Below are positions 1 through 64,000 of a stretch of DNA of 64,000 nucleotides, one piece after another. The notes below the pieces were generated by a model. It had not been told where the DNA came from. It searched no databases and saw nothing but the letters and a program-made list of their open reading frames with translations. This stretch comes from Armatimonadota bacterium (lineage in GTDB: Bacteria > Armatimonadota > UBA5829 > DTLH01), in assembly GCA_039680575.1 (NCBI GenBank), contig JBDKSP010000021.1:1-64000 (forward strand), in the 5' to 3' direction. How positions within the stretch are numbered: position 1 is the stretch's first letter; each line of letters opens with the position of its first letter. Made by a program: the position numbers and the translations under genes.

Positions 1-1
1 G

Positions 2-276
2 CGCATCCGCAAAGAGTTTGTTCTGGGCGGACTGGAGTCTGCCTTGTATGATAAACCGCGTCCCGGAGCCGCGCCTAAGATCACAGGTGATATTGAGGCA
101 AGAATAACCATGCTTGCCTGCTCAAAACCACCCGAAGGTCATGCCCGGTGGACACTAAGGCTTCTTGCCGATAAAGCCGTCGAGTTGGAGTATATAGATT
201 CTATATCGCATACGGCAATCTCTGAGCGTCTAAAAAAAACGCTATCAAACCCTGGATTCAGAAGACCTGGATTTGA
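2..276 (+). mobile_element. Truncated IS630-family transposase (HTH ORF plus start of second frame)
   Basis: Frame open from window start: ...LYDKPRPGAAPKITGDIEARITMLACSKPPEGHARWTLRLLADKAVEL... An A8 tract (232-239) leads in the -1 frame to KKNAIKPWIQKTWI*, the typical IS630 junction. No DDE domain follows. Confidence 0.8.
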
Positions 277-293
277 TGTGAGGCTCATTCAAT

Positions 294-1893
294 TTGGTTA
301 TTGGAAATAACAATAAGAACATACAGCATACAAGGCACAAAGCGGTTATCTATGCCCGCGTTTCCTCTAAAGAGCAGGAGAAAGAGGGCTTCTCAATACC
401 CGCACAACTCAAGCTCTTGCAGGGCTATGCAGAACAGCACGGCTTCAAGGTTGTGCAGGAGTTCACAGACGTGGAAACGGCAAAAAAGCAGGTCGCACAG
501 CATTCAATGAGATGATAGCCTTCCTGAAGAAGCAGAACGCGGGCAAGCAAACCGGCCAACCGTGCCGTGCTATTCTGGTGGAAAAGACAGACCGCCTATA
601 CCGCAACCTCAAGGACTGGGTGACGCTGGATGAACTCGGCTTGGAAATCCACTTTGTAAAGGAAGGCGTTGTGCTTTCCAATGACTCCCGCTCAGCCGAG
701 AAGTTCATGCACGGCATTAAAGTGCTGATGGCAAAGAACTACATCGACAACCTTTCGGAGGAAACGAAGAAGGGCATGCTCGAAAAGGCCGCACAGGGGA
801 TTTATCCGTCATTTGCGCCGATTGGGTACTTGAATGTCGAGTGCAACGATAGACGTTATATACAACCAGACCCAAAGACTGCCCCAACAATCAAGAAGCT
901 CTATGAGTGGTATGCAAGTGGAAGCTACTCCCTCAAAGCTATAACGGATAAGGCTCATGAAGAAGGATTGCGTTCCGTAAGTCAGGGGCCAAGATTCTGA
1001 AAAGCCATGTCCATCAAATACTTACCAACTGCATATACTATGGTGAGTTCGACTGGGACGGACAGACCTACCAAGGGATTCATGAACCTCTGGTATCGCG
1101 GGAACTGTGGAAGAAGGTGCAAGACGTGTTATCCGACAACGGGAATCATCGAGCACGGCAACAGAAGCATGAATGGGCATTTCAAGGCTTGGTTTCATGC
1201 GGTCATTGTGGCTGTGCGCTGACGGCTGAAAAGAAAAAAGGCCGGTACGTGTATTACCACTGTACCGGCCACAAAGGGTGTCCTGAGAAGTATGTGCGTG
1301 AGGAAGTCCTCGCAGAGCAGTTCGGGGAAGCTCTGAAGGCTATCAAGCTTGAGGGTGATGTGCTGGAATGGGTTGTCTCTGCTCTAAAGTCCAGCCATGA
1401 GGATGAACAGCGATACCACAACGAGATAATCTCATCTCTACAACGGGATTATGCGCGGCTTCAGCATCGGCTTGACCAAATGTATGTAGATAAGCTGGAC
1501 GGCAAAATCTCTCAAGAATTCCATGACCAGAAGAGCGCTGAATGGCGCAAGGAACAGTCCGAAGTCCATAGAAAGATGGAGAAACACGAGAATGCCAACT
1601 ACTCTTACATGGAAGAGGGCATAAAAATTCTCGAACTCTCAAATCGAGCGTGGGAGCTGTATGAAAAGCAGGAAATGACCGAAAAACGGAGACTGCTGGA
1701 TTTTGTATTCTCGAACTCTACATGGGCCTGTGGAAAACTCACGCCGAATTACAAGAAACCCTTCGATTTGATCTCAGAAATGGTGGTATTTCAAAAAGAG
1801 GAAGAAGAGAGAACGGGTACAAAGTTCGATAAAACTGCCCAAAATGAAAACTGGCTCCCCCGCGTGGACTCGAACCACGAACCTACTGGTTAA
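294..1893 (+). pseudogene. Large serine recombinase/integrase split by two frameshifts
   Basis: Catalytic YARVSSKEQ, VEKTDRLYRN, recombinase domain (ILTNCIYYGEF...GIHEPLVSRELW), CGHCG zinc ribbon and coiled coil. Frameshifts at ~482-487 and ~970-975. Confidence 0.85.
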
Positions 1894-1927
1894 CAGCCAG
1901 CCGCTCTGCCGATTGAGCTACAGGGGA
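1852..1927 (-). tRNA. tRNA-Asn (GTT)
   Basis: Reverse complement TCCCCTGTAGCTCAATCGGCAGAGCGGCTGGCTGTTAACCAGTAGGTTCGTGGTTCGAGTCCACGCGGGGGAGCCA: 76 nt, cloverleaf, GTT anticodon, encoded CCA. Confidence 0.97.
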
Positions 1928-1944
1928 GCGTATCTAACACGGGA

Positions 1945-1973
1945 ATTATACCAAACGACTTATCTGGTGTCAA
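1945..1973 (-). promoter_or_regulatory. Sigma70 promoter of tRNA-Asn
   Basis: Perfect TTGACA-17 bp-TATAAT on the minus strand just upstream of the tRNA. Confidence 0.85.
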
Positions 1974-1996
1974 CAATACGCAGTAAATTTACCAAG

Positions 1997-3346
1997 CTAA
2001 TGGCTCGTGAGTTTCGACTGAGCCCCACGGAGCATTTTAGCGGCAATTTCCGATTTAGGGTTTTCGTCTCGCAGTGCCCGGAACTCGTCAACAGCCTGTT
2101 TGTTCAAGCCGACTGATTCGTAGACAGTGCCGAGGACAAGATGCGAGTTATGGTATTCACGCTCTGCGCGAGAGATGAGATCGGACTCTTTGCCGGTAAG
2201 AACACGGAAACTGGCAGCCCGGGAAGATTCCCATTCCGCCATTTCACCTCTCCGTGCCATAATCCGCCATTTATAGAAACCGCCAGGGAGTTCCTGTTCC
2301 GGCTGGTAGTTTGCGTCTTTTGTTTCGACATGGACGACAGGTGTGCCGTCATATTTGTAGATCTCTACCCTGTATTTGGATGCGCCTTCTACAGGTTCCC
2401 AGCTAAATGTCGCATCACGTTCTGCAATCGCATCCGGGGCAGGGGACATCTTGAGATCGATAGGGTCCCAGTAACCTCTAAGCGCACCGGTCGGCGCCAT
2501 CGCAACTTGAAAACTTGAAGGAGCAGAACCGGTCTTTACCTTCTTTTCGACAAGTGCAGCAATCTGGGCTTCCAAGTCCTTGCCGTTGGTCTTGATTGCG
2601 ATATTTCCGCCGCTCTTTCCTACGGTTACGCCGCCGTCATGCACTTCAGCGACGAATACGGGCTCCTCTGGAGTCTTAGGAGCAGCAACAGGTCTGACAT
2701 GAGGCATATTATGCTTTTTGACCAGGCCATTAGCTTTAGAATCCGACTTTATATTCAAATCCATAGGCGGATTCGACTTTATACCGTGTCTTGCCTCAGG
2801 GCTTCCGGTAGGCGGGACGACTGCAACTCTATCGGTTTTGACAGGTTTCTTCTCGGCTAGCGGTTTATTTACAACGGGTCCCGTTTGAGACATAAGGAAG
2901 ATAGCAGTAACCGCCGCGATACCGCCGGCTGTGGCTGTGACGTTCTTCCAGCTAAAGATATTCCAATGCTGCCGTGGTCTTGCATAAAGCCCGGGGCGAA
3001 CCGTTATCTGCGGGGCGAGCGAAGCTCTAGACCGTGCTGCCTGAAGCGTCTCAACATCTCTTGAGCAGTATTCGCACATGCCGATATGCCGCTCGATCCA
3101 CTGGTGGGTCTCATGCGAGAGAGTTTCATCCACATAAGCGGACAATTCTTCGTATTCGGGACAGCCTTCGGCAGCGAGAACAGCGTCACCGATAGACCAT
3201 GCAGCGCGTTTATATTCGGTAAGGGCAGCCAGTTTCTCACGGCAAGCCGGACACGAACGTATATGTTCAGCCGCGCCGGGTATATCTTTTGCCGGAATTG
3301 CGCCGAGAAGATACAGCTTCAGTTGTTTGTCGTTAAAGCACTGCAT
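1997..3346 (-). CDS. Anti-sigma-like membrane protein with two zf-HC2 zinc fingers and a C-terminal beta-sandwich/TPR-like region
   Basis: HIRSCPAC and HIGMCEYC motifs, one TM helix, Pro/Lys-rich linker. Confidence 0.65.
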   Translation of the reverse strand: MQCFNDKQLKLYLLGAIPAKDIPGAAEHIRSCPACREKLAALTEYKRAAWSIGDAVLAAEGCPEYEELSAYVDETLSHETHQWIERHIGMCEYCSRDVETLQAARSRASLAPQITVRPGLYARPRQHWNIFSWKNVTATAGGIAAVTAIFLMSQTGPVVNKPLAEKKPVKTDRVAVVPPTGSPEARHGIKSNPPMDLNIKSDSKANGLVKKHNMPHVRPVAAPKTPEEPVFVAEVHDGGVTVGKSGGNIAIKTNGKDLEAQIAALVEKKVKTGSAPSSFQVAMAPTGALRGYWDPIDLKMSPAPDAIAERDATFSWEPVEGASKYRVEIYKYDGTPVVHVETKDANYQPEQELPGGFYKWRIMARRGEMAEWESSRAASFRVLTGKESDLISRAEREYHNSHLVLGTVYESVGLNKQAVDEFRALRDENPKSEIAAKMLRGAQSKLTSH

Positions 3347-3568
3347 TTTAATAGCCTATCATACGTCTGGTCTTGATTATCGGAAGACGCAGTAATAATC
3401 ACCATCTTGCCAGGCTAACTTACCGGTTTTTGGGTGGATGTTTAAAACAGACAGCCTGCGCCGTTATAGCATACATAGACGTATCAGCATCACAGCTATT
3501 ACCTACAGAAATTTGGCAGTCGATGTAACGAGTAAGCAATGTCATTTTACCCAAAACTCTTTAGTGGC

Positions 3569-4927
3569 TTAAGGACTCCAGCGTTCAATTACGATCTTTT
3601 TCGCATGGTCTTTATCCCATTGTTTGAGGCGGCCTTCTATCACTTCGTTTGTGAGATAATCTTTGATTTCGCCGACCAGGGCTCCCGGCTCTATGCCCAG
3701 AATATCCATTATCTCCCGTCCAGTCAGCGGACTTGCCATCGCCTCCACATCCGTCTCGGATTTCACCTTTTCGATGTGCTGCCGGAGTTTGTCGAGATCG
3801 ACGGAAGGCATTGACATATTCGCAGCGGATTTATCGGCATGGGTCAGTGTTATAAGCGCATCTAGGTCCGGTCCGGCGTCACGTATCAGCCTGCGGACGG
3901 CTGCGTCTTTCCATTCTTCGTCATATTCGCCGACTCTCAAATGCATATCGATGATTTTGACGACGCGGGCGGTTATTTCGTTAGGATACCGGAGGCGGCT
4001 TAATACTTTTCTTGTTATATTCGCCCCGACGTGCTGGTGTGTGTAAAAATGCACCTGTCCTTCACCATCTATGGAGCGGGTTGCGGGTTTTCCGATGTCA
4101 TGAAACAGCGCTGCAAGTCTCAGGTGAAGCTCGGAGTCTTCCGGCAGGATTTCGAGCGCCTTTAATGTGTGAGTCCATACATCATATATATGGTAGATGT
4201 TTTGCGTGATGCCGTACATTTCCTCGAGTTCCGGCGCAAACTCCGATAGGAGCCCGGTTTCGCGGAGCATCTCGACAGCTCTGGCTCGTTCCCGTGTCAT
4301 GAGCATCTTCGAGAACTCATCCCTTATGCGTTCTTTGCTGATAATCTCCAACCGGTGGTATTTTTTATGGATTGCCTGGTAAGTCTCATCATCTATCCTG
4401 AAACGGAACCGGACCGCGAACCTTATTGCTCTCAGCATCCGCAGCGGATCGTCTTCGAACGTCAAGAGGGGGTCCGCAGGGGTCTGGATAACACCGTCCT
4501 TCAGGTCGATCATTCCACGGCCGGTGAGATCCAATACCTCGTCGGTGTGCAGGTTTTCCATCAGGGTATTGATAGTGAAATCCCTTCGATAAGCGTCTGC
4601 AGCAAGGGTGGCTGGCACGACATCCGGTTTGCGGCTCTCCGGTGCGTAGGATTCGCTTCTGGCGCTTACAAGCTCCACCTGTTGTCCGCCGACAGATATC
4701 ATAGCCGTTCCGAACCTGGGGAAGATGACGGGTTTGTAATCGGTTATCCCTTTATCGAAAAGAAAAGCGGCCAGAGAGGCGGCATTACCCTCGAGTACTA
4801 TGTCTATATCTTCCTCGAGAGGCAGGCCGAGTATCTTATCGCGTACGATACCGCCGACGAGATACAGCCTGCCCTCGTAATCCGTTCCCTGGGTCGCGTC
4901 TCTAAGTATGTCAAGGGCATCAGCCAT
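3569..4927 (-). CDS. cca: CCA tRNA nucleotidyltransferase with HD domain
   Basis: GGIVRD, DIDI, RRDFTIN, DDPLRMLRAIRF and HDIGKP motifs. Confidence 0.88.
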   Translation of the reverse strand: MADALDILRDATQGTDYEGRLYLVGGIVRDKILGLPLEEDIDIVLEGNAASLAAFLFDKGITDYKPVIFPRFGTAMISVGGQQVELVSARSESYAPESRKPDVVPATLAADAYRRDFTINTLMENLHTDEVLDLTGRGMIDLKDGVIQTPADPLLTFEDDPLRMLRAIRFAVRFRFRIDDETYQAIHKKYHRLEIISKERIRDEFSKMLMTRERARAVEMLRETGLLSEFAPELEEMYGITQNIYHIYDVWTHTLKALEILPEDSELHLRLAALFHDIGKPATRSIDGEGQVHFYTHQHVGANITRKVLSRLRYPNEITARVVKIIDMHLRVGEYDEEWKDAAVRRLIRDAGPDLDALITLTHADKSAANMSMPSVDLDKLRQHIEKVKSETDVEAMASPLTGREIMDILGIEPGALVGEIKDYLTNEVIEGRLKQWDKDHAKKIVIERWSP

Positions 4928-5555
4928 TGTTAAGTCGGCCTATGGCATCATTGATGGACTGTTCGAGTTCCTGCTGCCGGATTGTGACTGTGAGGTCGCC
5001 TCTCGTCCGTTCCAGCACGCCGCGGACCATATCGGTAGTGCGTCGAAGTCCTCCTGTGAGCGCATCAGGGTAATCGAATGTGACCAGGATATAGTATGCC
5101 TCATCCATAACCTGAAGTATCTGCTCTCCGCGTTCATACTCGCCAAGCCGGATGATGTCCAGCACGCGCCTGCGGCATTCCCCGACGGCTTCTCCAAGCC
5201 CGTTCAGGTAGGGAGCGCACTCGACACCTATTTCCTGGTGGCTGGGCAGCCGGTCGTTCAGGACGATTGCCATTGTGAGTATCGACTCGGCGTGCTCTTT
5301 CTGCGCGTCCTGAACATAACCAGTATAATAGATGTCCAGATGCGCCTGAAGCAACTCCTTAGTTTCGATTACCTTCTTTCTGGCTTCGCTGATAAGCTGT
5401 CTTGCGTCGTCGAATTCATCTCTGTGAATCGCTCGGATCGCATTTGCGGAGTTTCGGATGATCTCACGGGAGAGCTTCAGCGCCTGCTCACGAGCGGAGT
5501 TTTTAAGGTCGAGTTCTGACCGTATATCTTCGGCTATAGTTCCAAGATTATCCAA
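4920..5555 (-). CDS. Translin/TRAX (C3PO)-family protein
   Basis: All-helical 211 aa with REQALKLSREI, QKEHAE and YLNGLGEAVGECRR motifs, plus LRRTTDMVRGVLERT. Confidence 0.85.
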   Translation of the reverse strand: MDNLGTIAEDIRSELDLKNSAREQALKLSREIIRNSANAIRAIHRDEFDDARQLISEARKKVIETKELLQAHLDIYYTGYVQDAQKEHAESILTMAIVLNDRLPSHQEIGVECAPYLNGLGEAVGECRRRVLDIIRLGEYERGEQILQVMDEAYYILVTFDYPDALTGGLRRTTDMVRGVLERTRGDLTVTIRQQELEQSINDAIGRLNNG

Positions 5556-5597
5556 CTTTCTGATCCTTTCCTTATCTTTTGTATTGACTGATAGAGT

Positions 5598-5626
5598 ATT
5601 TTAGCCGACCAGACACGAAACGGCAA
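5598..5626 (-). promoter_or_regulatory. Putative sigma70 promoter of translin-cca
   Basis: TTGCCG-17-TAAAAT on the minus strand. Confidence 0.55.
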
Positions 5627-5641
5627 GCCCGGCTCAGCGCT

Positions 5642-5704
5642 GGCCGCATGGCAGCCTGACGGCTGCATGGCAGCCTGACGGCTGCATGGCAGCCTATCGG
5701 CTGC
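5642..5704. repeat. 19-bp palindromic tandem repeat (3.3 copies)
   Basis: Unit GGCTGCATGGCAGCCTGAC at 5642, 5661 and 5680, partial at 5699. Confidence 0.9.
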
Positions 5705-5708
5705 CTAG

Positions 5709-5737
5709 TTGACACAGATGCGCTTTGGAAGTAAGAT
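5709..5737 (+). promoter_or_regulatory. Putative sigma70 promoter of the Zn-ribbon-sbcDC operon
   Basis: TTGACA-17-TAAGAT. Confidence 0.65.
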
Positions 5738-5816
5738 TTCCGAGTGCAGCAATCAGCATATATACAAATAATTGTATCTCCATAAGTATTCCCGGAGTTG
5801 GAGGATTAAAGAACCT

Positions 5817-6182
5817 TTGAGCAAGAAGAAATACGATACTATCCGTGATCTTGAAGGACAGCACATCGGGTTGTTCAAGAAGGCAGGGATTATAGGGTTG
5901 ATCGGACTGGTTCTTGCCATGTTTGGGTCCGGCACGGTTTTGACGATTTTCGGAATCGGAATGATTGTCATAGGCGCAGGGATATTCTTCTACGGTATGA
6001 TAGTGATGATGAGAATACAGAAAGAGCCTACCAGGACTGTTTATTGCCCTTACTGTGCCAGCAAGAACGATCTGTTTATAAGCAGACAGGAATTCGCCTG
6101 TGATATCTGCGGGCGGAGAATAAAGATCTCTCCGTCAGGCGAACCGATTCCCATCGAACCTATCGATGACGATGATGATTAG
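5817..6182 (+). CDS. Small membrane protein with C-terminal zinc ribbon
   Basis: Two TM helices, CPYC...CDIC. GGAGG precedes TTG at 5817. Confidence 0.7.
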   Translation: MSKKKYDTIRDLEGQHIGLFKKAGIIGLIGLVLAMFGSGTVLTIFGIGMIVIGAGIFFYGMIVMMRIQKEPTRTVYCPYCASKNDLFISRQEFACDICGRRIKISPSGEPIPIEPIDDDDD

Positions 6183-6197
6183 GCCCCCCAGTAGATT

Positions 6198-7328
6198 ATG
6201 AGAATAGCACATCTAGCGGATGTCCACCTTGGGTATCGCGCGTACAACCGAGTGACTCGCCAGGGTATGAACCTGCGCGAGGCGGACGTGTTCAATGTAT
6301 TCCGGCAGGCAATGAGGAAGGTCGTGGAGATCCAACCGGACCTGATTGTCATCGCAGGAGACCTTTTCCACGTCGTCCGACCGTCGAACCTGTGTATCGA
6401 GAATACCTTTAAAGAGTTTAAAAATATACGCAATAAAATGAAAGCGCCGATTATTCTGATTGGTGGAAATCATGACTCACCTCGCTCGATAGACACCGGA
6501 TGCATTCTTGATCTGCTGACAAATATACCCGGTGTATATGTGGCGCACAGCGATTACAGAGGCATAGCCATTCCAGAGATCGATACGACAGTCTTCTGCC
6601 TCTGCCACCGTGCCCTCGCGGGGCTTTCCGGCCTCAAAATCGAACCTGATCCGGCAAGCCGGTATAATGTGCTGGCAGTACACGGCACACTGGAAGGAAT
6701 ATCACGGAATTTCTACGATGTCACGCAGCCGATAACCCGCGCGCAGATCATGCACGACGGCTGGGACTATATCGCCCTCGGACATTATCATTTGCACGAG
6801 AAACTGGCCGATAACTCATACTATTCCGGCTCGCTCGAATATACGAGCTTCAACATCTGGGAGGAATCGAACAAGCCGAAAGGGTTCATCGAGTTCGATC
6901 TGGATGAACGCAAGCTGGTAAAGTTTCATAAAACGAACCCGAGAGAAGTAATCGACCTGCGGGCTGTGGATGCCGAAGAGCTTACCGCCGCGGAGATAAG
7001 CCAGTTGATACAGATGAGGGTCGAAGGCATCTCCGGCGGGCACAAAGAGAAGGTAGTTCGGCTTGTAGTCGATAATGTGCCGAAATCCGTAATCCCGGAC
7101 CTGGACTACCAGTCGATCCGCAGGATACGAAGCGAAGCGGTGCATTTCGATGTCCAGCTGAGACCCCGCAAGAAAGAATCTATAGTAACTACGAACGGGG
7201 AATCGCGGACGTCTCTTCCTCTTGAGGAGGAATGGCGCCAATTTGCAAAGGGCTACGAACTCCCCGGAGGCATCGACAGAGAAAGCCTCGTATCGGAGGG
7301 GCTGGAATATATTGGCGGTGTTGAGTAA
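6198..7328 (+). CDS. sbcD: SbcD/Mre11 nuclease
   Basis: HLADVHLG, AGDLFH, GNHD and ALGHYH motifs; adjacent to SMC ATPase. Confidence 0.9.
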   Translation: MRIAHLADVHLGYRAYNRVTRQGMNLREADVFNVFRQAMRKVVEIQPDLIVIAGDLFHVVRPSNLCIENTFKEFKNIRNKMKAPIILIGGNHDSPRSIDTGCILDLLTNIPGVYVAHSDYRGIAIPEIDTTVFCLCHRALAGLSGLKIEPDPASRYNVLAVHGTLEGISRNFYDVTQPITRAQIMHDGWDYIALGHYHLHEKLADNSYYSGSLEYTSFNIWEESNKPKGFIEFDLDERKLVKFHKTNPREVIDLRAVDAEELTAAEISQLIQMRVEGISGGHKEKVVRLVVDNVPKSVIPDLDYQSIRRIRSEAVHFDVQLRPRKKESIVTTNGESRTSLPLEEEWRQFAKGYELPGGIDRESLVSEGLEYIGGVE

Positions 7329-9791
7329 ATGCAGCTAATATCACTTGATTTGACCAATTTCAGACAGCATAGGGACACGCGTTTGGACTTCCTTCCGGGG
7401 GTGACGGGCATTATCGGCAAGAACGGTTCTGGGAAATCGACTGTTCTTGAGGCGATGGCATGGGCGCTCTATGGCAGTGCTGCTCTTCGGGGGAAAAACG
7501 AGACTGTCCGATGCAAATCCGCGGAAGGGAACGCCCCGGCGGAGGTTGCACTGGCTTTCGGTCTCGGCGCACATGAATACAGAGTTACCCGCAGGCTGGA
7601 AGCATCCGGTAGAACGTCGGCAAATCTGCTCATAGATGGTGTTTCAGCCCGTACAGGGTTCAAGGAAGTGACCGAATCTATAACAAAGCTGCTCGGTATG
7701 GACTACCAGGCGTTCTTTACCAGCTTCTTCACAGCCCAGAAAGAAATAGATTTCATGCGCGGGATGGATGGCCGACAGCGCGCCGCCGCCGTCACCCGGA
7801 TGCTTGGTTACGAGCGCCTTGTACGCGCGAGAGAAAAAGCAAACCAGGACAGGCTCGGGCTGCAGCACCAGATAGACGGATTGGAACGCGGTCTTGGAGA
7901 CCCTGAAGAGATCAAAAGACGCAAATTCGATGCGGAGTCGGCTAAAGCCGAGTCAGAAAAGGTGCTGAAAGCTGTAACAAAAAGGGAAGATGCAGCAAAA
8001 GCCGAAGTTGTCCGGTTGAAGCCGCTCCGGGAACTCTCCGAGGAGAAGGCCAAGCGAGCAGCGGAGCTGTCCCGCAGACTGGAACTTGACACTGCTGAAG
8101 AGACACGGGCTGCATCGCGCGTCAAAGAGCTGTCAGCGGAAATAGAGGACCTCTCAGAGAAGGCGAAGGAGCTGGAATCACTCGCGCCGCAGCTTGAGGA
8201 GTATAAAAAGGCTGGGGAAGAGTACCGCGTACTTGCTGAACTGCAGAAGCATGAGTCAAGGCGGGCGGCCATACAGGGGCAGCTCTCCGCGACGGAGAAA
8301 GATCTTGAAACGCTCAAGAAGCGCATAGATAAGCTGTCCGGTACGCCGGGTGATATCGAAAAGATCGATAAGGAATCCTCCGGTCTTGCCAAACAGCTCT
8401 CGGAAGTGGATGCACGGATAGAACGGGAGCGAAACGCGCTTGCATCCGCGCGGCAGAGAGCTGAACTGGAAATGGAACAGGCAGCGGCGCAAAAAGATGA
8501 GATTGCAGCGAAGAAGCGTACTATTGAAGAAGCAGGACTAAGCGGTAAATGCCCGACGTGTGAGCGCCCGCTTGCAGAGGAGCTTCCGAAGGTTCTTGCC
8601 GGGTTCGACGACCAGATTTCCAAACTCGGTTCGCGTATAGAGAAACTGCGCACGGCAATAGCGGGGCTTGAGGCGGAACCGGAGACACTTTCAGGTCTTT
8701 TGACCCTGAAGAAGGCGCTGGAAAGAGAGCGCGACGCCAAATATGGAGAGCGCACGGAAGTTGCATCGAAAAAATCCGAAATGGACGGATGCATCCGCGA
8801 GCAGAAATCAAAGAGCGAGACCGTCTCTGCGCTTAAGTCTGAAATAGAAAAGCTCCCATCAGGCTTCGATCAGGAGAAGTTCGAGATGCTGCGGAGCATT
8901 GGGGAAAGGCTGAAGCCCGTACGCGACCGGTCACTTGAGCTAAAAACCGCGCTCAATCGCCGTGACAACATCGAAGCGGACCTGAAACGCGAAGGAGAAG
9001 CGCTCTCACGTGTGAAATCGGAGCTCGAAGCGACAAGAACGGCATCGAGCGAGTTGAATTTCTCGCAGAAGGAGCATGAAAAGCTCGTCTTACTCTTTGA
9101 AGGGGCTGTAAGCGCGTCGAACGCGGTAAGTATCGAGACGGAACGCGCAAAAGGAGACCTGAAAGCCGCACAGACTGCCCTTACCGCTGCTGAAACGGAT
9201 GAAAAAGCATATAAAGTCAAAGAAGCAGAGCTCGGAAGTAAACGGCGCGAGCGTGCTGAACTGCAGACGCTTGCCGAAGCGTTCGATAATCTCCGAGTCG
9301 ATCTGAACAACCGCGCGGCTCCGGAACTGGCTGCCGCCGCGAGCGACCTGCTCTCCGAAATGACGGATGGCCGCTATACCTCGCTCGAAGTTAACGAGGA
9401 TTACGAGGCGATGATAAGAGACGATGGGGAACTGAAACCGATCATCTCCGGCGGTGAGGAAGATATCGTCAACCTGGCGCTGAGGCTCGCCGTGTCCAGA
9501 ATGATTGCGGACCGCGCCGGGCAGGACCTGTCACTGCTTGTCCTCGACGAGGTGTTCGGCTCGCTGGACGACATAAGGCGTGATAACGTGGTAGCGCTTC
9601 TGCAGGTATTGAAATGCAGGTTTGAACAGATAATCCTCATTACTCACGTGGAATCGATCCATGACTCGGTGGATAACTGTATCTGGGTAGACTACGACGA
9701 GATATCGAGGACCAGTAAGATCAGAATAGCGTCTTCTTCGGATGAAGAACACATCTCTACTGACGCATGTTCCCTAAAGAGTTTTGGGTGA
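7329..9791 (+). CDS. sbcC: SbcC/Rad50 SMC-family ATPase
   Basis: Walker A GKNGSGKST, CPTC zinc hook within coiled coil, SGGE signature, LVLDEVFGSLD. Confidence 0.9.
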   Translation: MQLISLDLTNFRQHRDTRLDFLPGVTGIIGKNGSGKSTVLEAMAWALYGSAALRGKNETVRCKSAEGNAPAEVALAFGLGAHEYRVTRRLEASGRTSANLLIDGVSARTGFKEVTESITKLLGMDYQAFFTSFFTAQKEIDFMRGMDGRQRAAAVTRMLGYERLVRAREKANQDRLGLQHQIDGLERGLGDPEEIKRRKFDAESAKAESEKVLKAVTKREDAAKAEVVRLKPLRELSEEKAKRAAELSRRLELDTAEETRAASRVKELSAEIEDLSEKAKELESLAPQLEEYKKAGEEYRVLAELQKHESRRAAIQGQLSATEKDLETLKKRIDKLSGTPGDIEKIDKESSGLAKQLSEVDARIERERNALASARQRAELEMEQAAAQKDEIAAKKRTIEEAGLSGKCPTCERPLAEELPKVLAGFDDQISKLGSRIEKLRTAIAGLEAEPETLSGLLTLKKALERERDAKYGERTEVASKKSEMDGCIREQKSKSETVSALKSEIEKLPSGFDQEKFEMLRSIGERLKPVRDRSLELKTALNRRDNIEADLKREGEALSRVKSELEATRTASSELNFSQKEHEKLVLLFEGAVSASNAVSIETERAKGDLKAAQTALTAAETDEKAYKVKEAELGSKRRERAELQTLAEAFDNLRVDLNNRAAPELAAAASDLLSEMTDGRYTSLEVNEDYEAMIRDDGELKPIISGGEEDIVNLALRLAVSRMIADRAGQDLSLLVLDEVFGSLDDIRRDNVVALLQVLKCRFEQIILITHVESIHDSVDNCIWVDYDEISRTSKIRIASSSDEEHISTDACSLKSFG

Positions 9792-9877
9792 TGATGTAGC
9801 AACCCTTCGGACACATAACCAGTCACTGATAATGCTGCATCTGTTGTTTACGCACAAACCCAAAACTCAATAAATTT

Positions 9878-10756
9878 CTACCCCTGCGCAGGCCTCGACC
9901 GATGGTATATCGATGACAGATGCGCTCCTAGAAGTGTAATTATTGAAGAGTAATAGATCCACAGCAGAAGAAGTATCAGGCTGGCAAGCGAACCGTATAC
10001 GGCACTGTAATTGGCGAAGTTGGTAACATACCAACTGAATACCTGCTTTGCCGCTTCCCATAAAAGCCCCGCGACAAGTCCCCCGACAAATGCCGTCCTG
10101 AGAGGAACACGGGTATTCGGCATGATTTTATAAATCATAGTGAATGTGCCGATACTCAGAGCGAGTGGAAGAAGAAGGGACAAAAATCTCCATGCGATTC
10201 CAAAAGCCTCATTGAGATTTCGGCCAAAGATAGTAATATTGTGAGCCAGGAGTGCATTAGCCGCGGTTGTTATAAGAAAAGAAAGAAGAAGCAGCACGCC
10301 GACAGCGATGAGAAGCAGTATAGAGACCAGCCCGCTCTTAAGGTACCCTCTGGGAGTGGTATTCCATGATAGATTGATGATCTTTTCGAGGTTCATGAAA
10401 GCCTGGCTGCCGCTCCAAAACAGGAATATTATGCCGATTCCGGTGGCTGCACCGCTTCCTCTGATAATATCCTCAAGAATAAACCGGATGCCGGGACCGC
10501 TTTCGTCTGCGATCGCAGGTGAATATGAACGGACGAGGTTCGTGACGAAATCGTAGGCATGCTGTTCCGAACGGAAGAAGAACCCAAGACTCGCCACAGC
10601 CAGCAGAAGCAGTGGGACGAGCGACATAAAGATGAAAAATGAGATCGCTGCTGCGACAATAGCGCTATTGTCGTCATTGAACTTCTTTATCAGTTGTTTC
10701 CCGAAATTAAACGCGGGTCTCAGCCATTCAGGGATTTTCATGGGTTTGCTCTTCAC
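9878..10756 (-). CDS. YihY/BrkB-family inner membrane protein
   Basis: AAAISFFIFMSLVP and YSAVYGSLASLILLLLWIY motifs, multiple TMs. Confidence 0.85.
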   Translation of the reverse strand: MKSKPMKIPEWLRPAFNFGKQLIKKFNDDNSAIVAAAISFFIFMSLVPLLLLAVASLGFFFRSEQHAYDFVTNLVRSYSPAIADESGPGIRFILEDIIRGSGAATGIGIIFLFWSGSQAFMNLEKIINLSWNTTPRGYLKSGLVSILLLIAVGVLLLLSFLITTAANALLAHNITIFGRNLNEAFGIAWRFLSLLLPLALSIGTFTMIYKIMPNTRVPLRTAFVGGLVAGLLWEAAKQVFSWYVTNFANYSAVYGSLASLILLLLWIYYSSIITLLGAHLSSIYHRSRPAQG

Positions 10757-10817
10757 ATTACGGCTGGTTGGGATAATACATCATTTCTACCCATGATGGC
10801 AAACCCGATAACTGAAG

Positions 10818-10886
10818 AAAAAACATGAACGGCTCGGAGAATATCTCCGGGCCGTTCTCTTAGGAAAGGAGAGAAAGGGAGTGTCT
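10818..10886 (-). ncRNA. Candidate small RNA with CU-rich anti-SD segment
   Basis: ECF-type promoter upstream, ACACUCCCUUUCUCUCCUUUCC 5' segment, strong hairpin (10827-10857) and U-tract. No ORF. Confidence 0.55.
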
Positions 10887-10888
10887 AA

Positions 10889-10920
10889 TTATATGACTGA
10901 CATGAACGCAGATAGGTTCC
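10889..10920 (-). promoter_or_regulatory. ECF-sigma-type promoter
   Basis: GGAACC-17-GTCATATAA; near-identical to the motif at 58187-58219. Confidence 0.65.
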
Positions 10921-11042
10921 CATATTGGATGAAAAGCGACACGTAATTATACCCGCTTCTTAAGGATGAAGATTAGAGCTTATCAGTTTACGCTTGCGAT
11001 ATGGAATAAAGTTACATGACTCATATTGTGGAGGGAATAAAG

Positions 11043-11492
11043 ATGCGCGGTAACCGTGGAGTCGGTTTGATAGATGTAATGATTACGGCTATGCTTCTTG
11101 GAATGGCCGGTATTATTTTCGCAGCTACTTTTCCGTCCGGATTATCGATGTTGAGGCAGACACAGGAAACAAAAAAGGCTGTGGAATTGGCGCAGAAGAA
11201 GCTTGAACAGATTAAGGCGCTGGGATACGAATCGTTGTCATACGGAAATTTGAGAGCAGCAAACGCTATAGACGAGGACCAGGCTGCATCACCATACATA
11301 TTCACACAAGTGGATAATCTCGATTCCGCAATTCCATCCTCCGTCGGTAAGCTCGATATCAGCAATTATAGTGAGTCCGGTATCAGTGGTGTGAAAAAGA
11401 TAAGTGTAACGATCAATTGGCGGTCTGGCACTATCAACCGCAGTATTACCCTGCAAACAATCATTGCAGATAAGCGGCCATGGGGAGTATAG
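11043..11492 (+). CDS. PilV-like minor pilin (prepilin-type)
   Basis: RG|VGLIDVMITAMLL N-terminal hydrophobic helix; KKISVTINW C-terminal motif. Confidence 0.7.
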   Translation: MRGNRGVGLIDVMITAMLLGMAGIIFAATFPSGLSMLRQTQETKKAVELAQKKLEQIKALGYESLSYGNLRAANAIDEDQAASPYIFTQVDNLDSAIPSSVGKLDISNYSESGISGVKKISVTINWRSGTINRSITLQTIIADKRPWGV

Positions 11493-11494
11493 CA

Positions 11495-12016
11495 ATGTTT
11501 ACTGAATGCAGGTCAAAGAAAAACGCAGGCTTCACTCTTGTTGAGGCTGTAATCACGTTCACGATACTTATGATGATTAGTGTCGGCCTTGTCTCTATGA
11601 TACTTCATTCTGAGAAGGCATGGTGTTTTGGCTGCAAAAAGTATGATGCTGCCGCGAGTGTCGATGTACTGTTTCAAAAACTCAACGTCGATATACGTGA
11701 AGCCTCCAACGCTGCAAGCACCGGAAATGAACTGAGTTTGGATATTCCTCCAGTCACGACTGATGAGTTTGGTGAGAAGTATTGCGACTTGAGCGCGGCT
11801 CCGGTTGTCTATAGATACTATTTGCAGGATGGAAAGATCTACCAGCAGATCGGTGCTGACCGGCCAAGATCATTCGCTTCATACTCAACTGAAAATGAGA
11901 TAACATTTTCAGTCACAGGCAATCTGGTTACTGTGACTACACATAAAAAAGATAATCCCGAAGCAGTCATAGACGAATTCAAAGTTGTGATGAGAAACTA
12001 TCAGGGTCAAAAGTAA
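11495..12016 (+). CDS. PilW-like minor pilin (prepilin-type)
   Basis: AG|FTLVEAVI cleavage/methylation motif. Confidence 0.75.
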   Translation: MFTECRSKKNAGFTLVEAVITFTILMMISVGLVSMILHSEKAWCFGCKKYDAAASVDVLFQKLNVDIREASNAASTGNELSLDIPPVTTDEFGEKYCDLSAAPVVYRYYLQDGKIYQQIGADRPRSFASYSTENEITFSVTGNLVTVTTHKKDNPEAVIDEFKVVMRNYQGQK

Positions 12017-12027
12017 GGTAAGGTTAT

Positions 12028-13698
12028 ATGTCAAAGCATTCGGTCCTGAGAAACTGCAAAGGAAATGGAATGATCATCGGCTTTTTTACGCTGTTGATTG
12101 TCGCTGCATTTGGAATATCGTTCCTGTCATTCAGCGTCGTTACTCTGAATGAAAGCAGGACGGACCGCGACAGGGCTAAAGCTCTGGAAGCGGCTGAATC
12201 CGGTGTGGAAATGGCTATTGCCCGTCTTAAAGCAGACGGTACTTGGCGAAACCATTCGTCTTCGAATCCTGATGACCACAGCGGTGATGAACTGTATACA
12301 AAGAACATCACGGAATCGGGTGATGAAAAATTCGAGGTATGTGTCCGAGATGCGGCAGGCGGCGATCCAACAAGAATTGTTATAACAAGCAGAGGCATAG
12401 TAAAAACAGCGGAAAAAACAACCAGAAGAACGCTGAAGGTCCTTATAGAACGAAAGGCCGAGAATGTAAACCCGTGGAATAATGTTATCTTCGGTGGTGT
12501 CGGCCAGGCAGGAAAGAGCATTAACGGTAACGTCAGAATGCGCGGTTCGGTACACCTTCTGGGAGACGGCGAAAAGTTTACTGATATAGATGGAGACGAG
12601 CACTGGGACGACAACGAACCGTATAATGATAAGAATTTCAATGGGCAATATGACATAGACGAATCGTACACCGATGTAGATGGTGACGGTCATCGTGACG
12701 CGCGTGAACCTTTCGTAGATGTTAACGGCAATGGGATCAGAGACCCAGCCTTGACTGTCACAGACATCGCTGAAGAGATCTCAGGTACAGCTGATGTGGG
12801 CAATAATTATAACGGCATGCCATCAAATCTAAGGAATATGCTGCCCAGTCTTCCGACCAAGACATTCGGCGGAGAAAGCGTCGATTCGCTGTCAGCAAAG
12901 CTCAGAGTCAAGCATGGCCGGGTAAACATTTCCGGTTCAGCGGTCGTGGGTTATTCGAATGTGACAGGTAACAGCGCTAAAGAAACACTGGATGGAGCCT
13001 ATGTAAGCGATGGATACGGCGGTAACAAGGGAACGGCTGGTGTCAATGCTGACAATGGATATACGAACGGCTATGATCTGGGTGACGATCTGGTACAGTT
13101 CCCTTCATTGCTAGATCCTTATCCGCCATATGCTACATATAAAGCATATCTTGCGCTGAATTCACTTCAGATTCCGGGGTCGCTCACAATCGGTGGTACA
13201 TCGTTTAACGCGAGTAATTCATTCGGCAGTGTTACGTATGACAGCACGACCGGCGTTCTCAAGACCACCGGTATTGTAATGATAAACGGCGATCTTGAGA
13301 TTAATGGGAGGAATGGCAACCTCACATATGAGGGTAACGGCACCTTGTTTTCTACAGGTGACACGAGTATACACTGTAATGTACTTCCGAAATCGGGATT
13401 TCCATTGACAGACCGTCTCGGCATCATCGCCGGTCAGAGTATGGGAGTTGCTACCGGCAGCGGCGATTCACAACTCACTATGGCGCTTGCAATGTATGCG
13501 CAGTATCGCATAAGTATAGGCAAGCAATGCGAAATAGGCGGAACATGCGTGTCGAGTTTCTTCTCGATGAAGAACGTTCCGCATATCTACCAGGTGCCTA
13601 AGCTGTCCGAGAACCTGCCGCCCGGATTGCCGGGCTCGGATCCGATCTGGATAGTCTCCATTACTATCAAGAGTTGGCAGGATTTGGGTGGCGGCTAG
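12028..13698 (+). CDS. PilX-like minor pilin/adhesin with Asp/Gly-rich Ca-binding-like repeats
   Basis: KG|NGMII helix, KALEAAESGVEMAIARL, ITSRG, four ExxxDxxxxxxxD repeats. Confidence 0.7.
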   Translation: MSKHSVLRNCKGNGMIIGFFTLLIVAAFGISFLSFSVVTLNESRTDRDRAKALEAAESGVEMAIARLKADGTWRNHSSSNPDDHSGDELYTKNITESGDEKFEVCVRDAAGGDPTRIVITSRGIVKTAEKTTRRTLKVLIERKAENVNPWNNVIFGGVGQAGKSINGNVRMRGSVHLLGDGEKFTDIDGDEHWDDNEPYNDKNFNGQYDIDESYTDVDGDGHRDAREPFVDVNGNGIRDPALTVTDIAEEISGTADVGNNYNGMPSNLRNMLPSLPTKTFGGESVDSLSAKLRVKHGRVNISGSAVVGYSNVTGNSAKETLDGAYVSDGYGGNKGTAGVNADNGYTNGYDLGDDLVQFPSLLDPYPPYATYKAYLALNSLQIPGSLTIGGTSFNASNSFGSVTYDSTTGVLKTTGIVMINGDLEINGRNGNLTYEGNGTLFSTGDTSIHCNVLPKSGFPLTDRLGIIAGQSMGVATGSGDSQLTMALAMYAQYRISIGKQCEIGGTCVSSFFSMKNVPHIYQVPKLSENLPPGLPGSDPIWIVSITIKSWQDLGGG

Positions 13699-13719
13699 AC
13701 TGATAAGATATTGAGGATA

Positions 13720-13757
13720 AAGGGACGTAGCGAGTATACTGCTTACGTCTCTTTTTT
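13720..13757 (+). terminator. Intrinsic terminator after pilin cluster
   Basis: AGGGACGTAGC...GCTTACGTCTCT hairpin followed by T-tract. Confidence 0.7.
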
Positions 13758-13770
13758 ATGGGGATAGGAG

Positions 13771-14586
13771 ATGGCATTCCCTATACCTCATTACAAACAA
13801 TTGGGGGTAGAGAAAACGCGTATAACATTTCTTGGCACGGGAACATCGCACGGCGTGCCTGTGATAGGCTGTAAGTGTCCGGTCTGTACATCGCAAGACC
13901 ATCGTAACCGCCGGACAAGGACTTCAGCATTGATCGCATACAGGGGAAAGCACATAATAATAGATACGGCGCCTGAGTTCAGGCTCCAATGTCTCGCAAA
14001 CAATGTGGACTATCTCGATGGTGTGCTGTTTACGCACGCGCATGCTGACCACATCTTTGGCCTGGACGATGTCCGCGGGTTCAACAGGATACAAAAGAAA
14101 TCGGTTCCATGCTACGGATCACAGGATACCCTCGCTGCCATAAGGCGTGCGTTCGCGTATATTTTCATCGAGACTCAGGAGGGTGGGGGAAAGCCGAAGA
14201 TCGAGCTGAACCCTGTAGACCGGCCATTCGAGTTCGAGGAGATAAAGATAACGCCGATTCCCGTGATGCACGGTGAGGTCCCGGTGTATGGCTACAGGAT
14301 CGGAAAACTTGCCTATGTCACGGACTGCAGTTGTATTTCAGATGAATCGAAGGAACTTCTTCGCGGATTGGACCTTCTTATACTTGGGGTAGTCCGGAGA
14401 AATCCTCATGAGACGCATCTTTCACTTGTGGAAGGTGTGGAAATAGCAAAGGAGCTTGCTCCAGGAATAACGCGTTTCGTGCATATGTCCCATCATCTTG
14501 AACATGAAAGCACAAACAATGAGCTTCCGTCTGGAATAGAGCTTGCATACGACGGATTGAGTATAGAATTATCCGACCCGGATTAA
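13771..14586 (+). CDS. MBL-fold metallo-hydrolase (PhnP-like phosphodiesterase)
   Basis: FLGTGTSHGVPVIGCKCPVC and THAHADH motifs. Confidence 0.85.
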   Translation: MAFPIPHYKQLGVEKTRITFLGTGTSHGVPVIGCKCPVCTSQDHRNRRTRTSALIAYRGKHIIIDTAPEFRLQCLANNVDYLDGVLFTHAHADHIFGLDDVRGFNRIQKKSVPCYGSQDTLAAIRRAFAYIFIETQEGGGKPKIELNPVDRPFEFEEIKITPIPVMHGEVPVYGYRIGKLAYVTDCSCISDESKELLRGLDLLILGVVRRNPHETHLSLVEGVEIAKELAPGITRFVHMSHHLEHESTNNELPSGIELAYDGLSIELSDPD

Positions 14587-14738
14587 GTCGAATCTCATGA
14601 ATGGGTAATAAATCCGACACTATGCCGTCTTGTTACGTTAAGATTGCAATTGGTGTGTTGTCTGCGAATTTATGTGGTAGTATACGCATGTAGCCGCGCA
14701 TTATGCATGGTTTACGGTTTTTGGAGGATAGAAGGAGA

Positions 14739-17075
14739 ATGAGAGTCAACAGACAGATGATCTGCCTGGTGCTGTCTCTGGCATGCTTGTGTTCGCTCGT
14801 CTCCGGGCGGACTGCAGCTCAGGCTCTTTCTTCATCAAACCTTAATATAACATCTTCTCTCAGTAATTCAGAGTTGGTAAGCGATCTCTTTGTCGGTAAG
14901 GGGACTGTCGGTCCGTATATCCTGAGTTGGAAGAACATTGAAGACGGAAGCGAGACAGTCACGATCGACGGACAGGTCCTTTCATCCAAAAAGGATTACA
15001 ATATCAACTATTCCTCAGGATCATTGACACTGCAATCATCTCTTCCTAAGGACAAGGTTGCCAGGGTAAGCTATAAACGTATCATTGGCAAATCACAGGC
15101 GAACAGTGGAACAAGTCTTCCTATAAATATGCGGCTTTTCGACCGTGGAAGCGGCAGTCTCGACGTTATCGGCCTCTATAGTTCGGGTGACAGCAAGAAT
15201 AAGGAGAGCGGGATGTCGGTCTATGGGCTGAGCGGCGGGATGAAGCTGGGCGAAGGCTCGGATATATCGACTAAATTTATAGTAGACCAGCAGAGCAGTG
15301 AGAGCGGCAAAGACGCAGGCTTGTCTGATCGTTCAGCTATGCAGCTTTCAGCCGCTACAGCGTTTGGAGGGCTTTCATTTAAAGGCTCGTTTTCGCGAGC
15401 AGGAGAACAGTTTACCTCTGCGAAGGAATACGGGTTCCAGAGTGCAAAGGAGTTGACCGATCTTTCGGCTGTATTCGGCAAACAGACTGATGTGGTCTAT
15501 GCATCGTTCAGTTATAAGGAGCAGGAAGATCTGGGCGGCAATGTAAAAGGCGCAGCCCAGACCAGCGGCGAGCAAAAAGTAGTCCTGAACCTGGAGAATG
15601 CTCCAAAGATGACGATCTCCCGCTCGACAACTGAAAAAGAACAATCAAGCGGCACAAAAACAGGTACTACCATAGAAAGTCTTCAGCTTGATAAGAGCTT
15701 TGGAAAGAAAACGACTGCTACCGCGATGATGCAGACGTCGGAAGTCGATAATGGTCAAACAAGCGAAGAGACCAAAACTACGAGTTTCGGGATAAATACG
15801 ACAGCAGTAGACAACCTGCAGGTTCAGAGCTCACTGACGCAGAAAGACTCGGATAAAAACGGCGAAGAGACAGGATTCAATTTTAGTGCGAAAGCTGTCC
15901 TTGGACGCAGGTTGAATATGGATGCGTCCTACCTAAACTGTGACTCGGATGCAGCAGGAACTGAGTCTAAAACAACTATAGGGATGTTGGTAGACCCGTT
16001 CGATTGGCTGAAGTTTCAGAGCAAATTGACGTGGAAAGATTCCGATAAGACAGGCGGAGAGACAGGTCTTGACCTGGGACTGAAGGCAACGCCGGGTAAG
16101 CGGCTTTCGCTGAACGCCGGATACTCAAGCACCGATACCGATGAAAAAGGCCAGGTTTCAAAGACGGATGTGAAGGTCTCGAGCAAACCTCTTGACAGTC
16201 TGGACCTGACGGCGGGTGTTTCGCGTTGTGACACAGATAATGACGGCCAAACTACCACTGATGTTTCCATCGCTGCGAGACCCAGTGACCAGATGAAGAT
16301 CGAAGGCGCGTATTCCGGTAAACAAGCAGACCAGGGAAGTGACGAGCAGCAGCGTTCTGTGAAGCTGGAAGCGAAGCCTACCGATTACATGAAGATAGCA
16401 GCAGGACTCGGTGAAAAAGAGGTAGATGTTCAGCTCAAGACAAGCAAGGAAGCTGGTGTCGAACTCACTCCAAGCGATAAATTGAAGATTACATCTTCGA
16501 TCAAGGAGTGTACTGACGGTCAGCAGGTTACGACCGTAAAGGACTATTCAGGTTCGGTTAAGCCTGTGGACTATTTGGAAGTATCCGGCGCTTATAAAGA
16601 CCGCGAGGACTCTACGGCTGAAATTGCCGACAGTAAATCAATGAAACTCGCACTGGGAGCGTCTGAGTCTTTCAAGATTACCGGGCAGTATTCGTATAAC
16701 CCGGAAGATAAAAAAGGCAATATACAGCGGCTGTCCAGTTCGACTCTCGGCCTGGAGATGAAGATCGGTATACTTAGTATAACAGGCGGATATGCAGAGA
16801 AAGACGACTACATAGCCGGGAGTACACAGATTGAAAGAGAGTTCGGACTGCGCCTCCCGCTTTTCGGAAATGGAAAGCTGTATACAGGCTACAAGCTGTC
16901 TGAAGCTGCCGCAGCAGCGGATCTATCGACGGAAACATACTCGGTAGGTTACACGCACGATCTCGGTTCACGGTTCAATCTGGCGCTATCAGGTGAACTG
17001 ACACGTTCTACACAGGAATCGCTTTCGCTGGATGAGGAATGCAAAGCAACGGCAAAGCTGGGAATGAAGTTCTGA
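14739..17075 (+). CDS. Large secreted/outer-membrane beta-barrel-like protein
   Basis: Signal peptide, ETVTIDG...DYNINYSSGSLTL motif, many amphipathic beta-strand repeats, C-terminal Phe. Confidence 0.6.
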   Translation: MRVNRQMICLVLSLACLCSLVSGRTAAQALSSSNLNITSSLSNSELVSDLFVGKGTVGPYILSWKNIEDGSETVTIDGQVLSSKKDYNINYSSGSLTLQSSLPKDKVARVSYKRIIGKSQANSGTSLPINMRLFDRGSGSLDVIGLYSSGDSKNKESGMSVYGLSGGMKLGEGSDISTKFIVDQQSSESGKDAGLSDRSAMQLSAATAFGGLSFKGSFSRAGEQFTSAKEYGFQSAKELTDLSAVFGKQTDVVYASFSYKEQEDLGGNVKGAAQTSGEQKVVLNLENAPKMTISRSTTEKEQSSGTKTGTTIESLQLDKSFGKKTTATAMMQTSEVDNGQTSEETKTTSFGINTTAVDNLQVQSSLTQKDSDKNGEETGFNFSAKAVLGRRLNMDASYLNCDSDAAGTESKTTIGMLVDPFDWLKFQSKLTWKDSDKTGGETGLDLGLKATPGKRLSLNAGYSSTDTDEKGQVSKTDVKVSSKPLDSLDLTAGVSRCDTDNDGQTTTDVSIAARPSDQMKIEGAYSGKQADQGSDEQQRSVKLEAKPTDYMKIAAGLGEKEVDVQLKTSKEAGVELTPSDKLKITSSIKECTDGQQVTTVKDYSGSVKPVDYLEVSGAYKDREDSTAEIADSKSMKLALGASESFKITGQYSYNPEDKKGNIQRLSSSTLGLEMKIGILSITGGYAEKDDYIAGSTQIEREFGLRLPLFGNGKLYTGYKLSEAAAAADLSTETYSVGYTHDLGSRFNLALSGELTRSTQESLSLDEECKATAKLGMKF

Positions 17076-17136
17076 CAAAGATTCAGGTGTGAGTCACAAC
17101 TGAACAGCTTAGAATCAATAAACGATTTTGTGAGAT

Positions 17137-17179
17137 AAAAGAAAGGCCCGGTCGAGGGGGAGGGAGACGATCGGGCCTT
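17137..17179 (-). terminator. Terminator with C-rich loop downstream of NDP-sugar synthase
   Basis: 12-bp stem AAGGCCCGATCG/CGACCGGGCCTT, loop TCTCCCTCCCCCT, then T-tract. Confidence 0.7.
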
Positions 17180-17193
17180 GGGAGTGTTTACTG

Positions 17194-18285
17194 TCAATAT
17201 GCCGGGATTTTCAAGTCCAACGGCTGGTTGATTGGTTCGGCTCCCAGTACAGCTATCTGGGAATCCTCATGAACGACTCTATTGGTCATTCTCTGCAATT
17301 CATTCACCTTTAGCCCGCAACCGATAACACAGTCAGTGATCCTCGTTCCTTTGCCGATCAATGCGCCGCTTCCGACTATGCTTCTGGCGACACTGGCTGC
17401 CTCGTCCACGAGACTGTTTTCACCGATTACAGCGAACGGTTTCAGCGTTGCGTTTTTCCGTACTTCAGCGCCTGTACCAAGGAAAAGCGGTCCGACCAAC
17501 TCAGCGGTCTGATGCACTTCAGCATCTTCGCCGATCCAGACACCTGGCTCTACTTCGGAACCTGTTATATCCAGTTGCGCTTTACCTGTCAATGCATCGA
17601 AATGAGCATTTCTATACTGATTAAGGTTGCCGACATCACACCAGTAACCCGGAAGGCGGCAGCCATAAACAGGTTCCATATTGCGGAGCATCCTGGGGAA
17701 CAGGTCGCGCGCAAAATCATAGACCGTGAAGTATGGAATGCAGCTCAATGCTTCAGGCTCAAGAACATAAATTCCCGCGTTGATCGTGGAAGAGAATACT
17801 TCGCTGGATCTCGGCTTTTCGAGGAACCTGGTGATCCTGCCGTCTGGCTCATGCTGGACAATACCGAAGTCGGTAGGGTCCTCCACCTGGTGAAGAAGCA
17901 TTGTTGCTATGGCTGATCTTCGTTTATGAAAGTCGAGCGCCGCTGTAAGATCGAAATCAGTAACGGCATCTCCGGAAACAACAATGAACGTATCATCTAT
18001 GTAAGGTTGAACGAGTTTGACTGCGCCTGCGGTGCCCTTGGGTTCTTCCTCAAGGGAATAACGGATATTTACTCCCCATTTGGAGCCGTCGCCGAAGTGT
18101 TCCGCGATCTCCTGGGATTCTGAGGAGAGCGCTACAATGATGTCTTGAATCCCATGCCGGCACAATAAGTCAATAGAGTGCTCCATGACGGGCTTGCTGA
18201 ATAATGGAAGCAGCGGCTTGGGTGCGCTCATTGTGAGCGGATGCAACCTTGTACCGTTACCTCCTGCCAGAATCACTGCTTGCAA
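17194..18285 (-). CDS. NDP-sugar synthase (mannose-1-phosphate guanylyltransferase-like)
   Basis: ILAGGNGTRLHPLT...PKPL, FLEKP, YWCDVG and hexapeptide C-terminus. Confidence 0.88.
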   Translation of the reverse strand: MQAVILAGGNGTRLHPLTMSAPKPLLPLFSKPVMEHSIDLLCRHGIQDIIVALSSESQEIAEHFGDGSKWGVNIRYSLEEEPKGTAGAVKLVQPYIDDTFIVVSGDAVTDFDLTAALDFHKRRSAIATMLLHQVEDPTDFGIVQHEPDGRITRFLEKPRSSEVFSSTINAGIYVLEPEALSCIPYFTVYDFARDLFPRMLRNMEPVYGCRLPGYWCDVGNLNQYRNAHFDALTGKAQLDITGSEVEPGVWIGEDAEVHQTAELVGPLFLGTGAEVRKNATLKPFAVIGENSLVDEAASVARSIVGSGALIGKGTRITDCVIGCGLKVNELQRMTNRVVHEDSQIAVLGAEPINQPLDLKIPAY

Positions 18286-18391
18286 TGATATGCGCCTCCT
18301 TGCAGTACCGCCTTTGATAGCCGGACTGATATATCCGTGTCAATAACGCGAGTTCCGAGCCGGTAAAATTACCGGTCTCGGCTGTTTGTAA

Positions 18392-18419
18392 TTATCGGCG
18401 GAGCACCTGTAAATCTTTA
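18392..18419 (-). promoter_or_regulatory. Sigma28 (FliA/WhiG)-type promoter
   Basis: TAAAGATT-N12-GCCGATAA on the minus strand. Confidence 0.6.
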
Positions 18420-18506
18420 CAGGTATATAAAGGTGACAGATAACAGGGAACAGGGACAGAAAAACTTTCAGCAATCAGCCGTCAACTATCAATTGGTGCT
18501 GCATTG

Positions 18507-18688
18507 GTAAGAGTTCACTCTTGCAAGAATTATATATCACCCTGAGCAACCAGCACGTCATCATGGATAGAAGCACGTCACCCTGAACTTGATTCAGGGT
18601 CCACTTTCTTCCTGGATGCTGAGTCAAGCTCAGCATGACGTTGTGATAATTCAGCATGGTGTTGTACTCATCAACTCTGAACTATTAC
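18507..18688. mobile_element. IS66-like MITE copy A
   Basis: Ends GTAAGAGTTCA/TGAACTATTAC; 8-bp TSD CTGCATTG (18499-18506, 18689-18696). Confidence 0.85.
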
Positions 18689-18761
18689 CTGCATTGACAG
18701 ACGATAAAATATCGGCTATATTGCAATGGTATTGCAATATAGCCGAAGGTGATGGTTTATT

Positions 18762-19985
18762 ATGTATCTATCTCGAACACTGGAAAACTTCGCCAAGGCA
18801 GTAGCAGGGCAGTTTCCAGTTCTGCTTGTCACGGGTGCACGGCAGGTCGGCAAAACGACGTTTCTTCAACACCTGAGAGAGCAGGAGCGCACTTATGTTT
18901 CCTTGGATGATCCATTGGTATTGGATCTAGCTAAAAGAGAGCCCGCTTTGTTCTTCCAGCGGTTTCGTCCTCCACTATTGATCGATGAAATACAATACGC
19001 ACCGGAACTCTTGCCTTACATAAAGATGGAAGTGGATAGCATACAGCAGCCAAATCTTTTCTGGATCACTGGTTCACAGCAGTTTCACTTGATGAAAGGT
19101 GTATCAGAATCTCTCGCCGGTCGTGTAGCTATTGTGCAGTTGCTGGGTTTTTCCAGACGGGAGATGATGGGCCAAAGCGCTGAATCGCAGCCATTCAGCT
19201 CTACGCCGTCTGACATAGCCGAAAGAGAGAAGAGCGGAGGTGTCCTTGGACTGCGCGAGCTTTACAGCTCGATCTGGAGGGGATCATTTCCGGCAATCAC
19301 CCTTAATCCCCAAATGGACAGGAACCTGTTCTACGCGTCCTATATTCAGACATATCTGCAGCGAGATGTAAGGGATCTATCAAGGGTTGGAGACGAAATG
19401 GCGTTCCTGCGCTTCCTTCGGATCGCCGCCGCACGAACTGGACAGATGCTGAATCTGTCGGAATTTGCTCGCGATGCCGATATTGCCGTCAATACGGCGA
19501 AGACTTGGCTTTCTATTCTCCAGACATCAGGTATCGTATACTTGCTGGAGCCATACCATACAAATCTAAGCAAGCGAATCATAAAAGCCCCGAAGCTATA
19601 TTTTCTAGACACCGGATTAGCGTCGTACCTTACCGAATGGTCGAGTCCAGAGACCCTTGAGGCAGGCGCAATGTCGGGTGCGATTCTAGAGACCTGGATA
19701 ATTGCAGAGTTGTTGAAGGGTTACTGGCACAATGGTCGGCAGGCACCTTTCTACTATTACCGGGACAAAGATAAGAAGGAAATAGACCTGCTGATAGTTC
19801 AAGATGGGATCATCCGCCCATTTGAGATTAAGAAAACCTCCTCGCCTTCCGTTGCCGATGTCCGTGCATTCAGTACGCTTGAGAAAATCGGCCTAACGGT
19901 AGGACCGGGTGGTGTAATATGCCTTGCTCAGCAATCACTTCCGATTACGAAGTCAGCGACAGTGATTCCGGTAGGGACGATGTGA
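18762..19985 (+). CDS. AAA+ ATP-binding protein (AAA_14 + DUF4143)
   Basis: GARQVGKTT, IDEIQY, KLYFLDTG and YYRD...EIDL...EIK motifs. Confidence 0.88.
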   Translation: MYLSRTLENFAKAVAGQFPVLLVTGARQVGKTTFLQHLREQERTYVSLDDPLVLDLAKREPALFFQRFRPPLLIDEIQYAPELLPYIKMEVDSIQQPNLFWITGSQQFHLMKGVSESLAGRVAIVQLLGFSRREMMGQSAESQPFSSTPSDIAEREKSGGVLGLRELYSSIWRGSFPAITLNPQMDRNLFYASYIQTYLQRDVRDLSRVGDEMAFLRFLRIAAARTGQMLNLSEFARDADIAVNTAKTWLSILQTSGIVYLLEPYHTNLSKRIIKAPKLYFLDTGLASYLTEWSSPETLEAGAMSGAILETWIIAELLKGYWHNGRQAPFYYYRDKDKKEIDLLIVQDGIIRPFEIKKTSSPSVADVRAFSTLEKIGLTVGPGGVICLAQQSLPITKSATVIPVGTM

Positions 19986-20050
19986 AGGAAACTGACATCC
20001 GACAGCTATTCCTGATATAATCATACACCACATTTGGGGAGAACCGGACA

Positions 20051-20890
20051 TTGCTATTCAACAGACGAAAAAGACGATTCATAACGCGAAGCCGTATAGT
20101 GATTGTCCTGCTATTACTTGCGGCTGTCCTTCATGTTTATGCACGGAAAATAGAGCCGCGTTGGATACAGGTGACACATTACGATGTGGAGCTTAATGGG
20201 TTGCCGAATTCGCTCGATGGCCTCAAAGTGGTTCAGCTCAGTGATACACATAGAAGCTGCAAAACCCCTGACTATATCATCAAGAAAGCTGTAAAGTTAG
20301 CCAACAGCGAATCTCCCGATATAATCGTCATAACCGGGGATTTTATCAACAAAGGTATCGAAAATGCGAAGCCCTGCGCGGAAATGCTGTCAAAATTGAA
20401 AGCGCCAAAGGGCATATATGGGGTGATGGGCAACCATGACTGCTGGTACGGAGCGGCTGATGTGACTCGTGCGCTCGAATCTAAGGGGATTCACGTGCTG
20501 ACCAACAAAAATCGCCAAGTAGCGCCCGGATTATACATAATCGGGATAGATGATGTCTGGTCAGGACATCCTGATGTTAATCGCGCATGGTCCGGCGTTG
20601 ATGAAAAAGCCGGTCAGATACTTCTCTCTCATTCACCGCTTGCCATGCCTGTCTTCAAAGATAGAAACTGTCTTGCGCTGACCGGTCATACTCATGGCGG
20701 GCAGTACACAATCCCGTTTATTCCCAGAAACAGGCTGCCGGGGCTAAGAGGCTCGCCCTACATAAGCGGATGGTACCGGGAAGGCAATGTTCAGATGTAT
20801 GTGAACAGGGGAATTGGCATGGCTGTCGTACCCGTTCGTTTCCTATGCAGGCCGGAGGTGACCGTCTTCACGTTGCGGAGCAGAAAATGA
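20051..20890 (+). CDS. Metallophosphoesterase (YkuE-like)
   Basis: SDTH, TGDF, GNHD, GHTHGGQ; N-terminal TM helix. Confidence 0.85.
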   Translation: MLFNRRKRRFITRSRIVIVLLLLAAVLHVYARKIEPRWIQVTHYDVELNGLPNSLDGLKVVQLSDTHRSCKTPDYIIKKAVKLANSESPDIIVITGDFINKGIENAKPCAEMLSKLKAPKGIYGVMGNHDCWYGAADVTRALESKGIHVLTNKNRQVAPGLYIIGIDDVWSGHPDVNRAWSGVDEKAGQILLSHSPLAMPVFKDRNCLALTGHTHGGQYTIPFIPRNRLPGLRGSPYISGWYREGNVQMYVNRGIGMAVVPVRFLCRPEVTVFTLRSRK

Positions 20891-20961
20891 AAAAGAGATC
20901 TGCTTGATGTTTTACCGGAAGTGTGGTACGCTTTCCCGTTGTTTATGGAGAGCAGTGCAAA

Positions 20962-22296
20962 ATGCCGTTATTTGATGATCAGGCAGACAAGATTGATTCA
21001 GGTGCGCCGCTTGCAGCAAGGATGCGTCCGAGGACTCTGGATGAATTTCTGGGACAGGAGCATATACTCGGCTCGGACAAGCTGCTCAGGCGCGCCATAG
21101 AGCGTGATGAGCTTACTTCCGTTATATTCTGGGGTCCTCCCGGCTGTGGGAAGAGCACCTTGGCTGGTATTATTGCAAATACGAGCCAGTCAGTGTTTGA
21201 AAACTTCAGCGCGGTCATATCGGGGATCGCAGATGTCAGAAAAGCCGTAGCAAAAGCAGATGAACGCCGCAAAACCTACGGGCAGAAGACGATTTTATTC
21301 GTCGATGAAATACATCGCTTCAACAAAGCCCAGCAGGATGCGTTTTTGCCGCATGTGGAAAGCGGCACTGTGGTTTTGATCGGTGCGACTACGGAAAACC
21401 CCTATTTTGAGGTCAACTCACCGCTTATCTCGCGTTCACGCATATTCAAGTTCGAGCCACTTACTAATAATAGCATCAAAGAGATCATATCAACCGCCAT
21501 TTTGGACCCCGAAAGAGGGTTCGGAAGCCTGAATGTGGAACTCGATCAGGATGCGCTCGATCATATTGTGAATGTGGCTGCTGGGGACGCCAGAAACGCG
21601 TTGAACGCGCTTGAACTTGCGGTTATGACGACACCTCCTGATGAGGCCGGCGTGCGGCAGGTAACTTTACAAATTGCTGAGGAAGCTATACAGCAGAGAG
21701 TGTTGAACTACGACAAAAATGGGGATAACCATTACGATACGATCTCTGCATTTATAAAATCGATGAGAGGCTCCGACCCGGACGCAGCCCTTTACTGGCT
21801 TGCACGGATGTTGCATGTGGGCGAAGATCCGAGGTTCATCGCCAGGAGGATAGTCATTCAATCCGCGGAAGATGTAGGCAACGCAGACCCGATGGCGCTT
21901 GTAGTTGCTACCGCGGCTGCTCAGGCGGTTGAATATGTCGGTATGCCGGAAGCTAGAATACCGCTGGCGCAGGCCGCGATTTATCTGGCCTGCGCGCCGA
22001 AGAGCAATGCAAGCTATCTGGGGATCAGCCGGGCTATGAAGGATGCCGCTGAGAGGCGCCCGGCTCCGGTCCCGGTGCATTTGCGTGATGCGGGCTATCC
22101 GGGAGCAAAAAAAATCGGGCATGGCAAGGGCTACAAGTATCCTCATGATTTTCCAGGCGGATACGCTCCTCAGGAATACGTTCCTGACGATGCTAAAAGC
22201 GGCAGATATTATGAACCGACGGAAAGAGGCCATGAAGCAAAGTTCAAGAAGCGGCTTGAGGCAATAAGAAAAGGTGCGGAGGACGTCGAGGAGTAA
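20962..22296 (+). CDS. rarA: Replication-associated recombination protein A
   Basis: [44 protein letters not shown]. Confidence 0.93.
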
Positions 22297-23456
22297 TGAA
22301 CAATCGAGTAGCTGTAGCCATGAGCGGCGGAGTCGATAGTTCCGTTGCCGCGGCGATCCTTGTCGAGCAGGGGTATGAAGTAATCGGTGTTACAATGTGT
22401 CTGCTTAAGGGGTCTTTGGAACGGTCTACAGGTGCATGCTGCACACCGGAGTCCGTTGAAGATGCACGAAGAGTCGCCGCAAAGCTCGGAATCAGCCATT
22501 ACGTGATCCCGATGCAGGAACAGTTCGATAATTTTGTTATAGATAATTTCATAGAGGAATACAAACGGGGGCACACCCCGAACCCATGCATAAGGTGCAA
22601 CAGGTTTCTGAAATTCGATGTATTGATTGAATGGGCAAAATCAGTCGGAGCGGACAGGATTGCAACCGGGCATTACGCGGGAGTCAGATACGACGAAGAG
22701 TGCGGCAGATGGCTTCTTTTGCGCGGCAAGGACAGGTCGAAGGACCAGGCTTACGCACTCTATGCGCTTACGCAGCCGCAGCTGGAGAGGGTCATCTTTC
22801 CGCTTGGCGGAATGAAGAAAGTTGAGACGAGAAAGCGTGCAGCTGAGCTCGGGTTGAGAGTGGCGGACAAGCCGGACAGCCAGGAGATTTGCTTTGTACC
22901 GGGCAGAGATTATCCGGCTTTTCTGAGGGCTGTCGCTCCCGAGTTGGTCCAGCCGGGTCCAGTTGTCGATTTGGACGGTAAAGTGCTTGGCCAGCACCAG
23001 GGTATAGCTTTTTATACTGTCGGGCAGCGTAAGCGGCTTGGTATCAGTTCTCACGAACCAAGGTATGTAGTGAGGGTGGACAGTGAGACAAATACGGTTG
23101 TAGTCGGGGCGAATGAGGACCTTTTTGCTGGAACGCTTGTAGCAAAAGATCTGAACCTGATCTCGATTGAGAGCCTGCCTGATACCCTTGCCGTTACAGC
23201 GAAGATCAGATATAATACGAAAGATTCGCCGGCAGTCGTTCGCGGGCTGTTCAAAAATATGGCCGAGGTTGTATTCGAACAACCGCAAAGAGCAGTAACT
23301 CCGGGACAGGCTGTCGTGATGTATCAGGGCGAAATCGTGGTCGGAGGCGGGACTATCGCCGACGAACGGGAAGCCGAGGAGATAATCTCCCTTACGAAAG
23401 CACGAAAGGGAGAAAACACGAAAGAAGAGACAGGAAACAGGGAACAAAGGGCGTAA
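22296..23456 (+). CDS. mnmA: tRNA 2-thiouridine synthase
   Basis: AMSGGVDSS, TPNPCIRCN, ATGHYA, KPDSQEICF, YTVGQRK, AVTPGQ. Confidence 0.95.
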   Translation: MNNRVAVAMSGGVDSSVAAAILVEQGYEVIGVTMCLLKGSLERSTGACCTPESVEDARRVAAKLGISHYVIPMQEQFDNFVIDNFIEEYKRGHTPNPCIRCNRFLKFDVLIEWAKSVGADRIATGHYAGVRYDEECGRWLLLRGKDRSKDQAYALYALTQPQLERVIFPLGGMKKVETRKRAAELGLRVADKPDSQEICFVPGRDYPAFLRAVAPELVQPGPVVDLDGKVLGQHQGIAFYTVGQRKRLGISSHEPRYVVRVDSETNTVVVGANEDLFAGTLVAKDLNLISIESLPDTLAVTAKIRYNTKDSPAVVRGLFKNMAEVVFEQPQRAVTPGQAVVMYQGEIVVGGGTIADEREAEEIISLTKARKGENTKEETGNREQRA

Positions 23457-23559
23457 GAGATAATTTATGGAGAATATGCATCGGCAAGCAGTCCGAAGCA
23501 GAAGTCTCCACCAATCCGAGAGGCTGGCTTCGGCGCAAAAGACACGCACGGAAGCATAC

Positions 23560-23728
23560 CTATAGAGTTTCAGGAGATAAAGTAACAGCCTTACAGCTAT
23601 ATAAACAGTTCTCTGATATAGCTTTATCTGTTAATTTTACACTTACACCTGAAACTCTTCCGGAGGATTTTCGGCAACAGCCAAAATATGATTGGCCGTT
23701 AATTAATCAGCCGAAAATCTATAGATTC
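23560..23728. repeat. Double-hairpin repeat element, also nested in MITE copies D and E
   Basis: GAGTTTCAGG...CCTGAAACTC and GATTTTCGGC...GCCGAAAATC arms, matching the reverse complement of 41634-41705. Confidence 0.7.
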
Positions 23729-23755
23729 TGAATCCTGTTTTGGAGGCATTGGCGA

Positions 23756-24175
23756 GTGCTGCAAGGTTTGTTAGTTGCCGCTGTAGTAATAAACAGCCTG
23801 GTCCTGCTGGCTGTGGTCATAGCAGGGATTCTGATTGTCAAAAGGATCAGCAGGGCTGCAGATGCAGCGGAAGATGCAATAAATAATGTTCGTGATGAGC
23901 TGCCGACAACAATTAAAACAGCGAACGATACGCTGCGGGCAGCTCAAAGCACGCTAAAGTCAGTAGACAGGCTGGCAGACAGGACCACTGAGGAGCTTTA
24001 CAGGGTAGATGATATTCTGGCATCAATAGACAAGCTGCTTAGAGGTGTGACTGTCGCAGATGCCGCTGTAAAGGTGGTCAAAAGTACACATTCGACAGCC
24101 GCTGGTGTACTGGCTGGAATCAAGGAAGCTCTGCGGGTTTTTCATTCATCAGCAGGGAAAACAAAGGAGGATTAG
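23756..24175 (+). CDS. DUF948/YoxC-like membrane protein
   Basis: N-terminal TM plus coiled coil, upstream of a YtxH-like gene. Confidence 0.65.
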   Translation: MLQGLLVAAVVINSLVLLAVVIAGILIVKRISRAADAAEDAINNVRDELPTTIKTANDTLRAAQSTLKSVDRLADRTTEELYRVDDILASIDKLLRGVTVADAAVKVVKSTHSTAAGVLAGIKEALRVFHSSAGKTKED

Positions 24176-24179
24176 GGAT

Positions 24180-24446
24180 ATGAGTAATAACGAAGAGAAA
24201 GGTGTTGCTCTGAACTTTCTGGCAGGAGTTGGTATAGGTGCAATAATCGGTGCAGGAATAGCGCTTTTGTTTGCACCCAAATCAGGTACTGAGACTCGCG
24301 ATGATATCAAAAACGCGATGCATGAACTGTCAAAATCGACGGAAGACCTTCGAAATAAAAGCGCTGAGATAGTCGAATCAGCGAAAGCCAGAGTCCAGGA
24401 GACCATAAATAGAAGACGGATAGGTGAAGAGTCTGAAGAGGCCTAA
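24180..24446 (+). CDS. YtxH-domain general stress protein
   Basis: FLAGVGIGAIIGAGIALLFAPKSGTETR. Confidence 0.85.
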   Translation: MSNNEEKGVALNFLAGVGIGAIIGAGIALLFAPKSGTETRDDIKNAMHELSKSTEDLRNKSAEIVESAKARVQETINRRRIGEESEEA

Positions 24447-24577
24447 TCCAAAATCCGAAAACTCCTCAAAATGGAACGTTTCTATTTGGGATATACGTAG
24501 GCTTTCAGGGGAATGATTAGAGTAGGATTCACTACCGTGCTGTGGTCCATTTCAGGGCAGAATGGAGTGATATCGAA

Positions 24578-24931
24578 GTGAATTTCAGTATAGATACATA
24601 CAATATGGAAAGCGGTGTGCCGGTCATAAAACTGACCGGTGAAGTCGACGTCTATACCGCGCCGCAGCTAAAGCAGCAGATGATAGGAATGCTCGAAGCA
24701 GGCGCGAATCAGATTCTCATTGATCTTACGGAAGTCGAGTACTTCGACAGCACAGCTCTTGGTGTGCTGATCGGGGGCCTCAAGCGGATGAGGGAACGTG
24801 ACGGTAACCTATCGCTGATATGCCCGAACCCAAGGATCCGCCGGGTTTTCGAGATAACCGGGCTGGACAAGATTTTTGACATCTACAACAGCGCAGATGA
24901 AGCAAAAATCGCGATCCAACTGGTACCGTGA
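24578..24931 (+). CDS. rsbV: Anti-sigma factor antagonist (STAS, RsbV-like)
   Basis: GEVDVYTAP, YFDSTALGVL and VFEITGLD motifs. Confidence 0.85.
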   Translation: MNFSIDTYNMESGVPVIKLTGEVDVYTAPQLKQQMIGMLEAGANQILIDLTEVEYFDSTALGVLIGGLKRMRERDGNLSLICPNPRIRRVFEITGLDKIFDIYNSADEAKIAIQLVP

Positions 24932-25004
24932 TCACAATGAGAATCGGTATAACCGGCGGAGCATTACTCCCGTTGGTTTCAGTAAGAGAAGGGAGCGTGG
25001 TTCG

Positions 25005-25421
25005 GTGGATGCTCAAAGTGAGCCCGCTGTTGTAGAGCTCAGGATACCTTGCAGGCCCGAATACGTCGGCGTTGCAAGACTGGCATTACTTGGCGTTGCA
25101 AGCAGGATGAAATTCTCATACGACCAGGTAGAAGATGTCAGGCTCGCTGTCGGAGAAGCCTGCACGACCTCGGTCGAGTGGGCCACAAAGAATAATCGGG
25201 CAGATACTGATATCGTTGTCAGAAGCAGTATCGCTGATACGAAACTGACAGTAGATATCATTGACAGTTCAGGTGAGCGGCGAGAGGCGCCCGCTGATCA
25301 GGAGAACGATAACGAGCCTGAAAGCCTTGGCGCGCTGCTGATAACGCTGCTCGTTGACGAGGTTACAGTGACACCAATTAACGGTGGCACACATGTCAAA
25401 ATGGTTAAATATGCGGGTTAA
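25005..25421 (+). CDS. rsbW: Anti-sigma factor/serine kinase (RsbW-like)
   Basis: EYVGVARL, DVRLAVGEACT and LGALLITLLVDEV; lies between STAS and sigma genes. Confidence 0.8.
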   Translation: MDAQSEPAVVELRIPCRPEYVGVARLALLGVASRMKFSYDQVEDVRLAVGEACTTSVEWATKNNRADTDIVVRSSIADTKLTVDIIDSSGERREAPADQENDNEPESLGALLITLLVDEVTVTPINGGTHVKMVKYAG

Positions 25422-25425
25422 TGCT

Positions 25426-26199
25426 ATGGCAACGCGAAGAAAGGGTGGCGTTGCGGGATGGACAGACGAAGAGACTGAGCAATTGTTTCGTCGTTATACC
25501 AGGACGCGAGACCCTCAAATTCGCGATCAGCTTGTCATAATGCATCAGAACCTGGTGCGTTTTTTGGCGGGCAAGTTTGCGAACAGGGGTGAGGCACTTG
25601 AGGATCTCGTTCAGGTCGGCGTCATCGGGCTTATAAATGCGATTGACAGGTTCGATCCTGAGCGGGGAACCAAGTTCTCGACCTATGCGACTCCAACAAT
25701 TGTAGGTGAGATCCGACGCCATTTCCGCGACAAAGCATGGAGCTTGAAAGTACCCCGCCGCCTGCAGGAGCTGAACCTTGCTGCAAATAAGGCTGCGGAG
25801 AGGTTAAGTCAATCACTCGGTCGCCCACCAACCATCCAGGATATTGCAAATGAAGTAGGCGCGACGGAAGAAGAGACGCTCGAAGCAATAGAACTTGGAA
25901 ACGCCTACGACACGGTCTCTCTGGACAGCAAGCTGTCTCATGAGGGGGAATCCGCACCGCTTACTCTTGCGGAATTCGTAGGTGGGATGGATGGGTCGCT
26001 GCAGAACATAGATACTTACGGTGACCTGAAACAGGCGATGGAGTGCCTTGAACCAAGAGAAAAGGCGATTATTTACTATCGCTTCTTTAAGGATATGTCT
26101 CAGACTGAGGTCGCGCGGAGACTGAACATCTCACAGATGCATGTTTCCAGACTTCAGCAAAAAGCGCTGAAACGGTTGAAAGACCTGCTCAACGAATAA
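25426..26199 (+). CDS. sigB: SigB/SigF/SigG-family sigma factor
   Basis: EDLVQVGVIGLINAIDRFDP, YATPTIVGEIRRHFRD and ISQMHVSRL motifs. Confidence 0.85.
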   Translation: MATRRKGGVAGWTDEETEQLFRRYTRTRDPQIRDQLVIMHQNLVRFLAGKFANRGEALEDLVQVGVIGLINAIDRFDPERGTKFSTYATPTIVGEIRRHFRDKAWSLKVPRRLQELNLAANKAAERLSQSLGRPPTIQDIANEVGATEEETLEAIELGNAYDTVSLDSKLSHEGESAPLTLAEFVGGMDGSLQNIDTYGDLKQAMECLEPREKAIIYYRFFKDMSQTEVARRLNISQMHVSRLQQKALKRLKDLLNE

Positions 26200-26264
26200 A
26201 AGAATGCATTCATCAAGGCGGAGGGGCTTACCATTGCCCTCCGCCATCACTGGTATCTCACACT

Positions 26265-27413
26265 ATGATTACAAACAGTTGGGTTCGTATTACCGCATGG
26301 GCTGCAGGGCTTCTGGCAGTCGCAGCAGCGCTTCACATCATCCAATTATCATACCTGCCGGTCATCAAACCTGTGCTGGATGTACTGTTGCCGATTTCCA
26401 TTGCTTTTGTACTGGCGCTACTTCTCGATTCTACTATCGACAGGATACAAAAACGGGGTATTTCCCGCGGCGCGGCCGTAGGGATTGTAGCGCTTGCCTT
26501 TGTGGCTATAATCGTTATATCGGCTGTTTTCCTGATACCGGCTTTGATCGATCAGGCGAAAGAACTGGGGTTGAATGCTCCCGGATACACCCGCGATGCA
26601 GGAGTATATATAAACAGGTTCATGTCGGAGCATCGCAGTCTGCTGGAGCGTGTGCACCTGCCGACCACTATGGAAGGTATATCGACTCGTTATGGAAGCC
26701 AGATCGAAAAAGTGGCCGCAGCATCGTTTTCACGGGTCGGAACATGGTTGGGAGGACTCTTATCCAGCATCGTATGGCTGGTAATTATCCCTATTGTCAC
26801 GATTTTCCTTTTGATCGATATCGATAAGATCAAAGCGAAGGCGCTTCTTCTTGCGCCGGAACGCCACAGGGAGCGGACAGCCTCGCTGGCAAGCTCCGTA
26901 GGACGTGTATTTGGAGCCTACATCCGGGGGCTCTTAACTGTATCAGTTCTGTATGGAATAGCCTGCGGCGTTGTTATCTGGGCTTTGGGTGTGCCATATG
27001 CGGTGATTCTGGGAGCTGCGGCAGGCGTTTTGTCGCTGGTTCCTTATATAGGCACGATAAGCACTGTAATTCTAGTCGGCACCGTCGCAATGGTCGCAAG
27101 CGGGAACCCTGTGATGGGTATATGGGCTGCTCTCGCCATTCTTGTGATGAACCAGGCCTTCGATAATGCAGTTACCCCCAAGATCGTCGGCAAGGCTGTA
27201 GGTCTTCACCCGGCACTTTCGATAATATCACTCCTAATCGGTGCGAGGATGTTCGGGTTTATCGGCATGATAATCTCTGTTCCGGTCGCTGCGAGCATAC
27301 AGATCCTTGTTTTGGAGTTCTACCCGCCGCTGAGGGGACCGGAAGAGGAAGAAAAGCCCAAAAAACCGTCTCTTTTCACAAGATTCGGAAACCTCTTGAA
27401 GAAGCAGAAGTAA
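26265..27413 (+). CDS. AI-2E family transporter
   Basis: Multiple TMs; LSLVPYIG, PKIVGKAVGLHP and GFIGMIISVP motifs. Confidence 0.85.
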   Translation: MITNSWVRITAWAAGLLAVAAALHIIQLSYLPVIKPVLDVLLPISIAFVLALLLDSTIDRIQKRGISRGAAVGIVALAFVAIIVISAVFLIPALIDQAKELGLNAPGYTRDAGVYINRFMSEHRSLLERVHLPTTMEGISTRYGSQIEKVAAASFSRVGTWLGGLLSSIVWLVIIPIVTIFLLIDIDKIKAKALLLAPERHRERTASLASSVGRVFGAYIRGLLTVSVLYGIACGVVIWALGVPYAVILGAAAGVLSLVPYIGTISTVILVGTVAMVASGNPVMGIWAALAILVMNQAFDNAVTPKIVGKAVGLHPALSIISLLIGARMFGFIGMIISVPVAASIQILVLEFYPPLRGPEEEEKPKKPSLFTRFGNLLKKQK

Positions 27414-27475
27414 CTAATATACGATGGAGTATAATTTGATTATATGTGTTCTGACAGAAAATATATAACTATATC

Positions 27476-27564
27476 TTGAATAGTAAGGTTGAATGCGATA
27501 TACTTCGGTAGAGCCCGTGGCAGTATCTGAGGCTGAATATCAGTTTGAGGTAGTGCGCACGGGC
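27476..27564 (+). promoter_or_regulatory. Sigma70 promoter plus long leader hairpin
   Basis: TTGAAT-17-TATACT followed by a hairpin at 27513-27564. Confidence 0.55.
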
Positions 27565-27590
27565 ATTTTCTCTGAAGGGGGGAAATAAAA

Positions 27591-28352
27591 GTGGGAGAAA
27601 TAGTGGAATTTATAAATCCAGAGCCAAGTGAGGTTGCAGGCAAACAGGCCAGAACTGCAGTTAAGCGTAATGGGCCAAAATGGGAGATAGATGCACGTGA
27701 AAAACTGAAAGCTTCGATAAAACGATTCAATAAGGCCCTTGTTGATTTAAAGGATCGAGATGCAAATGAAGCAGATACTCGATTATTCGTTACTGATGTA
27801 TTATGTGATGCTCTTGGGTTAGATAAATATACAGAATTATGCACAGAGTATCGTGTAAAGGGTGAGTATGTAGACTATGGCATCCGTTTAGAAAATGATA
27901 TGATTGCATTTGTTGAAGTTAAGCGGATAAATACGAAACTAGGGACAAAGCATCTTAGGCAAGTTCAGAATTATGCGGTAAATGAGGGAGTCGAGTGGAT
28001 TATTCTTACTAACGGAGCGCAGTGGCAGGTATATCACTTAAGTGGTGGGCTTCCACTCATCACTGATCTTGCAATAGAGATAGATTTGCTTGGCGATATT
28101 CCAATGGGGCAGAAGGTAAACACGATGTTTTATCTTACACGTGATGCCCTAAAACGCGGGAAGCTTATGGATCTTTGGCAGGAAAAACGAGTTACTGCTC
28201 CTAATTCTTTAGCGCGGATATTACTGTCTGATTCAATTGTTATTGCCGTTAGAAAAGAGCTGAAAAAGGCAACTGGCTATAATATAGATCCCACCGAAAT
28301 AGTTCGCTTGGTTAAGGAGACGTGCTTAAAGCCAGAGTGTTTTGAGAAGTAA
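27591..28352 (+). CDS. Solitary HsdR N-terminal-type (PD-(D/E)xK) nuclease domain protein
   Basis: NEADTR, VDYGI...FVEVK, QVQNYA and ILTNGAQW motifs; visibly AT-richer than flanks. Confidence 0.8.
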   Translation: MGEIVEFINPEPSEVAGKQARTAVKRNGPKWEIDAREKLKASIKRFNKALVDLKDRDANEADTRLFVTDVLCDALGLDKYTELCTEYRVKGEYVDYGIRLENDMIAFVEVKRINTKLGTKHLRQVQNYAVNEGVEWIILTNGAQWQVYHLSGGLPLITDLAIEIDLLGDIPMGQKVNTMFYLTRDALKRGKLMDLWQEKRVTAPNSLARILLSDSIVIAVRKELKKATGYNIDPTEIVRLVKETCLKPECFEK

Positions 28353-28402
28353 GAAAAAGGGCCGGGCTTCAACCCGGCCAATAATCATCGATTTCTGTAT
28401 GC

Positions 28403-28600
28403 GTAAGAGTTCAGAGTTGATGAGTATAATATCATGCTGAACTACCACAACGTCATTCCGAGCTTGACTCGGAATCCAGGAAAAACTGGACCCTGAATCA
28501 AGTTCAGGGTGACGTGTTTGCCGTCCAGGGTGACGTCCTTCCATAATGACGAGTTAGTTGTTCAGGGTAATATATAATTCTTACAAGAGTGAACTATTAC
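28403..28600. mobile_element. IS66-like MITE copy B
   Basis: GTAAGAGTTCA...TGAACTATTAC; TSD CTGTATGC (28395-28402, 28601-28608). Confidence 0.85.
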
Positions 28601-28686
28601 CTGTATGCTATGGAAGCAACATTGTATAATATTGCAGGCTTATGTTGAACAATCATTCCCACGGCCTTCAGTATGTAAAACTAACG

Positions 28687-30462
28687 CTACTCTTCTTCCT
28701 CCAAAACCTGTATGTGCAGTTCTTGGAGCTGCGCGTCATCTACCGGTGCGGGCGCGGCAGTCATCGGATCGATTCCTGTCGATGTCTTCGGGAAGGCTAT
28801 GACCTCGCGGATGCTGTCGTCGTCCGTGAAGAGCGTCACTGTCCGGTCGATACCTGATGCGAACCCACCGTGCGGCGGCGCGCCATACTCGAAAGCTTCC
28901 AGCATGTGCCCGAACCGCTCCTGGGCGGCTTCTTCGCTGTAGTTCATAAGCTCGAAGACCTTTGTCTGGACATCGCGCCTGTGTATTCTTATGCTGCCTG
29001 AACCAAGCTCGAACCCGTTACAGACCAAATCATAACACCATGCTCGGACTCTCGCCGGGTCGGTTTCGAGATACTGCATATCGTCCTCGTGCGGCGATGT
29101 AAACGGGTGGTGCATAGCGTCCCAGCGCTTCCCAGCCTCATCCCACTCGACCAGCGGGAAGTCTACTACCCAGCAGAACGCCATTTCATCTTTGTTCGCA
29201 AGTCCAAGGCGTTTACCCATCTCTGCTCTCATACGCCCAAGCGCGGAAGCGACCACTTCCGGCTTATCCGCAACAATTGCAAGAAGATCGCCGGTCTTTG
29301 CATGTGCTCGCTCGATGATGGCAGCCATCTGTTCATCAGTCAGGAATTTGGCAATAGAAGATTTGACGCCGTCTTCGAGAACTGCAATGGTAACCAGTCC
29401 CTTTGCTCCGAATGTCTTAGCGAACTGGGTAAGATCGTCTATTTCTTTTCTGCTGTAACCGGCGCAGCCAGGGAGAGTAATACCCTTAACCTGCCCGCCG
29501 GACTCCGCAGTGTTCTTGAAGACCTGGAAATCGGTCGTTCCGGCAATATCAGTAAGGTTATAGAGCTCCATTCCGAACCTGAGGTCTGGCTTGTCCGAGC
29601 CGTAGCGCTCCATTACCTCATTATAGGAATATCTCGGGAACGGTACAGGGAACTTGATCTTCTTATCTGAGAGCTTTTCGACCATCTGAGAATGGAGATC
29701 ATCCATGAGCTCGAAAACGTCTTCCTGCTTGATGAAACTCATCTCCAGGTCGAGTTGTGTGAACTCAGGCTGGCGGTCGGCTCGTGGGTCCTCGTCCCTG
29801 AAACATCTGGCTATCTGGAAATAGCGTTCGAAACCCGCAACCATCAGAAGCTGCTTGAGCTGCTGAGGAGACTGCGGAAGCGCGTAGAACGAACCAGGAT
29901 AAAGCCTTGCGGGCACAAGATAGTCTCTTGCGCCTTCCGGTGTGCTCTTGATGAGAACTGGAGTCTCGACCTCGATAAAATTGTGCTCGTCCATGAAGTC
30001 TCGAATGAGCTTCACGATCTTGTGACGGAGGAATATCCTATGCTGCATATTGGGTCGGCGCAGGTCGAGATAACGGTACTTCATACGGATCATCTCGTCC
30101 ACGTCGATCTGGTCTGAGATAGGGAAGGGCGGCGTCTTGGCGGTATTAAGCACTTCGATAGCGGACACTTCTACCTCGACTTCGCCGGTCTTCAGATGCG
30201 GGTTCTCGGTCCCTTCGGGGCGCAGTCGTATCTTGCCGGTAATCTCCAGAACGTATTCGCCTCGCACTCCTTCAGCGACTTTGAATGGGTCAGGAGTCTT
30301 TACCGGGTCGATGACCGTTTGGATGATTCCCGTCCTGTCGCGAAGGTCGATGAATATCAAGCCGCCGTGGTCACGAATCCGCTGAACCCAGCCGTTAAGC
30401 CGGATTTCCTGACCTGTCTGATCGGCTGTAACCTCGCCGCACCACACTGTTCTTTTTAGCAT
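28687..30462 (-). CDS. aspS: Aspartate-tRNA ligase
   Basis: RDHGGLIFIDLRD, STPEGARDY, LPQSPQ, FRDEDPRADRQPEF, GAPPHGG. Confidence 0.97.
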   Translation of the reverse strand: MLKRTVWCGEVTADQTGQEIRLNGWVQRIRDHGGLIFIDLRDRTGIIQTVIDPVKTPDPFKVAEGVRGEYVLEITGKIRLRPEGTENPHLKTGEVEVEVSAIEVLNTAKTPPFPISDQIDVDEMIRMKYRYLDLRRPNMQHRIFLRHKIVKLIRDFMDEHNFIEVETPVLIKSTPEGARDYLVPARLYPGSFYALPQSPQQLKQLLMVAGFERYFQIARCFRDEDPRADRQPEFTQLDLEMSFIKQEDVFELMDDLHSQMVEKLSDKKIKFPVPFPRYSYNEVMERYGSDKPDLRFGMELYNLTDIAGTTDFQVFKNTAESGGQVKGITLPGCAGYSRKEIDDLTQFAKTFGAKGLVTIAVLEDGVKSSIAKFLTDEQMAAIIERAHAKTGDLLAIVADKPEVVASALGRMRAEMGKRLGLANKDEMAFCWVVDFPLVEWDEAGKRWDAMHHPFTSPHEDDMQYLETDPARVRAWCYDLVCNGFELGSGSIRIHRRDVQTKVFELMNYSEEAAQERFGHMLEAFEYGAPPHGGFASGIDRTVTLFTDDDSIREVIAFPKTSTGIDPMTAAPAPVDDAQLQELHIQVLEEEE

Positions 30463-31709
30463 ACTGCCTCCACAACTTTATCGATAGGGACTTCCCGCTG
30501 CTCTTTTGCAAGCATATCTCTCACGGATACTACGCCCTTTTTGATCTCATCTTCACCGATTATCAATACGAACTTCGCGCCGAGTTTGTCAGCAAGTTTC
30601 ATCTGTGACTTGAGGCTCCTTCCGGTAAAATCGGTTTCTGCTGATATACCATTATCTCTCAGGTCATAAATAAGCCTGATTGCCGCTTCACGCGCTTCGT
30701 TTCCCATTACAGCGAGGAAAACACTCGGTCTGGTATCCACTTCAAGGTCGATCCCGAGCTTTTCGAGTGTCAGGAGGAGCCTCTCCATACCCAGCCCGAA
30801 ACCGAGCGATGGAGTAGGGGAGCCGCCCATTTCTTCGATCATCATATCGTACCGCCCGCCGCCGCAAATGGTGTTTTGCGCGCCGAGGTGAGGAGTCTGG
30901 AACTCGAATATCGTCCTCGTGTAGTAGTCGAGCCCTCGAACAAGGTGCGGATCTAGCACATAAGGGATATTCAGCGCTGTCAGATAGCTCTTTACCGTCT
31001 CAAAGTGCGTCTTGCAGTCGTCGCAGATTATATCCACAATCACAGGAGCATCAGCGAGGAGTTCCCTGCAGTGCTCATCCTTGCAATCGAGCATTCTAAG
31101 CGGGTTTTGTTCGTATCTCACCTGACATGTCGGACAGAGCTCTTTTACAAAAGGTGCTGCGAACTTGCGGAGCGCCTCTCGATATGTCGGGCGGTCTTCC
31201 GGGCCGCCGATTGAGTTTAGCCGCAGTTCTACGCCCGTAATTCCGAGGTCTTTGAAGAACTTCCACGCAAGAGAGATCACCTCGACATCGGCTGACGGGT
31301 CAGCAGCGCCGATCATCTCAAGCCCCATCTGGTTGTGCTCTCTGTAGCGCCCGGATTGAGGCCGTTCATAGCGGAAAATCCGGCTGAAATAGTAAAGTTT
31401 CGATACAGGTAGTTCTGTACCAAGATTGTGTTCCAGATAAGCCCGTACCGTGGGAGGCGTACCTTCCGGTTTAAGCGTCAGGCTTCGTCCGCCCTGATCG
31501 GTAAAAGTATACATCTGCTTTGTGACGATATCCGTCGTCTTACCCGTGTGGCGAGTAAAAAGCTCAGTCTCTTCGAATGTTGGAGTCCGTATCTCCCTGA
31601 AGTCGAAAAGCCTGCATATTTCCCTGAATTTATTCTCAATAAACTGCCAACGCGGGGTTGCAGACGGTAAGACATCCTGCGTTCCCCGCGGCGCATTGAA
31701 CCTGGTCAT
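30456..31709 (-). CDS. hisS: Histidine-tRNA ligase
   Basis: PRGTQD, LKPEGT, FRYERPQSGRYR, LVRGLDYY, GGGRYD. TTGACA-17-TAATAT promoter at 31732-31760. Confidence 0.97.
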   Translation of the reverse strand: MTRFNAPRGTQDVLPSATPRWQFIENKFREICRLFDFREIRTPTFEETELFTRHTGKTTDIVTKQMYTFTDQGGRSLTLKPEGTPPTVRAYLEHNLGTELPVSKLYYFSRIFRYERPQSGRYREHNQMGLEMIGAADPSADVEVISLAWKFFKDLGITGVELRLNSIGGPEDRPTYREALRKFAAPFVKELCPTCQVRYEQNPLRMLDCKDEHCRELLADAPVIVDIICDDCKTHFETVKSYLTALNIPYVLDPHLVRGLDYYTRTIFEFQTPHLGAQNTICGGGRYDMMIEEMGGSPTPSLGFGLGMERLLLTLEKLGIDLEVDTRPSVFLAVMGNEAREAAIRLIYDLRDNGISAETDFTGRSLKSQMKLADKLGAKFVLIIGEDEIKKGVVSVRDMLAKEQREVPIDKVVEAVC

Positions 31710-31773
31710 TTTATAATAGCTCCTCCACATGATATTAGCCAAAATGCCTTATTGTGTCAAACTGCAGGAGTTT

Positions 31774-31879
31774 GTAAAGAGCTCAGGGTTGATGAGAATA
31801 GCATCATGCTGGATTATCACAACGTCATGCTGAGCTTGACTCAGCATCCAGGAAGAAAATGGACCCTGAATCAAGTTCA
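31774..31879. mobile_element. Truncated MITE copy C
   Basis: One GTAA end plus internal palindromes as in copy B; other end and TSD missing. Confidence 0.7.
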
Positions 31880-32056
31880 AAGCGAATGCGTCTAAATTTT
31901 GAAACGCGAATTACGCGGATTTAACGGATTTTGCGATTCAGAATCTTTGGTAACGATTCGAAATAAGAGCGTTTGCCCTCCAAACTGCCTCTAGCCACAT
32001 CGTATCCCAACTGATAAAATAACAACTGTATTCGATTAAATAGACAGCAGGTTGTT

Positions 32057-32971
32057 ATGGCTGATAAATACTATGTTGCCGGGATCGACGGCGGCGGGTC
32101 TAAAACAGAATGCGCGATAGTGGACCAGGACGGGCTTTGTGTGGCCATCGGCCTCGGTGGTCCTTCTAATATTTTTTATGCGGATATTTCAAATGTAATC
32201 GAGTCTCTCGATACAGCCATGGCTTCCGCAATTGAAAACGCTGGTGAACACGTGAAAGTCGTACTCACCGGATGCACTCACCGGGCAGCGCGAATTCCCG
32301 AAGTTAAGGCTCGGATATCGGAACGCCTGGGCGGGGATGTCCGCCTGTATACTGAGGGGGAAGCCGCGCTGGGAAGCGCCGGGTTTTCAGAGCGTTTCGG
32401 GATAGCTCTCATCGCAGGTACCGGCAGCAGCGCATTCGGATTTACACGTGATGGAAAGCGCTGCCGTGCCGGAGGGTGGGGGATGCTCTTGGGCGACGAA
32501 GGCAGCGCGTATGATATTGCCGTAAGCGGGCTAAGGTCCGCCACGCGGATGATGGACGGAAGAGGCCCGAAAACGGTAATTCTCGACCGTGCCTGCGAGC
32601 ACTTCTGTATTTCCCCCGGCTTTGAGTCCTTCGTTCAGTTCTTCAAGGGTACGCCGAGGGATAAAATTGCATCGTTTGCGCCGATGGTCACAGCCGCTGC
32701 TCGTGAAGGCGATACGGCAGCTGAAACGATTGTTTCTAATGCCGCAAGGGACCTTGCGGAGTGTGTCATCGCATTAGCGCGTAAGCTATTCTCACAGGAT
32801 GATGAATTCCCGGTAGCGCTTCACGGCGGAGTTATGCGTGACAGCAGGACGGCGGAATGCATAACCGAGTTGATAAAAGAAAGATACCCTAATGCCGATG
32901 TCCGCACTCCGATATACAGTCCCGGTGTCGGGCTCGCGCTTTTTACACTGAATGATATGGTAGGTGGATAA
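32057..32971 (+). CDS. BadF/BadG/BcrA/BcrD-family sugar kinase (GlcNAc/MurNAc kinase-like)
   Basis: GIDGGGSKT, IAGTGS and GGWGMLLGDEGSAY motifs. Confidence 0.88.
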   Translation: MADKYYVAGIDGGGSKTECAIVDQDGLCVAIGLGGPSNIFYADISNVIESLDTAMASAIENAGEHVKVVLTGCTHRAARIPEVKARISERLGGDVRLYTEGEAALGSAGFSERFGIALIAGTGSSAFGFTRDGKRCRAGGWGMLLGDEGSAYDIAVSGLRSATRMMDGRGPKTVILDRACEHFCISPGFESFVQFFKGTPRDKIASFAPMVTAAAREGDTAAETIVSNAARDLAECVIALARKLFSQDDEFPVALHGGVMRDSRTAECITELIKERYPNADVRTPIYSPGVGLALFTLNDMVGG

Positions 32972-34166
32972 TTTGGTTGATGTCTTATTTGAAATTGGTC
33001 CAAAAATCATCCAAGAGGAGAATATCGACGGTTATAAACGGATAACCGGAGAGTTTTGGACAGCTCGCCAGAGGCAGATGCACTCCATCCACTACGCCGT
33101 GTCATACCGCGCGTCTTTCAAGCCGGAATTGCCGAATTATTTTATAAACCGTTATTGCAGCGACTATAAAAATGACATGGTGCTCGACCCGTTCGGCGGC
33201 CGAGGTACAACAATATTGGAAGCCAATATTCTCGGTTTTTCAGGCTATTCGAACGATGTGAACCCGCTTTCCGAACGGATCGCTCGCCCGAAATGCCGCC
33301 CGGTTACGCTGGAAGAGGCCAGTAAGCATTTAGATCGGATCGATTTCAACGCCGATGTCGATATCAGCGATTACAGCGACTTTTCGCCCTTTTATCACAT
33401 AGACACATACCGGGAGATGCTTGCGCTGAAGGAGTATCTGAAGAAAAACAGGTCGGACGCTGATTGCTTTATAGAGATGATAGCCCTTTCTCGCCTGCAT
33501 GGACACTCGAGAGGCTTCTTTTCGGTCTATTCATTTCCTCAAATATCCATTCTAAGTGCCGCGCAGGCAAGGATCAATGAGCAGCGGAACCAGACTCCCG
33601 AATACAGGCAGGTCAAGCCGCTTATTTACCAGAAAGCAAAGAGAGTCCTAAAGGATTTCACCGGAGAAGAGATCGTAAAGCTGAATGAAACGGCCGCAAG
33701 GAACATCTTCACCTGCGAAGACAGCCGGAATATGGCCAGCATACCCCAGGACTCTGTCACGCTTATAGTCACTTCACCTCCGTTTCTGAATAAAGCCGAC
33801 TATATTCAGGATAACCGGCTCGAGTTCTGGTTCCTGGGCATAGATCCTGAACCGCTGAAAGAGAAAGTAGTCCAGACCAAAAATCTCGATGAATGGATAG
33901 AGTTTATGAGGGACAGTATCCGGGAGATGTATCGGGTGTTGAGGACCGGCGGGGTCGCTGTGATAGAGGTCGGGGATGTGAAGCATAAAGGACATACGAT
34001 TAATCTGGATGAGGTAATCGTCGAGCTTGGTAAAGAGGCCGGGTTCAGTGTCGTCGAGGTACTGATAAATTTCCAGCAGTTCACGAAACTCGCAAACTGC
34101 TTCAATGTAGATAACATGAGCAAGGGAACGAACACAAACCGCCTCGTTATCATCAGAAAGGATTGA
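32964..34166 (+). CDS. Orphan DNA methyltransferase (alpha-order, SPPF; probable m4C)
   Basis: VLDPFGGRGT motif I precedes VTSPPF motif IV. Confidence 0.8.
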   Translation: MDNLVDVLFEIGPKIIQEENIDGYKRITGEFWTARQRQMHSIHYAVSYRASFKPELPNYFINRYCSDYKNDMVLDPFGGRGTTILEANILGFSGYSNDVNPLSERIARPKCRPVTLEEASKHLDRIDFNADVDISDYSDFSPFYHIDTYREMLALKEYLKKNRSDADCFIEMIALSRLHGHSRGFFSVYSFPQISILSAAQARINEQRNQTPEYRQVKPLIYQKAKRVLKDFTGEEIVKLNETAARNIFTCEDSRNMASIPQDSVTLIVTSPPFLNKADYIQDNRLEFWFLGIDPEPLKEKVVQTKNLDEWIEFMRDSIREMYRVLRTGGVAVIEVGDVKHKGHTINLDEVIVELGKEAGFSVVEVLINFQQFTKLANCFNVDNMSKGTNTNRLVIIRKD

Positions 34167-34217
34167 GTTTCCATACCCAGCGGTATAAGTAAACGGCATC
34201 CTTAAACGGAGGGAAAC

Positions 34218-34496
34218 ATGTCGTTACCGTATTACGGCGGGATGAGGCACATTCATACCACTTCCGACAGATTCGATCAGGCCTGTGGCGAGATAAGACG
34301 ACTATCCGATGAAGATGTGGGGCGGGTCTTGGAGTTTATATACGGATTGAAGCGGGAACGCGGAGATGTGACCGGAAAAGCCGCAGGAAACCCGGAGTTG
34401 CTTGTAGGACACGCTGGTAAGTTCAGTTTTAATGCGGGTGAAACCGAAACCCTGCTCAAAATGGTGCTCGAAGCAAGGGAGACGGTTTCCGAATGA
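34218..34496 (+). CDS. Putative antitoxin (VapB-like)
   Basis: Small ORF overlapping the PIN gene (ATGA). Confidence 0.55.
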   Translation: MSLPYYGGMRHIHTTSDRFDQACGEIRRLSDEDVGRVLEFIYGLKRERGDVTGKAAGNPELLVGHAGKFSFNAGETETLLKMVLEARETVSE

Positions 34497-34897
34497 AGGA
34501 ATACATACTCGACATCGACCACATGGTCGGGCTGATGGCCGGCAATGAGACACTTGTCAGGCGGATCGGTAAGGTCAAAAAGGAAGAAAGCCGCTTCGGA
34601 ATAACACTTGCGATCCTTGGCGGCCTCTATTTTCTTGTTCGATCAAGCCAGCAGATGGACATCAATATGGCCGCACTGACGGAACTTGTAAGTGACCTGC
34701 AGATATGGGAGTTCGACAGAGGCTCAGCGGAGATCACAGGTGAAATATTGACCCAGATGCACTCGCTGAACCGCCCAATAACCCCGATAGAAGCGCAGAT
34801 AGCCGCCGTTGCCCGACAAAGGCAGGCTGTGCTCCTTACGGGGCTTGAACGCTTCATCTATGTCCGCGATATTGAACTTCAGAACTGGCTGCGGTGA
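34493..34897 (+). CDS. vapC: VapC/PIN-domain protein (degenerate active site)
   Basis: YILD...AQIAAVA...LLT...NW PIN architecture, 134 aa. Confidence 0.75.
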   Translation: MKEYILDIDHMVGLMAGNETLVRRIGKVKKEESRFGITLAILGGLYFLVRSSQQMDINMAALTELVSDLQIWEFDRGSAEITGEILTQMHSLNRPITPIEAQIAAVARQRQAVLLTGLERFIYVRDIELQNWLR

Positions 34898-34916
34898 AGA
34901 TTGGTATCTTATTGCC

Positions 34917-36848
34917 TTATTGTTCAGTCATTACCCAATCCAATTCCTCTTTGGTCAATTCTGGAGTAATTTCCACCGTGTCGGTATCGAAATCGACGGT
35001 AACGGTCGTTCCATCTGCAAAAGTTGTCCTCTGTTTGCGGCGATCCGGGTCAAGGAACTCATGCTTTGTCATCTCGAGCAGTCCCACACGCTTGTTAAGC
35101 CCGCAAGCCATTCGAACCCGGCTTAATTGCTCCTCTGATAAGTCCGGGGAAATGTATGGAATCCCCGCGTGCAATAGGCCTTGCAGGTAACCTTTAGTCT
35201 CTTTTCCCTTAGGCCAGGGTATAAATATTGATTCATGATATACGAGGCTGATGAGGGGTATCGTGACCCCTATAGTTGGTCCCTCTCCGGGTCCAGGGTG
35301 GTCTTCCGCATATGGGGCGTGATGCACCAGATCGAGATATGGAATAGCCCAGTCGGTCGGTTCCTCAGAACTTACTATACCGACCAGCGAGCTGATAATA
35401 TTGAAGCATTCCGCTCTGTATTTGAGGCACGTGGCGCGTGACATCGGATGATTCGGGTCATAACACTCATCTCCCGGCACGATAGAGAAAACATCGAGGT
35501 AAGCGCCCTTCAGCTTTATGCCGTGACGAAGTATTTCGCTGTGGTTTCTCATCACATAACCGGGTGAAAAGCTGGTGCACAGTATACTCTGCGGTCCGCC
35601 GGTCCATGTGGCTTCGTATGGATGGCTCCCGTCTTCGCGGATGATGCTTCGCTTTGGATCATAAGAAGCTGCATCAAGATAGTAGTCACGGTAATTGTCA
35701 TGGATCGCGTAGATAAACCCCAGCTTATCGCATACATCCGCGTATTTTCTCATGCCGTCCCAACCACCGGCTTCAGGAGACGGTGGAAGGATATCCGGGT
35801 GTTGATTGTCGTAACCGCGGTATCCCCAGCCGTCCTGATGTATGTATAGCCTTTTGATCCCCTGTGCAGCTATGTTTTTTATCTCTTCAGTGCGTTCGAT
35901 AAAGCTGTGAGTCCTGTCATTCGCTGCCGGATCATCTTTTACATAATAATATGACTTAGGATTACAATGCCAGGTGATGAAATCAGTGTGGAAGACGGGT
36001 GAGCCGATAAGTTTTTCAACAAGAGGCTTGCGCGCAATCTTCTCTTCGAGTGAGACGAAACGTCCTTTGTCTTTCACATACTGCCTGTAGCGTTTTGCCA
36101 TATCGACATAACTGCCATTATCTATAAAGCACATTCGCAGCCGCCGGACATAACTCATCCTGCCGAGAGAATGAAGCCATTTAGATTCTATGAACGTAGG
36201 TCCTCCTGCGGGATGCGTGAAATTGCATCCGACGTCATCAGGCGTTTCGAATATCACCAAAACAGAGGAGTTGGCTTTCTGGTGTCCCCACCAGGGCATA
36301 CCGAGCCCTCTTCCGTAACATGTGCTTGGTTCATGCAGCCACGCCTTGCTGGGCCAATCATTAGGAAGCAGCATTCCCTGCATAAAAGGGACTACCGTGA
36401 AGTCGTTTTCTTCCGGTTTGAATGCTTTCGGCCAACGGCACTTCTCGATTACGGCCGAAGACTCTTTCGGCACAATGCTGAAGACAAGGTCTTCGGTTGT
36501 ACCATCCAAAGCGGCGATAAGCTGCAGCTCGAAGTCCAGGGTATTGCCATTATGCTCGAAACCGCTCAGAGCGATCTTCAACCCGGTTGCTGATCCGGTA
36601 TCGTAATGAGAAATATCGATTTTACCGGCGTCTGTCATGCTGAGGGAAAAGCTTTCCCCGCCAGATGCCACGGTCAGGTCCATCTCATTGGCTGGAAGCA
36701 TAGTCCACTTGCCGGTTTTGGTCTCGACAGTCATCTCAAAATTAGAACCATCAAGAACGACAGAGTGCAGCTTACCGGCAATTACCCATTTGCCGCCGTC
36801 TTCTCGGACGGAGATAGTCTTATTCGATAAATAATCCGCTGGTTGCAT
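34917..36848 (-). CDS. Glycoside hydrolase, GH129/GH101-like (DUF5696)
   Basis: DGWGYRGYDNQHPD, HDNYRDYY, YLDVF and SSEE motifs. Confidence 0.7.
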   Translation of the reverse strand: MQPADYLSNKTISVREDGGKWVIAGKLHSVVLDGSNFEMTVETKTGKWTMLPANEMDLTVASGGESFSLSMTDAGKIDISHYDTGSATGLKIALSGFEHNGNTLDFELQLIAALDGTTEDLVFSIVPKESSAVIEKCRWPKAFKPEENDFTVVPFMQGMLLPNDWPSKAWLHEPSTCYGRGLGMPWWGHQKANSSVLVIFETPDDVGCNFTHPAGGPTFIESKWLHSLGRMSYVRRLRMCFIDNGSYVDMAKRYRQYVKDKGRFVSLEEKIARKPLVEKLIGSPVFHTDFITWHCNPKSYYYVKDDPAANDRTHSFIERTEEIKNIAAQGIKRLYIHQDGWGYRGYDNQHPDILPPSPEAGGWDGMRKYADVCDKLGFIYAIHDNYRDYYLDAASYDPKRSIIREDGSHPYEATWTGGPQSILCTSFSPGYVMRNHSEILRHGIKLKGAYLDVFSIVPGDECYDPNHPMSRATCLKYRAECFNIISSLVGIVSSEEPTDWAIPYLDLVHHAPYAEDHPGPGEGPTIGVTIPLISLVYHESIFIPWPKGKETKGYLQGLLHAGIPYISPDLSEEQLSRVRMACGLNKRVGLLEMTKHEFLDPDRRKQRTTFADGTTVTVDFDTDTVEITPELTKEELDWVMTEQ

Positions 36849-36869
36849 ATTACCTCTTATACCTTATAC

Positions 36870-37862
36870 TTATTGTCCGATGCTGTGTTCGACCATCATG
36901 CCGATAAAGTATCCTGCAGCGCCCAGCATCAATGCACCACTCATGCCTTGAAAAAGGACCGCGGAAATATCAGATCCATTTATAAGTGCGGGAACACCGT
37001 GGCCGAGAAGCCCAAGCAAGAAGCCGGTTTTAACGCCGGTCATATCGTTGCCGCAAGTAAATCCGACCCAAAACCCGACTATAGCGCCGAGAATGATTCC
37101 CTCTATCGCCAGAAATGGGAGGTTCATCGATATAAGGAAGAACCTCAGCATGAAACCTGCCCCCAAAATCCCTACCGGCCCAGCAATTATACCATAGATT
37201 ATACCGGCTTTTATCATACTGCGCTGCGCCTGCCGGGCTTTTTCATCAGATTCTCGTCCTCTAGCTTCCAGATGGCTCAAATCAGGGAGTTGGGGCGCTG
37301 CCGGAATCGGAGCGGACGGTATACCTACGGGTTGAAGGTCATCCAGCGGGGTATGAGCTGTCTTATTGCTGCAGGGAGCTGCGCCGCTGAGGTCAGCAGG
37401 CGTACAAGCCGTTGTCTGTGTAGTTGCTGCAGTATCAGCCTGATTATCGAGATGGTGAGGATACGCCTGCGGCTGCTCAGTAATCGGCGCCGCCTCCTGA
37501 TCGCTCAATCTGTTCAGCGCTTCTGCCGCAGGCTGATAAGATGGGTCCGCATCTGCGGCATTTCGATACTCAGAGATAGCTTCTCTTATGCGGTCCGATT
37601 GTTCATAGGCTTTCCCAAGATTGTAATGGTTGCGGGCACTCGGTTCAATATTGACGGAGTGCTCAAACGCGGCGATTGCCATACCCCGGTTCCCGGATTG
37701 TGCGTAAGCAGCGCCGAGTATTGAATACGATTTGGCATCGTCAGGGTATGCCTCCAAAATCTTTTCTGTGCATTTGATGCAGTCCTTAAGCTTTCCCTCG
37801 CGGAAAAGCTGCATAGCTATGTCTTCTGAAGCAGGTCCTGTATAATCATCATTATTACTCAT
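36870..37862 (-). CDS. TPR protein with Pro-rich linker and C-terminal TMs
   Basis: N-terminal TPR repeats, four hydrophobic helices. Confidence 0.75.
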   Translation of the reverse strand: MSNNDDYTGPASEDIAMQLFREGKLKDCIKCTEKILEAYPDDAKSYSILGAAYAQSGNRGMAIAAFEHSVNIEPSARNHYNLGKAYEQSDRIREAISEYRNAADADPSYQPAAEALNRLSDQEAAPITEQPQAYPHHLDNQADTAATTQTTACTPADLSGAAPCSNKTAHTPLDDLQPVGIPSAPIPAAPQLPDLSHLEARGRESDEKARQAQRSMIKAGIIYGIIAGPVGILGAGFMLRFFLISMNLPFLAIEGIILGAIVGFWVGFTCGNDMTGVKTGFLLGLLGHGVPALINGSDISAVLFQGMSGALMLGAAGYFIGMMVEHSIGQ

Positions 37863-38171
37863 CTTCCTGACACCTCCGAAAGGTTTTCAGCTATAATGGT
37901 TATAAGGCTGGTTATTGACTGAATAGCCGGATAATTGGTAAGCTCTGTTGAACTTGAATTCGATTTCCAATGGAGAATATCCTCCATACAGACAAAAATA
38001 TACTGTTTGTAGTAATCAGTGTGTCATCAACAAGATAAATAGCAACAGGGTCAACAATATATCCTTGAAAAGTACCCGATATAACACAGCAAATATCCGC
38101 GGAATATTGTCTCATTTATATAAGGGATTCCAGCGAAGGATATCCCAAACAAATGCAAGGAGGAGAGTGCA

Positions 38172-39074
38172 ATGCGATCATTTGTAATCGCGCTTGTCGT
38201 TGTCTGCCTGGTAGTTCTCTCTATCCCGCTGTATGCGCAGGCTACCACGCAGAATAGCGGCAATGAGGAGAAGGCGAAAGAATTATATCTCGCTGGGGAG
38301 AAATCTTACAAAGAAGGTAAACTGGAAGAAGCAATCGTAACCTGGAATAAGTCTCTCGATCTGAGTCCGAATAGTGAGGAAACTAAGAATTCCGTTGCAA
38401 AGGCAAAAGACGAGCTCTACAAAAATACAATGGAATTTTGCAATGATCCCAATCAAAAGGATCTTGTGACTGCGTTTGTCAATCTGATCAGTATACAGGC
38501 ATTGATCCCGGAGAAGGCAACTGAGTTTCAGGAAAAAGCGAAGGCGGTTGTCGGTAGGTTCGATAATGATCAGAAAAGGGCAACCATCTATTATCAGCAG
38601 TCGGTAAAGAAGACTAATGAGGGAGATTATAACGTTGCTGCTCAGTATGCGACTATTTCCAAAATATACGCTCCTGACTCGGTTGCTGTCGGTAAGCTGA
38701 TCGGTAAAATAAATGAAATCAGGGAAAAGAAAGCAACAGCGAATCCACCAAGTCAGCCGCAACCGGCTCAATCGTCTCATGTAGGCATTGGTAACGGTAA
38801 ACCGAACTTGGTAATATTCTATGCAGACTGGTGCGCGGCACATGCAAAAATGTCTCCGATGCTCAAGGAACTGCAAGATCAATACAAAGACAAGGTGAAT
38901 ATCCTCTTTGTCGATGTCGATAATCAGTCGAATAAGGACATCCTGAAAAAGGACCCTATTAAAGGTGTTCCGCTTCAGGTTCTCTACGACAAGGATCAAA
39001 AGGAAGTGTTTAGCAACCTGGGTGAGATAACGAAGGATCAACTGGTGGCCGAGTTGAACAAAGTAGCCGGGTAA
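38172..39074 (+). CDS. Secreted TPR + thioredoxin-domain protein
   Basis: Signal peptide, TPR, FYADWCAAH...VDVD...GVP. Confidence 0.75.
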   Translation: MRSFVIALVVVCLVVLSIPLYAQATTQNSGNEEKAKELYLAGEKSYKEGKLEEAIVTWNKSLDLSPNSEETKNSVAKAKDELYKNTMEFCNDPNQKDLVTAFVNLISIQALIPEKATEFQEKAKAVVGRFDNDQKRATIYYQQSVKKTNEGDYNVAAQYATISKIYAPDSVAVGKLIGKINEIREKKATANPPSQPQPAQSSHVGIGNGKPNLVIFYADWCAAHAKMSPMLKELQDQYKDKVNILFVDVDNQSNKDILKKDPIKGVPLQVLYDKDQKEVFSNLGEITKDQLVAELNKVAG

Positions 39075-39138
39075 TCAACCCCTGAATTTATATATGTACA
39101 AAACAGGAGCCTCCCATAATCTTCAGGGAGGCTCTTTT

Positions 39139-39329
39139 GCAACAGTCCACTCTTGCAAAAATTATATATCACCCTGAGCAACCAGCACGTCACCCTTGAA
39201 CTAAGGAGTTTTGGTATACCTGAAACTCTTCCTGGATGCTGAGTCAAGCTCAGCATGACGTTGTGGGCATTCCGAATGACGTAGTGTTCGTTCAGCATAA
39301 TGCTATATTCATCAATTCTGAACGCTTAC
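39139..39329. mobile_element. IS66-like MITE copy D
   Basis: GCAACAGTCCA...TGAACGCTTAC; TSD GCTCTTTT (39131-39138, 39330-39337). Confidence 0.85.
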
Positions 39330-39340
39330 GCTCTTTTTTA

Positions 39341-40750
39341 TTAACTCATTCTTCGCCAGATGGTCCCCTCAGGCCGGTCTTCGATTGTGATCCCAGCGGC
39401 GGACAGTTCATTTCGAATCTCATCAGCCCTGGCCCAGTTTTTCTCTTTTCTGGCCTTTTCTCTCTCGGTAATAAGAGCTGCAAACTCCGGATCCAGTTCC
39501 GTTTCTTGTGCTGATGCCGCTGATTCGTGCAACTTTAACCCGAAAACTTTATCAAAGTCATACAATGCGTCGAGTACTCCGAACTCCTGCCGGGTGTTGG
39601 CTTCCTTTATCATCTCCCATGTGAGCGCGATAGCTCGCGGGACGTTGAGGTCATCACTTATTGCTTCTTTGAACCGTTCGCGATACTCGCTGACCCAGGG
39701 TTCTTCTGTTCCTTCTGCCCGGCTGGCGAGGTCAACGAATGCTTTCAGTCGATTATAACCTGCCTGTGCAGCATCGAGTGACTCCCAGGTGAAGTTCAGT
39801 TTAGACCGGTAATGCACCTGCAGACATAGATACCTGTATGCAAGAGGATCGTATTTCCGGTCTATAAGCGACTGAAGAGTGAGGAACCCACTGGCGGATT
39901 TTGCCATCTTTTCGCCGCCGCCGACTATCAGAAACTCGCCATGAAGCCAGTAACGAGCGAATTGCTTACCGGTCGATGCTTCGCTCTGTGCTATCTCGTT
40001 CGTATGGTGGACCGGTATATGGTCGATTCCCCCCGTGTGGATGTCCAGTGTCTCGCCCAGGTAATGCATAGACATCGCGGAGCACTCTATATGCCAGCCG
40101 GGGAAGCCCATGCCCCAGGGAGAATCCCACTGCATCAGATGGTTCTCGAACCTTCCAACAGCTTTGAACCAGAGTGCGAAATCGGCAGGATTACGCTTAT
40201 CCTTATCTTCCTGCACTTCGGCTCTGGCAGCGGTTATCTTTTCTTCCAGTGATTGACCGGCAAGTGCCGTATAGGTCGGGAACTTGGTAACATCGAAATA
40301 GACTGCCTGGTCCGTCTCGTATGTATAACCCCGATCCTGAAGCTGTTTTACCAGGTCGATCATCATCTGTATATGCTCAGTCGCGCGGGCAACTACAGTA
40401 GGCCGCGCGATATTCAATTTCTCGGTGTCTTTGAAGAACGCGTCTTCATAGAACCTGGCAATGTCCCAGATGGATTTTCCCTCTCGGCGGGCTCCGGCTT
40501 CCATCTTGTCTTCGCCGATGTCATCATCGGAGGTAAGATGGCCTACATCGGTTACGTTCATCACATGCTTTACTTCGTAGCCTTCATGTTCGAAAGTGCG
40601 CCGCAGAATATCGGCGAAGATGTAAGTGCGCAGGTTGCCGATATGCGCGTAGTTATAGACGGTGGGACCACAGGAGTAAATTCCCGCTTTCCCCGGTTTG
40701 AGAGGTATGAATTCTTCTTTCTTGCGTGTAAGCGAGTTATACAGTAGCAT
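39341..40750 (-). CDS. cysS: Cysteine-tRNA ligase
   Basis: [25 protein letters not shown] and KMAKS motifs. Confidence 0.97.
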
Positions 40751-41429
40751 CGGTTATATCAGGTTTCTCCACAGGTTCCGACCGTTCATTCTGTCCGGTC
40801 TCCATTTGTGACATGCGATTGTCAAGCTGGTCAAGCCTTCGCTGGAGCGACTGGATCAGTTCACCTTCAGGATCGAGTCCGCGTCCATGCGTCAGCGGTT
40901 CAACTGTTACCTTTTTGCCGTTTTGGACGGCTATTCTACCAGGAACACCGACGACGGTGGAATCCGCAGGTACATCCTTAAGCACAACAGCGTTAGCTCC
41001 GATCCTGGCGTTATCGCCTATGGTTATTGCGCCGAGGACTTTAGCTCCGCATGCAATGACTACGTTGTTCCCAAGGGTGGGGTGGCGCTTCTTCTTTTCC
41101 AGGCTGACACCTCCAAGAGTAACCCCATGATAAATAAGGCAATTCTCCCCGATCTCAGCGGTCTCTCCGATGACGACACCCATTCCATGGTCTATAAAGA
41201 ACCCTTTGCCTATCTCGGCGCCGGGATGAATCTCTATTCCGGTAAAGAAACGGTTTATATATGAGATTATTCGAGCGAGAGTCTGCAGGCGCAGCTTCCA
41301 CAACCGGTGGGCGACACGATGCCAGAAAATCGCATTTATCCCTGGATAGGATAAAACTTCCAGCCAGTTGCGCGCAGCAGGATCGCACCTAAATGCAGCT
41401 CTCCAATCACTTAGAAATGTTTCGAACAT
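40737..41429 (-). CDS. cysE: Serine O-acetyltransferase
   Basis: [22 protein letters not shown] and KRHPTLG motifs. Confidence 0.95.
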
Positions 41430-41540
41430 TAATTAATATCCCAGCTGAGTAATATCAAAAATAACGACAACGATGTTGTTGCCGTTATTAATAACAACAC
41501 TCGAATATAACACGGACTGAGTGAAAGTTCAAGATAAAAT

Positions 41541-41809
41541 GTAAGACTTCACTGCTGATGAGTATAACATCATGATGAACCACCACAACGTCATGCTGAG
41601 CTTGACTCAGCATACAGGAAGAAAATGGACCCTGAATCTATGGATTTTCGGCTATAGCCGAAAATCTTCCGGGGAGAGTTTCAGGTAATACCTGAAACTC
41701 CTTAGTTCAGGGTGACGTGTTGGTTATTCAGGGTGACGTCCTTCCATCTATGGTGATGTGTTGGTTGTACAATTTGATGTAGGATCTCTCATTAAGAGTG
41801 AACTGTTAC
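41541..41809. mobile_element. IS66-like MITE copy E (expanded)
   Basis: GTAAGACTTCA...TGAACTGTTAC; TSD GATAAAAT (41533-41540, 41810-41817). Confidence 0.85.
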
Positions 41810-41852
41810 GATAAAATGAGGTATAATTTGGGGGTGTTGGAGAGGTGTTTTG

Positions 41853-42902
41853 ATGAAAGTAGATAGGTTTACTGAAAATCCAATCGTCACGCCTGCTGAT
41901 GTTAAGCCATCGCGTGATGATTTTGAAGTTATATGTACATTCAATGCCGGTGTGATCCGCCATGGCGGCGAGATACTTTTGCTTATGAGAGTCGCGGAAC
42001 GCCCTGCAAACCACGACTCTCGCATTGTGTCCGTCCCATTTATGAATTTCGATGGGCTGAACCCTGCTTTGGAGATAGCGGAGCTGTCGCTTGAGGACCC
42101 GGAGTTCGATTTCAGCGATAGCAGGGTTGTGACCGGCAAAGGTAAGGTGTATCTCACGTCCATATCGCACCTCCGGCTTGCAAGAAGCCGGGATGGACGC
42201 CATTTCACCGTGGAAGAGCATCCGGCGCTTTGTCCTGATAAGGCCGCAGAGGCTTACGGGCTCGAAGACCCGCGTATCACAAAGATCGACGATACTTATT
42301 ACATAGTTTATAAGAGTGTTGCGCCCAACGGCATTACTCAGAGCCTGGCAACTACTAAAGATTTCGTGACATACGAAAAACGAGGGCTGATCTTCCCTCC
42401 GGAGAACATGGACGCGATGATCTTCCCGGAGAAAATCAATGGCAGGTATGCAGCGATCCATCGACCGGTCCCCCGTATGATCGGCGAGCCGAATATGTGG
42501 GTCTCTTACTCGCACGATCTCATACATTGGGGCGATCATAAGTTCATGGCAGGTGTGATGCCCGGAGGATGGGAAGGCGGCCGGATAGGCGGTGGCGCAA
42601 TTCCGTTCATGACCGAGCGCGGCTGGCTGGAGATATACCACGGCGCGACAGCGTGCCATCGCTACTGTCTCGGCGCGATGCTTATGGAAGCCGACAGGCC
42701 GGAGCGTGTTATCGCACGGACCATGCAACCCATTATGGAGCCGGAGGCGGATTACGAGGTAAAAGGCTTCGTTCCGAACGTTGTTTTTACCTGCGGTGCG
42801 CTCGTGGACGGCGACCGCGTCACCATTTATTACGGCGGTGCGGATACCGTGATAGCCGGAGCTGAAATGTCCGTCAGAGACATACTACGCGAGCTGGAAT
42901 AG
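41853..42902 (+). CDS. GH130 mannoside phosphorylase/hydrolase
   Basis: FNAGV, LLMRVAERP, YGLEDPRIT, HRP, NVVFTCG and YYGGAD motifs. Confidence 0.88.
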   Translation: MKVDRFTENPIVTPADVKPSRDDFEVICTFNAGVIRHGGEILLLMRVAERPANHDSRIVSVPFMNFDGLNPALEIAELSLEDPEFDFSDSRVVTGKGKVYLTSISHLRLARSRDGRHFTVEEHPALCPDKAAEAYGLEDPRITKIDDTYYIVYKSVAPNGITQSLATTKDFVTYEKRGLIFPPENMDAMIFPEKINGRYAAIHRPVPRMIGEPNMWVSYSHDLIHWGDHKFMAGVMPGGWEGGRIGGGAIPFMTERGWLEIYHGATACHRYCLGAMLMEADRPERVIARTMQPIMEPEADYEVKGFVPNVVFTCGALVDGDRVTIYYGGADTVIAGAEMSVRDILRELE

Positions 42903-42939
42903 AAGATTAAGTAACATCCTGCGCTCGAAACAGAAACTA

Positions 42940-42982
42940 ATAAGAGCCTGAGGGTAAGTGTCTTTCATCCTCAGGCTCTTAT
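42940..42982. terminator. Bidirectional terminator
   Basis: ATAAGAGCCTGAGG...CCTCAGGCTCTTAT between convergent genes. Confidence 0.7.
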
Positions 42983-42987
42983 ATTTA

Positions 42988-45246
42988 TTAATTGATCTTG
43001 ACCTGGAATGTCACAGTTCCTTTCGCGCCTGCGGCCAGAGAGGATATAGTCCAGGACACCTTTCTTGTGGTGGAGTTATATGTCCCGCCTGATGAAGCGC
43101 TCACAAAGGTGGTGTCAGCCGGAACAGGAGCGGAAACTATGACATTCGATGCAGGACCTGCGCCGGAATTTGTGTAGGTTAAGGTGTAAGTGATAATGTC
43201 GCCGGGAGCCGCCTTGCTCTTGTCCGATGAGAGCAAAACCGATATTTTCGGCTCTGGAATAGTAGACCCGGAAGGCTTGATCTTTATTCCGACATCGACA
43301 GGCAGGTTCGATACGCTTACAGTAGCCACTCCATCGCTTCCGACAGTGATGTTGCTCTTCGATGTAACCTGTGAACTCAGGTTGGGATCGGTCGTGCTCC
43401 ATGTCTCGACAGTATAGCTGCCTGGGGTCATTCCCATTACCTTAATGGTCGCTGACTGGTTGGCAGGAGTCGGTATTTTCGATGAGTCTGCGTAACGGTC
43501 GGATGTCTGACCGTAATAGTATATGCGGTACCATGTATCTGTCAGGTTCTTTACGTATAGGTAAGCCTTCGTCGCTCCATGCAGTGCGACGGCCATGACT
43601 TTGCCGTTCGAGCAGGTCACTTTTGGAGACGTGTTGACTGGGTCTGAAACAGAATACGTCGTTTCTTGGGTAAGTCCCGCGAAATTCTCGCCTTTCACGA
43701 AGTTGACGAGTGGCCCGTAGACCCAGTACTTCTCACCACCACCGTATTTACCGTTTATGTAGTCCAGTTTCCAGTGGGTCATGCTCATACCGGAGAGCAT
43801 TCCAGCCCAGATGCAGTCTTTTACGTGCCTCGCTGATGTATCTATCGTATACGCCGAGGTCCAATCGGGAAAACTGCTGTCACCCGGTCTTCTGTAAATC
43901 AGTCCGAACTCAGTCCATGAGAGCGGCTTATTCCATCCGTAACGTTTGAACTGGATGCGGGCGAGCCTATCAGCCCAGACTGCCGTGTCCTCCCACGGGA
44001 ACTCCAGTGTGGAACCAAGCGTTTCCAGGTTGTATGAGCTTTTCAAAGTCCATCCGCCGGTATACTTGGCATAATCGTGATAGTTCACATAGTCCATCGA
44101 GGCATCGGTCCAGGGAATGCCGCCGCCTGTTCTAAGCTCACCGCTGCCGTTGCTGGAAGATGCGAGGTGCGGCTGTTCGGTAAACGAGTGGATATAGTTA
44201 CCCATATCGATATGCCAGGCAGGAGAATAGGATGTCGATCCGCCCAACTCGTTCACGAACTCAAGGCAGGCAAGATTGGTGGAATAGCCCCATCGAGCCA
44301 TCCAATAACGGATCTTTCGTTTATAAATCTCCCTTGCAGTGGTGGATGAGAAGAACCCGTTAACATCCGAACACGGAGCTTCTCTGCCGCTTACGCTGAT
44401 ATACTGATTGCTGGTGTCCTTAAGGTATGTCCAGTCATCGAGAAGGAACTCAATGTAAATGCCGTTGGCGCGGGCGGTATCCATAATATCGTCGATTTTC
44501 GCTGCACGGGAAAGGTCATAGTTATTGAGCGACTTGGGGCTAGTCTTGTCCGATCCCACGCAATATGGCTCGATGTTAAGGGATGTAAAGAAAATCCTCG
44601 TATAGTTAGCCCCATAAGCCTTCATTTTGGGAAATGCCACTCCCCAGGCTGTTCCTGTCCCTCCACTGTAGCCGGATATGTCGCAGCCTATAGGATGAAA
44701 CGGCGTGCTGTTAGAAAAATCGAAAAACCTCTTGTCGTTTTGGTTCAGCCGGACGAATCCTGGGTTCGTGGTCTGGCTGGTCACCTGGAATGTACGCTCT
44801 GAAGATGCAGCTGTACCACTGGAATCCTTTGCGGTTATCTTGACCTTCCAGGTGCCTGCCATTGCAGGGGCAAAACGGAGCTTCCACACTCCGGTGTCAT
44901 ACCAGAACGCAGGATGGGTGATGGTGCTGCCGTCAGGCGCGGTAAAAACGCCATCGACCAGTATACCGCGCTTGTTATAGTACTGAGAACCTAACGCGGT
45001 GGTATTCGGGTTGAACGGATTGTAGTCAGTGAACGCGGTCCCTACGCCTGTGATGCTGAAGGTCAGTTCGTATTTTTCATACTCGGGAACGATGCCGTTC
45101 GTATAACTCGATGTGTTATCGGACAGGCTGCCGATTGTCGGCGTGGAGAATGCCGCACTGCATGATAGCGCAAGCATAAGCGTAAATATGATGGTAAATC
45201 TATTGCCCAATGTTTCACTCCTTCCAAACTTCCGGAAAAGTACCAA
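42988..45246 (-). CDS. Secreted clan GH-A-like glycoside hydrolase (DUF5060 + TIM barrel + DUF11)
   Basis: Signal peptide, WKLRFAP, ARWGYSTN...FVNE, WTEFG, C-terminal APGDIITYTLTYTNSG. Confidence 0.7.
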   Translation of the reverse strand: MVLFRKFGRSETLGNRFTIIFTLMLALSCSAAFSTPTIGSLSDNTSSYTNGIVPEYEKYELTFSITGVGTAFTDYNPFNPNTTALGSQYYNKRGILVDGVFTAPDGSTITHPAFWYDTGVWKLRFAPAMAGTWKVKITAKDSSGTAASSERTFQVTSQTTNPGFVRLNQNDKRFFDFSNSTPFHPIGCDISGYSGGTGTAWGVAFPKMKAYGANYTRIFFTSLNIEPYCVGSDKTSPKSLNNYDLSRAAKIDDIMDTARANGIYIEFLLDDWTYLKDTSNQYISVSGREAPCSDVNGFFSSTTAREIYKRKIRYWMARWGYSTNLACLEFVNELGGSTSYSPAWHIDMGNYIHSFTEQPHLASSSNGSGELRTGGGIPWTDASMDYVNYHDYAKYTGGWTLKSSYNLETLGSTLEFPWEDTAVWADRLARIQFKRYGWNKPLSWTEFGLIYRRPGDSSFPDWTSAYTIDTSARHVKDCIWAGMLSGMSMTHWKLDYINGKYGGGEKYWVYGPLVNFVKGENFAGLTQETTYSVSDPVNTSPKVTCSNGKVMAVALHGATKAYLYVKNLTDTWYRIYYYGQTSDRYADSSKIPTPANQSATIKVMGMTPGSYTVETWSTTDPNLSSQVTSKSNITVGSDGVATVSVSNLPVDVGIKIKPSGSTIPEPKISVLLSSDKSKAAPGDIITYTLTYTNSGAGPASNVIVSAPVPADTTFVSASSGGTYNSTTRKVSWTISSLAAGAKGTVTFQVKIN

Positions 45247-45777
45247 AAAGGGCGACTAACAGCTTGTATGTTTCCGCTTCTTGTGTGCTGCGGTAGTAGA
45301 TTCAGCGCATATTGAAAGAATATATTGAATCTGCCGTTCCCGCAGTAGCTATGATACAATCAGCCGGGGATTTTTCTGGACTTTCAGGCAATGATGAGCG
45401 GTATAAGCTGCCAGTGGCCTATACATCACCTGAAAGTCTATGATCAATCGCTGGAGAAAGGCAGTGATGGAACATGGGCGATATCCTGCTCAATACCCAA
45501 CCTCAGCGCTCAGTTTGTTTTGACGTGCTAAATTGTCAAATAGTTCCCGATATATCGTCTGAATAGTCAATATAATACCTTAAGCTGTGTCGGTAAAAAT
45601 GAAAAATGTATCCCAGCCTGGTATATTAGCCTGACGAGCAGTCATCTGATTTACTTTACCCAGCCATAATCCATATGAACCACCCATTCCTTGCCTTCGC
45701 ACTTGGCAATCGAGCTTTCGGGTGTTATTATTGGTTGTCTTTGCTATGTCAGGCAAGATTATACAGGAGGCGATAAA

Positions 45778-46893
45778 GTGTACGATCCAAGAATGAAAAA
45801 ACTTGCCGATGTTCTCATTGGTCATTCTACAAAAGTAAAACCCGGCGAGAGGGTTCTTATAGATTCCGCGGAAGTCCCTGCGGAGATGATAACTCTGCTT
45901 ATGGAAAGAGTTGTCGAGGCAGGCGGGATACCTTTCGTAGAGCTAAGCCACCCGAAAATCAGCCGTTGCCTGTATCTGAATGGTACTGCGGAACAGATGG
46001 ATGTACTTGGCAAAAAAGACCTTGAGTTCATGAAGGAAATGCAGTGCTACATAGCGCTTAGGGGCTCCAGCAATATCACTGAGATGTCCGATGTACCGGA
46101 TGAAAAATTGAAACTTGCTGATAAACACTGGCGAAAGGCTGTGCTTGACTACAGGGTCAACCATACAAAGTGGGTCGTGCTCCGCTGGCCGACTCCTTCC
46201 ATGGCACAGCAGGCTGGAATGAGCACGGAGAGCTTCGAGGATTTCTATTTCGATGTCTGTACGCTCGATTACGACAGGATGGCAAAAGCGGAAGAGCCGT
46301 TAAAAGAACGGATGGAGAAGGCCGACAGGGTCCGGATTATCGGCTCGCAGGATACAAATCTCGAATTCTCGATAAAGGGAATTCCTGCAGTCCCGTGCGT
46401 CGGCGACAGAAACATCCCGGATGGCGAGTTGTACACTGCGCCGGTGAAAGACAGTGTAAATGGTGTAATCCACTACAATGCGCCGACCATAAGCCACGGA
46501 AAGCCTTTCGATAGTATCCGGCTGGTCTTCAAAAACGGAAAAATCGTAGAAGCCACAAGCACGGATACGAAATCGTTGAATGAGATCCTGGACTCTGATG
46601 AAGGAGCACGGTACGTAGGTGAATTCGCGCTCGGTTTCAACCCGCATATCAAGAGGCCGATGAGGGATATTCTCTTCGATGAGAAGATCGCCGGTTCGCT
46701 CCATTTTACCCCCGGACAGGCATACGGATCAGCCGATAATGGCAACAGGTCGAAGATCCATTGGGATATGGTGCTCATCCAGAGCGAGGAATTCGGCGGC
46801 GGAGAGGTTTATTTCGACGACGAACTGATCCGAAAGGATGGACGGTTCGTGCCGGACTATCTGCAGGGACTCAACCCGGAGAACCTTGTGTAA
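45778..46893 (+). CDS. Aminopeptidase II (M29)
   Basis: NIPDGELYTAP, GEFALG, LFDEKIAGSLH and SKIHWD motifs; GGAGG before GTG. Confidence 0.9.
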   Translation: MYDPRMKKLADVLIGHSTKVKPGERVLIDSAEVPAEMITLLMERVVEAGGIPFVELSHPKISRCLYLNGTAEQMDVLGKKDLEFMKEMQCYIALRGSSNITEMSDVPDEKLKLADKHWRKAVLDYRVNHTKWVVLRWPTPSMAQQAGMSTESFEDFYFDVCTLDYDRMAKAEEPLKERMEKADRVRIIGSQDTNLEFSIKGIPAVPCVGDRNIPDGELYTAPVKDSVNGVIHYNAPTISHGKPFDSIRLVFKNGKIVEATSTDTKSLNEILDSDEGARYVGEFALGFNPHIKRPMRDILFDEKIAGSLHFTPGQAYGSADNGNRSKIHWDMVLIQSEEFGGGEVYFDDELIRKDGRFVPDYLQGLNPENLV

Positions 46894-46959
46894 AGTGACT
46901 TGTAAATATCAACAAGAGGACTTCAGGCCGGGAAAATCTCCCGGCCCTTTATTTTGCAG

Positions 46960-49242
46960 TCAACTGTTAGGTCCAAGAACCGGAGCTTGGAGGGTGAAAG
47001 CTGTACCGACATCCTTTTTGCTCGAGATGGTGAGATTTGCCCCGATCATTTCCACTGTAGTCGCTACTATTGCGAGGCCGATGCCAAATCCCATCGGTTT
47101 GTGTTTTCTGGGATAGTCCAATTGCTGGAATTCATCAAAAATCGACCACATATCTGAGTTGCGTATTCCCATGCCGGTATCGGCTATGATTACTTCCATT
47201 CCTGTGATACCACTGGACAAGATCACATCGATTCCGCCCTTATCGGTGAATTTAACCGCGTTGGAAAGCAGGTTGGTGATTATAGCGATCAACTTCGCCT
47301 CATCGTAAATGCCCTGCTGTGAGTCATTTTCGGATACGACGCTGATATTGAGCCCCTTGGCTTCCAGTTGAGGGCCGACGGCAAGAATGCATTTATCTAC
47401 CATGTTTCTCGGACAGCATATTCTGGGGTTCAGTCCAACTACACCGCTCTTAAGCCGGGCTATTTCAAGTATACTGCTGACCATTGAGAGAAGGTCATTG
47501 GTGCAGACAAGCATCTTCCTGAGTAACGATGCCTGCTCCTTATTGACAGTGCCGGTAAGGCCTTCCAGGATCATCTTCGCATAACCCTGGACTGCAGTAA
47601 GGGGTGTCCGTACCTCGTGTGTTATGTTGTTCAGGAACTGCTGCTGCAATTGATACGCACGCTGCATATCCTCATGCGCCTTCTGGCGCGCCTCATTAAC
47701 ACGGCGTTCTTCGGTAATATCGGATATAACACCATCCAGGCACATGATTTTACCATCGGGACCGAAAATACCTTGCCCCTTCTCGAAGACCCATCTGATG
47801 CTTCCATCGGCATGAATGATCCTGTATGTTATAGAAAACGGCTCTCGTTTCGCTATAGCTTGGTATATAGTATCGGTGACCAAAGACCTGTCTTCCGGAT
47901 GGATGATATTGGTGAATCTGCGGACCCGGTTGACAAAATCAGACGGCGGATATCCGGATAGGTCTTGTATCGCATTGTTAAGCAGTTGGATGGCCCAATT
48001 CGGATTGAGGTGGCACCTGTAAATGACATCCGGGAGGTTAGCGACAAGAGTTCGGAACCGTTCTTCGCTCTCTCTAAGCGCTTCTTCAGTGATCTTTCGC
48101 TTGGATATATCCCGCGCGATACCTTGAAAACCGATGGTTGAGCCGTTTGCCCTGATAACCGACCACGCAATTTCCATCCACACGGAAGTCTGGTCTTTTC
48201 TGATCATCTTTACTTCTATAAGTCCCTTAGGCAGGTCCGGGGGTGTATCCAGGAAATATTGTAGAAACATTTCATAGTGTGTGGAATCAGACGGATCGAT
48301 GAAATTGGTCAGTTCTTTGCCGATGCATTCATCAGGGGTATAGCCCATTACATGAGTGACCGCTTGAGATATAAAAGAGAATATCCCTCTGGAATCGGTT
48401 TCCCAAAGGACATCCAAAGCGTTTTCCGCGAGGAGCCGGTATTTTTCCTCAGCCAGGGAAAGAGCTTCCGCGGTATTTTTGCGTTCCGTGATGTCGCTGA
48501 TAACTATACATACAGCCTGAACATGCCCTTTTTTGTTAAGGATCGAGTGCAGGGAGATGGATGCCCAGAATTCGCTGCTGTCTTTTCTGATGAGTTTTAT
48601 CTCAGGAATTCGAGTAGATACTCCACTGTTCAATGCGTTCAGATAAGCATCGCGCGCTTCATTTTCGGCAGGGGAGATCAAAAGATCAAAACGGCAAAGG
48701 TCATCGCTGGAATACCCGATCTGCTCAGCGGCATGGCGGTTCATATATACCACATTGCCCTGCTTGTTGGTGAGTATAAACCCTACCGGCATTTCCTCCG
48801 CAAGAGTCTTGTTGAGCTTCATCGCACTTTCCAGGACTTCTTTGTTGGTCTGTATTGAGTTGACTTCCTTGATATTTACGATCGTGACAGCAGAATCAAG
48901 AGGCCAGGGAATTACATTTACCTCGATCTTAATTACTTGCCCGTCTTTCTTAATGAAATCGCAAGCTACGGTCTCGCTCCGCCAGTTACCGGCTAGCCGA
49001 TTCCAAATTCGGTTCTTTGCTACGGCTGCACTTTCTCTCGTCAAAATACGGGTGAGAGGTAATCCCACAATTTCATCTTTTGACTCATAACCCAGTGTTC
49101 TGAACGCAGATTCGCTGATATCGATTAGCTTTTCCTTGTGTAAAATGAGCAGCATATCTGATTCATTTTTCGATATGATCTCATCAAGCAGCCTGCGAAG
49201 GTCCGGGTCGGGTTTATAGCCATCGGTCACATTTGTATTCAA
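46960..49242 (-). CDS. Cytoplasmic multi-PAS sensor histidine kinase
   Basis: Four PAS domains, HEVRTPL, NLLSNAVKFT, DTGMG, GFGIGL. Confidence 0.9.
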   Translation of the reverse strand: MNTNVTDGYKPDPDLRRLLDEIISKNESDMLLILHKEKLIDISESAFRTLGYESKDEIVGLPLTRILTRESAAVAKNRIWNRLAGNWRSETVACDFIKKDGQVIKIEVNVIPWPLDSAVTIVNIKEVNSIQTNKEVLESAMKLNKTLAEEMPVGFILTNKQGNVVYMNRHAAEQIGYSSDDLCRFDLLISPAENEARDAYLNALNSGVSTRIPEIKLIRKDSSEFWASISLHSILNKKGHVQAVCIVISDITERKNTAEALSLAEEKYRLLAENALDVLWETDSRGIFSFISQAVTHVMGYTPDECIGKELTNFIDPSDSTHYEMFLQYFLDTPPDLPKGLIEVKMIRKDQTSVWMEIAWSVIRANGSTIGFQGIARDISKRKITEEALRESEERFRTLVANLPDVIYRCHLNPNWAIQLLNNAIQDLSGYPPSDFVNRVRRFTNIIHPEDRSLVTDTIYQAIAKREPFSITYRIIHADGSIRWVFEKGQGIFGPDGKIMCLDGVISDITEERRVNEARQKAHEDMQRAYQLQQQFLNNITHEVRTPLTAVQGYAKMILEGLTGTVNKEQASLLRKMLVCTNDLLSMVSSILEIARLKSGVVGLNPRICCPRNMVDKCILAVGPQLEAKGLNISVVSENDSQQGIYDEAKLIAIITNLLSNAVKFTDKGGIDVILSSGITGMEVIIADTGMGIRNSDMWSIFDEFQQLDYPRKHKPMGFGIGLAIVATTVEMIGANLTISSKKDVGTAFTLQAPVLGPNS

Positions 49243-49599
49243 GTCGTTTCCTCAACCATAAAAATACATATGATTATTATGAACAGTACTAAAGTATATC
49301 CTGCATAAAAGGAAGAGGTCAATTTTTCTCTTAATATATAGAGCGATTATGACTTCCAATTTGTCTTGTGTCAATTGTCGAGAGGTGGGAATTGCTGGTA
49401 TAATATCATGCCTGCTCGACGAGATGCTGTTACAAGACGGAACAAAGTAGCCGGATATGTAGTCTAGCGTATTGAGTGGACCGCTATCTCTTGTCGCCAT
49501 CGCTTGTGTATATGTTGGCGACAACTTGTATAAGCGTATATTTGTGTTAAACTCTGAACAATAACATAATAAGGTATATAATTAGGAGTAGGTGTTTCG

Positions 49600-50541
49600 A
49601 TGAAGATATGTCCAGTATGCGGCGCCAAAAACAACCGGCACAGTTTAATATGCGGTAATTGCGGAGCATCATTCGAGTCTACCCCGGAGTTGCAACAGGC
49701 ACCAGGCGAGGAAGTTTCCGATTTCGATGAAACTGTGACTCCATATAAACCAGCTGTCGGTGGTCCTGATATGGTCACAGCTTACCGCCCCGCAGTAGGA
49801 GGCCCTGCTGGGGTAGATGACGGTACATTACAGGCAGCCAGACCTCTGGGTGGAGATAATCAGAAAAGCGATGAACCGCTTACAATGGTTGGGCAACCTT
49901 TGAACGCACAGTCACAAGTAAGTGGCGGACCACAGACCGATCCTTATGGAACGATTAATACCCCTCGTAAGCTCAAGTATAGGGAGACTCCTGATCTGGC
50001 TCCGGTAAAATCTAACGTACTGGTATCATCTATCGGCTCGATTATCATGCTCATCATCTTGCTGTCGGGAGGATGGTATTGTTACCAGAGGTTTGTAGTA
50101 AAACCCCGCCCGGTGCTTGAAGCTACACGTACCTTTATCGATGCGGGGGTCCAGGGTAATTGGCAGGCTATGCAGAGCACGGTGGATCAGAACTCATCTA
50201 TGCTTCTGGCAAAAGTCTACAAGAATATGACGGTCCGAAGGATTCCTGCCGGAGTAGATTTCTTCCTTACCAGGGGAGAGGGATTTACAGAAGGCAAGCA
50301 ATATAAGGTAAAAGTCGTGAACATGACTGAAACGACTGCAAAGGTGCTGATTAGCCCCGGGCCGGATCCTATTCCAGCATTCGATGCAAATCAGATGCCG
50401 GTCAATTTCAAAGATGGCTACTATATAAACTTGACGAATGTGAATGGCCAGTGGAAAATAAACCTGATGCAGTTTGTAATTGATCTGGCTTCATGCGGCG
50501 ATCCATATGATGGTATGGCTAAGTATTTTGTTTCTCGCTAG
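49600..50541 (+). CDS. Zinc-ribbon membrane protein
   Basis: CPVCG...CGNCG, Pro-rich linker, TM, NTF2-like C-terminus (GQWKI). Confidence 0.7.
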   Translation: MKICPVCGAKNNRHSLICGNCGASFESTPELQQAPGEEVSDFDETVTPYKPAVGGPDMVTAYRPAVGGPAGVDDGTLQAARPLGGDNQKSDEPLTMVGQPLNAQSQVSGGPQTDPYGTINTPRKLKYRETPDLAPVKSNVLVSSIGSIIMLIILLSGGWYCYQRFVVKPRPVLEATRTFIDAGVQGNWQAMQSTVDQNSSMLLAKVYKNMTVRRIPAGVDFFLTRGEGFTEGKQYKVKVVNMTETTAKVLISPGPDPIPAFDANQMPVNFKDGYYINLTNVNGQWKINLMQFVIDLASCGDPYDGMAKYFVSR

Positions 50542-50749
50542 CTCATCGTTCAAAAATCAATATTGAAGCGATTATAATATTGTCGCCGGGGTCAATGATT
50601 AGGTCCCGGCGATTTACTGTCTGCCGACATCCTCTTGACTAACTGCTACAAAACGGTCATACTTCTTTTGCATGAATAATAACTATGACTGCATCGGGTG
50701 TATATGGTCCGGCGCAGCGGAATATGTATATTAAAGGAGAAAACATGTC

Positions 50750-51772
50750 ATGAAGAAGTGCCCGAAATGCGGCGCAGACAATAAGCCTGACAGTTCGGCT
50801 TGTTATAACTGCTTTGCACCACTCACGGATGTACGACCTGCCGCAACTCCCGGTCCTTTGAATGCTCAACCGCTGACCGGTCCTGAAAAGACTCAACCGA
50901 TACCGCCTGCGCAGAATCAACAACCAACAGTATCTGTTCCATTGACTGGTGGTCAGACACCGCGTTCATCCGGACCATTAAACAGGCCGTTGAACGGTCC
51001 ACTGAATGGTCCATTGACCGGCCAGTCACAGGATGAAAACCAGCAGACAGTAGTCGGACAACCGTTGGGAGGGCAACAGCAGAAACCGCCGAGCCCTTAT
51101 GGACCTCAGCCCGGACCATATGCTCCACCTTCTCAGCAGCAATATCGCAGGCGTGAAGAGTTCATAAGACCGGAGCCGGTAAAGAGTTCCGGACCGGGCG
51201 CGATGATCGCTATTATTCTGCTGGTTCTGGCGATAATAGGTGGTGGAATCTTCACATATATGAAGTACCACAAACCTGAAGACAATACTCCTATAGGTGT
51301 TGTTCGCGCGTTCACAAAAGCAGCTGAATCCGGAAATAAACAGGAGATGAAGAAATATCTGACAAAGGGATCGGAGGATAGTAAGATGATTAACGGCTTA
51401 TTTGATCCAGATCGATTGGCAGATAGCAGCAGCAGTCGCATTGGAAAGAAAACCTTCAAGGAAGGCATAGACTATACCCTGCAAGTTACTTCGAGCGGCA
51501 ATAACAGAGCCATAGTATCGGAGATAATCCAACAGACTGGATACAGCAAAATCGAGTCTATACTAATGGAGCAGCCCAATGTATCTGCAAAGCAACGGCA
51601 GATGTTTATAGATTTATTCAAAAGATCCTTTCAATCAGGCATACCGGTTGTAACTGTAGTTGAAGATGGCAAGTGGAAGATTGATGGTCCGCAGACCGAA
51701 CAAGCCCTACAGGAATTGCTGCAGAAGTTTATGGTGGAAATGTTCCGAATGATCCCGCAAATGACCAGATAA
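50750..51772 (+). CDS. Zinc-ribbon membrane protein (DUF4878-like C-terminus)
   Basis: CPKCG...CYNC, P/Q-rich linker, TM, EDGKWKID. Confidence 0.7.
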   Translation: MKKCPKCGADNKPDSSACYNCFAPLTDVRPAATPGPLNAQPLTGPEKTQPIPPAQNQQPTVSVPLTGGQTPRSSGPLNRPLNGPLNGPLTGQSQDENQQTVVGQPLGGQQQKPPSPYGPQPGPYAPPSQQQYRRREEFIRPEPVKSSGPGAMIAIILLVLAIIGGGIFTYMKYHKPEDNTPIGVVRAFTKAAESGNKQEMKKYLTKGSEDSKMINGLFDPDRLADSSSSRIGKKTFKEGIDYTLQVTSSGNNRAIVSEIIQQTGYSKIESILMEQPNVSAKQRQMFIDLFKRSFQSGIPVVTVVEDGKWKIDGPQTEQALQELLQKFMVEMFRMIPQMTR

Positions 51773-51791
51773 AGCTCTTCGCAATGCAATA

Positions 51792-51827
51792 ATAAATCAA
51801 GCCCCCAATTATGGGGGCTTGATTTAT
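51792..51827. terminator. Bidirectional terminator
   Basis: ATAAATCAAGCCCCCA/TGGGGGCTTGATTTAT perfect inverted repeat. Confidence 0.85.
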
Positions 51828-51838
51828 ATAAGCTAAGC

Positions 51839-53131
51839 TTAACTCAACTGTCCTGATAAATATGCATCATACGCACTAAGGTCCAGGTAGCCGTTTCCGC
51901 TCAGGTTGAACAGAATTACCCGTTCCCTGCCTTCTTCTTTTGCCTTGAGTGCTTCATCGATTGCCGCGCGAACAGCGTGAGACGATTCCGGTGCAGGGAT
52001 AATTCCTTCGGCTTTTGCGAAGCGGATAGCGGCATCGAAGACATCGAGTTGTGGATAGGCAACCGCCTCTATAAGCCCCTGGTCATAGCAAAGGCTGACT
52101 AGCGGAGCCATTGCATGGTATCTAAGTCCTCCGGCATGGATTCCAGGCGGGACAAAATCGTTTCCAAGGGTATACATCTTGAAAAGCGGCGTCATCTGCG
52201 CGGTGTCTCCGAACTCGTATCTGTATTCGCCCTTTGTGAGCGATGGACATGACGCCGGTTCGACTGCGATAGCTCTCAATTCTTTTCCCGCAATCTTGTC
52301 AGCAAGAAATGGAAATGCGATACCGCCAAAATTGCTTCCACCGCCGACGCAGCCTATGACTACATCAGGATAAGCGCCAGCCAGCTCCATCTGCTTTTTA
52401 CACTCGAGACCTATGACTGTCTGATGGAGAATTACGTGGTTTGTTACGCTGCCGAGCGCATACTTGCCATTGTTTTTGATTGCGTCTTCGATGGCCTCGC
52501 TTATCGCCATCCCAAGACCGCCGGGAGTATCCGGGTCCTTTTCCAGGAATTTCTTCCCAAACTCGGTATTTGTGCTCGGACTGGCATAAACTGTCGCACC
52601 GAACGTTTCCATCATGGACTTTCGATAGGGCTTTTGCTGATAACTGACCTTTACCATATAGACGGTACATTCGAGCCCGAAGATGCTGCATGCGAGAGAC
52701 AACGCGCATCCCCATTGCCCGGCGCCGGTCTCAGTGGTAAGCCGCTTTACACCGTCCTTTTTGTTATAATAAGCCTGTGCGAGAGCGCTGTTCAGCTTAT
52801 GGCTTCCTACAGGGCTCACACCTTCGTACTTGTAAAAAATCTTTGCCGGGGTACCGAGTGCCTTCTCCAGCCGTAGTGCTCGATAAAGGGGCGAAGGACG
52901 CCAAAGAGATAGTCCTTCTAATACTTCATCCGGTATGTCGATCCATCGCTTAGTGGACATCTCCTGTTCTATGATCGAATCGCAGAAGATCTGAGATAGA
53001 TCATCCGGTCCCACAGGTTCTTTTGTTGCCGGATGGATCGGAGGGGGAAGAGGGACCGGCAGGTCCGCGGCGATATTGTACCATTGTTTTGGGATCTGGC
53101 TTTGTTCCAGCAAGAACTGACGCTGCTGCAT
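51839..53131 (-). CDS. trpB2: TrpB2 (tryptophan synthase beta-like PLP enzyme)
   Basis: [41 protein letters not shown]; no trpA adjacent. Confidence 0.92.
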
Positions 53132-53682
53132 TGAAAGAACTCTCCTTACTTATCGTAAAATCTGTCATTTCAACGTAAATTTATTCGTTATCACAAAAGA
53201 AATATCGGTTGAAATGTGAAAAATAATGAGGGAACATCAATGGCAGTGAGTTCGTCTAATAACCGGGCTTCCGTGGTATCTTCGACTGAAGAGATGGTCG
53301 GCAATTGCCGATTATTTGAAACGTAAGCTTCGATTTGACAATTTAAAAAGGAAAGGCAGGTGAATTGGATGCAGCTCACCCGATCCGTCGATTTGGTATT
53401 CCCTCGCAGCGGGCAGGTTGTTTCAGTTCAAGTGCCAGTGGATGTCTTCGATCAGGTAAGGCAGGTCAGTAAGTCGCTATTATCATTTGTATCATTTAGA
53501 TACGCCTGTATTCCAATCGAGCTAATAAACAGGTTGCATCCACAGTAAAAAGGGTCCGGTTTCTTTCTGGACCCTTTTTACTTGTACCTCTTCACTGCTT
53601 GTCAGGCATATTTATAGGCTTTTGTTGGTATTAACAACAAAGATCGGCGCCGCTTGCAGAAAATGCAGAGGAGGTGTCTTGC

Positions 53683-53889
53683 ATGACGAGAGGTATGGGC
53701 GGGAGGTCGCCTGCGAACATCGCTAATTTCCTGGAAGGAATCGATTTTCCTGCATCCAAAGACGAATTGGTCAACCATGCCGAGGATAATAATGCGCCAC
53801 AGGATATTATAGATATCCTGGAAAAGCTTCCCAATCGGGAGTATACGAGCATGGCTGATATAATGTCGGGTGTGGGACAGGTGGAATAA
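53683..53889 (+). CDS. DUF2795 domain small protein
   Basis: FLEGIDFPASKDELV...LPNREY; GAGGAGG RBS. Confidence 0.85.
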   Translation: MTRGMGGRSPANIANFLEGIDFPASKDELVNHAEDNNAPQDIIDILEKLPNREYTSMADIMSGVGQVE

Positions 53890-53961
53890 GGTCCAACCGC
53901 ATCAAATTTGAGCCTCCGGGAGAAGCGGTGGGACTTCCGGAGGAATCCATCGCAATGATGC

Positions 53962-55986
53962 CTATAATTCGTTAGCCTGCCCAGACGCGCGCTTCAGAGC
54001 AGCCTTCAATTCCCTGTGAAGCCGTTCGAGTTCCTTTATATCTCCGACGGTTATGTCGCGTCCACTGTAGCGCATGGACCCGAATAGATTCGCGGTTTCA
54101 AGTGCTATTGCGCTTGCGTCATGCGAGCGTTTAGTTCCAGCTATAGCTGCTTCGCATGGAGTAAGGTCCTTGTTCTTTACCTTCAGGCTTCGAAGGATCG
54201 ATTCATACCTTGCCACGAAGATAGAATGGAGCTTGCTGGGGCTGGAATGCCTTTCGAACGGACGAAGTTTCCTTATATCCGATACGAATATGATACCTGC
54301 GCCAATAATAAGCAATACGGACATCAATGGAAGTATGATCGACCCGCTCAATATATTGCGAAATAGTCGGCTGAAACTTGCGAATATTCGGCCAAACAGG
54401 CTCTCTGAATGTTCTCGGGTCAGTTCTGTCGGATCGAAAGTGACCCATCCACAGTCTGGAAAATAGACTTCCGCCCAAGCATGACGGTCCATATCACGTA
54501 TTTTGAATACACCGGCATCAGTATCGTAGTCACCTGTCGCATATCCGGTCACGAGCCTTGCCGGGACACCTGTCTCTCTCATCATTACGACCATTGCGCT
54601 GGCAAAAACATCGCAATACCCGGTCCTGGACTTGAAAAGGAAATAATCGACCGGGTCCTGCCCGGCTGGAGCGGGAGGCGCGTTCAGGTCATAAGTGCAG
54701 TGTTCTCCAAGGTATCTGTTGATAGCTACAGCCTTGTCATACGGATTATCGATGCCGCGAGTGATATGCATAGCCAGCCTGCCGGCTTTTACGGTACTGG
54801 TTGTTGTCTGCAGAAAGAAGGATCTGATACTCTCACTGTAATCAGTCGATGCTTTTCTCAAGCGGCTTTGGTCGGTAATCGGCATAGACGAGACTACGCG
54901 ATAGCTCGGTAGGTTTCCGATAGCGGAATAACTGTAATAGCAGTTGAAATCATTGCGTTTTAGGCCGGAGAATGGTCCCTCGATGGTTACCGGTTCAGTT
55001 GCAGCGATAACATCTCCTTCGATCAGAATGCGAGGGTATATAATCTGTTCGATCAATTCTCCGTGTTCCGGCGGGATGGAGTTATAATGGTTCCAGCCAT
55101 TACCGTACCTCCCGCTTACCTGTTCTATTGAGATTGGCATGTATTGCGCGGTTGACTTCCAGCCATGACCTGTATAGCGGTCAAATATATTGCTGCGCCA
55201 GTATGTCCCGTAAGTTTCGCCCGTTTTCAATGAGTGAGATTTGATGGACATAACAACTTTATCGGTCAAATGAACAGGTCCCTGTGAAATCTGTAGTGTG
55301 CTCGAATCGTCAACAGAAGCCATCAATGTACGGTCTCTTAGCTGTGTGAACTGAGGCATAGCTATGGAAAAGGCCTTTTTGCAGGCTAATCTGACCGGAA
55401 TAACGGCGATGTAGCCCATCACAATCGACAGGCAGGTGACAGCAATAGCCATCCTGAACCCCGGTTTGATCGATTGTTTGTTGCGTACAGGCTGGTGAGC
55501 CAGCGTAAATGTAGCAAGGACCAGATATATTATGAAAGCCGCCATTATCTCTGAGTTTATGTTGTTTGTTGCCGTCAAGCTGATAAGGACGACGGCTGGG
55601 ATAGACGAGAAAACGACCGCTTCGTCCGAGACGAGAGTGAAGCTCCTCAATACTTCCAGCCAGAGAAGCATAGATGCGAGTTTCATCTCGGAAGAACCGG
55701 CTGCATTTATGGGGATTATGAGTTCGTTTATCGCACGGCCGCCGATTACCTGCAGGTAGACCAGTATGGCTGCGATTATGACTACAAACTCGATAAGGCG
55801 GGTAGTATAGCCGACCCTGCGAAGGATCAGGCTGGTAATATAGCCGATGCACATGAGTGTGCCTGTCAGAATGGCGAATGAGTTGTCGGACACCACCGAA
55901 TTAAGCGCAGTCAATGCGCATAGCATAGTAGCAAGACCGGCGAGGTATAACGGATAACTGATGTCAGGTCCTGTCGTCCGTCTCAT
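53962..55986 (-). CDS. Membrane transglutaminase-like protein (DUF3488/TgpA type)
   Basis: N-terminal TMs; GYCDVFAS, HAWAEVYF and FDPT catalytic triad. Confidence 0.88.
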   Translation of the reverse strand: MRRTTGPDISYPLYLAGLATMLCALTALNSVVSDNSFAILTGTLMCIGYITSLILRRVGYTTRLIEFVVIIAAILVYLQVIGGRAINELIIPINAAGSSEMKLASMLLWLEVLRSFTLVSDEAVVFSSIPAVVLISLTATNNINSEIMAAFIIYLVLATFTLAHQPVRNKQSIKPGFRMAIAVTCLSIVMGYIAVIPVRLACKKAFSIAMPQFTQLRDRTLMASVDDSSTLQISQGPVHLTDKVVMSIKSHSLKTGETYGTYWRSNIFDRYTGHGWKSTAQYMPISIEQVSGRYGNGWNHYNSIPPEHGELIEQIIYPRILIEGDVIAATEPVTIEGPFSGLKRNDFNCYYSYSAIGNLPSYRVVSSMPITDQSRLRKASTDYSESIRSFFLQTTTSTVKAGRLAMHITRGIDNPYDKAVAINRYLGEHCTYDLNAPPAPAGQDPVDYFLFKSRTGYCDVFASAMVVMMRETGVPARLVTGYATGDYDTDAGVFKIRDMDRHAWAEVYFPDCGWVTFDPTELTREHSESLFGRIFASFSRLFRNILSGSIILPLMSVLLIIGAGIIFVSDIRKLRPFERHSSPSKLHSIFVARYESILRSLKVKNKDLTPCEAAIAGTKRSHDASAIALETANLFGSMRYSGRDITVGDIKELERLHRELKAALKRASGQANEL

Positions 55987-57197
55987 TGCCGTGCCTCATG
56001 AATAATAAGCTCGACATTTGCACCGGCCTGCTCCAGTTCAGCCACGGATACTTCATCGGAAGACTGTTTTCTTCCGAATGGCGCAGGATCGACCAGCGCT
56101 ACTACGAGCCTGATGTTACGTGATACAGCTTCCATTACTGCTGCTATTGTTTCTTTTGTAGCCAGAGGCGAAATCAGTATTGCATCGGAACCACTGGAAC
56201 ATGACCTGACCAGGTCGATAGCGGAAAGTGATGAGTCGGCTTTTGCATCCGAAAGAGTGTTGAGCGCTGAGTTCATGCTGCCCGGGCTGTGGACATCTAT
56301 GCCTAAGACAGCATTATTCCTGGGAATGACTAACCTGGCTGGCCGCCTGTGATGCAGAAATAACTTGAGTGCAAAAGCCGCGGCACCGGCCGCTGTATTG
56401 AGTGATGTTACCGGCTCAGTTCCGTAGTCGCATCCCTTCATTAGATCAAACATGATTATCACCGAACCGATGGTGGAATCCTCGAACTCCATAACCGACA
56501 GACGCTGAGTGCGGGCGGTTGTTTTCCAGTGTATACGCTTGAACTCATCGCCGGAACGGTATTCACGGACGCCCGCAAAACCTCCTCTTGGCGCAACCCG
56601 GCCTGCGAGGTTCTGATGATCGAACTCCCTGTTTCCGCTTGCCATCAGGTCGGTCCTGAAGGGAATTGGTCTTGGATGCACTATCAATTCAGTGACGCCA
56701 GGCACCTGATGATTCAATCTGAGCATACCGAGAGGATCAGAGGCCAGCAGACTGGCCGGGCCTATCTGATACCGGCCGCGCCTCAGCGTTTTGAACGATG
56801 AATGTATCTCGACACTTTGTAAATGGAAGACTTCCATTACAGTACTGTCTTCGGCTTCGACCCATTGGGGTAACTTGTCCTTCACAATGAGCTCGGAAGG
56901 CAGCCTGCCAAGACGACATTCGATCTCTATAGCAGCGGACGCTCTTTCACCCTGTGTTGTTACCACCAGTGGCTCGCGTTTGACCGCGCAATTCCTAAGC
57001 AGGATGATGCCGATGATATAACTGGCGGAAGGCAGCGCGAGAAGTATCGTAGCCATAGTAAAGAGATATGTTACATTGAGTACGGTAGCTACGACAAGAC
57101 AGAATAAGCCAGCCAGACAGGGACCGACGAACCTGGGGTTTAGGATCAGGCTGCCGGTATCCACTTTGATGTTTTTGATCGTATCACGAGCGTCCAT
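55983..57197 (-). CDS. DUF58 domain protein
   Basis: RRGRY...DPLG and VREYRSGDEFKRIHWKTTAR motifs. Confidence 0.88.
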   Translation of the reverse strand: MDARDTIKNIKVDTGSLILNPRFVGPCLAGLFCLVVATVLNVTYLFTMATILLALPSASYIIGIILLRNCAVKREPLVVTTQGERASAAIEIECRLGRLPSELIVKDKLPQWVEAEDSTVMEVFHLQSVEIHSSFKTLRRGRYQIGPASLLASDPLGMLRLNHQVPGVTELIVHPRPIPFRTDLMASGNREFDHQNLAGRVAPRGGFAGVREYRSGDEFKRIHWKTTARTQRLSVMEFEDSTIGSVIIMFDLMKGCDYGTEPVTSLNTAAGAAAFALKLFLHHRRPARLVIPRNNAVLGIDVHSPGSMNSALNTLSDAKADSSLSAIDLVRSCSSGSDAILISPLATKETIAAVMEAVSRNIRLVVALVDPAPFGRKQSSDEVSVAELEQAGANVELIIHEARQ

Positions 57198-58146
57198 ATC
57201 TCACCGGTACCGGGATAGATGATAAGATGTCACGAATAATATCAGCTCCGGCATCTGACTGCCAAGTGTCCTGAGATACTATCAACCTGTGTGAAAGCGT
57301 AGGGACTGCGGCTGCTTTAATGTCGTCGGGGAGCACGAAATCTCTTTCGGATACGGCTGCAAGCGCGCGGGATATACGCATAAGGGCAAGTGAACCACGA
57401 GGACTTGCGCCAACAAGCACGTCTCTGCGGTTCCTGGTCGATGTGACGATCTCCACGATGTAATCCTTGAGAGAATCATCTATATAAATATTTTTTACCT
57501 CTTCCTGCAGAGACGCAAGCTCATCAGGCGTTATTACGGGGGTAATTGCATCGATCGGATGCTCTTTCATATGGCTGTCAAGTACCGCGGTCTCGCTGTG
57601 TTTGTCAGGATAACCTATCGAGACTCTGATGAGAAACCTGTCAAGCTGGGCTTCAGGAAGCGGGTAAGTGCTGCCATGTTCTATGTTGTTTTGAGTTGCA
57701 ATCACAAGAAACGGTCTTGGAAGCGCTCTTGTCGTGCCGTCTACAGTGATCTGTAGTTCCTCCATACACTCGAGCAGAGCAGACTGAGTCTTCGGTGTAG
57801 CCCTGTTTATCTCATCTGCGAGGACGACGCTTGAGAATACAGGTCCCTGATGGAAATTGAACTCTCCGGTTTTCTGGTTGTAGATGGATGTTCCGGTAAC
57901 ATCGGACGGAAGAAGGTCCGGTGTGAACTGTATCCTGCTGAAGGAACTGCCGATAGCCTTTGCTACTGCCTTTGCGAGAGTGGTCTTTCCCACACCGGGA
58001 ACATCCTCGATGAGTACGTGTCCTCCAGCCAGAAGGGAAGAAAGAACCATTCGCACTACATCATCTTTTCCGATTATCACGCTTCCCACTTTTTCCTGAA
58101 CAGCCTGCATCCTGATACTTATGTCGTGAGCGCTCGTGGTATCCAT
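57184..58146 (-). CDS. moxR: MoxR-family AAA+ ATPase
   Basis: DVPGVGKT, IQFTPDLLPSD, DEINRATPKTQSALLE, LPEAQLDRF. Confidence 0.92.
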   Translation of the reverse strand: MDTTSAHDISIRMQAVQEKVGSVIIGKDDVVRMVLSSLLAGGHVLIEDVPGVGKTTLAKAVAKAIGSSFSRIQFTPDLLPSDVTGTSIYNQKTGEFNFHQGPVFSSVVLADEINRATPKTQSALLECMEELQITVDGTTRALPRPFLVIATQNNIEHGSTYPLPEAQLDRFLIRVSIGYPDKHSETAVLDSHMKEHPIDAITPVITPDELASLQEEVKNIYIDDSLKDYIVEIVTSTRNRRDVLVGASPRGSLALMRISRALAAVSERDFVLPDDIKAAAVPTLSHRLIVSQDTWQSDAGADIIRDILSSIPVPVRYGRS

Positions 58147-58186
58147 CCGTCTCCTCCTGTGGTTATAGTTTCATTACAGAACCTTG

Positions 58187-58219
58187 TTATATGACTGTCA
58201 AGCCAGGTGAATAGGTTCC
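58187..58219 (-). promoter_or_regulatory. ECF-sigma-type promoter of moxR operon
   Basis: GGAACCTAT...CAGTCATATAA (18-bp spacer). Confidence 0.65.
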
Positions 58220-58426
58220 GTCCGGCGTGAAAGATAATTGTCTCAGGTATTTGAGTTTATTTTATTACACGATTAACCTCCAGAGAGCTGTTATTAAACC
58301 AATAATTACTATTGAGGAGATGAATACTCAAGCGGCCGGTTTTCATCATGCAAAAACTGGTTGTATCGAGGATTCGACACTCCAATCTACCATAGAACAA
58401 CTAAATTTAGGTGGAGTTTAGCACTT

Positions 58427-59908
58427 TTGGCAGATACAGTTAAACGAAAGAGCAGCTTTAGCGCGGCTCAAGGAACGGACAACAGTCCGAAAATGACATT
58501 CAGAGTAATATCTTACTTCGCTGGGATGATCTTTGCGGTAGCGACTTATGCAATTGGTGTGTGGGGCTACTCTGCGGAGTCCGCCGCGATGGGGCAAAAA
58601 CCATTACCAAGTCTATTGCTTCAGATCGAGGAAATTCTGCCGCGTCATCCATTTACATTCATTGCCTGGGCTTGCGGGATTACAGGGCTTTCCGTCATTA
58701 TCGGCTATCTCTTCGACCGCCAGGTCTACTTCAGAAGGCGGGCAGAGATGAAAGCGAATGTGGATGGGCTGACAGGCTGTTACAATCACCGCTGTTTTCA
58801 GGACAGATTGACTGCGGAGATAGAGAGAGCACAGAGGTACGGCAGGCGATTAGCCTTGGTGATGTTCGATCTCGATGATTTCAAAGCGTTCAATGACCGC
58901 AGGGGCCACCAGGAGGGTGACCGCCTGCTGAGTTGGTTCGGCGAGATATGCCGTGCGAATATACGCACTATAGATGTGCTGGCACGCTATGGCGGCGAGG
59001 AATTTGTTGTGATCCTGCCGGAAGCCGGAGCTGAGGAAGCAAAGGTTGCCGCAGACAGGATCAGGGAGGTATTGGAACGCGACGCATCGCTCAAATTCCC
59101 GGGGGTAGCTTCAGTCACGGTCAGTGCGGGCATCGCTGCATACCCCGAACATGGCCAGACTCGTCATAACATCATCCTTAACGCCGACACTGCGCTATAT
59201 TACGCAAAGCGAACTGGTAAGAATAAAGCCCTTATCTATGAAGAGTCTTTTAAGCAATCATATCGCACTTCATCCGATACATTGAAGGCGCTATTGGTGG
59301 ACCAGCCCATGGATGCCATAGAAGCATTATCTGCTGCGGTAGATGCAAAAGACCGGTTTACCAAGGGACATTCGGACGCAGTGACTCGTTATTCACTTGC
59401 ACTTGCATCTAAACTGGGGTTATCTCCTACGGAAATCGAGAACCTTAAGGCCGCTGCGCTTCTTCATGACATCGGCAAGATCAGCACGCCCGAGTCTATC
59501 CTTCATAAGCCTGGTCCTCTCAAGATGGACGAATGGCAGATGATAGAAGATCATCCCAAGATCGGTTCAGAGATACTTGAGAAGGTACAGCAGTTGAGCT
59601 CGATAGTCCCTGCAGTAAGGCATCATCATGAAAGATATGATGGGCTGGGGTATCCTAATGGGCTTTCAGGAAAGAATATCCCTCTGATTGCACGGATAAT
59701 AGGGCTGGCTGATGCTTATGATGCTATGATCTCGGACAGAACTTACCGTAATGCGCTTTCAAAGGAAGATGCTCTGGAGGAGATCAAACGCTGCGCCGGG
59801 ACTCAATTCGACCCGGAACTGGTCGACCTTTTTGTGGAGATCATAATATCCGGCAGTACCTCTGTGGATAAAAAGGACGATCATAAAGAGAAACCGGAAG
59901 CAGCTTGA
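58427..59908 (+). CDS. Membrane diguanylate cyclase / HD-GYP phosphodiesterase
   Basis: Two TMs, RYGGEEF, HDIGK, HHHERYDGLGYP; start uncertain. Confidence 0.9.
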   Translation: MADTVKRKSSFSAAQGTDNSPKMTFRVISYFAGMIFAVATYAIGVWGYSAESAAMGQKPLPSLLLQIEEILPRHPFTFIAWACGITGLSVIIGYLFDRQVYFRRRAEMKANVDGLTGCYNHRCFQDRLTAEIERAQRYGRRLALVMFDLDDFKAFNDRRGHQEGDRLLSWFGEICRANIRTIDVLARYGGEEFVVILPEAGAEEAKVAADRIREVLERDASLKFPGVASVTVSAGIAAYPEHGQTRHNIILNADTALYYAKRTGKNKALIYEESFKQSYRTSSDTLKALLVDQPMDAIEALSAAVDAKDRFTKGHSDAVTRYSLALASKLGLSPTEIENLKAAALLHDIGKISTPESILHKPGPLKMDEWQMIEDHPKIGSEILEKVQQLSSIVPAVRHHHERYDGLGYPNGLSGKNIPLIARIIGLADAYDAMISDRTYRNALSKEDALEEIKRCAGTQFDPELVDLFVEIIISGSTSVDKKDDHKEKPEAA

Positions 59909-59990
59909 TGGGAAAGTCGTCTATGTCCCGATAGCTAAAATCGGCTGTTTTTCCTTGCTTCTCAAGCAAGCATTTGTTATCCTTTTTGTT

Positions 59991-60899
59991 GTGAGTGTAC
60001 TTTCGACTGTATCCGCCGTATTTCTGCTTCTGCTTGTAGGTTATGGAGCCAGGAAACTGGGAGTCCTTAAAAGCAGTGATACGGCGGTTGTTAATTCAAT
60101 AGTGATAAACCTCACCGGGCCCGCGTTTGCGTTCTCGGCGTTATATGGCAAGCCGCTGACGCTCCAGATGATCGGAGCGCCGATGGTTATAATTATATCG
60201 TCGATGCTGGTGATGGGACTTGCATACATTGCGGGCGTAATATTGCACCTGGACCGTAAAACCACAGGTGCGATTATGCTCGTTTCGGCATTTGGAAACA
60301 CGGGTTTTCTTGGCTATCCGGTCACGATGGCTGCATTTCCGAAAAGCGGAGATGCAATAGCGACTGCGGTCATGTGTGACCAGTTCGGAATGGCTCTTCC
60401 GCTTTATTCAATAGGAGTGGTTGTAGCCGCCTCTTTTGCCGCCGCGAAGACAAACCGAGCTCAAATACTCGAATTTATGAAAGCGCCTCTTTTACCGGCT
60501 ACGATTATCGCGATCCTGCTCAGGCCGGTGCATCTTCCACAGCCGATCGTTTCGTCGTTGACTATCCTTGGGCAGGCCACAGTACCGCTTGCGATGCTTT
60601 CTCTCGGACTGTCGCTTTCGAAGTCATCACTTAAGACAGCCACAGTACCGTTTACGGTAGGAATAGTCTTGAAGATGGTTGCGGTCCCGATTATTACGTT
60701 TCTAGGCCTCAAACTGGTGGGGATAGATGGAGTTGTGCGGAATGTTACAGTGTTGGAGTCCTCGATGCCTGCAGCGGTTATGACCGGGGTGATAGCAGGA
60801 CGGTACAACACGAATGGCGCCTTCGTCTCCGCTGCGATCTTTCTTATGACGCTTGCCTCCATAATCACAATACCGGTTATCCTTATGCTGCTGGGGTAA
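59991..60899 (+). CDS. AEC (auxin efflux carrier)-family transporter
   Basis: FGNTGFLGYP and ESSMPAA motifs, about 10 TMs. Possibly leaderless GTG after TTGCTT-17-TATCCT. Confidence 0.85.
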   Translation: MSVLSTVSAVFLLLLVGYGARKLGVLKSSDTAVVNSIVINLTGPAFAFSALYGKPLTLQMIGAPMVIIISSMLVMGLAYIAGVILHLDRKTTGAIMLVSAFGNTGFLGYPVTMAAFPKSGDAIATAVMCDQFGMALPLYSIGVVVAASFAAAKTNRAQILEFMKAPLLPATIIAILLRPVHLPQPIVSSLTILGQATVPLAMLSLGLSLSKSSLKTATVPFTVGIVLKMVAVPIITFLGLKLVGIDGVVRNVTVLESSMPAAVMTGVIAGRYNTNGAFVSAAIFLMTLASIITIPVILMLLG

Positions 60900-60986
60900 T
60901 ATTCCGCAAACGCCTTTACAGCCCCAGATTTAGCTGTTAAACTGACCCGGATAATATATTTCAACAAACAATTTCGAGGAGATCGG

Positions 60987-62120
60987 ATGAATCAGAGAGA
61001 ACGATGGCTGGCAACGATGCATTTTCAGCCGGTGGACCATGTGCCGGATGAAGAATTCGGTTACTGGAGTGAGACATTTCCTTTATGGCATGCACAGGGA
61101 CTCCCGGAATATATAAACGACAACTGGAAGGCCGATATCTACTTTGGTTTCGAGACCAGGCTAGATGTGCCTGTGAATCTGGGCATAATACCAGGGTTTG
61201 AATACAAAGTGCTGGAGGAAGATGACCGGCATAAGACTATTCTCGACTATGACGGAGTAACGAAGGTAGTCGGTAAGTCCGGACACTCGTCCATTCCAAA
61301 ATTTCTCAAATTCCCCATAGAATCTCGTGCGGACTGGGATGAGTTCAAGAAACGGCTGGATTTATCGACATCCAGCCGATTTTTACAGGATAACGAATGG
61401 CAGGTTTGGAAATCAAAAGCTCAAGCATCGGATAAACCTGTCGGGATACCGATCGGCAGCCTGTTCGGCTGGATCCGAGATTGGATGGGGTTCGAGAACA
61501 TATGCTATATGATTATGGACGACCCCGGACTTATCCAGGATATTATGGAACACCTGACTAACTTCATCCTGACCCAGATTGAGAGGTCAGTAACGGAGAT
61601 GAAGCTCGATTATGCAGCGATGTGGGAGGACATGTGCTACAACCATGGCCCGATCCTACAGCCTAAGCACTTCGAGGAATGGATGGTCCCGAGGCTAAAG
61701 CGGATCACAAGCTTCCTGAAAGATCATGGCTGTGATGTAGTCTATGTAGACTGCGACGGCAACATCAATGAGCTGGTATCAATGTGGCTGGATGCCGGTG
61801 TGAACTGTATGTTTCCTCTGGAGATGCGTGGTGGTACCGATGCTGTGAAGCTGCGGGAGAAATACGGGCACAGGGTGCTGCTCGCCGGTGGAGTGGATAA
61901 AACGGCGCTTATCGCGGGTAAGGATGAGATCAAGAAAGAGATTGCCCGGTTGAAACCGGTGGTGGATGACGGAGGGTTTATTCCTCATGTAGACCACCGC
62001 TGCCCACCGGATGTAACGTTCGAGAATTACCTCTATTACCTGAAGCTCAAGAGGGATACATTCGGAATCCCAGAGCCGGAGCCCTGGGATTCACGTAAAG
62101 ATAGATATAATTTTGCCTAA
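60987..62120 (+). CDS. Uroporphyrinogen decarboxylase-family (MtaA/CmuA-like) protein
   Basis: MNQRER...PVDHVP, WEDMCY, DCDGN, GGVDK and GGFIPHVDH motifs. Confidence 0.8.
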   Translation: MNQRERWLATMHFQPVDHVPDEEFGYWSETFPLWHAQGLPEYINDNWKADIYFGFETRLDVPVNLGIIPGFEYKVLEEDDRHKTILDYDGVTKVVGKSGHSSIPKFLKFPIESRADWDEFKKRLDLSTSSRFLQDNEWQVWKSKAQASDKPVGIPIGSLFGWIRDWMGFENICYMIMDDPGLIQDIMEHLTNFILTQIERSVTEMKLDYAAMWEDMCYNHGPILQPKHFEEWMVPRLKRITSFLKDHGCDVVYVDCDGNINELVSMWLDAGVNCMFPLEMRGGTDAVKLREKYGHRVLLAGGVDKTALIAGKDEIKKEIARLKPVVDDGGFIPHVDHRCPPDVTFENYLYYLKLKRDTFGIPEPEPWDSRKDRYNFA

Positions 62121-62122
62121 CA

Positions 62123-63160
62123 TTAACCCTGTTTCTTAGGCGAAGCATTGAGCATAAGCCTGACGTCTTCAATCAACAGGTCAGCGACTGCGTTGATTTT
62201 TGCGTCGGGCTTTACTGTTTTTGGGACGGTTATTTCAAATAGAGCCGCAGCCGATTTGGAATATCCTGGGGTTTTGACATTGACCGGCGACAGCGCTTTT
62301 ACAGCCCAGTCTTTTGGGACATCCAGACGGATTTTCCCGGTAACACTTCTATCCGTCCAGTTCGTCAATTTCGCTTTGATCTTAACCTTGGCACCGGGGG
62401 AGATAGCCCCGGATGTTGTCAGATCGAAGTCGACAGTCGTTATATACGAGAGTGTATCATAGCGCAGGACCGCATTCCTGGTGTTTTTCTGGACATCACC
62501 TCGAATAATCTGTACTGCCTGGCCGAGATGCTTAGCAGATTTGGGAAAGTCCGGCGGCTTATTGAATACATATCGCCCGCCGGGAAGCGAGAATGATGTT
62601 CCTGTAGGAACGATTATGATTGTAGTAGTACGAATAAGATTATCGCCTCTTTCTATACTATCTACCCAATCTGCAACGGCTTGCATAACCGCCTGACAGC
62701 GTGATGTTTCGGCGTCCGAAGAGGGACATGCTTTGGCGCCTGCAGCAGCTTTTGCCTTTAGGCGGGTGTAATAGTCTCTGAGCGCCGGTGGAATATCAGA
62801 GCTCGAAAATGAGATGGGTATACCTGCTTCGAGCTGGTATTTATTCTTCGTGCCCGCCAGATTACCGTCTATATAGAGGTCATACTCCGGTTCAGTAAGG
62901 CCAAGAATGCGTACGGTAATCTTTCTAGGCTCATAGAGGTCATTGACCATCGCAAAGTATGAAGTCTGACTGGGTGATCCGTTAACCGGTTTCAGTGTTA
63001 TATTTTTGGCGGTTCCATCTAGCCATTTAGCCTGTTTATCCTTGAGTTTATCAAAATGGACTATGGCGACTTCTTTTTTGGTTGAAGGCTGCACGACTGC
63101 AGCCATTGCTGTGGACACACATATCAATGCAACTAAAGCGATGCAGAACACCCTTGTCAT
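62123..63160 (-). CDS. Secreted hypothetical protein with C-terminal NEW3-like Ig domain
   Basis: Signal peptide; PG...LTN...LDVPKDW...FEITVP. Confidence 0.6.
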   Translation of the reverse strand: MTRVFCIALVALICVSTAMAAVVQPSTKKEVAIVHFDKLKDKQAKWLDGTAKNITLKPVNGSPSQTSYFAMVNDLYEPRKITVRILGLTEPEYDLYIDGNLAGTKNKYQLEAGIPISFSSSDIPPALRDYYTRLKAKAAAGAKACPSSDAETSRCQAVMQAVADWVDSIERGDNLIRTTTIIIVPTGTSFSLPGGRYVFNKPPDFPKSAKHLGQAVQIIRGDVQKNTRNAVLRYDTLSYITTVDFDLTTSGAISPGAKVKIKAKLTNWTDRSVTGKIRLDVPKDWAVKALSPVNVKTPGYSKSAAALFEITVPKTVKPDAKINAVADLLIEDVRLMLNASPKKQG

Positions 63161-63338
63161 ATCAGAATGTTTTCCTCCGGGATAAGTTGATATCTTATAA
63201 TATTATCGGACTGATCACTACTATTACTATTACTGGTAATTATACCTGAACATAAGGCGGATTGGAAAAGAGGGCAGGGGAGCGGCTGGTTAAGTGAAGG
63301 GATGAAGGCGCGAGCCCCTCATCCCTTCATAAAAAGTC

Positions 63339-63998
63339 CTATTTCTGGACCATTGCTTTCACTGTGGAGACGATATCGTTTCTTGTCGGAACGACCGCAT
63401 CCTCCAAAGGCTCGCTCATCGGAACCGGGCAGTCCTTACCGGAGAGCATCACGGGCTGAGCATCCAGCCAGTCGAATCCTGTGGTTCCGTCATCGAATTT
63501 ATATTCAATGAGTTGTCTCACGATCTCGGCTCCGACGCCGCATCTCGGATAACCTTCGGATACGGTTATGAGTTTTCCGGTCTTTCGCACCGATTCGGCG
63601 ATTGTCTTGATGTCGAGCGGGTTCAGCGTCCTCGGGTCGATAACTTCTATATCATAACCGTCTTTTTCAAGTTCCAGAGCGGCATCCATCGCAAAGTGGA
63701 GGAGTCTGGAGTAGGCTACTACAGTTATGTCCTTGCCTGGGCGTTTGATATCGGCAACACCGAGCGGGATTATATAATCACCATCCGGTACCGGGCCCAT
63801 AGCCCCTGAATAAAGGACCTTGTGCTCGATATAGAGGACAGGGTTGTCGTCTCTGATAGCAGCTTTCAAGAGTCCTTTTGCGTCATACGGCGTGGAGGGC
63901 ATCACAATGTAGATTCCCGGCACGTTCATAAACATCGCTTCGAGGCTTTCCGAGTGGTGGGCTGCTATACTTCGTCCGACGCCGCCTTCGGTCCTGAC
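63339..63998 (-). CDS. 2-oxoacid/acetoin dehydrogenase E1 beta (C-terminal part; runs off window)
   Basis: HHSESLEA, PSTPYDAKGLL, YIEHK and EVIDPRTLNPLD motifs. Confidence 0.88.
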   Translation of the reverse strand, partial: VRTEGGVGRSIAAHHSESLEAMFMNVPGIYIVMPSTPYDAKGLLKAAIRDDNPVLYIEHKVLYSGAMGPVPDGDYIIPLGVADIKRPGKDITVVAYSRLLHFAMDAALELEKDGYDIEVIDPRTLNPLDIKTIAESVRKTGKLITVSEGYPRCGVGAEIVRQLIEYKFDDGTTGFDWLDAQPVMLSGKDCPVPMSEPLEDAVVPTRNDIVSTVKAMVQK

Positions 63999-64000
63999 TA

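Follow-up and report, generated by a model that had tools for sequence, protein, structure and literature searches.

A TRAX-type translin gene overlaps the gene of an HD-domain CCA-adding enzyme in a class of Armatimonadota

In the genome of an Armatimonadota bacterium (GenBank assembly GCA_039680575.1), a gene of the translin family directly precedes and overlaps the gene of a CCA-adding tRNA nucleotidyltransferase (cca). The same order was found in 37 of the 53 genomes of the host class, in four of its five families (f1 to f5), and therefore extends beyond the host and its close relatives. We put slightly above even the chance that the pair is a class-specific housekeeping operon, in which a scavenger of single-stranded RNA and a tRNA-end repair enzyme would be made from one transcript and work in parallel. 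The nuclease family is known; what is new is a bacterial translin in a class-specific operon with a repair enzyme. The locus is a testable lead, not a demonstrated module: a vertically inherited bacterial C3PO with intact catalytic residues, overlapping a tRNA-end repair gene, in a class mostly without the usual hydrolytic 3′ RNases. Searches of titles and abstracts, which took in few subscription papers, revealed no published description of a translin-cca pair or of an Armatimonadota translin. All coordinates below refer to the window, the whole stretch of 64,000 nucleotides that was analyzed (contig JBDKSP010000021.1).

Organization of the locus

Both genes lie on the minus strand. The TRAX-type translin gene (prokaryotic C3PO subunit) spans 4920..5555 and encodes 211 aa from a TTG start, and cca, encoding a 452-aa class II tRNA nucleotidyltransferase of the CCA-adding type with an HD domain, spans 3569..4927. 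The coordinates bear out the two open reading frames of the first-pass annotation and the 8-nt overlap of translin stop and cca start (4920..4927, minus strand), the ATG of cca sitting within the last codons of the translin gene. Co-transcription with translational coupling, as had been proposed, is probable. An SD-like AAGGAAAGGA is found 8 nt 5′ of the translin start (5564..5573, minus strand), preceded by a candidate sigma-70 promoter, TTGCCG-17-TAAAAT (5598..5626, minus strand; 9/12 consensus), that is predicted to drive both genes. In this region alone, such sites are not above chance (5 found, 4.2 ± 2.1 in shuffles), but sites of at least 9/12 located at most 120 nt 5′ of translin are enriched in the linked loci (14/28, compared with about 5% of shuffles). 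The RNA-library data contained one identical 152-nt contig inside translin and none spanning the translin-cca junction.

Next to translin, in divergent orientation, lie a membrane-like ORF of 136 aa and genes resembling sbcD/sbcC; a zf-HC2 anti-sigma-like ORF, a tRNA-Asn gene and a serine-recombinase remnant lie 3′ of cca. The tRNA-Asn (1852-1927) was considered as an operon member and rejected, as it has its own perfect-consensus promoter; among 20 class loci compared (L071-L090), it occurs at the same place only in a same-genus relative.

The translin ORF encodes a TRAX-type subunit with predicted activity

By phmmer, the translin ORF matches AfTrax of Archaeoglobus fulgidus (E 1.5e-22) and NEQ131 of Nanoarchaeum equitans (E 1.2e-7), and its named close homologs are from Armatimonadota. 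The AlphaFold model is all-helical (pLDDT 97.4), and the top 10 Foldseek matches to it are all chains of AfC3PO (TM 0.82) and NeC3PO (TM 0.77). The Pfam Translin profile (PF01997) scored 16.9 bits and did not reach its gathering cut-off of 25.9. The NCBIfam PRK14562 models match with E values of 3.7e-80 to 4.6e-18, below their cut-offs, the best being NF011160 (E 3.7e-80, score 268 for a cut-off of 291).

The acidic motifs that had been picked out as TRAX-type, KEHAE (E87, E90) and GLGEAVGE (E122, E126), line up with the residues that bind metal in AfTrax and NeC3PO. The four codons lie at 5295-5297 (E87), 5286-5288 (E90), 5190-5192 (E122) and 5178-5180 (E126). In 70 Armatimonadota homologs E87, E90 and E126 are invariant (70/70 each), and E122 is found as 68 E and 2 D. 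The basic substrate-binding residues R124, R163 and R164 of NeC3PO correspond to R129 (70/70), R171 (62 R and 8 K) and R172 (65/70). Full-length similarity, fold, the four acidic ligands and the basic residues thus all place the ORF in the prokaryotic TRAX-like branch (AfTrax/NeC3PO) of the translin superfamily, in agreement with the initial identification. From the similarity to AfTrax and NeC3PO, the fold and the kept catalytic residues, we conclude that it is a TRAX-type subunit, for which activity is predicted. A eukaryotic-type translin (PF01997, the inactive Tsn subunit) was rejected because of the low Pfam score and the presence of the catalytic acids. The PRK14562 models carry the name haloacid dehalogenase, which does not fit an all-helical C3PO fold; the proteins publicly recorded under it make up a family of TRAX-like nucleases that two phyla commonly carry.

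Translin was detected in 182 of 221 sampled Armatimonadota, among which it was not found in families f8 (0/21) and f29 (0/13), and in 88 of 151 sampled Chloroflexota. Of 14 control genomes, the family search was positive in 3, each of them an archaeon. The description of translin as rare in bacteria holds for these controls, but not for the two phyla, most sampled members of which carry the gene. Among prokaryotes, archaea and Chloroflexi are known to have a C3PO encoded by a single gene (PMC5100593). The gene is single copy in the host genome (G000) and in nearly all positive genomes, and searches of phages, plasmids and IMG/VR gave no translin match, which fits a chromosomal housekeeping gene; a mobile or defence origin was rejected on the latter grounds. 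Judged by length, no translin-cca fusion is present among 150 listed 50%-cluster representatives, and three long translin matches (P0281, P0157, P0155) are not cca fusions.

The CCA enzyme is probably used for repair in the host

The CCA protein contains PolyA_pol, PolyA_pol_RNAbd and HD domains (PF01966, E 2.6e-11). The actinobacterial CCA equivalog TIGR02692 matches with E 3.7e-95 and 319.3 bits, not reaching its curated cut-off of 438.8. The nucleotidyltransferase head comprises residues 21-147 (4487..4867, minus strand) and the HD domain residues 244-367 (3827..4198, minus strand). Invariant in 24 linked CCA sequences are D40/D42, R114-R115-D116 and D160-P-L-R163, which we take to fill the roles of the DxD, RRD and D-x-x-R (templating) motifs of class II CCA enzymes. 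Also invariant are the HD ligands H253, H276, D277 and H293, with D365 nearly so. By the patterns that we presume for these elements, the enzyme has a flexible loop (R90-P101), and no G-R-R-F-type upstream motif of poly(A) polymerase was found in it. Where the flexible-loop/poly(A)-polymerase motif lies is described in PMC10673834. Domains, motifs and HD ligands agree with the annotated HD-containing CCA enzyme, and the protein is a class II CCA-adding enzyme with an HD domain, for which addition and phosphatase activities are predicted.

It is the sole class II nucleotidyltransferase found in the host (one match in a genome that is 96.8% complete), with no CC-adding, A-adding or poly(A) paralog. 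ARAGORN showed that 45 of 45 tRNA genes found in the host genome, as well as the tmRNA, end in an encoded CCA. In E. coli, which also encodes CCA, the enzyme is regarded as acting in repair, with its HD domain taking off the cyclic phosphates that spontaneous cleavage leaves behind (PMC6961547, PMC10673834). By this analogy, since all tRNA genes found encode CCA, cca in the host is likely repair-only, which supports the repair role assigned to it in the annotation. This need not hold class-wide, as one tRNA-Met of the f4 genome G038 is without encoded CCA.

Conservation of the translin-cca pair

Linkage was scored in 53 genomes of the host class. All genomes of f1 (6/6), f3 (2/2) and f4 (6/6) have the pair, as do 23 of 28 in f2. 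Of the five f2 genomes without it, three belong to genus g10 and have nucleotidyltransferases that are divergent or doubled, one is a case of a contig end (G017), and one gave no translin match (G024). Most linked pairs of f1, f2 and f3 overlap by 1-44 nt, the remaining pairs being 15-187 nt apart. In f5, both genes are present but unlinked in all 11 genomes (0/11 linked), and the HD site of the CCA enzyme is intact in the 4 of 4 that were aligned. The order translin-cca is kept across two orders while both flanks change: cca is followed by smpB in f4 (6/6), by rpoN in the majority of the f2 loci read, and by an anti-sigma-like gene in most f1 loci. In a quick CCA tree, the families group as expected, but a grouping of f4 with f1-f3 is not resolved, so that the link may have one origin or two.

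Outside the class the pair was not found. Among 86 genomes of other Armatimonadota with both positions among the matches listed, translin and cca are adjacent in none, and the nearest pair among those matches is convergent and 3.3 kb apart. A GTDB pattern scan yielded at least 120 matches; 80 loci with flanks were read, 65 of them of at least 5 kb, mostly from Chloroflexota with 11 Actinomycetota, a few Armatimonadota and one Methanolobus. None of the 80 has cca near translin. Linkage wherever both genes occur, as a dedicated module would need, is therefore not observed.

The chemistry of the family also bears on the pathway put forward in the first-pass annotation, in which translin cuts damaged or precursor tRNA, the HD domain heals the 2′,3′-cyclic phosphate and the head re-adds CCA. 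The overlapping genes kept through much of the class, HD residues that are invariant or nearly so in the linked enzymes, and the healing activity established for E. coli (PMC6961547) all speak for such a relay. NeC3PO, however, is a two-cation nuclease like RNase H, in which the phosphorus is attacked by water, with the 3′ oxygen as leaving group (PMC5100593), implying 5′-P/3′-OH ends and hence no cyclic phosphate for the HD domain to heal. The same HD-bearing enzyme is moreover unlinked in f5, and its ortholog is present in f29, none of whose 13 genomes gave a translin match; the linked genome G023 keeps the overlap despite an eroded HD site, in which the D365 equivalent and nearby histidines are missing. 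With the lack of linkage outside the class (0/86 and 0/80), these observations make the relay very improbable.

Other lineages have their own gene orders around translin. In Anaerolineae/Chloroflexia, the stable order is ssb-DUF3467-translin-Cas4-like nuclease, with NAD kinase and a recN-like gene also as neighbors. In Dehalococcoidia, it is rnhB-yraN-thiE-translin-hppA, with mnmA and proS further out in some. A tRNA-Ala follows translin in 7 of 11 Actinomycetota loci, and SepRS follows it in the Methanolobus locus, a translin-SepRS neighborhood being general in archaea (PMC5424206). Across the 34 loci read in other classes of Armatimonadota, hardly any neighbors are shared; dtd lies downstream in one.

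The pairing could also be a positional accident with no shared biology, in which translin acts on other substrates, such as mRNA decay fragments or, in DNA repair, ssDNA or short duplexes, cca having simply come under its promoter on one occasion. The near absence of shared neighbors in other Armatimonadota, the neighbors in Anaerolineae/Chloroflexia (ssb, DUF3467, Cas4-like nuclease, NAD kinase, recN-like gene) and the ability of NeC3PO to cut DNA as well (PMC5100593) are consistent with it. Retention of close pairs is also usual at this depth: in a synteny control, 27 ortholog pairs lie close together and co-directional in 400 kb of an f4 genome, and 20 of them are still adjacent in the host genome, which belongs to f1. 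This set is small and consists mostly of ancient operons. On the other side, the activity of NeC3PO on ssRNA exceeds that on ssDNA at least 10-fold, and PMC5100593 cites the Neurospora C3PO as degrading 5′ fragments of pre-tRNA. Genes related to tRNA recur, too: of five gene orders at the level of lineages, three have such a gene directly 3′ of translin (cca, tRNA-Ala, SepRS). The chance of 3/5 is 0.05-0.13 for either side and 0.009-0.027 for the 3′ side alone, at an assumed rate of 10-15% per side and for contexts picked after looking. We regard a mere accident of position as rather unlikely. The recurrence in three lineages is only a hint that translin is tied to tRNA more closely than a general scavenger would be.

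The RNase complement of the host class

The host genome has RNase PH, RNase J, RNase E/G, RNase P RNA and a DHH protein of the size of NrnA, and we infer that a 768-aa frame is PNPase. RNase R/II, RNase Z, T/Orn-type nucleases and a stand-alone RNase D were not found in this 96.8% complete genome. In the class, RNase R/II was detected in 6 of 53 genomes, RNase Z scored over its cut-off in 0 of 25, and T/Orn-type DEDDh nucleases were found in none of the five genomes tested. As RNase R/II and RNase Z are mostly missing, the class leaves room for another hydrolytic nuclease, but a replacement pattern is absent. Replacement of RNase Z, which a 5-genome screen had suggested, was rejected at the level of the phylum, as translin and RNase Z were found to co-occur in f6, f9, f10, f16 and f19. 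Replacement of RNase R/II was rejected because the two are not anti-correlated in either phylum. Among Armatimonadota, 28 of the 182 genomes with translin and 11 of the 39 without a translin match have RNase R/II; among Chloroflexota, the corresponding counts are 14 of 88 and 1 of 63. Kin are not independent in either comparison. Replacement of RNase P was also rejected, RNase P RNA being present in 5 of 5 genomes.

These gaps bear on a second role tied to tRNA, in which translin would stand in for RNase T or RNase R of E. coli at tRNA and tmRNA 3′ ends without any HD healing. It would nibble single-stranded 3′ tails, be they trailers, CCA ends of uncharged tRNAs or faulty tRNAs tagged with CCACCA, back to 3′-OH ends, and the CCA enzyme would refill them (trim and refill) or tag them (tag and destroy). 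The scarcity of RNase R/II in the class, the lack of RNase Z and T/Orn-type matches in the genomes searched and of a stand-alone RNase D in the host, smpB after cca throughout f4 and the tRNA-related genes 3′ of translin in three lineages all suit this proposal, and 3′-OH products are direct substrates of the CCA enzyme. Against it stand the missing replacement pattern in both phyla, the co-occurrence of RNase Z with translin in five families and the linked f4 genome G038, in which both RNase R/II and RNase D are present. The active sites of NeC3PO, in addition, face the inner cavity of the cage, and 18-bp duplexes are barely cut (PMC5100593). We consider trimming of this kind unlikely. That the bacterial C3PO is a tRNA/tmRNA 3′-end quality-control nuclease, trimming or destroying single-stranded tRNA tails that the co-translated CCA enzyme would refill or tag, with SmpB joining in one family, is in the same way unlikely. 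If it were true, it would be the first cellular role of a bacterial C3PO and would suggest tRNA upkeep as the ancestral job of the family.

Proposed functions of the two proteins

The reading that we prefer, two upkeep enzymes made together and acting in parallel, takes the following form. One sigma-70 promoter before translin would drive both genes, with translational coupling. The TRAX-like nuclease, by comparison with AfC3PO and NeC3PO, would assemble as a homo-octameric cage and cleave in a Mg-dependent manner to leave 5′-P/3′-OH ends. NeC3PO cuts long single strands, and preferentially RNA (PMC5100593); the host enzyme would clear away left-over single-stranded RNA, with leader and trailer pieces of tRNAs likely among it. 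The HD-bearing CCA enzyme would likely repair the 3′ ends of otherwise intact tRNAs, its HD domain healing cyclic-phosphate damage that arises spontaneously rather than the cuts made by translin. The pair likely has a single origin, early in the history of the class. It was likely kept because cca depends on the translin promoter, helped by the fact that both would be constitutive RNA-upkeep genes.

The independence of translin and cca counts for this parallel arrangement, as they are unlinked in f5 and in other Armatimonadota, and f29 has the CCA-HD enzyme without translin. So do the equally stable, unrelated translin gene orders of other lineages. Counting against it, the pair outlived changes of its flanks across two orders, and tRNA-related 3′ neighbors are found in three lineages. 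If the pairing is inherited gene order only, which is more likely, the value of the locus is mainly in annotation.

Comparison with known systems

No cellular role for a prokaryotic C3PO was found in the accessible literature, despite structures and in vitro chemistry. The CCA enzyme has the same architecture of head, RNA-binding and HD domains as E. coli Cca, M. tuberculosis Rv3907c and the TIGR02692 proteins, and the host resembles E. coli in that CCA is encoded in all tRNA genes found. Unlike in E. coli, the end-turnover partners RNase T, R/II, Z and D were not detected in the host. The eukaryotic C3PO, formed by translin and TRAX, has the same fold (human C3PO, TM 0.80) and the TRAX-type active-site residues, but the host has one gene instead of two paralogs and is without the inactive translin subunit.

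Among prokaryotic proteins, the Chloroflexi PRK14562 members, named "haloacid dehalogenase superfamily protein", are close, with about 40-55% identity of the host protein to Chloroflexota homologs; the host protein falls below the model cut-off, however, and the Chloroflexota loci read are not beside cca. NeC3PO (NEQ131; PDB 5JR9, 5JRC, 5JRE) shares the active-site residues, its E82, E85, D117 and E121 being equivalent to E87, E90, E122 and E126, but is only 20% identical, and the host here carries RNase P RNA. AfTrax/AfC3PO (PDB 3ZC0, 3ZC1) is similar in sequence (about 30% identity over 182 residues) and in structure (TM 0.82, rmsd 1.4-1.8 Å for the best chains), with all four metal positions aligned. 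It is also of the single-gene homo-oligomer type that is predicted for the host. The host protein differs from it in being bacterial, in having a Glu (E122) for Asp at the third ligand and a longer C-terminal helix (residues 170-210), and in being encoded by a gene that overlaps cca.

Gene neighbourhood of the translin-cca pair

Three tandem copies of a 19-bp repeat (window 5642-5705), each with the palindrome GGCAGCC-N4-GGCTGC as its core, lie upstream of the translin gene, between two divergent promoters that face translin and sbcDC, and the array directly adjoins the -35 box of the promoter on the sbcDC side. A relative from the same genus has similar copies, and one such copy is found on contig C20, where an alanine-racemase-like ORF starts about 30 nt downstream of it. 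These palindromic repeats could function as an operator or represent a REP-like element. The genes transcribed divergently from translin (window 5772-9791) are a 136-aa ORF, sbcD and an archaeal Rad50-like sbcC, in that order. Two membrane segments are predicted in the 136-aa protein, along with a CPxC/CxxC zinc-ribbon-like motif, and the best NCBIfam matches of sbcD and sbcC are Mre11 and Rad50.

On the other side of the pair, cca is followed by a gene for a zf-HC2 anti-sigma-like protein of 449 aa (window 1997-3346), with no ECF sigma gene adjacent to it. The order cca then zf-HC2 was found in five genomes of family f1, while most of the f2 loci read have rpoN (sigma-54) after cca (L078-L086, L088, and L090). 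In family f4, we observed a three-gene run translin-cca-smpB (L069, L070, and L089), with this adjacency seen in 6/6 genomes of the family.

Farther along, a perfect TTGACA-17-TATAAT promoter (1973-1945) serves the tRNA-Asn gene (1852-1927, minus strand). The 3′ part of this tRNA gene is entered by the last ORF of a serine recombinase split into resolvase, recombinase and zinc-ribbon pieces (window 512-1927), which is the remnant of an element integrated at tRNA-Asn.

Nucleotidyltransferases and RNases in related genomes

Genomes of genus g10, within f2, carry two divergent class II nucleotidyltransferases (L247-L250), some of which lack the flexible loop or the HD domain; a split into CC- and A-adding enzymes, or a replacement, is possible. 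In the Armatimonadota family f8, translin was matched in 0/21 genomes, and 18/21 gave no class II nucleotidyltransferase match to the query used at E 1e-15; the CCA enzyme of this family has to be either highly divergent or a different kind of enzyme.

For RNase Z, the sole near-full match among 25 class genomes came from a g10 member (G011). RNase R/II (PF00773) was detected in just 39/221 Armatimonadota and 15/151 Chloroflexota genomes searched, compared with 11 of the 14 controls.

Translin loci in other lineages

The order ssb-DUF3467-translin-Cas4-like PD-(D/E)XK nuclease is conserved in Anaerolineae and Chloroflexia (L103, L108, L120, L153, L157, L165, and L167), some of these loci also having an NAD kinase and a recN-like gene. 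This arrangement suggests a possible link of translin to ssDNA or repair. Among the Actinomycetota, translin is followed by a same-strand tRNA-Ala at a distance of 45-74 nt in 7/11 loci (L096, L110, L113, L114, L121, L125, and L154).
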